From a virus (taxonomy: Duplodnaviria > Caudoviricetes): a DNA stretch of 39,180 nt. The DNA lies in IMG/VR virus record IMGVR_UViG_3300037313_000797, positions 1 through 39,180 of that record. One strand, written 5' to 3'. This document shows positions 1 to 39,180 of this stretch, piece by piece. The first letter of the stretch is position 1. Each line of letters starts with the position of its first letter. The position numbers and the translations under genes were made by a program. Under the pieces are notes generated by a model. That model saw nothing but the letters and a program-made list of their open reading frames with translations. It did not search any database and was not told the DNA's origin.

Positions 1-127
1 GGGGGGGGGTAAGTATCTGAATTGGAATGATTCTTAACTGACTAACATTCAGGGAATAAAAACCGATAGGAAACACATAAGGAGTTGGGGGCGAAAAGCG
101 CTTACGTTCCGGAACCCCCAACTCGTC
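1..127. repeat. Terminal direct repeat, copy 1 (circular assembly overlap)
   Basis: Identical to 39054-39180. Confidence 0.97.
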
Positions 128-183
128 ATAACCCCCACGTGCCAGCGTGGAGACTACAACGCTGATGTATCGGCAAAGGGGGG
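82..183. other. Two GC-rich stem-loops downstream of the repressor gene
   Basis: GAGTTGGGGG(82-91)/CCCCCAACTC(115-124); CAGCGT(143-148)/ACGCTG(159-164) nested in CCCCC(132-136)/GGGGGG(178-183). Confidence 0.6.
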
Positions 184-252
184 CGTGTGCCTGAAGAGAC
201 TAAACAATTGAGGGAATTTAAAGAAAGACTCGCGGCTTTGAAGCAATACTCA

Positions 253-612
253 TCACTTGTTTTCGAGATTGCTCACTTGCTTGAGGTCCAAGGGGCCGTA
301 CCGAGTCTCAATGAATCCAACAACAACCGAGAGAGCGTTGTCATCGAGTTTCAGCGTTTTCTCGAAAAGCGAAACAAGTAACTGCTCGCGCGTAGATTTT
401 GGAGCTAAAGTGCGGTCGTAGAATAATCTAGATTCCGGCACTTTTAGCGTCTTGGCTAATATCCGCAGATTTTCCGCCTGGGGGACGTTCCCGCGCTCCA
501 TTTTTTGGTAGGTACTTAGGGAAATGCCAACTTTCGCGGAAAACTCTTCTTGAGTCATCTTTCCGCGAAGCTCTCTTAAATTGTCGGCAAAAACTTCCCT
601 AATCGTTTTCAC
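253..612 (-). CDS. CI-like XRE-family HTH repressor
   Basis: N-terminal HTH (NLRELRGKMTQEEFSAKVGISLSTYQKMERG); divergent from a Cro-like gene across an operator region; no S24 peptidase domain. Confidence 0.88.
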   Translation of the reverse strand: MKTIREVFADNLRELRGKMTQEEFSAKVGISLSTYQKMERGNVPQAENLRILAKTLKVPESRLFYDRTLAPKSTREQLLVSLFEKTLKLDDNALSVVVGFIETRYGPLDLKQVSNLENK

Positions 613-620
613 TAGTTAAA

Positions 621-694
621 TTCTACAGCCAAAGATTGGCTATAGAACTCCAAAGTTTGGTTAATTTTCCTTGCAAACAAGCCAAAGTTTGGCT
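621..694. promoter_or_regulatory. Three palindromic operators, core CCAAAG(A/T)TTGG
   Basis: AGCCAAAGATTGGCT 627-641 (extended palindrome 621-647), CCAAAGTTTGG 650-660, AGCCAAAGTTTGGCT 680-694. Confidence 0.85.
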
Positions 695-699
695 AGTAT
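671..699 (+). promoter_or_regulatory. PR-like sigma70 early promoter
   Basis: TTGCAA(671-676)-17 nt-TAGTAT(694-699), with operator 3 in the spacer. Confidence 0.75.
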
Positions 700-709
700 G
701 CTTCTCAGG

Positions 710-943
710 ATGAATGAACGATTCAAACTCAACAGTGAACTGGTCCGGGCGTGGCTCGATAAAGAGTGCAGGAAACAAAGCTTCCTGTCTCGCAGTCTGG
801 CTATTTCTGACACTTCGGTGACGCGAATGCTTGCAGGCGGTTACGTCCCCAAAGAGAGGACCCTAAAGGCTCTAGCTGAGTTGATTGGAGTGAGCACTGA
901 ACAATTGCTCATTCCTAAACCCGAGGCCAAGAGGGCCGGTTAA
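710..943 (+). CDS. Cro-like HTH protein
   Basis: HTH-like (QSFLSRSLAISDTSVTRMLAGGYVPKERTLKALAELIGV); start moved to ATG 710 because the track start lies inside the promoter. Confidence 0.8.
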   Translation: MNERFKLNSELVRAWLDKECRKQSFLSRSLAISDTSVTRMLAGGYVPKERTLKALAELIGVSTEQLLIPKPEAKRAG

Positions 944-1047
944 CAAATTTTTCCGTTGGATTGACTCAGAAGAAGAATCTAACGCGGTGAATAAATCATT
1001 TTTTGAATAACGTCAATTGAATATTGGCGAAGGGACTGGTGCGCCTT

Positions 1048-1236
1048 ATGCGTGACTGTACACACTGCTTTAATCAACGAGTTGTATTGAATCCTTATTT
1101 CGAGGAAGTCCCTTGCCCTGCGTGTGTTGAGTTCGCAAAGCGCCTGATTAAAGAGGCCGTCGCTAGAAGAATGGCTCGCGAAGCCGTTAAAAATTTTGTG
1201 CGGGATTTGGGGAATAGAAAGAAGGCAGTGTCATGA
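1048..1236 (+). CDS. Small CxxC-CxxC zinc-finger protein
   Basis: CTHC...CPAC; ATGA overlap with next gene. Confidence 0.6.
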   Translation: MRDCTHCFNQRVVLNPYFEEVPCPACVEFAKRLIKEAVARRMAREAVKNFVRDLGNRKKAVS

Positions 1237-1439
1237 ATCAAGAAGTGAAAAACCGTGTGCGCCAAATGGCTAGCGAGATCGCCGGTATCCTGCAAGATCT
1301 TCCCGAAGGCGTCACCGTTGATAAATATGAATTAGACACTTTGTATAGCTCTATCGTGTCTGAATCTTTTCGCATCAAATTCAATGGAACAACTCTCTCT
1401 ATCAATGTGATTGCCGACAAAGGAAAGGCGGGCGCATGA
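1233..1439 (+). CDS. Hypothetical protein
   Basis: ATGA overlaps on both sides; SD-like GAAGG. Confidence 0.7.
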   Translation: MNQEVKNRVRQMASEIAGILQDLPEGVTVDKYELDTLYSSIVSESFRIKFNGTTLSINVIADKGKAGA

Positions 1440-2329
1440 AACTCACCAATAAACGCAATCTGCCTGAGGCCTTTGTTCAAGCCGTCAAAAACGATGGCTA
1501 TACCCGCGGCGATGCCGACCTAAGCGTTACGCAAGCAATCGATGCCCCACAAGTCGTGGAACTGACTCGGCGTCACTGGGATCAGCTTGAAGAAGATGTG
1601 GAAGACCGCGTGTGGTCACTCTTTGGACAAGCCACACATACGATTCTTGAGCGTGCAAACAAAACTGCCGTTGCTGAGCGCAGGCTCTCAATTGAGGTTG
1701 AGGGCTGGAAGATTTCAGGCGGGATGGACTTGTATGACATGCACGGCACTTTGACCGATTACAAAACCACGTCTGCATGGTCACTCATTTTTGATGGCCT
1801 TGAGAAGTGGGAAAAACAGCTCAATTGCTATGCAGTGATTTTGCGAGCCAATGGCCATAAAGTTGAAAAGCTTCAAGCCGTTGCAATCCTTCGTGACTGG
1901 CAGAGATCTAAAGCCGACATGGATGCAAGCTACCCACAATCCATGGTTGTGAATATCAACATCCCCGTATGGCCCGCAGAGATTGCCGAGAGGTACTTGC
2001 GTGAGCGCGTGATCTTGCACCAGCAAGCGCGTCTCACTAAGAACATGCCCGCCTGTACCAACAAAGAGCGTTGGGTACGCGATGAGGCTTGGGCTGTGAA
2101 AAAGGTCGGCGGAAAAAAGGCGCTCTCAGGTGGCGTGTTCAAGTCAGAAGCAGAGGCTCGCGCCTTTGTAGGCTTTGATAAGGGGCTCATCATTGAACAT
2201 CGTCCAGGTTCACCAAACCGCTGCCTCAATTACTGTGCAGTCTCTAAGTTCTGTCCACAATTTCAATCAAGCTTGACTGAGTCAGACGGGCCATCTGATG
2301 CAGTCATTGAACAAACTCAGGCCGGATAA
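1436..2329 (+). CDS. PD-(D/E)xK exonuclease, Cas4/RecB-like
   Basis: GGMDLYD...TDYKT and QLNCYA motifs; C-terminal cysteines (RCLNYC...FCPQ). Confidence 0.85.
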   Translation: MKLTNKRNLPEAFVQAVKNDGYTRGDADLSVTQAIDAPQVVELTRRHWDQLEEDVEDRVWSLFGQATHTILERANKTAVAERRLSIEVEGWKISGGMDLYDMHGTLTDYKTTSAWSLIFDGLEKWEKQLNCYAVILRANGHKVEKLQAVAILRDWQRSKADMDASYPQSMVVNINIPVWPAEIAERYLRERVILHQQARLTKNMPACTNKERWVRDEAWAVKKVGGKKALSGGVFKSEAEARAFVGFDKGLIIEHRPGSPNRCLNYCAVSKFCPQFQSSLTESDGPSDAVIEQTQAG

Positions 2330-2343
2330 AAGGGAATATACTT

Positions 2344-2820
2344 ATGATGTTTAAGCCACGTCCAAAGGGTTTAGGTCGCGATAACTTCTTGAAGCTCAAT
2401 GACCGCGAAGAAGTCACGGGAGTTTTCAAGGGCGATATCCACACGTTCAAGCGTCACTGGACCGGACAATCAAGTGTTGAATGCACGGGTCCAGAGAGCT
2501 GCGCAGTGTGTGCAAACGATCCTGAGAACAAGCCAGCATTCCGTTTTCGTGTGAACTTTATCACCACGAAAGATGGCCAGTATGTCGCCAAGATCTTTGA
2601 AGGCGGCGGGGAGCTTTATGACACGCTCGCAAATCTTGATCGCAAGTTTAACCTTGCTGACACGGTTGTTGAAATCACACGACGTGGACTTAAGCAGAAT
2701 ACTAAGTATGATGTTCTACCGCTTACGAATCAGCCGATCTCAAAAGAGATGCGATCCAAAATTGATTCAGTCCCGCCGCTTGCCCTGAGTGCCGAAGAGT
2801 CTTCGGACGTTCCGTTTTGA
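2344..2820 (+). CDS. Single-stranded DNA-binding protein (gp32-like, Zn-binding)
   Basis: HW...C...CxxC cluster; acidic tail ending DVPF; follows the exonuclease. Confidence 0.75.
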   Translation: MMFKPRPKGLGRDNFLKLNDREEVTGVFKGDIHTFKRHWTGQSSVECTGPESCAVCANDPENKPAFRFRVNFITTKDGQYVAKIFEGGGELYDTLANLDRKFNLADTVVEITRRGLKQNTKYDVLPLTNQPISKEMRSKIDSVPPLALSAEESSDVPF

Positions 2821-2829
2821 GGTGATGCA

Positions 2830-2931
2830 ATGAAATACTTCAACCCCGGCCTCATGCCGATGGCTCTCTTTGCTGCAGCCGTTGCAATCGCAGTGGTGTG
2901 CTTTGTGATCACTAGCGGGAGAATGGCCTGA
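2830..2931 (+). CDS. 33-aa single-pass membrane peptide
   Basis: SD GAGGTGA; MKYFNPGLMPMALFAAAVAIAVVCFVITSGRMA (below ORF-track cutoff). Confidence 0.6.
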   Translation: MKYFNPGLMPMALFAAAVAIAVVCFVITSGRMA

Positions 2932-2980
2932 ACAATTTAGGCAACTGTAACCTGTAGCTGAATTTAAAGGAGTTTTTTTT

Positions 2981-3289
2981 ATGGGATACGCAGAACAAGA
3001 AGCCGAAGGCCCTAAAATGCTAGCTGAGATTGCGAGACTTAAGGCCGAGGTTGAACGCCTCAAGGGACTAGTTCCACAGAATGCGGACTTGATGATTAAG
3101 AATCACGACCTCTTAGTCGCGCTTGAATGGTATGCCGACAATCGAAACTGGCGCTCAATTACAGACGGTTGTTATCAATACATTGTGATTGATAAATCAG
3201 ATGAGGTTTCAGCCAAGAACCAATCGTTTCCTACAATTAAAACAGCAGGAAAGCGTGCTCGCGAAGCTCTCGGAAGGAACGATAAATGA
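2981..3289 (+). CDS. Hypothetical protein with coiled-coil N-terminus (Ead/Ea22-like architecture)
   Basis: SD AAGGAG; AEIARLKAEVERLK...ALEWYAD...GKRAREAL. Confidence 0.75.
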   Translation: MGYAEQEAEGPKMLAEIARLKAEVERLKGLVPQNADLMIKNHDLLVALEWYADNRNWRSITDGCYQYIVIDKSDEVSAKNQSFPTIKTAGKRAREALGRNDK

Positions 3290-3369
3290 GACTTATTAAA
3301 TTTTTTATAAGTATCCCAGTACGAATCACTCTGTGGCTATTGGCTAAGGCCATGGGTAATCGGATGTGA
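3286..3369 (+). CDS. 27-aa hydrophobic peptide
   Basis: ATGA overlap; MRLIKFFISIPVRITLWLLAKAMGNRM. Confidence 0.45.
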   Translation: MRLIKFFISIPVRITLWLLAKAMGNRM

Positions 3370-3420
3370 CATTCTCACACAATGTAACGTTAATTAGTAA
3401 GCAGTAAATAGGAGTAGTGT

Positions 3421-3729
3421 ATGGCAGGAAGAAAAACGAACGAAGAGAGACAAGCGATTATCGACAAGATCACAGAATCAAGAAAGGAAGGCATGTCCTT
3501 GACTGATGCTGCGGCCTCTTGTGGAATCTCTGATAAGACATATTACCTTTGGATGCGAAAAGGCTCTAAGGCTGCGCCAAAGCAATCGCAACCTAAACAG
3601 GCAAAGAAAAGTTCGTTTCTCACAGTTTCAGTGCCGGAGGACAAGATGCCCTTCGTTTTTATCATGGGGAGTTCAGCTGATGTTCATGGAATTTTTGATC
3701 GGCTCTCTCAAATTTCGAGAAGGGGATAG
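3421..3729 (+). CDS. IS66 TnpA-like HTH protein
   Basis: SD AGGAG; GMSLTDAAASCGISDKTYYLWMRK HTH, Lys/Gln/Pro linker, then F-x-x-V-x-V as in IS66 Orf1. Confidence 0.65.
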   Translation: MAGRKTNEERQAIIDKITESRKEGMSLTDAAASCGISDKTYYLWMRKGSKAAPKQSQPKQAKKSSFLTVSVPEDKMPFVFIMGSSADVHGIFDRLSQISRRG

Positions 3730-3731
3730 TC

Positions 3732-4094
3732 ATGTCAAAGGGGGCAATTATCAGATGTTTCTTGGACGCAGATATGCGCAACGGTCACGATGGACTTGCG
3801 GAGCTTGCGAAGAAAGAGAACATCGATGTGAAGAAGATTAGTCGCGGTGAGTTTGTTGTGTTTGTTAACTCAGCAAAGGACCGCGTGAAAGTTTATGCCG
3901 CATCAAACGTGATCGCATACATGAAATCATCCAAGGGTCAAAAGATTGATCTGCGCGTGATCAGAGAGATTCCAAGAGCATTTAACGGCGGCGGGATTTC
4001 TTATGATGAGACGATTGAAAAGATGCTGAGTTTAAAGATTGCGCAAAAGCCTAGGATTTCTCCGCTTCAGGCGGCAAAGGCTATGCGTGCATAA
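3732..4094 (+). CDS. IS66 TnpB (Orf2)-like protein
   Basis: DMRNGHDGL and FVVFVNSAKDRVKV resemble the IS66 TnpB motifs DMRKGFDGL and FxFxNRxRDRxKxL. Confidence 0.8.
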   Translation: MSKGAIIRCFLDADMRNGHDGLAELAKKENIDVKKISRGEFVVFVNSAKDRVKVYAASNVIAYMKSSKGQKIDLRVIREIPRAFNGGGISYDETIEKMLSLKIAQKPRISPLQAAKAMRA

Positions 4095-4186
4095 AGTTCT
4101 AGCGAGGGGATAGAAGCAGACCCGTTAGATCGGGCGCAGGTTCGGATCGCTACCAAATGCCTGCGCCTGTATTTTTAGAGGTGAAC

Positions 4187-4330
4187 ATGAGCCAAGAAGA
4201 CTTTAATGAATTGTTAGAAATCTTCCGAAAACTCAAACAATGGCGCGATGAGAAAGACGCTGCCGAACAAGAAGCCTTGATTAGAAGCGGGGCGCCACTT
4301 GTTAACCAGGAGCATCCAAGAGTCCACTAA
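4187..4330 (+). CDS. 47-aa protein coupled to the integrase (RDF candidate)
   Basis: SD GAGGTG; MSQEDFNELLEIFRKLKQWRDEK...; TAATG overlap with the integrase start. Confidence 0.7.
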   Translation: MSQEDFNELLEIFRKLKQWRDEKDAAEQEALIRSGAPLVNQEHPRVH

Positions 4331-5937
4331 TGAACGGTCCTGAATGGCTTGGTGATAGCTCAGACGCGATTGCAATTCTTCGTGTCAGCTCGCACCGGCA
4401 AAGAGACGGCGTATCCCATGAGGCTCAAGAAAAAGAGATCAGGGATTACTGCACCTTCAACGGCCTGAATCTCGTTCGGGTTGTAAAGCTCATTGAGTCG
4501 GCTTTTGATTCAGATGAGCGAAAGAAGTTTGATGCTGCCATGACCGGCGCGTTCAAGGCCCATATCCGCCATGTCCTTTTTTACATGTATGATCGTGAGT
4601 CAAGAAACCTGACTCACGCTGAGCGAAACGAAAAACTCGTTAAGGCTGGTATCTTTGTCATTCACTACGTGCGTGATCGCAAGGTGTTACACCAAGGAAG
4701 TTCTGACTCAGATTTCTTTATCCGCGATATTTCTGCGGCAACAAATAAGCATTACAGCAGAAGCCTGAGCACTAAGATCAATGACTCAATGGTACAAAAG
4801 GCTGAGAACGGTTGGTATCCCTCGAATCGCCCGCCTCTTGGTTACACGACAAAACGTGAGAATGATGAGAATGGGAGAGAGCTTAGACGCGGTCTTGCTT
4901 ATGTCATTCCTGATCCGGACACGCGTAAGGTGAAATGGGTCCAGATGGAGTTTGAACTACGCGCTCGCGGTCTGAGTTACGAGACAATTCGCAAGACCGT
5001 GATTGCATCGGGCTTGCTCACACAGAAAGAAATCAAACAGTACAAGATCGGCACGATTGAGTACCGGATTAAGAACCCTTTCTATGAGGGTTACTTTCTT
5101 TGGAAGGGCAAGCGTTACAAAGGAAAGCACGAGCTGATCATCCCGCCAAAAACTATTCAGCTTGCCAGAGACAATGCTGGCAAAGGGAAGGTCGCACGCA
5201 CGCAAGATGAGTTTGGACTTTTTGCCGGTGGATGGCTCAAGTGCGCCGAGTGTGAGTGCTTGATTACTTATGACCCGAAAACCAAGGTCTATAAGAACGG
5301 CAAGACGACAACCTATCACTACTATCGCTGTTCAAACGGCAAGGGCTTTCATGCTCGCAAGACGTTCATCACTGAGCAGGATATTTGGGAGCAGTTCGGA
5401 CAAGTGATTGATCTCATCTCAATATCTCGCGAGACGGCAGAGCGTCTTGCCGAAGGTCTTAACGTCACGCATCGCAAAGTTGCAGCGGCGCATCTCAAGA
5501 AGATTGATGAGCTGAAAGAAGAACTCGCGTCACTCACTGAGCGCGAGGACCGCGCATATGACGACATGCTTTCGGGGCTCTTAGATGCCGAAGGTTTCAA
5601 GCGTCAACGCGAGAGAATTAGAAATGAGCGCGTGCGTCTTAGTGATGAACTTGAGCGTTCAAAGTCGGCCGTAAGCGGCAAAAACCTAGTGTCTGTGTCG
5701 GCAATTATCGAACTCGCTATGTCCGCGAAATCTATCTACTTGTCGCGAACTCCGCGAGAACGCCGAGAATTCTTAGAATTGATACTATCTAACCCGAGTT
5801 TAAGAGGGCTAACTGTTGAATATACTTTGAAAAAGCATTGGGATGAGTTGATCAAAATGCGGGGAGTCAATGAGATGGTGGTCCCACCAGGAAGTTTTTC
5901 CGACTTATTCCCCGCGTTTCCAGACGAGAATGACTAA
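4330..5937 (+). CDS. Large serine recombinase (integrase)
   Basis: Catalytic LRVSS..Q...S...Q and DRESR; recombinase domain (PPLGY, NPFYEG); zinc ribbon CAEC...YYRC; coiled coil. Confidence 0.95.
   Translation: MNGPEWLGDSSDAIAILRVSSHRQRDGVSHEAQEKEIRDYCTFNGLNLVRVVKLIESAFDSDERKKFDAAMTGAFKAHIRHVLFYMYDRESRNLTHAERNEKLVKAGIFVIHYVRDRKVLHQGSSDSDFFIRDISAATNKHYSRSLSTKINDSMVQKAENGWYPSNRPPLGYTTKRENDENGRELRRGLAYVIPDPDTRKVKWVQMEFELRARGLSYETIRKTVIASGLLTQKEIKQYKIGTIEYRIKNPFYEGYFLWKGKRYKGKHELIIPPKTIQLARDNAGKGKVARTQDEFGLFAGGWLKCAECECLITYDPKTKVYKNGKTTTYHYYRCSNGKGFHARKTFITEQDIWEQFGQVIDLISISRETAERLAEGLNVTHRKVAAAHLKKIDELKEELASLTEREDRAYDDMLSGLLDAEGFKRQRERIRNERVRLSDELERSKSAVSGKNLVSVSAIIELAMSAKSIYLSRTPRERREFLELILSNPSLRGLTVEYTLKKHWDELIKMRGVNEMVVPPGSFSDLFPAFPDEND
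5876..5892 (-). other. Putative attP core resembling a tRNA 3' end
   Basis: Minus strand reads TCCTGGTGGGACCACCA (T-stem, acceptor strand, CCA); plus strand is the dyad TGGTGG-TC-CCACCA. Confidence 0.6.
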
Positions 5938-6053
5938 TCATTTCGGCTGATCAATCCATCCCTTCACAAATGAAAGCGGCTCGCTATCCCACCTGGACAG
6001 AGAGCCACTAGCATCAACACGCTTGGGGAAGCGTTAGAGGGGATATCGGGGGA

Positions 6054-6863
6054 ATGGCTAGAACTAATATTGAGGACACGGGCTTTACCAAGGCCCTAGA
6101 GCTTTCGCATTTGATCGAGTGGGATGTTGGGCGTGCGCTAGGTGCGCTCGCATGGCTGTGGCATGAGTCGCAGGCCAAGTGTCGTCTAAGTGGTACTGCG
6201 TCTGAGATTCTTCGCTGGAGCAAGGTCAAGCTCTCTGATGACGAGGCTTTAAGCTATCTTGAAGCCCTCATCGAGTTAGATCTTATTCGCCCAGTTCTCG
6301 AAAACGGATCACTTTTAGAGAACGAATTTGAAATCGCAGGCAATGATGACGAGGTTAAGCGCCTTGTCATGTACAAGGAGCGTTCAAAAAAGGGTGGCGA
6401 AAGTACTAGGAAAAAGTACGAATCAGAGAAAGAGAGGGCTTCAAGCCTAGCTTCAAGCCTAGCTTCAAGCCAGCTTGGAGGGGGCCCAGATCAGATCAGT
6501 TCAGATCATATCAAATCAGATCAAATAAAAAACATGTCGGAGCCTAACGGCTCGACGCGAGTTCGATTTGATTTTGAATCGCTTTATAAAAAATACCCGC
6601 GCAAAGAGGGAAAGGCCGATGGCCTGAAGCGCTGTAAGGCGCAAATTAAAACCCCCGAAGCGTTCGCAGAGTTATCTCAGGCGATAGACAAATATAAATC
6701 TCACGTTCACTCAAAGGGACTCGAAGAAAAGTACATCAAGCACTTTTCCACGTTCATGAACTCGTGGCGAGACTGGCTAGACCCCGAAACAGGCAGCGCA
6801 GAGTCGTCTGTAATCGATTTTGCGGCTATCGCTAGGGGGGTAGGTGCGGCGTATGACTCCTGA
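6054..6863 (+). CDS. Replication initiator (replisome organiser)
   Basis: Internal iteron repeats; C-terminal FESLYKKYPRKEGK...KHFSTFMNSWRDW domain typical of phage initiators. Confidence 0.8.
   Translation: MARTNIEDTGFTKALELSHLIEWDVGRALGALAWLWHESQAKCRLSGTASEILRWSKVKLSDDEALSYLEALIELDLIRPVLENGSLLENEFEIAGNDDEVKRLVMYKERSKKGGESTRKKYESEKERASSLASSLASSQLGGGPDQISSDHIKSDQIKNMSEPNGSTRVRFDFESLYKKYPRKEGKADGLKRCKAQIKTPEAFAELSQAIDKYKSHVHSKGLEEKYIKHFSTFMNSWRDWLDPETGSAESSVIDFAAIARGVGAAYDS
6438..6526 (+). repeat. Iteron-like repeats, probable origin of replication
   Basis: GCTTCAAGCCTA x2 plus GCTTCAAGCC (6438-6471); eight CAGAT-like pentamers (6487-6526). Confidence 0.75.
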
Positions 6864-7278
6864 GCACTTTGGCGCCCAAATGAACCGCTTGTCGGAGACC
6901 TTCGGAAAGACCGCTTTCAACCGTGAGCGCTCGCAGCTGATTTGGGTCGCCGTGAAAGACTTAACGCCTGATTGGTTCAAGAGCGTAGTTGATAACATGA
7001 TCGGAACACTCAGACAGGCTCCGCTTGTTCCTGACTTTGTTGAGGCCGCGCGTTTTGAGCGCAATCGGATCTATGAAGAACAAAAACGCTCAGAATCTCG
7101 AATCAGCTTCGATCAATGGGTATCCAACTTCACCCGCGACGATGAACGCATGATGGCTCAAACGATAGTGAAGCGTCTGCGTGGCGAGGTTCCAGATAAC
7201 GAGTGGGATAGCTTTCTCAAAATGCTTGATGGGATGGCGGCGGCTGAAAAAGCTGCCTCGAACGTGAGGCTTAGGTGA
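6853..7278 (+). CDS. Hypothetical protein, helicase-loader position
   Basis: Overlaps the initiator 3' end; function from synteny only. Confidence 0.6.
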   Translation: MTPEHFGAQMNRLSETFGKTAFNRERSQLIWVAVKDLTPDWFKSVVDNMIGTLRQAPLVPDFVEAARFERNRIYEEQKRSESRISFDQWVSNFTRDDERMMAQTIVKRLRGEVPDNEWDSFLKMLDGMAAAEKAASNVRLR

Positions 7279-7763
7279 TGTTTCAAAAACCCGTGAAGCG
7301 CGGCAAGAAAGTCAAATGCTCTGAATGCGGACACACTTACCGGGAGGGCGAGGGACACCCGAAGGCCAAGTGTCAACTGCTTCAAGTGTACAAAAAGACA
7401 AACAAGCTTCACGCAGAGAAAACGGCGAATGGGTTTCCATCGAAGCTTGAAGAGGCGGTTTACAGCACTCTATTGCTCCGAGAGAGAGCAGGCGAGATTA
7501 CAGACATTCGAAGGCAGCATGCGCTGAGATTCCCGTGCGGTCCTGCTTGGAAGATTGATTTCAGCTTCATCGACGTGGCGACCGGCGAGCGGATCTATTG
7601 CGAAGCCAAGGGCGCTGAAATGGAAACATACCGGATCAAGAAAAACATGTTCGCAGGTTGTCCGGTCCTTGAAAGCGCAGGAAAGCTTGAGGTTTGGAAA
7701 GGCGAACATAAACAGCCGAAGCTTGTTGAAACGATTTACCCGAAAGACAAGGGTGGAAAATGA
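7275..7763 (+). CDS. DUF1064-like PD-(D/E)xK endonuclease with N-terminal Zn finger
   Basis: FPSKLE...AGEITDIRRQ...IDFSF...EAKG; CSEC...H...C. Confidence 0.8.
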   Translation: MMFQKPVKRGKKVKCSECGHTYREGEGHPKAKCQLLQVYKKTNKLHAEKTANGFPSKLEEAVYSTLLLRERAGEITDIRRQHALRFPCGPAWKIDFSFIDVATGERIYCEAKGAEMETYRIKKNMFAGCPVLESAGKLEVWKGEHKQPKLVETIYPKDKGGK

Positions 7764-7906
7764 CTGATCGATCCGATGAACGCGATGAGGATTTGAGATT
7801 AATTCTGCGACTCGCAATGAAATGGCCCGAGAACAAGCACTGTCAACAAATCGTGTGTATCGCAGAGGAAGCGCTTCAAGAGAGTTTTGATTTTGAAGCG
7901 AGGTGA
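7760..7906 (+). CDS. 48-aa hypothetical protein
   Basis: ATGA overlap; SD-like GGGTGG. Confidence 0.5.
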   Translation: MTDRSDERDEDLRLILRLAMKWPENKHCQQIVCIAEEALQESFDFEAR

Positions 7907-7996
7907 TTCTCACAAAAGAGCGCTCCCTGCGAGAGAGCGCCCTCATGAGTTGTGAGTATGGAATCCAAAACGTAGTACCAACCAAAAGGAAAAACA

Positions 7997-9286
7997 ATGG
8001 CACAGATTCCTGTAACTTTAACAGTTGACGATAGCGCGCTTCCAGTAGGCCCAAAAGGAGACCCAGGCGCACAAGGCATTCCAGGTGAAAAAGGAGATAA
8101 GGGAGACAAAGGAGACAAGGGTGATAAGGGAGACCAAGGTCCTCCAGGTCTACCGGGCACAGGCTCTGGCGGTCTCTCAATTCCTGGCGTTGCATCCATT
8201 GCGATCAACGGAAACGTCATGACGCTGAACATGACTGACAAATCCACGCTTGCATTCGCTGGAACGTTGACTGCTGCACCTCCTGTGCTTCCAGATGGCG
8301 TTGCACCAAACAGCATGGACGTTGTGAACGTCGCACCAGGAACTGCATTCCCATCTCTTGGATCTGCTCTCTTGGCTGTTAAAGATGGTGGAACGATTTA
8401 CATGGCAGCGGGCATGTATCAAGAGTGTGTAGATCTTGACCCTGCGGTGTTTCCAAATGGTCTGACCATCATCGGTGCTGGTGCTTATAAGACCGTGATG
8501 AACGGCAGAAGAGGCGTTGGTGCTGGTTACCGACTCTCTTGGGGCAAGGGCATTATTCATAACCGCTTGACCAAGATTTTGCTTAAAAACATCGGCTTTA
8601 TCAACGGTGGCGGCGGTGACGCAGTCTCTGATGCCGAAGCAGGTGTTTACTCTGAGCAAGCTTCTGGAACAATGACGATCGATTCTTGCGCGTTCGATGG
8701 AAACGAAAACGGTATCTTTACCCGAAGCGGTCCATTCACGCTCACAGTGAATAACTGTGACTTTGGTAAGAATCAGCCAAATGGGCTTTCTGATGGCCAG
8801 TCGCATGACATGTATGTAAGTGCTGATAATTTCATTTCGACGAATAACCGCCATTACAACTGCATGTACGGTCACGGCTTGAAGTCTCGTTCGAAGAACG
8901 TCACGACAAGCGGTAACTATTTTGCGCACGTTGGTGGACGTTGCGTAGATATCTCAGATGGAACGGCAACGGTTTGGGAGAGCACGAATGATACGTTCAC
9001 CGACCGCGCTGGTGCATCGACCAATATGATGGGTTACGCTGACGAAAGCTCCAAGAACGGTGCAGCGGGTGGCGTGATTAAAAACGCAAGAATTCACGTC
9101 TCGCGCTATGCGACGGTCTTTTGGGCGGGAGCTGGTACTCTTCAGTTCGTAGATCCAATCCTCACGGCTTATTCGAACGGAACACCAGGTCCATCGATTG
9201 TGCTTAAAGGATCGGTGACGGGACTTCCTACGCTTCCTACCCCAATCGGCGGACCACTGCCTGCGCCAGTGTCTCCATTGATGTAA
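7997..9286 (+). CDS. Collagen-repeat protein with right-handed beta-helix (pectin-lyase-like) domain
   Basis: About 12 Gly-X-Y triplets from GPKGDP; then DGGTIYMAAGMY, CAFDGNENGI, SHDMYV, GHGLKSR; SD AAGGA. Confidence 0.85.
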   Translation: MAQIPVTLTVDDSALPVGPKGDPGAQGIPGEKGDKGDKGDKGDKGDQGPPGLPGTGSGGLSIPGVASIAINGNVMTLNMTDKSTLAFAGTLTAAPPVLPDGVAPNSMDVVNVAPGTAFPSLGSALLAVKDGGTIYMAAGMYQECVDLDPAVFPNGLTIIGAGAYKTVMNGRRGVGAGYRLSWGKGIIHNRLTKILLKNIGFINGGGGDAVSDAEAGVYSEQASGTMTIDSCAFDGNENGIFTRSGPFTLTVNNCDFGKNQPNGLSDGQSHDMYVSADNFISTNNRHYNCMYGHGLKSRSKNVTTSGNYFAHVGGRCVDISDGTATVWESTNDTFTDRAGASTNMMGYADESSKNGAAGGVIKNARIHVSRYATVFWAGAGTLQFVDPILTAYSNGTPGPSIVLKGSVTGLPTLPTPIGGPLPAPVSPLM

Positions 9287-9297
9287 TCAGTAACCTT

Positions 9298-9329
9298 GGG
9301 CGGGCGCTCTTACGGGCTCGCCCTTTTTT
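9298..9329 (+). terminator. Rho-independent terminator
   Basis: GGGCGGGC/GCTCGCCC stem followed by T6. Confidence 0.75.
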
Positions 9330-9340
9330 GAGGAGTTCGT

Positions 9341-9637
9341 ATGAAGAAAGAGTTCAAGGTTGGGGATCGTGTGGCGGTTTATTGGTATGATGGGCGATTC
9401 ACTGGCAGTATTTTGCTACTCAGTAAAGAGGGTTCGACTGGTTATAGGTACTTCGTTCGCTTTAATACTGGTGTTGATAAGTGGGCTCATCACAAGCAAT
9501 GCCGCCGCCTAGTGAAAAAGAAGCGTCGGGAGTTCGATCTGCATTTTAATCACGGCGACTGCGAAGTCCGTCTCGCGTCAGATAAGGCATGGATCGGCAA
9601 TACGGAAGTCATTCGAGTTCGCGAGGTGCGCAAATGA
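9341..9637 (+). CDS. Small SH3/KOW-like protein
   Basis: SD GAGGAG; FKVGDRVAV. Confidence 0.7.
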   Translation: MKKEFKVGDRVAVYWYDGRFTGSILLLSKEGSTGYRYFVRFNTGVDKWAHHKQCRRLVKKKRREFDLHFNHGDCEVRLASDKAWIGNTEVIRVREVRK

Positions 9638-9879
9638 CCCGCGAGCAGATGAGAGAGAAGTGCGAGAAGCTTTGTGACCAGTTAGAGATTGGTTACGGCG
9701 ACTCGGACATTAGGGCAATCGAATCCTTCGCCCTTTCGATCAGGAATGAGGCGTTGGATGAAGCGGCGAACCGGATTGATCTCTATAGGCGAACAGACAA
9801 GTATGTAAATCAATACGAGAAAGAGTTTACTTTGTTGAACGCGCAAGGGCTTATCCGCGCACTTAAGGACTCCCCATGA
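9634..9879 (+). CDS. Hypothetical protein
   Basis: ATGA overlap, SD GAGGTG; RNEALDEAA motif common in small phage ORFs. Confidence 0.7.
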   Translation: MTREQMREKCEKLCDQLEIGYGDSDIRAIESFALSIRNEALDEAANRIDLYRRTDKYVNQYEKEFTLLNAQGLIRALKDSP

Positions 9880-10415
9880 CTCAGCCAGACTTTCGAGAAG
9901 AGGCGGAGAAGTACGCGGATGGAAATCAGTCATGGAGTCTTGTAGTGGCATATCAAGCAGGCGCATCGCGGGGCTACGAGGTCGGGAAGGCTGAGCGTGA
10001 TGATGAAGCGTTGGAAACTGTGGATAAGTTGATTGAGCAACGCGACCAACTCAAGCAGCAGCTTGCCGAAATGAAATGGGAGTACGAGAACGCGTGTAAG
10101 TTTGCGACTCAGTTTGAGCAGCAGCGTGATGAGGCGAGAAAGAAGCTTTCTGAGCTTGGAAACGAGTACGCCATTGTTTGTCACTTGAAGCAAGAGCTAG
10201 TTGAGCGGGAAGCGGTGATTGAAAAACTAAAGAAATGGCTCGAAGGATGGAAAACGTCTTACTACAAAGACGTGGTTCATCTCCGCACGCGACTTGCGGA
10301 TGCTGAGAGTGCCATCAAGGGCTTTACTAAATACTGTATCAAACCAGAGTGTCAGTGCTGGGCTTGCGACTATTTCGCTAAGTACTCGTCGGACGGCGGG
10401 GAAGGGAAAAAGTAA
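9876..10415 (+). CDS. Coiled-coil hypothetical protein
   Basis: ATGA overlap; heptad-rich; C-terminal Cys cluster. Confidence 0.75.
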   Translation: MTQPDFREEAEKYADGNQSWSLVVAYQAGASRGYEVGKAERDDEALETVDKLIEQRDQLKQQLAEMKWEYENACKFATQFEQQRDEARKKLSELGNEYAIVCHLKQELVEREAVIEKLKKWLEGWKTSYYKDVVHLRTRLADAESAIKGFTKYCIKPECQCWACDYFAKYSSDGGEGKK

Positions 10416-10990
10416 TGTGGTCTAACAACGATGGTATGGACCCAAATTGGCGTCCTGATTTTCCAGCGAAAAGCGATAAAGATGCAGAGATTGCGAAACT
10501 CAAGGCCGAAATCGGCAACCGTGAAGGCGAAAAGCAAGAGATGCGCGAGGTCATTGATAGGCTCAAGGCCGAAGTTGAACAGTATAAGAAAGCCGCGCAC
10601 TTGTGGGAGATGAATTGGGCTCAGCTGAGGGCCGAATTGTCCGAAGAAAAAACTAATCGTGAGCGCGATAGGCAAGAGTGGCTTAAGTGCATGGCCGAAG
10701 TGAAGAGCTTAGAGGCAACTCGCGAATCATACGACTTGATGCTTTGTCAGACTGAGAAAGAGCTAGCAAGCCAACGCGCGGAGAATGAGAGGCTGAAAGG
10801 TACTCTAATGCGCGTAGACTCCGAGCTAAGACTGCTCGCCAAGCATCATCTTGAAGCTGCCGGTAACCTTACACATGAACAAAAGGTATGGGCTCACGAC
10901 ACTCTTTTAGTGGCTGCTGGATGGATTGACAGGTTTGTTACACGCCAAGCCCTACAGAGCGCCGCAAAACTGGATGAGGGGAATGGGTGA
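10415..10990 (+). CDS. Coiled-coil hypothetical protein
   Basis: TAATG overlap; repeated LKAE heptads. Confidence 0.75.
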   Translation: MWSNNDGMDPNWRPDFPAKSDKDAEIAKLKAEIGNREGEKQEMREVIDRLKAEVEQYKKAAHLWEMNWAQLRAELSEEKTNRERDRQEWLKCMAEVKSLEATRESYDLMLCQTEKELASQRAENERLKGTLMRVDSELRLLAKHHLEAAGNLTHEQKVWAHDTLLVAAGWIDRFVTRQALQSAAKLDEGNG

Positions 10991-11181
10991 TGGAAAAGCA
11001 AACTGTTACAATACCTATCAATTTGTTTATTAATCTGATTGCCGACTTCTCTCATGCGGTTGGCTACATTGACGGTATCAAGCCAGATGCAAATCATTGG
11101 TATCAGGAATCGTTAGACACTGCGATGGAAGGCTTTCAGAAGGCTTTGGAGCAATCCAGCTCCGATGAGGGGAAGGAGTGA
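10987..11181 (+). CDS. Hypothetical protein
   Basis: Overlapping start/stop within the operon. Confidence 0.65.
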   Translation: MMEKQTVTIPINLFINLIADFSHAVGYIDGIKPDANHWYQESLDTAMEGFQKALEQSSSDEGKE

Positions 11182-11182
11182 G

Positions 11183-11377
11183 ATGACTGCCAACGATTTG
11201 TTCCGAATTCTTGAGTTAGCGATTCATGATGGCTTTGGTCACGCTGAAATTCTATTCGATACCGAGGCTAAATCTTTTGATTATCACATGGCAAAAGTTG
11301 GCGGCGCATACTTAGAGACAGAAGCGTTCCCTGATAGGCCTTTTATTTCTTTGCATGAGTGGAAGGAATCCAAATGA
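11183..11377 (+). CDS. Hypothetical protein
   Basis: SD AAGGAG before ATG 11183. Confidence 0.7.
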   Translation: MTANDLFRILELAIHDGFGHAEILFDTEAKSFDYHMAKVGGAYLETEAFPDRPFISLHEWKESK

Positions 11378-11982
11378 GCACCGACCTGCAAAAAGAAGTG
11401 GAACGGCTGAAAGCTGAAAACGCTCACATGCGAAAGGCACTCGTCGATATTTACAATCGACTGCCTATCGTAAGAACAACTGAGCCAGTCGTGGTGTCAG
11501 GACTGCTCTATGACATTGGCGAAATGGCTTGGCGTGGAATTTGTCCGCCTACCCAAACCCCACCGGAGTCCGGCGCGAAAAGCTCCGCAGAAATTCAGGC
11601 AAGAACCACTGCTACAAACGAGAGACTGAAAGAGCTAGGGCTTCAGAAGTCTCACGCTCAAAGCCCCCCAAAAGAGAGTGAAAACTGCAAACACCGACGC
11701 ATCGGTGTAATCCGCGAGATGACCGGAGAAAGGGTTGGTTTGATGTGTCTTGATTGCAAGGACGTTGAGCTAGACGACGCGCAGAATTCCCCCACAAGTG
11801 CTACAAACAAAGGAAAGGTGGTAACTATGAACCGTGACCAAATCGTTGAGGAAATCTTGAAGTTAACTCGTGAACACTTGGAAGCTGGATGCGTTGAGCA
11901 GTCAGAGGATAGGCCCCTCAGTGAGCTATTTGATAAGCTGGATGACTTTGACGCCAAGAAAATGCCAGACCAAACTGGATGA
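11374..11982 (+). CDS. Mosaic hypothetical protein, possible internal start at 11827
   Basis: ATGA overlap; CKH...CLDC; strong internal SD before MNRDQIVEE. Confidence 0.65.
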   Translation: MSTDLQKEVERLKAENAHMRKALVDIYNRLPIVRTTEPVVVSGLLYDIGEMAWRGICPPTQTPPESGAKSSAEIQARTTATNERLKELGLQKSHAQSPPKESENCKHRRIGVIREMTGERVGLMCLDCKDVELDDAQNSPTSATNKGKVVTMNRDQIVEEILKLTREHLEAGCVEQSEDRPLSELFDKLDDFDAKKMPDQTG

Positions 11983-12069
11983 GGTTACGAAACATCCCTT
12001 ATGCGACGTGAGTGTTAAGGCACGCATCCTGCTCTGCGTTGGCCCGCCGCTTGCTGTGCATATTTATGC

Positions 12070-12243
12070 ATGAATGAACAAGAGATGAGAGATCGGCTTG
12101 AGTGGCAGTTGAACTTGGTAGCGTTTGAGTTTCAAGACCTGGATTTTGAGGATGCAAAAGCGATCCTTAAGAAGGTCTGGGCTTCATGGAAACGGCAAAA
12201 ACAAAAGGACCCCGATTCTGAGAACCTTCTTCGGGCAAGTTAA
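12070..12243 (+). CDS. 57-aa hypothetical protein, last gene of the early arm
   Basis: MNEQEMRDRLEWQLNLVAFEFQ...; stop overlaps the convergent late-gene stop (TTAA). Confidence 0.55.
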   Translation: MNEQEMRDRLEWQLNLVAFEFQDLDFEDAKAILKKVWASWKRQKQKDPDSENLLRAS

Positions 12244-12527
12244 CGGCCTTGCTGGCAAGACTTAAGCTCTGTTTGCAGGCGTGCGATCTCTTGCACGAGC
12301 TTTTGATAATCAGCATAGAAGAAGGCCACGCACATATACTCAAGCGTGCCGTCTGCCTTTTTGATCGGATCACAGGCATGGATCGGCAGATCATCGTTTG
12401 CGGTCTTGCCACGAAGTTCCTTGCCAGTGCTCAATGGGTCCAATACGTAGTGCCCATCCAGTGCTATACCAGAGCATGAAAAGAGCAAGACACCAAAGAA
12501 GATTAGTAAGCCACGTTTTGATCTCAT
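12240..12527 (-). CDS. Lipoprotein, o-spanin candidate
   Basis: Basic N-terminus, hydrophobic stretch, lipobox LFSC; last late gene. Confidence 0.65.
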   Translation of the reverse strand: MRSKRGLLIFFGVLLFSCSGIALDGHYVLDPLSTGKELRGKTANDDLPIHACDPIKKADGTLEYMCVAFFYADYQKLVQEIARLQTELKSCQQGR

Positions 12528-12706
12528 AACTCTGGCCTTCCCGATTGTCTCTCTTTTGAAATGGCATCTGCCACCGCCTTTTGTTCCTCTTCAACTTTTT
12601 GCTCTGGGGTTTTAGCAGGAAAGTACTTCGTTAGAATGTCTTTCGCAGCAGGCAGCGCCTTAAAGAGGTCCAAGAGGAATTCAAAAATACCCGCAAGAAT
12701 CGTCAT
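12524..12706 (-). CDS. Small membrane-associated protein, i-spanin/holin candidate
   Basis: Hydrophobic N-terminus plus charged helix; overlaps the lipoprotein gene. Confidence 0.55.
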   Translation of the reverse strand: MTILAGIFEFLLDLFKALPAAKDILTKYFPAKTPEQKVEEEQKAVADAISKERQSGRPEL

Positions 12707-12709
12707 GTC

Positions 12710-12853
12710 CTAGCCCTCTTCTTTTGAGATGATTTTTTTACTCATGTAGCCTGGCTGAGGTGCATGCCATGCCGCTACTGCGGTAAGGAGTATTTCAAAG
12801 TACTCCTTACCTTGTTTCAGTAGCTCAACAATGAATTGCTGAGTGGCGGTCAT
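12710..12853 (-). CDS. 47-aa hypothetical protein
   Basis: MTATQQFIVELLKQGKEYFEILLTAVAAW...; fills the gap in the operon. Confidence 0.55.
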   Translation of the reverse strand: MTATQQFIVELLKQGKEYFEILLTAVAAWHAPQPGYMSKKIISKEEG

Positions 12854-12855
12854 GA

Positions 12856-13107
12856 TCAGCCCTTAAGAGCTGCCAAGATTTGGCCAGCCATGAGGCCCGC
12901 CAAAACATACTCATGCTTATCCTTGAGTTCTTCAGGGAGTGCAGAGTATCCGGCAATGGCTTGCTCAAGAGCGCCAAATTCAGCAACCACAAGCTCAGCT
13001 GGCTTCACACCGGCTTTAAGCTTCGTGATCACGTCCACAATGACGTCTTTAATTTCTTTAGATTCTTTTGGGAGATCAACGGTTTCTTGAACGAGTTGAA
13101 CGGACAT
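12856..13107 (-). CDS. Hypothetical protein in the lysis region
   Basis: SD AGGAAGG; amphipathic helices. Confidence 0.7.
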   Translation of the reverse strand: MSVQLVQETVDLPKESKEIKDVIVDVITKLKAGVKPAELVVAEFGALEQAIAGYSALPEELKDKHEYVLAGLMAGQILAALKG

Positions 13108-13145
13108 GGTTTTACCTTCCTTGGTTATATTGACTCTTCACTGAG

Positions 13146-13346
13146 TCAAACGCGTGTTTTAGATTCCATCCGGTCCACACGCTTTTCAAGCTTCTTGTGA
13201 GACTCTTTTAAGTCCACATGCCCCTGTAAAAGCTTTGCGACCTTTTCATTCAGAGATGACATGACTTTTTGCATGTCTCTCATCTCTTTAAGTACTCCGC
13301 TACAGAGGGCCATAAAAATGATGTCTTTAAAATGCTCAAACGTCAT
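13146..13346 (-). CDS. Holin-like/membrane coiled-coil protein
   Basis: SD AGGAGG; short hydrophobic segment, then coiled coil ending RVDRME. Confidence 0.55.
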   Translation of the reverse strand: MTFEHFKDIIFMALCSGVLKEMRDMQKVMSSLNEKVAKLLQGHVDLKESHKKLEKRVDRMESKTRV

Positions 13347-13371
13347 AGGGCCCTCCTGGCCAAACTACTTG

Positions 13372-13707
13372 TTAAAATCCAATTCCTTGGAAATTTGCGG
13401 TGATGTTCCCCGTTCCTGATGAATTAGTATATATGAGTTGAATAAAGCGGTAACAGAGATCAAGCTTTGGAATTAAAAATGTTCCTGATCCCGAGACGCT
13501 CACTGATGCGCCAGAAATGTCAGTCCAGTTGGTAGGGTTCTTTTTGTCATTACTTGCTTGAAGCTTTGCCGTTCCTACTGCACCTGTGGATATTACTTGT
13601 ACAGAGCCCGCAATGATTTGAGATGTGTCTTGAGGGCTTGCGCTTGTGTATGAGTTCGTTCCGCTTGCGGCAACGGTTGCTAAAATTGGGTCATTAGTTG
13701 GTCTCAT
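13372..13707 (-). CDS. Small beta-sandwich virion protein
   Basis: SD AAGGAG, ATGA overlap; GTAKLQASND...NWTDI...YRFIQLIY; resembles 16957-17328. Confidence 0.7.
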   Translation of the reverse strand: MRPTNDPILATVAASGTNSYTSASPQDTSQIIAGSVQVISTGAVGTAKLQASNDKKNPTNWTDISGASVSVSGSGTFLIPKLDLCYRFIQLIYTNSSGTGNITANFQGIGF

Positions 13708-14042
13708 TTGTTCTCCTTTTTTCCTATCTTCACCCAAGTCATTTCGCGCCCTGCGCACGTCGTGGTCTCAGATGTGTCAACTTCGTGGTTGTTTCCCATG
13801 AATCTTTGGATGGCTCTTGCGTGTTTAGGCATGACGCTGCCAAAAAATTCAGAGATCCCGTACTTGTTCAAAGTCTCAACAACCTCATCGACAACAGCGT
13901 AAAATCCACTGCCATTGAGCGAAAAGATGAACCCCTTTGATCCGTCAACATACACGTCGAATACAGAGTCATACTGATCTGCGTGTTCTCCATAGACTCG
14001 GACTTGGAGCATCTTGATTGAGACTTCGATTCGTTTTTTCAT
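13704..14042 (-). CDS. Hypothetical protein (possible degenerate GNAT-like fold)
   Basis: TAATG coupling to the fibre gene; beta/alpha pattern only. Confidence 0.6.
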   Translation of the reverse strand: MKKRIEVSIKMLQVRVYGEHADQYDSVFDVYVDGSKGFIFSLNGSGFYAVVDEVVETLNKYGISEFFGSVMPKHARAIQRFMGNNHEVDTSETTTCAGREMTWVKIGKKENK

Positions 14043-16075
14043 TAGCGTGGGCCCATGCAGATGACGTTGATCGGACCCATATCGCCAGAAGTTCCGGCCG
14101 TATCCCTACACCTGATCGAGTAGACAGTCGGAGACTGACCAGACGATTGAAGGTCAATTGTGCAGTATCCGCCGTTAACAACGGAGCTTCCCGCTAGGAA
14201 TGTGCACGAAGGCGTTGCGGAAAAGATATTTGAATTGATGTTGAGCACGTACTCGCCCGCGATAGAGTTTCCAGAGTAGCGAGTGACGCTTGAGAGCCAC
14301 GATCCAGATTGACGATAGATCGTGCAAGGGCTTGAGCTGCATACCGTACCTTCAGTCGCTCCTCCAAAAGTAGCCCTCTCAACCCGCTCCTGCCCGCTCG
14401 TATTGCTCGTGACTGAGCCCGTGAGATAAGGTGCTGCCATTGGGGCGTCGCCCTCGTCTACGGTCCAAACAATCCCTGCACTACCAGACGTTGATGGGAC
14501 TACAAGCCCGGTTTGATTAGACGAATTCGCTAGCTGTAGTTTGAAGGTTGTTGTTCCGGACGATGATGCGACATATTTTCCACAAATTGTTGTTGGAAAA
14601 AACATCGACGCTGCCGATGGATTGATCTCCAGCCCCGGGTTCATGATGGTGGAACCGGCCATCAGTCTTGCGGCGATGCGCTGTGTTCCAGTGTATGGCG
14701 TCTGCTGATACTGTGCGCAGACGTTGAACGTTCCTGATCTTGGAAGACTACAATCGATACCTGGCAATGAACCAGAGGTTTGAGCGCACGTGATGTTTCT
14801 GCTTGTGATTGGATTTAGTGTGATACCTGTGCAAGCACTCGTGTCTTGATAGGTCGTCGAGGAGGTTGCACATACCGATGAGCTTCCAGTCCACCCATTC
14901 TGATACCCACTCCAGCTCGCAGGAGTCTGATCGGGGCGGTAGCCGGTTTGGAGTTGAGCGGGATAGCACTCCAATGAAAACCAAGTACGGTTGTTTCCAG
15001 AAGAGTTATTGACCGTAACGCTTCCTGTGCTTGCAGACGCCTGAAGTTCGAAAGTCCGATCTCCAGCTGTCGTGTAATTAAACCATCCGACAGTGGTTTG
15101 AGCGCCGGCTGTTGTCGTGTTAGGAGACGATCCAGCACCACCTGAAGTTGTGGTTCCGTCGCTGATTCTAAAATCGATGACCCCAGTGCTACTGGTATCT
15201 ACCCGATGCTGAAAAGTTGCTTTGCAGTAACCTGGTGCAAGATTTGTTACTGTTACCTTCGGAAGGTCTGTGTCAGTCGTCTGAATAGTTCCTTGTCCGG
15301 GGTTGAATTCAACCGTCGGGCCGGGACATGCCGCTGTGGACGTGAAAGGTCCTATTGCTGTATTTGTGCGGCTCCAGCTGCAGCTTGCGGTCGTAGGGAA
15401 GTAGGCAGACCCGATGAACTGCGCCTGACTCACCTGAGCAAGATTGGTGGCGAGTCCCACATAACCCTTATCGATGGAGCCGATCGCGGTGCCAGATAAA
15501 TATGCCGCAGTAGAGTAGAGCGCAACGCCGACAGATCCAGAAGATGGAAAGACGAAGTTTGTTGAAGCCTTAACCCAGTTGCCGGTACCAGGGACGCTTA
15601 CGCACTGATTTGTGAGAGTCGTGCCCTGAACGCGTGGGCAGACCTGAAGAGTGGACCCAATAGTGTTCACATAAAGACTTGCTTCACCGTTGTTTCCGTA
15701 CAAAGCTGAACCAGGAGTCCAGTCTTGGTACCAAATAACCTGAGCACCGCCGGTATTGGCAGATGCAGTGAGAGCGAGTGATTGCTTTCCATCTACATAG
15801 CTTGAGGTGTTAACTGCAGACGAAACGTTTGATCCTGCGGTCCAGCCGGTAGCGGGCGCCACGTTTTCAAAGCTTGCGTTGATAAGTCCATTGGTGTTTC
15901 CGGTTTCGATCAGCGCCTTGATGCCGCCAAGATCTGTGAACTGGCTGAATGGCACCTGAAACGAGAACTTGGTTTTAGGAGCTGTGTCCGATTGGCCTTG
16001 GATTGTAGTTGGAGGAAGTCCTGCGTTTGCTGCAAAACTCCAAAGAAGTAAAATTGATGCTAGTTTCTTAATCAT
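14042..16075 (-). CDS. Tail-fibre/adhesin-like protein with signal peptide, CBM-like domain and Cys pairs
   Basis: ATGA-coupled start MIKKLASILLLWSFAANA; NASFE...GW...DGKQSL CBM4/9-like motif; Ser/Thr/Gly-rich; 18 Cys. Confidence 0.75.
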   Translation of the reverse strand: MIKKLASILLLWSFAANAGLPPTTIQGQSDTAPKTKFSFQVPFSQFTDLGGIKALIETGNTNGLINASFENVAPATGWTAGSNVSSAVNTSSYVDGKQSLALTASANTGGAQVIWYQDWTPGSALYGNNGEASLYVNTIGSTLQVCPRVQGTTLTNQCVSVPGTGNWVKASTNFVFPSSGSVGVALYSTAAYLSGTAIGSIDKGYVGLATNLAQVSQAQFIGSAYFPTTASCSWSRTNTAIGPFTSTAACPGPTVEFNPGQGTIQTTDTDLPKVTVTNLAPGYCKATFQHRVDTSSTGVIDFRISDGTTTSGGAGSSPNTTTAGAQTTVGWFNYTTAGDRTFELQASASTGSVTVNNSSGNNRTWFSLECYPAQLQTGYRPDQTPASWSGYQNGWTGSSSVCATSSTTYQDTSACTGITLNPITSRNITCAQTSGSLPGIDCSLPRSGTFNVCAQYQQTPYTGTQRIAARLMAGSTIMNPGLEINPSAASMFFPTTICGKYVASSSGTTTFKLQLANSSNQTGLVVPSTSGSAGIVWTVDEGDAPMAAPYLTGSVTSNTSGQERVERATFGGATEGTVCSSSPCTIYRQSGSWLSSVTRYSGNSIAGEYVLNINSNIFSATPSCTFLAGSSVVNGGYCTIDLQSSGQSPTVYSIRCRDTAGTSGDMGPINVICMGPR

Positions 16076-16953
16076 TGAGACACCCATTGAATATCGTAGT
16101 TTTGTGTGCCGCTTTCAGCGCAAATAGAGACGTTTGCGCCACAAGGAATGAAGCCAGTGTCACGTCCAGGCTGCAGCTGCTGGCCAAGTGTTGCCGATGA
16201 GGTTCTTCCAATTGACCATCGGATATTGGCAGTCGATGTATCTAAACACTGTAGGATAAAGCCTACAGCATTGGCTGGAGCCGACAGTGTTGCAACCGTT
16301 GAAACCGTTGCAGCTGCAGCAGATCCAGATCCGTTTGCATTTACTGCGGCTTTTGTTGGAACAGCGGATTGGTCAGAGGCCAACACTACAGGGGCTGATC
16401 CCGTCATGGCCTTTTGTCCAAGTGAGCCAAGTTTTCCATCGATCGATGAAAGAGATGTGTTGCCCGTCGTTTGAAGTGCAGACGTTGCGGCGCCAGTTGG
16501 AAGCGATACAGTGCCCGAGATGTTTGTGATGTTCCAGGTGCCGCCTTGGTTCGCAGTAACTGTTCCAGAAACTGGCTGTGTGGCTTGCCAGAATGTACCA
16601 GACACTGGCACGGCGCTTTGATCTGAGGCGATCGTAACTGCCATGGAAGATGCCATGACCTTTTGGCCAAGGGTTGCTGGAAGTTTTGCAGATGCTGCGG
16701 CAAGTGTGGTTTCAGTTGCAGCTCCACTTGGAAGTGGGAGTGATGCAACCGATACAGGCTGTGTGGCTTGCCAGAAAGTGCCCGTGACTGGAACCGATCC
16801 TGAGATGCTTACAGGTTGAGTAACTGCGGATCCATCAACTTTTAGAGCGCCAGCACCATTGCTATTGAGTGGATTTCCTGAAGTGTCATTGATCTGAACC
16901 GCACCGCCTGCGCCACCGCCGCCACTTGGAGGATAGTTTTGAAATGTTGCCAT
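16072..16953 (-). CDS. Repeat-rich fibre/spike protein
   Basis: Repeats of GTFWQATQPVS, LPxGAAT and LGQKxMxxSxxVxxASDQSAVP. Confidence 0.75.
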   Translation of the reverse strand: MATFQNYPPSGGGGAGGAVQINDTSGNPLNSNGAGALKVDGSAVTQPVSISGSVPVTGTFWQATQPVSVASLPLPSGAATETTLAAASAKLPATLGQKVMASSMAVTIASDQSAVPVSGTFWQATQPVSGTVTANQGGTWNITNISGTVSLPTGAATSALQTTGNTSLSSIDGKLGSLGQKAMTGSAPVVLASDQSAVPTKAAVNANGSGSAAAATVSTVATLSAPANAVGFILQCLDTSTANIRWSIGRTSSATLGQQLQPGRDTGFIPCGANVSICAESGTQNYDIQWVSQ

Positions 16954-16956
16954 TGC

Positions 16957-17328
16957 TTAGCTCCTTTTAGCTGCGATCCAAATGTCGCAAGTGCCGCCGC
17001 CCGATACGGCAACGTAAGAGATTCTGATTTCAGAGATTCCAGTCTGTCCCACGTCCCAGCCAATAGGAGCGCCCGAAGCGGGAGCCGATTGTCCCGTGCC
17101 TAAGCGCATCCACTCAGTCGATGGGCCTACAAGATTTGAGGAGGAGGAAGACGAGAGGGAAGTGCGTCCTTCAAGATAGAAGGTTCCTGATGGCGTACCA
17201 GTGAGCACATTGATTGAGAGTGCCACGCGGTCCATGTTCTGAATGTTTGTGCTCTTACTTGAGAAGCTTGTGCTCATATCCTGTGCGGATGCGAGCTTGT
17301 ACGGCGCTATAATGTCCTTATTTGCCAT
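16957..17328 (-). CDS. Small beta-sandwich virion protein
   Basis: Strong SD; GTFYLEG...EW...IRISY...GGG. Confidence 0.7.
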   Translation of the reverse strand: MANKDIIAPYKLASAQDMSTSFSSKSTNIQNMDRVALSINVLTGTPSGTFYLEGRTSLSSSSSSNLVGPSTEWMRLGTGQSAPASGAPIGWDVGQTGISEIRISYVAVSGGGTCDIWIAAKRS

Positions 17329-17384
17329 CTGATTCCCCCTTCCTTGTGGGAACGTCTGAACCGATATGTCTAGTTCAGGCTAGT

Positions 17385-20231
17385 TTATGCATTCTCCCTT
17401 TGTGAGTTTGATTGCATTGCAGTCAGCATCCTGCTTCCTGCGTTCAGTCCTTTTAGTCCGCCTTGCGTTACTTTTCCTTGCGTCTGAGCGTCCGCTTTTG
17501 CCTGCTGGACACCCATCGTCTGCATAGCCATCTGATTGGTTTGAACGTTCTGAGTATTAAGAGAGCCATCGAGATCTTGTCCTAAGAAGAGTGAGAGCGA
17601 TTGACGCTTTTTATAAGGCATCTCAAAAGAGGGCTTTGCCATGTGATCCATGAGAGATTCCATGACGGTTGATTTCATCTCTGAAAAAAGAGTCGGATAA
17701 ACCGTTTGGAGCGTCTCCATGTGCTCAGGAGTTAAGGTTCCTGCTGCCACATGCTTTAGAACATCAGTTGGGTTTTCAACTGTCTGATAGTAGAGGTTAA
17801 ACTTTGATAGATCAGCCTGTGATGGTGGGAGTTTCCGACTCATCGGGCCTGCTTGCTGCTCTTTAGGTGCTTTACTGGATAGAAACTGAGTCGCGCGGAT
17901 CGCTGTTTGTTGAATTGCGCCCGCAGTCTTTGGAGCAATGGTGTAAAGAGAGCGCGTTCTCTCATCTAAGTGATCAATGAAGTGCGATGGATCAGAGTTA
18001 AGCTTATCTATCTTATTGATGAGATCCTTTTGATCGTCATGCTTTCCAGCAGCGATGCCCAAGAATGCAGACGCCGGAAGTGCGGCTTTTCCGCTCGCCT
18101 TAAAGATCGCCTTCGCACCTGAGACAATCGTTTGCGTCTGCTTCTGTGCGGTTCTCTCAATCTGAGCAAGGCCCGCAACTTTTGCGGCACCTTCTGGATC
18201 AAGGCGTCCTGTAGCTTTAACAAACTTCTCAAGACCAAAGTCACGCGCATTGGCAATAATTGCGCCGGTTGGTGACTCAAAGAAAGCTCTGAACGCGGAG
18301 GCGTGAGCAGTGCCGGATGGATTGATGTTTTTTGGAAGAGAATTAATCCAAGTCTCAGCAGCATGAAGCTTATCAAGCTCTTCTGGCTTAAACATAATGC
18401 GCTTAAGCTCAGGACTCATGTCATTCACTTGCTTAAACACTTTGGATGGCATGAGCTGGCCATCTTTCATGGCGTTTTTGATGATCTCGCCACGCTGATA
18501 GCGCATGAGAAACTCAGTCTCTTCAGGGAAGTTCTTTTGAAAGAACTTGAGGAATTCAGAATTATCCTTGGCAAACGCCTTCTTTAAGAACTTCTCAGGC
18601 GTCATCTCGTCGATGTGATCTAAGAAATTCTGTGCGCCTTTGAAATTCTTCTTTCCAAGGGCTTTACCAAGCTCTTCCATCTTACCCGCAAAAGCCTTGT
18701 ATCCCTCTTTGGCGGCATCCATCTGATCAAGCAGACCCATGATCTTCTCTTTGGCTTGAGAAGTTTTCATGGTTTCAGCAAAGCGACGGATTGCACGCTC
18801 TTCAACGCCGTTGAGCTTATCATTGATGGCGCGAGCCAAGTCTTTTGCTTCCATCGGAGCAGACTTTGAGACTTCAGTTCTAAAATTCTTAAGCCACGCC
18901 AAGTCTTTGACCTGATCGATGCTATCAGCGACTTGCTTCACGTAGTTATAACGAGACGTGCCTTCAATTAGGCGCTGCTCTTCGATGATCTTATTGATGT
19001 TGCGAGAAAGTGCGCCAGTAGATCTATCGGTGAGTGGGATGGCCTCTTGATAAGGCTCAACTTCTTTGTAAAGTTCTTTCAGCGGCGCATATTCTTGCTC
19101 AATCTTGTCAGCAACTGACTTTTTAAGAAGATCGCCAGCCTCAGCAGCAGAAAGGGCTGACTCTTGTCCCACGGCATCGCCCACGGCACGCTCAGCGGCT
19201 TGATAGCCGTCTCTCAGCATCGCTTGTCTGCGCATGCTTGCCATCGTAGGAGGACCGTTTAAGAGTGCCGAGTCTGCTTTTTGGACAAGATCGCTTGCCG
19301 ATGTTTGGCTCTCAAGAACTGGAGCGCCGATCTTCTCAGCTGCGGCCTTAATCTCAGATGCGTTCTCTTTTTGTTTTCCAAGTCCTGAGAGTACGCCTTC
19401 TTTTTCGGCCTGACTCATCTCAGACGCATTCACTGATGCCTTAAAATCACCAGCTTCAAGCGCAGCCTTCTCAGTAGGTGCTAAAAACTTAGGAAGATAT
19501 TTTTCTGTGGCACCTGAATAAGCGCCAACAACGCCGCCAAGTCCTGCGCCAAGGCCGCCAAACATGAGCGAGTTGTAGCCGATGTGAGACATGAGCTTAT
19601 CGCCCAAGGCTTCTGGATTACCCATGGCGTCTTCATTGACAGCTTGTCCTAAGCCGTAAGCCGCACCTTCAACGGCAGAGCCCGCGCCTGTGGCAATCGC
19701 CTTAGATACAATCTTGTTTACAATCGGAGACGTTTCAGGGTTTGCGATGAGCTTTGCTGCGCCTTCGGCAACGGGCGCTGCTGCTTCGCTTACAGCTTGG
19801 CCTGCTTTGGATACTGCTTTAACTGGATTTGCAGCCTCGCCAAAGAGTCCAGCGCCTTCAACCTCTGGAGCCATGAGTGGGCCAATAATGCCAACGGCTG
19901 GGCCTACGATATCGCTTGCAACCGGGTTATATTTTGCGCGTTTTGCTTGAGCTTCAGGAGTTGTGAGCCCTGATGCATTCTCAAGCTCGCGAGAGAGTCC
20001 AAACGTTGCAGTTCCTAATGCTGACTCAGCTCCAGCCTTAAGCGGGTTAGCAAGTCCCTCGCCATAGGTCTTTTGATCGGATAGCTCCTGAAGTTCCGCA
20101 GCCGTTGCAGGACGGTATGCGCCCGCCTGGATCGCTTGGCGTGCGGTCGTAACATCCATCAGCTGGACATTACCGTCTGAGTCTACAACGTGAACTTCGT
20201 TTGGAAGCTGAGGCGTTTGGTTATCGGCCAT
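17385..20231 (-). CDS. Large internal virion/ejection protein
   Basis: 948 aa, helical, Gly/Ala-rich segments; third of three genes after the nozzle. Confidence 0.7.
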   Translation of the reverse strand: MADNQTPQLPNEVHVVDSDGNVQLMDVTTARQAIQAGAYRPATAAELQELSDQKTYGEGLANPLKAGAESALGTATFGLSRELENASGLTTPEAQAKRAKYNPVASDIVGPAVGIIGPLMAPEVEGAGLFGEAANPVKAVSKAGQAVSEAAAPVAEGAAKLIANPETSPIVNKIVSKAIATGAGSAVEGAAYGLGQAVNEDAMGNPEALGDKLMSHIGYNSLMFGGLGAGLGGVVGAYSGATEKYLPKFLAPTEKAALEAGDFKASVNASEMSQAEKEGVLSGLGKQKENASEIKAAAEKIGAPVLESQTSASDLVQKADSALLNGPPTMASMRRQAMLRDGYQAAERAVGDAVGQESALSAAEAGDLLKKSVADKIEQEYAPLKELYKEVEPYQEAIPLTDRSTGALSRNINKIIEEQRLIEGTSRYNYVKQVADSIDQVKDLAWLKNFRTEVSKSAPMEAKDLARAINDKLNGVEERAIRRFAETMKTSQAKEKIMGLLDQMDAAKEGYKAFAGKMEELGKALGKKNFKGAQNFLDHIDEMTPEKFLKKAFAKDNSEFLKFFQKNFPEETEFLMRYQRGEIIKNAMKDGQLMPSKVFKQVNDMSPELKRIMFKPEELDKLHAAETWINSLPKNINPSGTAHASAFRAFFESPTGAIIANARDFGLEKFVKATGRLDPEGAAKVAGLAQIERTAQKQTQTIVSGAKAIFKASGKAALPASAFLGIAAGKHDDQKDLINKIDKLNSDPSHFIDHLDERTRSLYTIAPKTAGAIQQTAIRATQFLSSKAPKEQQAGPMSRKLPPSQADLSKFNLYYQTVENPTDVLKHVAAGTLTPEHMETLQTVYPTLFSEMKSTVMESLMDHMAKPSFEMPYKKRQSLSLFLGQDLDGSLNTQNVQTNQMAMQTMGVQQAKADAQTQGKVTQGGLKGLNAGSRMLTAMQSNSQRENA

Positions 20232-22035
20232 TCACGTTCCCCAAGTAGGTGCCGCCAAAGTCTGCAGTGCCCTTGTATCCGATCAGATTTTTGCTGCGTT
20301 CATTCTCTAGCTTCGTTTTCATGGCTCTGATAGTGTCGTAAGTTGCGCCATTTCCAGAGAACATGCTCTTGAGCGAGGCAGGATTATTGAACTGCTTGGC
20401 TAGCGTCTTCTCGTCCATGTCTGTGAAGCGCGTGTAGCCATTGAATTCATTCATGGCCATGGCAATTCTTGCCATTGCGCCTTCAGCTCTCTGCTCTTCT
20501 TTGCTGCCAGGGATTAATGCAGCTTTTCCAAGCCCACTCAAAAGAGTGATATCCTCCATGATGGGCTTATACATCGACTCCATCTTGCGGAGATGTTCTG
20601 CGCCTTCTTTGGATGCAGCTTGATAAGCACGACCTTCAACTGGCACTCGCGTTTCGCGATATTTTGGGTCCAGAAGAAGCGCAGGCGGTTCTTTGCCGAT
20701 CTGGACTCCACCTTGACCGTTACCGCCACCATAAACGCCTGCTTGCATTTGCATCATGGCCAGTTGGTGCTTTTGCTGAGCCATCTGCATTTGAAGTTGG
20801 CCTTGAAGGATCTGCGCGTTTGATTTTGCTTGAAGAGATCCGGTGGATGCTTTGATGCTCTCAAGTTGAGCATTGAGCGAGGTATTCATTTGAAGGCGCG
20901 TAGCTTCTTCGGCCATCTGGGCGTTCTTGTATTTTTCCATGTTCATTTGGAACAGGGATCTATCGCCGTCTTTATTGGCTTTTTGAGCTTCAAGGTCTTG
21001 ATCCATCTTCTTTTGAAGAAGTTGCAAGGCCCCGCTTTGTTGGCCTGTGATTCCAGAGCCTATGCCGGATAAGAAGAGTCCAAGACCCGCCATGACTTTG
21101 TTCCCAGTCGATGCGTTTTTCCACACACGATTTGGATCAATCTTGTTTGAGGCAAAGCTATCCATGAGCTTTTGCTGCTCTTCGTCGATGGATTTCAATC
21201 GCTCTTGGTACATTTGCTCATGCTGCTGAACTTGCTCCGCGTAAGCATCATAGGCTTGTTTGGATTGATCTCCCGCTTGCATTGCAGCAGCAGCATTGCC
21301 CTTGATGCCAGCCATTTGTAGGCCGTAGGCGTTCTGCATGTCCTTTGGTAGCTGAATACCTTGAGGCTGAGCGGCTGGTGCAGCGGACGCGGGTGACGGT
21401 CCACCGTTTGCGCCAGACAGTGCCTGATGCTCAGCCGCGGCTTGCGCTTGTGAATCAGTAAGCGCATTGAGCGCGTTTGGATTTGGAGGGGTTGCAGCTT
21501 GTGCGGATGGCATTGGATTTCCTGCAATGCCGCTCACAAAACCTGTCGCCGCATCTTTTGCGCCGTTTACAATTGGAGCCCCAATCGATTTGAAAGCGTT
21601 CGCGGCATCCGTAAAGCCTTGCCCAATAGTGCTCCCAATGGAATGGGCCGCGTCTCCAATGAATGAGGCTGGGGATCTGCTTGCTAGAATCGCGGCGTTC
21701 TGATCATTGATGATCTGCTCATCCGATCTTCCATGGCCAGCGTATCGGATTGGAGGATTTCCGTTCAGATCTTTTAAATTTGGATCTGCTGGGTCTCCTT
21801 GATTTGCAGCGGGCTTCTCACCAGGAAAAGAGCTTGAGCCAATGATTGCCTGCAAAGGATCGATTGCAGACTCAGGCACGACGCCGCCATCAGCCATCTT
21901 CACAGGCTGCATGGCCTTAATCTTTGCGATCACCTTTTTATCTAATCCAGCCTTTGCGACCTGAAAATGCTTGCCGCTTGGATGCTTGACTGTGAACGCG
22001 TGCTCATCTTCCTTGATAAGCTGAAAGTCACTCAT
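20221..22035 (-). CDS. Internal virion/ejection protein
   Basis: 604 aa, Gln/Ala-rich, MADGGVV motif, hydrophobic GLGLFLSGIG segment. Confidence 0.7.
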   Translation of the reverse strand: MSDFQLIKEDEHAFTVKHPSGKHFQVAKAGLDKKVIAKIKAMQPVKMADGGVVPESAIDPLQAIIGSSSFPGEKPAANQGDPADPNLKDLNGNPPIRYAGHGRSDEQIINDQNAAILASRSPASFIGDAAHSIGSTIGQGFTDAANAFKSIGAPIVNGAKDAATGFVSGIAGNPMPSAQAATPPNPNALNALTDSQAQAAAEHQALSGANGGPSPASAAPAAQPQGIQLPKDMQNAYGLQMAGIKGNAAAAMQAGDQSKQAYDAYAEQVQQHEQMYQERLKSIDEEQQKLMDSFASNKIDPNRVWKNASTGNKVMAGLGLFLSGIGSGITGQQSGALQLLQKKMDQDLEAQKANKDGDRSLFQMNMEKYKNAQMAEEATRLQMNTSLNAQLESIKASTGSLQAKSNAQILQGQLQMQMAQQKHQLAMMQMQAGVYGGGNGQGGVQIGKEPPALLLDPKYRETRVPVEGRAYQAASKEGAEHLRKMESMYKPIMEDITLLSGLGKAALIPGSKEEQRAEGAMARIAMAMNEFNGYTRFTDMDEKTLAKQFNNPASLKSMFSGNGATYDTIRAMKTKLENERSKNLIGYKGTADFGGTYLGNVNGR

Positions 22036-22856
22036 TTCTTTGCGCCTTTCTTCTTTTCTAGTGCGGCGATAGCATCACCCAGTTTCCTGTGGGCTTCAAG
22101 TACAGAGCGATAAGATCCTTTTTCTTCTACAGGTGAGGACTTCTCACTCATCAAATGATCAATAAATTCTTTGGCCATCTGTGGATCAGAAGCCGCAGAA
22201 CGAGGAATCACGATCTCACCAGGCGACAACATGGCAGGAACGGTGTCATTCTTTGCCGAGTCACCGGAAACCGCCGGGCGGCCTGGAACGGTTCCACCGC
22301 GAGAAAGAAGCGCCATTGCAGCAGTGCCTGCGCCGTTGAGGAAGCTTCCACCTTGTTTTGCAGCGTTCGCAGCGTTTCCAGAGGCAACATCCGCGTTGAT
22401 CTTTTGAGCACCTAGGTTTGCGCCAGTGATCTGGCCTTGTTGGGAGAGCTGCTGATTGCCCATGGTGCCATACAAGTTTTGGAGCTGGTTTTGGGCTGCA
22501 AGTTGTTGTTGAGCCTGCATCACTGCTGAATTCTGGGCTGCAGTTCCTTGCATCTGAGCGGCATTCTGGGACGCCATTCGTGCCGCAAGCGCTGGATTGA
22601 GTCCGCGCTGAGAGGCCAGAAGTCCTGCGTTGTTCTGAATCGCGCTCTCTGCGTTTTGCTGATACTGAAGCTGCGCAGGATTTGGACCTTGGCCTTGGCT
22701 CTGCGCAAGGAGCATGTTGGCAAGCCCTTGTTGCTGGCCAAAGATCTGACCTGAGTTTGCTAAGGCTTGGGTCAGTGCATCTTGTGAATAGGGGTTATTG
22801 ACATGATAGTCACTATTTCCGCCTACGATATCGCCCATGAAGCTTCCAATGCTCAT
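22032..22856 (-). CDS. Internal virion/ejection (pilot-like) protein
   Basis: Gln/Ala/Asn-rich; GGTVPG...NDTVPAMLSPGEIVIP motif. Confidence 0.7.
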   Translation of the reverse strand: MSIGSFMGDIVGGNSDYHVNNPYSQDALTQALANSGQIFGQQQGLANMLLAQSQGQGPNPAQLQYQQNAESAIQNNAGLLASQRGLNPALAARMASQNAAQMQGTAAQNSAVMQAQQQLAAQNQLQNLYGTMGNQQLSQQGQITGANLGAQKINADVASGNAANAAKQGGSFLNGAGTAAMALLSRGGTVPGRPAVSGDSAKNDTVPAMLSPGEIVIPRSAASDPQMAKEFIDHLMSEKSSPVEEKGSYRSVLEAHRKLGDAIAALEKKKGAKK

Positions 22857-22865
22857 AAACCCTCC

Positions 22866-25800
22866 TTAGCCAACGCTTTGTGCGGCAGACATTTTGTTCA
22901 TGCCGCGCTTAATTCCTGCTTCAAAACTCATGTTCGTTAAATTCACGTACTCACCACTTGCTCCTGTGGTGATTTCCTGAATCAAAAGCTGAACAGCATC
23001 ACACTTTTGTTGTGGAAGGCGCTCGCGATACTGAAACGCTCCGCCCGTACTTGGAAACGAGAAGGCAACCGGGCTTGAGAATGTGGTGCTAAAGTCGTAA
23101 GCGGCGCTCACTTGAATGCCGTGACCTGCGCCTAAGAGATAATCTCCTAAGAACCCGATGCGCCTGATGCGTTGGAGCCCTTGAACGGATGCCATCGCAA
23201 TCCAGCCCGTTTTTGCCAGGAGCTGATAAGTGGTTGTGTCGTCTAAGAATGTAGACGTGCTCTCTTTAAAGATCTTTCCATCGGTTCTTGCGTAAACGTA
23301 AACGCCATTGCAAACGTCGGCAGAGTATCCTTGGTGATTTGTGAATGCCCCCCACTGGCCAAACACATAGTCAAAGACAAGCGTATTGCCTGAGGCGGTG
23401 AGAAATCTGACTTGGTTCTTGTCAAAGAGAAGCGTTGCCGCGGTGAAGGTTTGAGTGTTGAAGCTCTCAACCTCAGCACCAAAGTACTTGTCATTGAGGG
23501 AGCGATCTAAAAGATAAAACCCTTTGGATGTGTGTCTAAGCACGCCTAAAGGCAGAACGATGACGCTCTTAAGTTGATCGCATCCCGCATCACTTGGAAT
23601 AGTCTGCACTTGTGAGAATGTTGAGCCAGTGCCAGCGTCATTTGCTCCATCGCCGCTGACAAAAAGAAGGCCCGACTGTTTGAAGAACACGAGTTTATCA
23701 TCGAGTTCAGCCAGAGCAGTCATTGGGCCAAGTTTTGGATCGATATTGAGATAGAGCGCAAGGCTCATTCCGATGCCGTAACCAGGCTGATATGATTTTG
23801 AGTACCAAGCTTGATTAGGAGTCTCAGAGTCCACCATGTAGAGGCGGTTGAGTCGCGACTCAATGATCATGGAAGGGGGTGGAGCGTCGTTATCTAAGAT
23901 GCCACCGTTGGTATAGATGAATTGCTGGCCATCAAGCTGACTATCAGAGAGTGCGTCTGTGATCGTGACAAAAGTTCCGGTCGCAGAATTGAGCTTAATT
24001 GGGTCAGTGACCTGATAGTAGACGGTGCCGTTGTTCTTTGTGCGATAAAGGGCAACGGTAACGTTACTTTTCTGAGTCAGATAGGCAGCTGTTACCGTGA
24101 TTGAAACGGTCGATGAGCTGGTGCTCACCGTTGTCGCAGCAATGTTGGATGGGGCTGACTCATGGAAGTTTCCTTGAGAGTCAGTCCATTGGAACACGGC
24201 TTGATAGCGGTAAGTACCAGCAGCAACGCTTCCGCCACCGCCTGAGTTGTTAGTGATTGCTACAACTTCTGGTGGCAAATGAAAGCCAAGCTCTGCGCAA
24301 GTGAGTCCGTCATACATGGAGACGCACGCACCGTTTAAGATCATGAGATCATTTGCGGCAGTTGCGCGATTAATATTTGGGCTTGCAAAGTCAATTTGAA
24401 CCGATGCCCCACCAATCACACCAAAAACGTCTGTGGCAGAAAGTGGCGGCTGATTTGCCAAGAATTGAAAGCTTGCGGCGCACGAGTAGAGGACTTTCGT
24501 GGCGCTTAGCATCGACACGTTTGGAGTGCAGTTGATTTGACCGCCCGCGGGAAACACAGAGCAGACCGCATCGCCATAAAAGAAACGTGCGGTGACGATT
24601 GGCGTAAGCGTGTTTAGAGTCGCAAGAAAAAAGGTCGGATTATGAACAACTGGCGGCGAGAATGACCCGCCAAAGTTACCGCCACAATAGTAAAAGAACG
24701 CATAAGGCTGCGTGCCGATGAAAAAGGCACGAGAGCAGACGCGCACGCCTTGAGCGTATGGGGTGACTGCTGAGACTCCAGTGCCTGAAAGCGTTGTTCC
24801 AATGGAATAGGTGCTCTCAATGGCTGGCGTCCCTGAGTTGTAGGCCGTGAAGTAGAAGACTTGGCCAAGTGAGCTTGTGTTGAAAGCACACATGCCGCTC
24901 ACAAGAGTAGCGAGTCCAGTTGCAATCACAGTTGGCGCAAGGACACTAGCAAGAACCGATGAATAGATTGCGTACTTAATCTTTTGATCAGTCGTGTTGT
25001 AGTAGAGCCAGACGTTCCCAGTGGATGGATCCACCGCTTGAAAAACGAAATTGCCCGCAGTCGTGTCAGAAAGCGTTGCTGTATTGACTATATTTCCAGC
25101 CGTATCAACCGTGATGAGCTTAAGGGCGTTTACGGCGCCGCCCGATCTCAGCGGAGCAGTGAAGACTGCGCCTGTAGATGTGTTTGCGACGTCATAGCAA
25201 ACTGCAGAGACACCTGCGACAAACCCTTGCGATCCTTCAATTATGATCTCAGGGCCATACGACACGATGCCTGCGCTGGTTGTGATAATGCGCATCACAA
25301 GTTTCATCACCGTGTTGTAGTAGGTGACGGCAAGAGCACCTGATCCTAAGACAACGGCGCGAGGCTGGCAGCTTCCAAGGAAAAGGAAAGTCGAGCTATT
25401 CAGGTAGCTCACAATTGTTGGCGCAATGAGGTAACTACCGGTATTTGCGTCCACAAGCGCAATATAAACAGGAAGTCCGCTTGCGGTCGGGTTGCCGTAG
25501 TTTCCTTGCCATGTGTAGAGAATTTGTCCGTTTAAGTAAGCGCTATCGACATAGCCACCAACAGATGTTTGCTTCCAGACAAAGCTCTCTGAAAGTTCTG
25601 TAGAAATATACGGTCCGCGCTTAATCCATGCATCCAAGTCTTGTGAGTAGGAATATAGATATCCCTGATCCACGCAGACGGTCTCACTCCCGTAAGACTT
25701 GATCATCTTCGGACTGACAAGCGTTGTGCCGTTGACGATTGCGTTACTCATTTTCGAGTAACCGTTTCGTTTCGAGAGTCGCTTAGCGTTTGTGAAAACT

Positions 25801-25907
25801 GCGTTCTCAAGCTGAACGAACTTTCCAGGCACGACAAGCTTAGGATCAGTCTTTGTGTCTAACCCCATGCCTGCATCAATTGGGATGACTTGATCTTGCA
25901 GTGCCAT
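22866..25907 (-). CDS. Tail nozzle (tubular protein B-like)
   Basis: About 1013 aa, beta-rich; starts MALQDQVIPIDAGMGLDTKTDP...LENA...KRNG by TGATG overlap; podovirus synteny. Confidence 0.75.
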   Translation of the reverse strand: MALQDQVIPIDAGMGLDTKTDPKLVVPGKFVQLENAVFTNAKRLSKRNGYSKMSNAIVNGTTLVSPKMIKSYGSETVCVDQGYLYSYSQDLDAWIKRGPYISTELSESFVWKQTSVGGYVDSAYLNGQILYTWQGNYGNPTASGLPVYIALVDANTGSYLIAPTIVSYLNSSTFLFLGSCQPRAVVLGSGALAVTYYNTVMKLVMRIITTSAGIVSYGPEIIIEGSQGFVAGVSAVCYDVANTSTGAVFTAPLRSGGAVNALKLITVDTAGNIVNTATLSDTTAGNFVFQAVDPSTGNVWLYYNTTDQKIKYAIYSSVLASVLAPTVIATGLATLVSGMCAFNTSSLGQVFYFTAYNSGTPAIESTYSIGTTLSGTGVSAVTPYAQGVRVCSRAFFIGTQPYAFFYYCGGNFGGSFSPPVVHNPTFFLATLNTLTPIVTARFFYGDAVCSVFPAGGQINCTPNVSMLSATKVLYSCAASFQFLANQPPLSATDVFGVIGGASVQIDFASPNINRATAANDLMILNGACVSMYDGLTCAELGFHLPPEVVAITNNSGGGGSVAAGTYRYQAVFQWTDSQGNFHESAPSNIAATTVSTSSSTVSITVTAAYLTQKSNVTVALYRTKNNGTVYYQVTDPIKLNSATGTFVTITDALSDSQLDGQQFIYTNGGILDNDAPPPSMIIESRLNRLYMVDSETPNQAWYSKSYQPGYGIGMSLALYLNIDPKLGPMTALAELDDKLVFFKQSGLLFVSGDGANDAGTGSTFSQVQTIPSDAGCDQLKSVIVLPLGVLRHTSKGFYLLDRSLNDKYFGAEVESFNTQTFTAATLLFDKNQVRFLTASGNTLVFDYVFGQWGAFTNHQGYSADVCNGVYVYARTDGKIFKESTSTFLDDTTTYQLLAKTGWIAMASVQGLQRIRRIGFLGDYLLGAGHGIQVSAAYDFSTTFSSPVAFSFPSTGGAFQYRERLPQQKCDAVQLLIQEITTGASGEYVNLTNMSFEAGIKRGMNKMSAAQSVG

Positions 25908-26200
25908 CAGTTCACCCAGAGGGAGATTGTGCATGCTCCCGATGCAGTTAAGTTGATGTATGCCGTGTCCCAACTCGTTCTGTAGACGGTGACCGCTGCA
26001 TTAATATCAGTAATCACCCAGCGAGTAGGTGCTCTTCCAAGCTTGTGGGCAATCTGGTTTGAGCCAGAGGTGAGCGCAATATCGGTGAAAAGGTTTCCAC
26101 GAGTCAGTGGTGCAGTGTCGAGTGGTTGAATCGCCGCAGAAACGTTATCTTGAATCAGCTGCAAGTTCTGATCGTTTGTGTTGACTTGCTTAAAGGGCAT
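25907..26200 (-). CDS. Small tail-associated structural protein
   Basis: IAHKLGRAP motif; lies between adaptor and nozzle. Confidence 0.7.
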   Translation of the reverse strand: MPFKQVNTNDQNLQLIQDNVSAAIQPLDTAPLTRGNLFTDIALTSGSNQIAHKLGRAPTRWVITDINAAVTVYRTSWDTAYINLTASGACTISLWVN

Positions 26201-26937
26201 TACATTTCACCCCATGGATCGGCATAAGGATTAAGTCCAATCCCCATGGTGTCAGACACCGTTGCTGGAGATCCTGCGTCTCTTTGCTCTGCCATGGCTT
26301 GAATGCGCACGATCATGGCCTGCTTTTGGCCTAAGAGAACAGAAACGTCTGACTCTTCTTTTTGAAGTGCTTTGATTGCAGCATCAATGATCACGTACTC
26401 TTCCCATCCTGAGATTCCATCAAAGGTGTCAGTGTCGAGAGAGAGCGTGGATGGCTGCGGAATGTACCAAAGCTTAATTGTGAGACCAGCTTGTGGAAGG
26501 GGAGTGAACCAAATGCTGTTCCCCTCAAGCCGATATTTCATCGCAGAGTTTCTATAGAGGCTATTTACTCCATAAGGCGCGTAGCGATTGCGCTCAGCGA
26601 AGTTAAATGGCTTTAAGGTCTGCCAGATTTGTCCGCTTTGAGTTTGAAGATCGACTCCTAGGAGCTTATAAAAAGCAGATGCCCCACTGTAGAGCGTTCC
26701 ATCAGGAAGTGGGTAAGTGTCACTCGTGCCATCTGTCGTGAAAGTGACTGGAGTCGCGACATAGTAATCGTTTCCGTAGGCAGAAACGAGCAAGTCATAA
26801 AGCTCTTTATAGCTACTTGCTATATAAGAATTCCACTCCGCGTCCGTTACGAACGAAGAGTTGACCATATCTGCTCTGTACTTAGCTTGCGTGCGTACTG
26901 AGAGTAGCGTTGTCGTTCCAGGGCTAGGCATGGTCAA
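26200..26937 (-). CDS. Head-tail adaptor (tubular protein A-like)
   Basis: Helix-beta-helix layout (RADM...FVTDAEWNSYI...LWYIP...WEEYVIIDAAIK); synteny. Confidence 0.75.
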   Translation of the reverse strand: MTMPSPGTTTLLSVRTQAKYRADMVNSSFVTDAEWNSYIASSYKELYDLLVSAYGNDYYVATPVTFTTDGTSDTYPLPDGTLYSGASAFYKLLGVDLQTQSGQIWQTLKPFNFAERNRYAPYGVNSLYRNSAMKYRLEGNSIWFTPLPQAGLTIKLWYIPQPSTLSLDTDTFDGISGWEEYVIIDAAIKALQKEESDVSVLLGQKQAMIVRIQAMAEQRDAGSPATVSDTMGIGLNPYADPWGEM

Positions 26938-26947
26938 CCCCCTTTAC

Positions 26948-27184
26948 TTATTCAGCGTCTTCGTCGCCACCTTGAGCGTGAGCGAGAAGGGCATCGAGTG
27001 CGTCTTGAAGTCCAGCAATGGAGCCGTTCTTAAACGCGAGCATCATATCTTCGGCGATGATCTTAAGAGGTGAGCCTTCTCCCATGTCATCTTCTGACTT
27101 CACAGGTGCGGACTCTTCTCCGCCTGAAGGCTTAAGCTTTGATAAGATCACCGAGACGTTCTTTTTTTGATCGCCAATAATCAT
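26948..27184 (-). CDS. Small acidic hypothetical protein
   Basis: SD AGGGGTG; inside the structural operon. Confidence 0.7.
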   Translation of the reverse strand: MIIGDQKKNVSVILSKLKPSGGEESAPVKSEDDMGEGSPLKIIAEDMMLAFKNGSIAGLQDALDALLAHAQGGDEDAE

Positions 27185-27196
27185 TGGGTCACCCCT

Positions 27197-27616
27197 TTAG
27201 ATTGCGGTCGAATCTTTGAACGTGAAAGCGATGTAAAGACCTTCGCCTGATGCTGGGTCGGTTGCAGTGCCTGCAGAGTTGAAGAATTGAATCGTCAAGG
27301 AGCAGGTGCCTGCTACGGCCACGCTGTTTGCAACTACGGCCATATTAGGAGCGGCAGGAGCAGCGCCAGAGGTGCCAATCGTGTCAAACACAGGATCAAC
27401 ACCTAAGAGCTTGTTGTAGGTGTCAAGCATGCCTGCCTTGGTGCCAAACACGAAAACGTATTTGCCTGCAGAGCTGCGAGTGACAGAGACAACGCCTTTG
27501 CTGTTTGCAGCATCAAGCGTTGGAGCGCCTGACGCTCCGAACGTGACGTGAGCAAAGACTGTGGAAACTTTCTTTTCCAGCGTGAGCTGGAACTGAGTCA
27601 TGTAGCGATTTGCCAT
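27197..27616 (-). CDS. Capsid decoration/cement protein candidate
   Basis: Directly after the major capsid gene; beta-rich; SD AGGAAGG. Confidence 0.65.
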   Translation of the reverse strand: MANRYMTQFQLTLEKKVSTVFAHVTFGASGAPTLDAANSKGVVSVTRSSAGKYVFVFGTKAGMLDTYNKLLGVDPVFDTIGTSGAAPAAPNMAVVANSVAVAGTCSLTIQFFNSAGTATDPASGEGLYIAFTFKDSTAI

Positions 27617-27731
27617 TTTGTACCTTCCTTGGATCTGTGGGCGGTTTACTTTTTGCGCTTAGCCCCCTATTCGCAAAAAGGGGTGAGGGAAGTCCTTCCA
27701 TGGACAACCCCCACCCAGATCAAGGCGCCGA

Positions 27732-28952
27732 TTAAGCGCCGAGCTTCACGACGGCGTTGAAGCCTGGAGCGTTACAAGCGAGATTGCCGTAGAAGCCGAT
27801 GCGGCCTTCCACTGCGTCTGCGTTTGATACGCGAAGCTGATTGCCATCGCCGTAGTTGAGGATTTGTGGAGCTTCACCAAGGCTCTTAAGTTCCCAAGTA
27901 TCCATCGTGAGGAGGTACATGGTTTGAGCTTGGCAAGAACGATCCGAGAGAACCGTCACTACGCCGCCTGGAGCGTTGATCTGAATTCCACGGAATCCGA
28001 TCTCACCCATCTTAAGGTCAGTGAACTGAACCTTTGCGCCCATCGATTTCTCAAGGGCAGCGAAGGATACTGGATTGGTGACTGCGTACTTTGGAGATCC
28101 GCCTTCACGGTCCAGGTAAGCGCAGCCATCGATTGCAGCTTCTTCGATGGATTGAGCAGAGCCGTCGTAACGAAGGCCAGCCAAGCGAGTTGGGTCCACA
28201 GAGCGGTCAACGCCGAAGAAGTTATCGCCAGAGGTTGGATCAGAGCTTGGAAGCCAAGCAGCAAGACCCGACATTTTAGCATTGTTGTCGCCTTGAACGA
28301 GAAGGAAGTCGCCAGCGGTCCAGCCGGATGGAGTTCCTGCCGATCCACCCAGGGTGGTGGAAACAGTGACTTTGCCAAGCATACGATTCACAGCAATGAC
28401 GTATCCGACTGCAGCGCGAGGAGTGCCGCCATCGGTTGCGTTTGCTTGAATGGCTTGGTTGATTTCAAATCCAACAACGTCGCCGATGTTAGAGAGAGTG
28501 ATGACGCCAGTCGAGATCGATCCGATTGCGCCCAGCGAGCCCGTGCCGCTGCGGAAAAGGGCAGCGCACATGGAGTTCTCAATAGCGGTCCATGCGAGGT
28601 CAGCTTGAGTCTTGATGCCGCGAACGAAGGAACCCTTGTCAGAAGCCGAGGCCATCATTGTTTCGTTATCAACGGTGAAGATCGAATAATCTTTCACGCG
28701 CTTGATCATGAATTCTTGAGAACCGAAAGCGGTTTGGTTTGCTTGAGCGGTTGCAAAAGTTGCAGAACGTCCAGCAGTCGGTGCCGTGATGATTGGTTGT
28801 GGATAGACCTTACCGAGGAAGTCCGTAGATTTCTTCACGAGAGCAAAGAAAGGGTTACGGCGATAGATCATGTTTTGAACGGTTTGACCGTCATACAGTT
28901 CTTTAAGAACCGTCTGTGCGGCGGTCATATCTAAAAATTGAGATACAGCCAT
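27732..28952 (-). CDS. Major capsid protein
   Basis: 406 aa after scaffold; LKELY N-arm, ALFRSGTG, MSGLAAW, GNLACNAP; HK97-like layout. Confidence 0.85.
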   Translation of the reverse strand: MAVSQFLDMTAAQTVLKELYDGQTVQNMIYRRNPFFALVKKSTDFLGKVYPQPIITAPTAGRSATFATAQANQTAFGSQEFMIKRVKDYSIFTVDNETMMASASDKGSFVRGIKTQADLAWTAIENSMCAALFRSGTGSLGAIGSISTGVITLSNIGDVVGFEINQAIQANATDGGTPRAAVGYVIAVNRMLGKVTVSTTLGGSAGTPSGWTAGDFLLVQGDNNAKMSGLAAWLPSSDPTSGDNFFGVDRSVDPTRLAGLRYDGSAQSIEEAAIDGCAYLDREGGSPKYAVTNPVSFAALEKSMGAKVQFTDLKMGEIGFRGIQINAPGGVVTVLSDRSCQAQTMYLLTMDTWELKSLGEAPQILNYGDGNQLRVSNADAVEGRIGFYGNLACNAPGFNAVVKLGA

Positions 28953-29207
28953 TGTGATGCTCCATTTGGGTGAGCAAGCAGGGCGTGAAACGCAATCAGG
29001 CGATCACAAGCATCCGTGCTTGCGGTTGAGTGTTTGTTTCAGGCGCCCCAAATGGCAGATGGGCTTAATGCAATAGCAGAATGTGGTGTCCCACTAACGG
29101 GGGGATCTAGCAGACCGATCAAGTCTCATGGCAGTGGTAGTACTACTTGCTCTTTCAGATTAAAGCGTGATTATAGAAAGTCAAAAAGCGGCAAACTTTG
29201 CAGGGCT

Positions 29208-29411
29208 TTAGGCATCCGGATAGCGATCACGAAGAGAACCTCTAAAGTGCTCAAGCTCTGGATGCTGCTGAACCATGTATCTGAGCTTTCGAATGGAGAT
29301 ACCAAGGAGCCTTGCGGCCTTCGTCTTGTTACCGCGACAACGGGCCAAGGTCATTGCGACTGCTTGTAAGATGAGCTTATCTAGCGGCTCACCAGGACTC
29401 CAAAGAATCAT
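29208..29411 (-). CDS. Fis-family (HTH_8) DNA-binding protein
   Basis: TLARCRGNKTKAARLLGISIRKLRY is a Fis/NtrC C-terminal HTH; ATGA-coupled to scaffold. Confidence 0.85.
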   Translation of the reverse strand: MILWSPGEPLDKLILQAVAMTLARCRGNKTKAARLLGISIRKLRYMVQQHPELEHFRGSLRDRYPDA

Positions 29412-30331
29412 TGCCCGCGTCTCTCAAGGGCTGCCATCGCTCTTGCTACTGGATCATTGATCTTAGCCGAGGGTGATGCCGAAGAGGTTGTTGCAGCTGC
29501 CGATAGAGTTTTACTTGGAGCAGTTGGTTGCTTGCCGTTTTGCTCAGTTTCAGCAGGTTTTGGCGCAAATTTATTCTTAATCTTATTGGTCTCGTAGTAT
29601 TTTGAGATCTTTTCTTCCAAATGAGCTTCGATGAGGTCCAATGCTTCTTTGGATGAGAGGGCTTTTGGGCGCTTTCCTTCGCGTCCGGCTTCTTCCCACT
29701 CCTTCATGGCTGCCGCAAAGTGCTGCTTGATCACCGCGAGAACAGTTTCCGCAACCTCCGCCTGATCTTCACGCGCTGTAAGTTCATAAGTTTCCTTGTT
29801 TTGCTCAACAAATTCGATCACGCCCGTCTTGAACATCTCTTCTTGCTCTTGGACAGACTTCTCGGCGCGTTCCCTCTCTTCTTGAAGACGCTTTTGCTCG
29901 CGCTCTTCATAGGATTTATCGCGCTCTTCAAGTTCTTTGCGTAAAGCTGCAATCTGCTGCTCTGGAGTGAGTTTATTATCATTGAGAACTACGTTTGTAG
30001 CGTCCTCATAGCTAAACCCAGCACTCTTTAAAGCATCCAGTGGGTTAGTGACCTTTTGATTCACTTTGCCCTCAAGCTCTTGAATGCGCTTTAAGAGTTC
30101 AGCCTTCTCTTGATCAGCAGCCGATAGCTTCTTTGTTGCCTGCATCGCTTCTTTGCGCTGGCGAGCAAGCTTTGCAAGGAGTGCTGATGCTGTTTCTTTT
30201 GGTTGCGCATCACTTGTTGCTGCAGGCGCTTGAGCTTCAGGCGTAACTGGAGCCACAGGTGTTTCAGGCGCAGGAGTAATAGGAGTCTGGCCTTTCATCT
30301 CTTGAACAACGGACGTTAGTGAATCTGACAT
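29408..30331 (-). CDS. Capsid scaffolding protein
   Basis: Charged coiled coil with Pro/Ala-rich ends, between portal and capsid. Confidence 0.75.
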   Translation of the reverse strand: MSDSLTSVVQEMKGQTPITPAPETPVAPVTPEAQAPAATSDAQPKETASALLAKLARQRKEAMQATKKLSAADQEKAELLKRIQELEGKVNQKVTNPLDALKSAGFSYEDATNVVLNDNKLTPEQQIAALRKELEERDKSYEEREQKRLQEERERAEKSVQEQEEMFKTGVIEFVEQNKETYELTAREDQAEVAETVLAVIKQHFAAAMKEWEEAGREGKRPKALSSKEALDLIEAHLEEKISKYYETNKIKNKFAPKPAETEQNGKQPTAPSKTLSAAATTSSASPSAKINDPVARAMAALERRGQ

Positions 30332-30534
30332 GGATTGCCCTCGCTCATAATTCCAACAAAGTGGTGATAGACTTTGCCATTGGCCATCACGATGTATAGC
30401 CAGTTAGGGTTTGCGTTATCGTCAATGATGACGTTGAAATCTGGGTGATTGTCAGTGCGATAGTGCCGCGCCTGCGTCTCTCTGCTTGGATGACAGAAGA
30501 TCTTCTTTGCAATGGAGTTAGGCTTTTTATTCAC
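30316..30534 (-). CDS. Hypothetical protein
   Basis: SD GAGGAAGAGG, GTGA overlap. Confidence 0.6.
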   Translation of the reverse strand: MNKKPNSIAKKIFCHPSRETQARHYRTDNHPDFNVIIDDNANPNWLYIVMANGKVYHHFVGIMSEGNPCQIH

Positions 30535-30731
30535 GCCTCTTCCTCGCCGAGCTGCTCAATGGTTTCTTTGATGTATCGTGGGTCCATATGCTCAAGGCTT
30601 AGCTGTAAAAGCATCTCCCGCGCCTTGCGGAAGCCATTCATCCACACATCCTCAAGGCAATTATCACAACCACAGTTGCCGCCCTCGAAGTCGTTGACCG
30701 CCTCTTCTGCCACCTTCTCAATAAGCTTCAT
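30531..30731 (-). CDS. Hypothetical protein, paralog of 35461-35745
   Basis: MKLIE...GFRKAREM...GEEEA. Confidence 0.65.
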   Translation of the reverse strand: MKLIEKVAEEAVNDFEGGNCGCDNCLEDVWMNGFRKAREMLLQLSLEHMDPRYIKETIEQLGEEEA

Positions 30732-32650
30732 GCAACCCCCGGAACATTAGGGATTAGATCGCTTTGTGGTTGAGCCATTGGAGCTGCTTGCGGTGCAGCG
30801 CCTGGAAGTCCTGGGCCTGTACCAGGCATTGGTGCGCCTGGACCTGCTTGTGGCTGGCCTAGAAGTGGGGCATTGAGCTGGCTCATGAAATCTCGGAGCA
30901 GCTGCAAGTTAGCCTCTGGCATATTGTTGAGTTTGCCTTGCTGGTAATACTCAAGTGCTAACTCACGCGCTAGCTGCACGTCATCGTAAGGAATTTCAGG
31001 TGCTGTATAGATCTCAGCGACGTCTGCGTTCTCGTCTTCCAAGTCCGCATCGACCATTTTTTCTAGGATCTTATGGAGATAATCTTCCTTGGCTGATTCG
31101 AGATCCTCCACTGCTTCAAGATCCGGGAAGTCCAAGAGGCGTCTTGCGGTGCGAGGGGTGATGAACCCAGCTTGCACGTACTCTTGCACGGTTTGAAGGC
31201 GTCCGGCAGGGTCATTGGGCAATGAGGACACTGGAAAGATTTTGAGGAAGTACTCATCCTCTTCAAGATCGATGTCCTTCCAGTCAATCGTCTCAATAAA
31301 TTTCTTACCAGGGACTTTAACTTCATATTTGCCCTCGCGAGTGTAGATATCTTTTGCGCAATCAACGGTGAGTCGAGCAAGCTCTAAGAAGAAGCGCTCA
31401 TAGGCTTGGCCAATCGTCATGAAACGATCAGACTCAATGTCGTTATACTCTCTGAGCGCCTTGCCAGAGTTCAGTCCAGCAGGCTTTTGAGCGGACGCCG
31501 AGAGTTGAGAGACGCCAAGTTGCTCAAATGCAGCGGTCTTTAAGTTTTGAAGCTGCTGATAAAGCTCAATTGGCACTGCGTTTGGAGTGACATATTGTGG
31601 AGCTTCTTGCACGTATTCGATGATGAGCGCAATGTCATTCGTGAAGTGCGCCTTTGGAATCTTGTTTCCGATTTTACTGAAGATCTTGAAAGTGCCCGCC
31701 ATGTGAATGGAGCGCTGAATGACCCAAAGGATCTTGTTGATCTCGTATTGGATGTTTTGAATTTGTTCTGCACCGCCTTGTGCCCAGTGACCATAAAGTC
31801 TTGGACCCCAAGAAAAGCGTGCAAACGGGAAGAATGGCTTTTTCCACTCTTCTTCCATGAGAGAGTCTTCTTCAAGGCAGATCGTATGCATGCCATCGCC
31901 TGCTTCTGGGCCCGATGGCAAGTGCCATGATTCAATGACAGTGACTTGATCTGCCATGATCATGCTTGCTGATGCTGCACCTAGGTTTGCGCCCTTGGCC
32001 TTCTCAATTGCAGCCTTCTTCTCAGGGAAGAGATCAATCAATACTTGGCGATCGACGTTTTTCACGCGGTGAAGCTGGCGAGGATTGCCGTAGTAAGCCT
32101 CAAACCAATCCACATAAAGCTCAGATACAAGCGTGCGCTCGTATTTCACGCGCCCATAGTGCTCAAACACCTGCACAAGACCGTCGCCCAGCACGCCGCC
32201 GTCGCGGAATACTTGCGTGCCTAAGTGATAGGCGTCGTTTTCATAGAAGCAGCCCTCTACAAACTTATCGAGCTTCTTAGCCTTGCGCTGGAGTTTCCAG
32301 TTACCACCTGAGGTGAGAAAGAGTGGCTTTGGTTTGTTCTTTGAAATCTTACTTGTTACCGTATCAATCGCCGATTGCACCACGTTGTAGGTGAGTCGCT
32401 CTTTGATCGTAGGTTGTTGAGCTGCAGCCTTGGCGGTTGTAAGGCCAGTAACTCCTAAGAGCTGCGTGTTGCCGTAAAGTTTTGCTGATAGCTCATACTG
32501 GGTTTGGCGAACTGAATCGTATTTCGCGAGATGCTGAACAACGGCGTAAACGCTTTTTGCTCGCTCTGATTTCTTGACCGCCCACCAGCGCTTATTGATC
32601 GCCGTTTGATCATCGGAACCCTTGTTCACTACCGTGTAATCGATTGCCAT
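30728..32650 (-). CDS. Portal protein
   Basis: 640 aa downstream of TerL; YNVVQSAIDT, FPFARF, SGKALR; Pro/Gln-rich tail like P22-type portals. Confidence 0.85.
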   Translation of the reverse strand: MAIDYTVVNKGSDDQTAINKRWWAVKKSERAKSVYAVVQHLAKYDSVRQTQYELSAKLYGNTQLLGVTGLTTAKAAAQQPTIKERLTYNVVQSAIDTVTSKISKNKPKPLFLTSGGNWKLQRKAKKLDKFVEGCFYENDAYHLGTQVFRDGGVLGDGLVQVFEHYGRVKYERTLVSELYVDWFEAYYGNPRQLHRVKNVDRQVLIDLFPEKKAAIEKAKGANLGAASASMIMADQVTVIESWHLPSGPEAGDGMHTICLEEDSLMEEEWKKPFFPFARFSWGPRLYGHWAQGGAEQIQNIQYEINKILWVIQRSIHMAGTFKIFSKIGNKIPKAHFTNDIALIIEYVQEAPQYVTPNAVPIELYQQLQNLKTAAFEQLGVSQLSASAQKPAGLNSGKALREYNDIESDRFMTIGQAYERFFLELARLTVDCAKDIYTREGKYEVKVPGKKFIETIDWKDIDLEEDEYFLKIFPVSSLPNDPAGRLQTVQEYVQAGFITPRTARRLLDFPDLEAVEDLESAKEDYLHKILEKMVDADLEDENADVAEIYTAPEIPYDDVQLARELALEYYQQGKLNNMPEANLQLLRDFMSQLNAPLLGQPQAGPGAPMPGTGPGLPGAAPQAAPMAQPQSDLIPNVPGVA

Positions 32651-32663
32651 CCTTGGCTCTCTT

Positions 32664-33002
32664 TCAGTTTATGGACTGCATTTCATCACTTGCGTCGCCC
32701 GCATCCTGCAGGCGCTTTAGCTCTTGCATCTGATCGTAAAAAGGCGTGCTCATGAGAAGCAGCTCATCATGAGTAGGTAAGCCCTCAGAGGTGAGTTCAA
32801 TCGGCTCTTGTGGCTCTAGCGCAGCTTCGGGAGTGGCGGCTGAGTGATCGCCTTGAAGGGAAGTCGAGGTAGCAACCTTCTTAGCCTTTTTCTTCACTCT
32901 TTTTGGCGCATGGAAGCTGACCGCAAATCCCCCCATGGTCATCTCTTTTACGCCAAACTGCCTTGCAAGCTTTAAGATCTTCCTGATCTCTGATGCTTTC
33001 AT
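32664..33002 (-). CDS. Hypothetical protein
   Basis: SD GGGAG; between TerL and portal. Confidence 0.7.
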   Translation of the reverse strand: MKASEIRKILKLARQFGVKEMTMGGFAVSFHAPKRVKKKAKKVATSTSLQGDHSAATPEAALEPQEPIELTSEGLPTHDELLLMSTPFYDQMQELKRLQDAGDASDEMQSIN

Positions 33003-33084
33003 TCCACTCCCTTTGTGTCATCTCACTCTCATCATCCTTGATGAGCAATCGCGCATGGTCATGATGTGATTTGTTGAATGATAT

Positions 33085-34518
33085 TCAATCAATATCGAAC
33101 GAAGTTAAAGTGAAATCTTCACAAATTGACTCCAAATAGTCCTGTTCTGCACGAATTTCCATCTCATCTTCCTGTTCTTGGTAGTGCTCAGGCGTTCCAG
33201 GCAGATGCTTTTGAGCCACAGGTTCTGCCAACCAGTGGAGCGCTTCCCGGTAGGCGTAAAGAACGGCATCACAAATGTCTGAGTGGTAATTATCTGAAAT
33301 GACTTTCTTATCAGGCGTCGTCTTATCGAAGTCCCACTCAACCTTCATACAGTCTTGAGCAAAAGCTGAGGATTTCTTAGCTTTAAAGCGGCCCGTTCTC
33401 ATGGCGTCGTTTAATAACTCGATGAATTCGATCTTTCGAGTCTTCTCTGCGGCTTGAACCGGGATACCAAAGCGCGCGGTGATTTCTTCTGCGATCTTCT
33501 TGCCTAGGCCGCCTGTATCCATGACGATCTTGATCGGGTTATGCTTTTTGATCATCTCACCGATCTGATCGGCAAGGTCTGTGATGCCTTGCTTGCGAGT
33601 GAGCTTCTCTTCGATGAGATAGGACGTTCTCTCGTGTTCATGCCAGCCGATGACTGCAATCGCGTCAGCATCTTCAAACCCTAAGTCCACGCCAATGACT
33701 GTGTTCTTCTTACTGCGCCAGTCAGGAAGCTCTTTGTAATCGTTTTTTACCTCCTCATACGAGAATACAAGCGACTCATAATCAATCACCCAGCGCCCAT
33801 AGCACTCACGCTGAATCTTTGGATGCGAGAGTGTTACGCCCATGCGCTCACAATCTGCGTCAACTAAGGCTTGAACAGTTTTTCCACTCTTTTTCTCCAG
33901 ATGCGGATTCTGAAACATGGTCCAGAAATGATGATGATACGCCTTCGACTGCGTTTGATTATAAAAGTATCCGGCAGGAACCAAACCAGGGGTTCCAATG
34001 AGGCAAAGCGTTCCAGCGTAGTCGAATAGCGCCTTTGATAAAACGTCGTCGATAAGGTCTTCGATGTAGGCTCTAAAGCTTTGACACTCATCAACGTAGA
34101 CTTTCTTGAGTGGAAGACCTCGAAAATTCTCAATTTCATTTCGATCCTTTGCCCCTGAACAGTAGATGACTGATCGATTGGGGAAGGTGAGCGAGAGGTA
34201 AGTCTCATTAGGATCACCGCCCAAGTTAAAATCAGTGTTGATGCGCTTAAGCTCAGGCCAGACAAGCCTCATGGCGTTGTTGCGTCTTAAGGTCACGTAC
34301 AAGCACACAACGTCTGCATGCGAGAGTGCTGTGTGAATGAGATCTGCCGCGCACGCAATGGTTTTACCCGCACGACGTGAGCAAACTGCAGTCTTATACT
34401 GCGCAGGATCTTTGATGAATGCTAGCTGCTCTTTGAAACAGAAATCCTCTAGCCTGAATTTAGGGCCTGTGTCTCTGCGCTTAAGCTCAGTTAGGATCAG
34501 TGAGAAGCGATCATTCAT
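33085..34518 (-). CDS. terL: Terminase large subunit
   Basis: Walker A CSRRAGKT, Walker B VYVDE, motif III IGTP, nuclease GVDLG and C-terminal HSD. Confidence 0.95.
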   Translation of the reverse strand: MNDRFSLILTELKRRDTGPKFRLEDFCFKEQLAFIKDPAQYKTAVCSRRAGKTIACAADLIHTALSHADVVCLYVTLRRNNAMRLVWPELKRINTDFNLGGDPNETYLSLTFPNRSVIYCSGAKDRNEIENFRGLPLKKVYVDECQSFRAYIEDLIDDVLSKALFDYAGTLCLIGTPGLVPAGYFYNQTQSKAYHHHFWTMFQNPHLEKKSGKTVQALVDADCERMGVTLSHPKIQRECYGRWVIDYESLVFSYEEVKNDYKELPDWRSKKNTVIGVDLGFEDADAIAVIGWHEHERTSYLIEEKLTRKQGITDLADQIGEMIKKHNPIKIVMDTGGLGKKIAEEITARFGIPVQAAEKTRKIEFIELLNDAMRTGRFKAKKSSAFAQDCMKVEWDFDKTTPDKKVISDNYHSDICDAVLYAYREALHWLAEPVAQKHLPGTPEHYQEQEDEMEIRAEQDYLESICEDFTLTSFDID

Positions 34519-34528
34519 AGAATTGAAT

Positions 34529-34617
34529 TGGCGGAGAGCTAAGGACTCGAACCTTACTGCCTTTCAGCAGCCATCTTGTTAGCAACAAGCGATAGTACCC
34601 TGACTATTTAGCTCTCC
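34529..34617 (-). tRNA. tRNA-Ser(GCT)
   Basis: Acceptor GGAGAGC/GCTCTCC, G discriminator, encoded CCA; T-arm TAAGG-TTCGAGT-CCTTA; anticodon loop TTGCTAA; long variable arm CTGC/GCAG. Confidence 0.9.
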
Positions 34618-34622
34618 GTGAA

Positions 34623-34698
34623 TTGGCGGTCGGCGTCCCCATGCTCTGCATGAGTTGACCACGCTCAACGGGTGATCAGCCCGACTACGCGCCGCCAA
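34623..34698 (-). ncRNA. tRNA-sized cloverleaf RNA of unknown family
   Basis: Closing stems TTGGCGG/CCGCCAA and GCGT/ACGC enclosing three hairpins; ends CCGCCA. Confidence 0.6.
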
Positions 34699-34704
34699 AA
34701 TTGT

Positions 34705-34944
34705 TTACTTAGCCTTTGCTTCCTTTGCAGCGTCTACATCATCCACAAGCTCAATGTGCGTGATGTTTGAGAATGGAATCAGCACTTCTTTCATATGCTC
34801 GCCCTGGCGTGCCTTCACAACTACGCCCACGGCATTGAGTTCCATCTTGCATTCTTTGAGCTTTGTTGCCTCAAGCGTTTGCTGGCCTGCGAACTGAGTA
34901 ATGCCGATATGCGTGCGTAGGTTTACAATCTTTTTGCCCTTCAT
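34705..34944 (-). CDS. Small beta-rich protein (Sm-like fold possible)
   Basis: SD AGGAGG; VLIPFSNITHIEL. Confidence 0.7.
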   Translation of the reverse strand: MKGKKIVNLRTHIGITQFAGQQTLEATKLKECKMELNAVGVVVKARQGEHMKEVLIPFSNITHIELVDDVDAAKEAKAK

Positions 34945-35192
34945 TTTGATTCCTCCTGAATCTCGTTTTCAAGGCCAACGTATTTTACTTTCAGCTCAAG
35001 CTGATCAGCCTCATTCATGATCGTTAGAACTTGAAACGCAGTGATGCGGTAAGCTTCTTCAATAAAGCTTAGGCGGATGCTCTGGATTTCTCTTTCAATG
35101 AACTCATCAACTTTCGAAGCGATTAAGCTTCTAAAGCGAGAATTGATCCGTTCGGCAAGCTTATCTGCTTTATCTTGAATTGTTCCGCTCAT
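34941..35192 (-). CDS. Hypothetical protein
   Basis: SD GAGGAAG; ATGA overlaps. Confidence 0.65.
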   Translation of the reverse strand: MSGTIQDKADKLAERINSRFRSLIASKVDEFIEREIQSIRLSFIEEAYRITAFQVLTIMNEADQLELKVKYVGLENEIQEESK

Positions 35193-35461
35193 TTCTTCCT
35201 CTTCGTGCCCCACTTGCGCGGGCGCTGATTTGCTTCAACAGAGATGATGTGAAACGTGCCGTGCTGATCCTTCCAGTAGGTCTCACCCTTTGTGAGAAGT
35301 TCCGCGCAAATGTGTGGCGTCTTTGCAAACTGGGTGAGCTTCAAATAGGTATCAAGCGGTCCCCAGAATGGTTCTTGATCGGTCCATACATCACCATCAG
35401 GAAATTCTAACTGGTAGGTGATGTAGCGTGTCTCGCCTAGTGTGTGGTTTTTGATGCCCAT
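35189..35461 (-). CDS. Hypothetical protein
   Basis: TAATG overlap. Confidence 0.7.
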   Translation of the reverse strand: MGIKNHTLGETRYITYQLEFPDGDVWTDQEPFWGPLDTYLKLTQFAKTPHICAELLTKGETYWKDQHGTFHIISVEANQRPRKWGTKRKK

Positions 35462-35745
35462 TATGCTTCTTCCTCGCCAATTTTCGATATGTCTTTTGCG
35501 ATCATGTTTAGGGCGCTCAAGTCCCAGTGTATGCGGTCCTGTTTGCTTGGGTCGCTGTAGATGGTTATCGTGCCATAGGGCCGCAATGATACATAGTTTG
35601 CAGCAATCTCACGGGCATCTCTAAATCCCGCCTCATATGCCGCTCTCGCGTTGTCATTCCACGCATCAACAATGAGGTCCATAGTGGTTACTCGGAATCC
35701 GAACTTACTAAGTGCCTGATGCGCCAGATTCTCAATGAGCTTCAT
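35461..35745 (-). CDS. Hypothetical protein, paralog of 30531-30731
   Basis: MKLIE...GFRDAREI...GEEEA. Confidence 0.65.
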   Translation of the reverse strand: MKLIENLAHQALSKFGFRVTTMDLIVDAWNDNARAAYEAGFRDAREIAANYVSLRPYGTITIYSDPSKQDRIHWDLSALNMIAKDISKIGEEEA

Positions 35746-35748
35746 CTT

Positions 35749-36174
35749 TTAGATCCTATAAGGGTCATAAGTCATATGAGGGTTACCCGCCTGAATCGCC
35801 TTCGCATCAGGCGTTCTATGTGTAAAAACGAAGTTGTCAGAGATCTCTGCGGCCTTGAGCATGGCTGTAGCAACGCCAAGCTTTCGTGCGCGTGCTATGA
35901 CATAGGCATAATGGATCACGGCGTGATCAAAGTACTCATAAACTAGAAAACCCAAGATCACTTCAGGCTCATCCACATGCGCTGCAATCAGCACAATGGA
36001 GTTGCGCTTACTCAAAATATGATCCACAAGCCTTGAGTGCGCAGGATAATAGATCGAATCACGAATGGGACGCGCAAAGTCTGAGTGCTCTTTGTAATGC
36101 TTAAGCCACGTGGCTTTCACATACGCAAGCTCAGAGGACTGCATGAGGCGGATTTGGAGATCAGTCAAGGCCAA
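35749..36174 (-). CDS. GNAT-family N-acetyltransferase
   Basis: ILGFLVY...IHYAYVIARARKLGVATAML (acetyl-CoA-binding motif A). Confidence 0.85.
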   Translation of the reverse strand: MALTDLQIRLMQSSELAYVKATWLKHYKEHSDFARPIRDSIYYPAHSRLVDHILSKRNSIVLIAAHVDEPEVILGFLVYEYFDHAVIHYAYVIARARKLGVATAMLKAAEISDNFVFTHRTPDAKAIQAGNPHMTYDPYRI

Positions 36175-36457
36175 GCTCCTCTGCTAGGTGCTCTCTCAAT
36201 CCATACGACAGCGGATATTTGGACAAGACTGTATCCACCGCTTGCGTTAACTGAGTGCGTGTAATCTCAACCTTCTTCTCTTCAACTTCCCAGTCGTCAG
36301 CGATTAGGTCGGCAATTGTTAATGCGATGTCCTCATCGTCACTGCGCAGCAGAGCGCTCTCATTTCTGCAATCATATGGCTTCGCAAAACCTCGATACGT
36401 TGCCTCACTCTTGCGCCTAAACCGCTTCCCGCTCTTGATGGCTTCGATGATGGTCAT
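36161..36457 (-). CDS. DUF2829/Tad2-like small protein
   Basis: EAIKSGKRFRRK and DLIADDWEV. Confidence 0.6.
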   Translation of the reverse strand: MTIIEAIKSGKRFRRKSEATYRGFAKPYDCRNESALLRSDDEDIALTIADLIADDWEVEEKKVEITRTQLTQAVDTVLSKYPLSYGLREHLAEELGLD

Positions 36458-37080
36458 GCGACGCCTGCAAGAGTAATGAGTTGAGCTTGAACTTGATGCG
36501 CTGGCTTCACGTCGCGGTATGCGTGCATGTTTTCACGCGACCTTTCTCGTGCCTTCACCTTGCTGATTGTCTCCTTTTGAGCCTTAAGAACCATGTCTAA
36601 GAGCTCAGGAACCTGATCAGGCGACACGATGATGTCTTTGATCGAAGGGTTTGCGACCTTGAAGAACTTGAAATCTTTTACTGAGATCTTTTCTGTCCGT
36701 TCTTGTGGAAATGGATCAATCGCCTTGAATTCGCTTGCGAACATATTTCCACGAACAGGCATGACATGAAACTCTATCTGAGGTGCAATACATGCGATGC
36801 TGAAATGTAACTGACTCAACAGCTCTGCATATCTCACTGGATCATTCAGGCACGACCCGAGTCTTCCATATTCGAGTTCGATAGGGCTTGAGAGCGCATA
36901 AAGACGTGCGCCATCGTGTCTCATCACAAGTTGCATCTCGTAAGCGCCCCATAGATTTGATTGTTGGCGCATCGACAGATCCCATCCGGCCCTCGCAAGG
37001 CTCAAGGTGTTTCCCTTGAACCCGGCGAAAACAACATCGATGGGAAGGCTATGTAAGATTTCCCGTTCCAAGCTCTGCAT
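36454..37080 (-). CDS. Hypothetical protein (about 208 aa)
   Basis: VVFAGF...LARAGWDLS...IIVSPDQV...VQAQLI; start uncertain. Confidence 0.75.
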   Translation of the reverse strand: MQSLEREILHSLPIDVVFAGFKGNTLSLARAGWDLSMRQQSNLWGAYEMQLVMRHDGARLYALSSPIELEYGRLGSCLNDPVRYAELLSQLHFSIACIAPQIEFHVMPVRGNMFASEFKAIDPFPQERTEKISVKDFKFFKVANPSIKDIIVSPDQVPELLDMVLKAQKETISKVKARERSRENMHAYRDVKPAHQVQAQLITLAGVA

Positions 37081-37234
37081 ACGCATCAGCGATTTCCCTA
37101 TCGATGTTTGCAAGCACTGCCTGTGCTTGTAGTTTCTTGCGAAGAAGGACTTTGATCGTTTCCTTGGCCTTCTTCATTTGCTCATCTTGCAATTCTTTTT
37201 CTGCCGCTTCTTTGACTGCCTTAATATCCATCAT
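37049..37234 (-). CDS. Small helical protein
   Basis: SD AAGGA; MMDIKAVKEAAEKELQDE. Confidence 0.7.
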   Translation of the reverse strand: MMDIKAVKEAAEKELQDEQMKKAKETIKVLLRKKLQAQAVLANIDREIADAYAELGTGNLT

Positions 37235-37398
37235 GGTTTCTTTCCTTTTCTTATGATGATGACCTTCCATGGAAAGATTCGGTCCCAGATCGATTTCTTC
37301 TCTCTGAGTTTTTGTTTGCGGGCTTCAACCGCTTCGCGAAAAAGCTCTTCTTTCAGCTCAGCTTCGGCCTGCTTTAAGACTTCTTTCGGATCAATCAT
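37231..37398 (-). CDS. 55-aa helical protein
   Basis: ATGA overlaps on both sides; MIDPKEVLKQAEAELKEE...WDRIFPWKVIII (below track cutoff). Confidence 0.7.
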   Translation of the reverse strand: MIDPKEVLKQAEAELKEELFREAVEARKQKLREKKSIWDRIFPWKVIIIRKGKKP

Positions 37399-37799
37399 TG
37401 CTTCACCCTCTCAAATCCCAAGCGCTTAAGTTCAGCTTCAAGCTCAGAGTCTGTAAGATCAGAGAGGCGCTCGACTTCCTTCATGCGAGCCTCATCGACA
37501 ACAGTCATCTCAGTTGCCTTGCGCTTTGGGAGGATGTACTGGCATGCCTCTTTGGCTGCCTGCATGCGAAGCTCTGGTTTAATAATCTCTTCTTCGGCTT
37601 CAATGCCCGCTGCAGTGAAATAGGTGCGAGTGGCTTCTTCGTAACCCAAAGACTTCCAATCGCCCTTTGCGAAGTAGAGCAGGATCTCAAACGGATCAAC
37701 GCCAAGCTCCTCCATGCGATCAAAGAGGTCTTGGGTCTTTTTGTTAGGCGTGCCCTTGGTTCTGCCACCAGTCTTTGGTGATCCCTTGGCTTTAGGAAT
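37395..37799 (-). CDS. terS: Terminase small subunit, probable ATT start
   Basis: PKAKGSPKTGGRTKGTPNKKT lies in frame upstream of the track start; LRMQAAKEACQYILPKRKA; first late gene. Confidence 0.75.
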   Translation of the reverse strand: MPKAKGSPKTGGRTKGTPNKKTQDLFDRMEELGVDPFEILLYFAKGDWKSLGYEEATRTYFTAAGIEAEEEIIKPELRMQAAKEACQYILPKRKATEMTVVDEARMKEVERLSDLTDSELEAELKRLGFERVKQ

Positions 37800-37836
37800 A
37801 AGAAATCCTTTCTATTCCGATCTACTTTAGATTGCG

Positions 37837-37894
37837 CTTGAGAATTCACTTTAACTAAGTCCGCTATGTTGGCAACAATAAAGTGAAATCCAAG
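37837..37894. promoter_or_regulatory. Inverted repeat / divergent late control region
   Basis: TTCACTTTA(37845-37853)/TAAAGTGAA(37879-37887) flanked by CTTG/CAAG; minus strand TTGCCA-16-TAAAGT. Confidence 0.55.
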
Positions 37895-37915
37895 TCATGC
37901 TAGGAGGGCAAGACA

Positions 37916-38323
37916 ATGGTTCATAGCTACCCGAAACACTCGGATGAGAGCTTGTCGAAAGACTTTAAGGTGAGCGAGTTTGCATGTCCTTGTGATCACT
38001 GCGAAGAGACGCTGATTGATGATGAGCTTGTTTTAAGGCTTCAAGAACTCAGAGAAGCATTAGGGTTTCCGCTTAAGATCACGTCCGGTTATCGCTGCGA
38101 GCATCACCAAGAGGAACTCAGAGAAATGGGATTTGAGACGGCAGTAGGGAAATCCCAACATGAGCTAGGACGTGCGGCTGATGTGAAGACCGGCCATCAC
38201 TTAGGCATTGAGATTGAGGAAGCTGCTCGCTCTGTGGGCTTTAAGGCCGTAGGAGTTGGCAAAGCGTGGGCGCATGTCGATCTTAGAGATGATCGTGATC
38301 GGCGATGGAAGTACTCTTATTGA
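37916..38323 (+). CDS. Peptidase M15 family endolysin
   Basis: EFACPC, ITSGYRC, SQHELGRAAD and HVD motifs; SD AGGAGG. Confidence 0.9.
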   Translation: MVHSYPKHSDESLSKDFKVSEFACPCDHCEETLIDDELVLRLQELREALGFPLKITSGYRCEHHQEELREMGFETAVGKSQHELGRAADVKTGHHLGIEIEEAARSVGFKAVGVGKAWAHVDLRDDRDRRWKYSY

Positions 38324-38718
38324 GTAGTAGTGATACATTCTGATTCAGAGAAGCGAAGCGTCCCGGAGATCATATTTCTTTGTGTCCCGTTGATGCAGGT
38401 AAAAGTGTACGTTACTGAAGTCGGATCATTTGAAGAGCACGTCTCATTAGCGTTTCCGCCAGAGCAATCACGCTTTGTGGTACCATTGGAGTAAGTCGTC
38501 GTTACAAGTACAAGAATAGGCAGGCTTTGACAGGGCTGACCCGAAGGCAGAGAAAGATAGGCGACGTGACTGCAAGAGGTAATGCTTGTGATAGTTACGG
38601 CTGCCGTGGTTTGTACGGTGGCAGTCGAAGAAGAGTCGGGGCTTATTGTTGCGCTTGGACTTTGCCCGCATCCAACTAAGAGAAGCGCTACTGCAGCTAC
38701 TAGAATCACGCGTTTCAT
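38317..38718 (-). CDS. Cys-rich lipoprotein (superinfection-exclusion candidate)
   Basis: MKRVILVAAVALLLVG-C lipobox, Ser/Thr linker, six further Cys; co-oriented with the repressor. Confidence 0.8.
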   Translation of the reverse strand: MKRVILVAAVALLLVGCGQSPSATISPDSSSTATVQTTAAVTITSITSCSHVAYLSLPSGQPCQSLPILVLVTTTYSNGTTKRDCSGGNANETCSSNDPTSVTYTFTCINGTQRNMISGTLRFSESECITTTQ

Positions 38719-38809
38719 GCGCTCTCATAGAGCATAGGGCGTGCCTGATTTACGCGCTGATTCTATTCGGTATTCTACACAGGGGGTGTTTAAGAGTTAG
38801 GCACCTGCC

Positions 38810-39001
38810 TTATTCTTTTAAAAGATCGCGAACCTTGCAGCCGAGAAGCTTTGCCCATTTATTGAGTGTCGATAATTTTGGATCGGCGCCGGCGTGAAAT
38901 AAACGAAACACGTTTTTATACTCAATGTCTAATAGTTTGGCGAACTGTCGTTTAGACATTCCTTTTTTCTTGAGTGCTTCCCCGAGCGCAAGCTTTGCCA
39001 T
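38810..39001 (-). CDS. Cro/C1-type HTH protein
   Basis: LKKKGMSKRQFAKLLDI...PKLSTLNKWAKLLGCKVRDL. Confidence 0.85.
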   Translation of the reverse strand: MAKLALGEALKKKGMSKRQFAKLLDIEYKNVFRLFHAGADPKLSTLNKWAKLLGCKVRDLLKE

Positions 39002-39053
39002 CCTCTCAGGTTAAAAGGGCCTCTCATGCTGCGATAGCCCCTCACTAGAGCGA

Positions 39054-39180
39054 GGGGGGGGGTAAGTATCTGAATTGGAATGATTCTTAACTGACTAACA
39101 TTCAGGGAATAAAAACCGATAGGAAACACATAAGGAGTTGGGGGCGAAAAGCGCTTACGTTCCGGAACCCCCAACTCGTC
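39054..39180. repeat. Terminal direct repeat, copy 2 (circular assembly overlap)
   Basis: Identical to 1-127. Confidence 0.97.

Follow-up and report, generated by a model that had tools for sequence, protein, structure and literature searches.

A transposase-free gene pair related to the IS66 accessory genes tnpA and tnpB in the early region of uncultured phages

The stretch of DNA analysed here (39,180 nt, IMG/VR record IMGVR_UViG_3300037313_000797; hereafter the window) is a complete circular temperate phage record with a 127-nt terminal repeat, and the sequencing runs containing it are soil and rhizosphere metagenomes, with no RNA dataset among them. In addition to CI and Cro it encodes a PD-(D/E)XK exonuclease, an SSB-like gene, a large serine integrase and a replication initiator, and its terminase, portal and capsid genes lie on the opposite strand. 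The terminase has 22-31% identity to unrelated phages only, and comparisons of the terminase, integrase and exonuclease reached no host assignment. Two small intact genes, here called A and B, lie 2 nt apart in the early region (Table 1); the coordinates, reading frames and good ribosome-binding sites given for them in a first-pass annotation were borne out, as was their location next to the serine integrase, with a 47-aa ORF in between. The integrase gene sits inside the rightward early operon on the Cro strand, between the SSB-like gene and the replication initiator and away from the repressor. No sigma-70 consensus promoter was found before A in the window; the leaders of several relatives appear by eye to be of the TTGACA type. 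Elsewhere in the genome, a tRNA-Ser(GCT) gene (34529-34617, minus strand) lies immediately upstream of the terminase gene, and positions 7997-9286, among early/middle genes and opposite in strand to the structural genes, encode a protein of 429 aa that has collagen-like repeats and probably a beta-helix body.

Table 1. Features of the A-B locus and its surroundings in the window
Feature	Position	Strand	Remarks
CI/Cro	253-612, 671-943		CI HTH and Cro differ from those of L002
Second box copy	2927..2956	+	left border of the segment at about 2949-3380
GTGACA-N11-TGTAAC box	3366..3388	+	overlaps the TGTGA-N5-TCACA palindrome and the stop codon of a 27-aa ORF
Ribosome-binding site of A	3408..3420	+	AGGAG 6 nt before A; purine-rich
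ORF A	3421..3729	+	102 aa; TnpA-like; HTH_Tnp_1 match, structure model
ORF B	3732..4094	+	120 aa; D14-MRNGHDGL; TnpB_IS66 match; ribosome-binding site AGGGG 5 nt before B
Two-hairpin segment with T-run	4095..4184	+	z -2.07; 8/200 shuffles fold as well
47-aa ORF	4187..4330	+	coupled to the integrase start; no PHROG match; no family match
Large serine integrase	4330..5937	+	beside the pair in this lineage alone; outside the module

On profile evidence, B is genuinely homologous to IS66 TnpB, though divergent, and belongs to a separate family. The TnpB_IS66 match anticipated in the first-pass annotation was recovered, though under the curated cut-offs (PF05717, E 4.4e-4 and 20.5 bits against 26.6; NF033819, 22.2 bits against 50). 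These two TnpB models were matched by 8/8 members in one set, and NF033819 was matched at E<=0.01, under its cut-off, by 94 of the 149 B members aligned from the best 150 of 502 clusters. A B profile aligned with 24 transposon TnpBs at an hhalign probability of 96% (E 5e-9, 71 columns) and, when run over 301 Bacteroidota genomes, gave 15 weak matches of at most 34 bits (11 canonical TnpB, 9 beside TnpC); B family members score 77-173 bits with the same profile. Searching 1.84 billion representative sequences with phmmer returned 502 clusters at E<=0.001 and 248 at 1e-10; at least 248 clusters, defined at 50% identity, make up the family. Common to B and transposon TnpB are D14, R16, G18, L22, F44, N46, K53 and K/R65, and near-invariant within the B family are H19, G21, L22, G39, F44, N46, K53, P81 and F84. 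In the alignment of 149 sequences from the best 150 of 502 clusters, N46 is present in every member, the other eight of these residues are kept in 136-148, and H19 (136/149) is family-specific. The motifs G..L..KRLE...F.W and QL..LL.G.D, near-invariant in canonical TnpBs (17-24 of 24), are absent from the column counts of the 149 B members. A tree built from 46 phage and 24 transposon sequences separates the two groups, one on each side of a long branch (100/100); the tree is built on few columns, has mostly Pseudomonadota on its transposon side and is unrooted, so the direction of descent implied by calling the pair domesticated is not readable from it.

Many B members (P0011, P0015, P0018, L042 and L060 among them) have a variable extension of 20-45 residues before the core, with start sites as predicted; longer or fused forms were absent among 7,994 candidates, which is weak evidence. 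One study describes beta-clamp motifs in some IS66 TnpB or TnpC (PMC3971601); a loose pattern for this motif occurred at no conserved position in 14 of the 149 B proteins (best 150 of 502 clusters) and in none of 24 canonical TnpBs. The AlphaFold2 model of B is alpha/beta (pLDDT 92), with strands at residues 5-10, 40-45, 51-56 and 60-65. No clear match to this model came from Foldseek in the PDB, from BFVD or from VIA-align, whose top result was the SPT6 tandem SH2 (Z 4.5; rmsd 4.7 across 94 residues); these outcomes point neither to a new fold nor to a different one. A sequence search of the PDB found nothing. A structure search of the ESM Atlas placed a TnpB_IS66 cluster first, at a TM of 0.50/0.56 that is under the tool's threshold and involves a low-confidence model, and it lists near B, at 0.88, a cluster of 65 proteins that are all viral and carry the label TnpB_IS66, which is a lead only.

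Protein A comprises a three-helix HTH (residues 7-48), a basic linker and a C-terminal tail (about 78-101) made of a hydrophobic stretch, a glycine and a helix (model pLDDT 91; helices 7-22, 27-33, 38-48 and 85-101). It matches HTH_Tnp_1 without reaching the curated cut-off (E 2.6e-4, 21.6 bits against 24.1) and, far under cut-off, the IS66 TnpA model NF047595 (E 0.0014); a fold search with the model gave generic HTH matches only (Z<=5.4). An A profile aligned with transposon TnpA at 94% hhalign probability over the 33 columns of the HTH; the two tails, alike in layout by eye (beta-hairpin-helix), have a profile probability of 0.2%. IS3 OrfA-type HTHs were matched by 12 of 46 A proteins and two IS66 TnpA models by 4/46 and 4/46. 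Since the tail is unalignable and IS3 OrfA-type matches are the commoner, descent of A from TnpA is argued from the HTH and gene position. The N-terminal domain varies across 55 A proteins, with HTH_Tnp_1 in 19, a Recombinase-type domain in 2, other HTH families in 8, DUF7626 in 1 and no match in 25; 7 of the 19 PF01527 matches are above cut-off, and this HTH type is not IS66-specific. The two Recombinase-type cases are A of L018 (7600-7899) and L003 (7696-8004), whose N-terminal domain matches Recombinase (PF07508) of large serine integrases rather than HTH_Tnp_1, and the HTH appears by eye to be doubled in A of L042, L051 and L065. Both A and B proteins are basic (median pI 9.9).

The pair recurs widely. 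A degenerate B pattern, which catches 92/149 members, returned 14 viral, 64 metagenomic and 2 genomic stretches, of which 14, 57 and 1, respectively, were confirmed with the B profile. A later search added two further loci (L148 and L150), 19 of its 26 rows being dropped; among the pattern matches, those dropped for want of confirmation by the B profile were L007, L029, L030, L037, L048, L066, L068, L082 and L086, and P0016 was dropped as a repeat protein. Without the two later loci, and with those from separate searches, there are 79 loci including the window, or 60 after duplicate removal, and 14 partial or doubtful loci were left out of the paired alignments and the tree. As the pattern fixes H19 it cannot return canonical TnpB, a gap that the reciprocal genome search covers for two phyla only. 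About 18 carriers are IMG/VR records, and the others are metagenome contigs called phage-like by their neighbours. An A-like gene lies upstream of B in 56/59 judgeable loci (immediately so in 50, with a small gene in between in 6), a count in which 24 A-like matches were profile seeds and so match by construction; the A profile was unmatched upstream in L005, L011 and L069. Across 47 adjacent pairs the A-B gap ranges from -23 to +20 nt, and each locus has one B. By the pattern, only 1 of 185,579 cellular genomes carries a copy, beside portal and terminase genes. This only GTDB copy (L087, contig C54 of G018) sits in an Emcibacteraceae MAG, where its 100-kb contig also encodes a portal, a terminase, a ligase and an exonuclease; the contig is probably that of a phage binned with the MAG, so the copy is not host evidence. 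Plasmids gave no family-level match to B, tblastn with two B proteins found nothing in cultured phages, and PHROGs had no match for the pair. Replication or recombination genes occur within 4.5 kb of the pair in 25 of the 48 loci scanned for larger neighbours, an early-region context that was counted without a baseline and that any small early gene might show. Small serine resolvases lie within 2.5 kb of the pair in two of these 48 loci (L058 3388-3987 and L081 1975-2547).

The first-pass annotation had noted that no TnpC transposase and no paired IS66 ends accompany the pair, and both observations extend beyond the window. A TnpC profile searched in six frames found no match in any of the 79 loci, window included (best E 0.44), at least 1.6 kb of downstream sequence being present in 33/60 loci; in the control, 25 of 31 canonical loci were positive, 14 of which are in the model. 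PF03050 (TnpC) was absent from 21 whole records, 8 of them at least 90% complete (19 carrier virus records including the window, one non-member record and one MAG), and rve transposases from 15 carrier records. None of 43 loci has IS66-like tips on both sides (a tip lies only upstream in 2 and only downstream in 5), and 11/14 canonical elements show the left tip; the tip-like GTAAGC at position 3397 of the window has no partner after B. Where substitutions could be counted, B is conserved: dN/dS (Nei-Gojobori counts with our own script, most pairs being saturated at synonymous sites) was 0.06 for L053/L058, 0.12, 0.12 and 0.13 for three pairs among L027, L043 and L079 that are not independent, and 0.93 on four changes for L038/L051. 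Between the window and the near-identical phage L002, A is identical, and the 119 codons compared in B differ by 5 synonymous changes and no non-synonymous one; the last residue of B is also changed. The pair is therefore an intact, transposase-free two-gene phage module under purifying selection. Together with the homology and the separate branch of the B tree, the absence of TnpC and the low dN/dS uphold the first-pass view of a phage-borne relative of the IS66 accessory genes, whose closest homologues lie outside complete IS66 elements and on which selection is not relaxed.

These results bear on two explanations in terms of transposition. If the pair were what remains of an IS66 insertion in decay after the loss of tnpC, one could understand why both genes score under the family cut-offs; the hundreds of clusters with invariant residues, the low dN/dS, the single separate branch and the lack of any TnpC remnant in 79 loci make this vanishingly improbable, and we rejected it. 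The pair could instead help or inhibit a host IS66 transposase in trans, or be a non-autonomous element moved by one, as its homology and gene order would allow. We consider this unlikely, given the tip counts above, the lack of G..L..KRLE...F.W and QL..LL.G.D in B, and the long branch between the two groups.

The pair and the integrase are adjacent and co-oriented in the window, in L002 and in contigs of runs X4 and X5. Among 15 carrier records, a large serine integrase was found only in the near-identical phage, the other two PF07508 matches being A genes, and a tyrosine recombinase in one; 5/6 near-complete carrier records lack either integrase type. The reverse case is L161/G440, a complete 40-kb phage whose integrase is 77% identical and preceded by the 47-aa ORF; its genome has no B, and its similarity to the window begins at the stop codon of B. 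The suggestion in the first-pass annotation that A and B form an accessory or directionality complex for the integrase fails on these two grounds, carriers without a large serine integrase and an integrase without the pair. The adjacency and the two A proteins with a Recombinase-type HTH would fit such a role, which we nevertheless regard as very improbable. A better candidate for the directionality factor may be the 47-aa ORF, which in L161 (3858-4001) is 72% identical and, in both phages, overlaps the integrase start. The two-hairpin segment is also kept in this phage (L161 3217-3308, 79% to window 4093-4181; one change in the second stem is clearly both-sided) and, because L161 lacks the pair, is not part of the A-B module. 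It is predicted to be terminator-like or a regulatory RNA upstream of the integrase; Rfam matched nothing in window 2800-4400, and a terminator scan did not pick up the segment.

Upstream of A, the palindrome TGTGACATTCTCACA that the first-pass annotation had pointed out is present at 3365-3379. As a conserved operator, TGTGA-N5-TCACA was rejected: it has 3 matches at <=1 mismatch where 1.35 are expected, 14/100 shuffles reach 3, it is not kept before A in L002, and an exact match occurs in 1/88 loci. It overlaps a different element, one of the ACA-N11-(T/A)GT(A/C)AC boxes that follow stop codons of small early genes in the phage lineage of the window (the window has 2 copies, L002 and L162 have 3, and one is in common with the run X3 contig). 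The segment at 2949-3380, containing two small genes, is swapped for two others in L002 (6968-7649), in L162 and in the run X4 contig, and its borders fall in boxes overlapping stop codons; the run X3 contig has only window 2937-2977 in common and then another gene. The window and L002 are 94-98% identical elsewhere and differ in the CI HTH, Cro and the operators (window 253-943; L002 4142-4848), which in the window are AGCCAAAG(A/T)TTGGCT repeats; the two are likely a heteroimmune pair. The boxes are unchanged between the two phages while CI, Cro and the operators differ and A is identical. Since they stay fixed in this way and mark the swap borders, the box is a candidate site for A, in a pattern defined after the fact from the window itself and in a genome with other regulators. 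Taken alone, the boxes are candidate operator or cassette-exchange sites. They were seen in this lineage only and in no other carrier; across 36 loci no shared or repeated leader motif was found, the two that beat all shuffles being self-matches, and inverted repeats in A leaders are barely above shuffles (6.1 vs 5.5).

The boxes recall the PeSLs of T4-type phages, which are short repeated regulatory cassettes that drive shuffling of small genes (PMC2839356). Like them, the boxes are short repeated intergenic elements bordering exchanged small genes; unlike PeSLs, which are strong promoters and terminators (PMC2839356), the boxes are known from sequence alone and from this lineage. The pair might be an accessory of phage recombination or small-gene cassette exchange, holding or pairing DNA sites in the manner expected at transposon ends, with phage enzymes doing the chemistry. 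Its ancestry in transposition, the ERF, Rad52, Gp157 or AAA_24 genes nearby in 12/48 loci, the start and end of the swapped segment at repeated boxes and the T4-type precedent (PMC2839356) all point this way. We hold the idea to be rather doubtful, as there is no fixed partner (the commonest neighbour family after A occurs in 9/60 loci), the boxes are confined to one lineage, and shuffling at repeats needs no dedicated protein.

The reading that we prefer, at a probability of roughly 45%, is that A and B are an early-expressed DNA-binding module in which A supplies specificity through a swappable HTH and B is the conserved partner. The two proteins would form a DNA-binding complex, likely made early in infection; the HTH of A would pick the DNA site, and B would regulate or organise early phage (or host) DNA. 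On the simplest version, an ancestral job of A and B on DNA has been kept and is used for early regulation or DNA organisation. That A binds DNA is expected from its predicted HTH fold. Its conserved tail probably contacts B, or a second A, because the tail and the coupling to B persist across phages that have exchanged the HTH end. In the element list of the model, the conserved polar residues of B are placed where strands 1-3 end and helix 1 starts, which suggests that D14, R16, H19, N46 and K53 may form one phosphate- or DNA-binding patch. A is much more variable than B (median identity 20% and 33%) and pairwise identities of the two do not covary (Spearman -0.06; 383/500 permutations as high); a complex prediction of B (1-108) with the A tail (58-102) scored 0.01 in a run without folded controls and was taken neither as support nor as an objection.

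Type II toxin-antitoxin operons consist of two small coupled genes, the HTH gene first, with a variable N-terminal DNA-binding domain and a conserved tail. The phage pair is similar in layout, in its variable HTH and in its short conserved tail, and could be a toxin-antitoxin-like or host-takeover pair. B would then be a small, basic enzyme, perhaps a nuclease with H19, N46, K53, R16 and D14 as the residues it uses, and A its autoregulating neutraliser. The order and coupling of the genes, the greater variability of A with its exchangeable DNA-binding domain, the family-specific H19 and the invariant N46 (149 B members, best 150 of 502 clusters) would suit such a system. Unlike type II toxin-antitoxin pairs, however, this one is nearly absent from cellular genomes, the pattern that catches 92/149 members giving a single copy in 185,579, beside a portal and a terminase, and it had no family-level plasmid match. 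Addiction also has little to act on, as 5/6 near-complete carriers are without either integrase type. An extra gene separates A and B in 6/59 loci, A is basic and not acidic, and B had no match in PADLOC, nor a toxin family match in Pfam, NCBIfam or PADLOC beyond one stray match in 149 members. We consider this reading, which the first-pass annotation had raised together with an anti-defence role, possible but doubtful.

Set beside canonical IS66 (tnpA-tnpB-tnpC; comparison set of 31 loci, L088-L118, and 15 loci, L119-L133, with TnpA models NF047593 and NF047595), the phage pair has in common an HTH gene followed by a TnpB gene, their coupling, their sizes and a basic pI, and, within TnpB, a core of D-x-R-x-G, L, F-x-N, K and a later K/R over about 70 residues. 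It differs in having neither tnpC nor terminal repeats, in the H19, G39, IP..F and YD.AL peculiar to B, in the lack of KRLE..F.W and QL..LL.G.D, and in an A tail that is shorter and unalignable behind an exchangeable HTH. The phage pair is single-copy in phage early regions, whereas canonical IS66 is multicopy in chromosomes. The pair thus resembles the IS66 tnpA-tnpB unit in layout and core residues and is not an IS66 element. The neighbourhood survey proposed in the first-pass annotation has shown its observation to be real and general, with the pair lacking TnpC across 79 loci; its link to the integrase is not. The ISBst12 group of IS66 has a single ORF, and its member ISDge4 transposes (PMC12898284); on that description TnpC is separable from TnpA and TnpB there too, and the phage pair, helpers without a transposase, is the mirror image of a transposase without helpers. 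The same 2026 paper calls the IS66 mechanism insufficiently characterized (PMC12898284). A full-text literature search, with a coverage mostly outside subscription journals, found no transposase-free IS66 TnpA/TnpB in phages. Being under the Pfam and NCBIfam cut-offs and without a PHROG, the pair will in practice be mistaken for transposon debris or overlooked.

IS66 TnpA and TnpB are treated as meaningless without TnpC; Han and colleagues reportedly found in 2001 that all three IS679 genes are needed for transposition, and we know of no settled account of the job that TnpA and TnpB do together. A large selected phage family that keeps the coupling of the two genes and drops the transposase and ends argues that the pair has a TnpC-independent activity, which an insertion-sequence specialist would find surprising. 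The family also splits TnpB into a shared core and a C-terminal part peculiar to transposons, and the motifs missing from B, KRLE..F.W and QL..LL.G.D, may be the TnpC-facing part of transposon TnpB. A more speculative proposal, to which we give only a minor share of belief, is that TnpA/TnpB was originally a free-standing modular DNA-targeting effector of uncultured phages and was later recruited by IS66 transposases. Equally tentative is the form that it might take, an exchangeable HTH reader with a small conserved enzyme or clamp of an as yet unsolved fold, used against or within the host. The phage pair lets the IS66 helpers be studied apart from transposition and offers a handle on the role of TnpB, here known from sequence alone; if the proposal of a free-standing effector is true, the phage family would reveal the biochemical job of IS66 TnpB.
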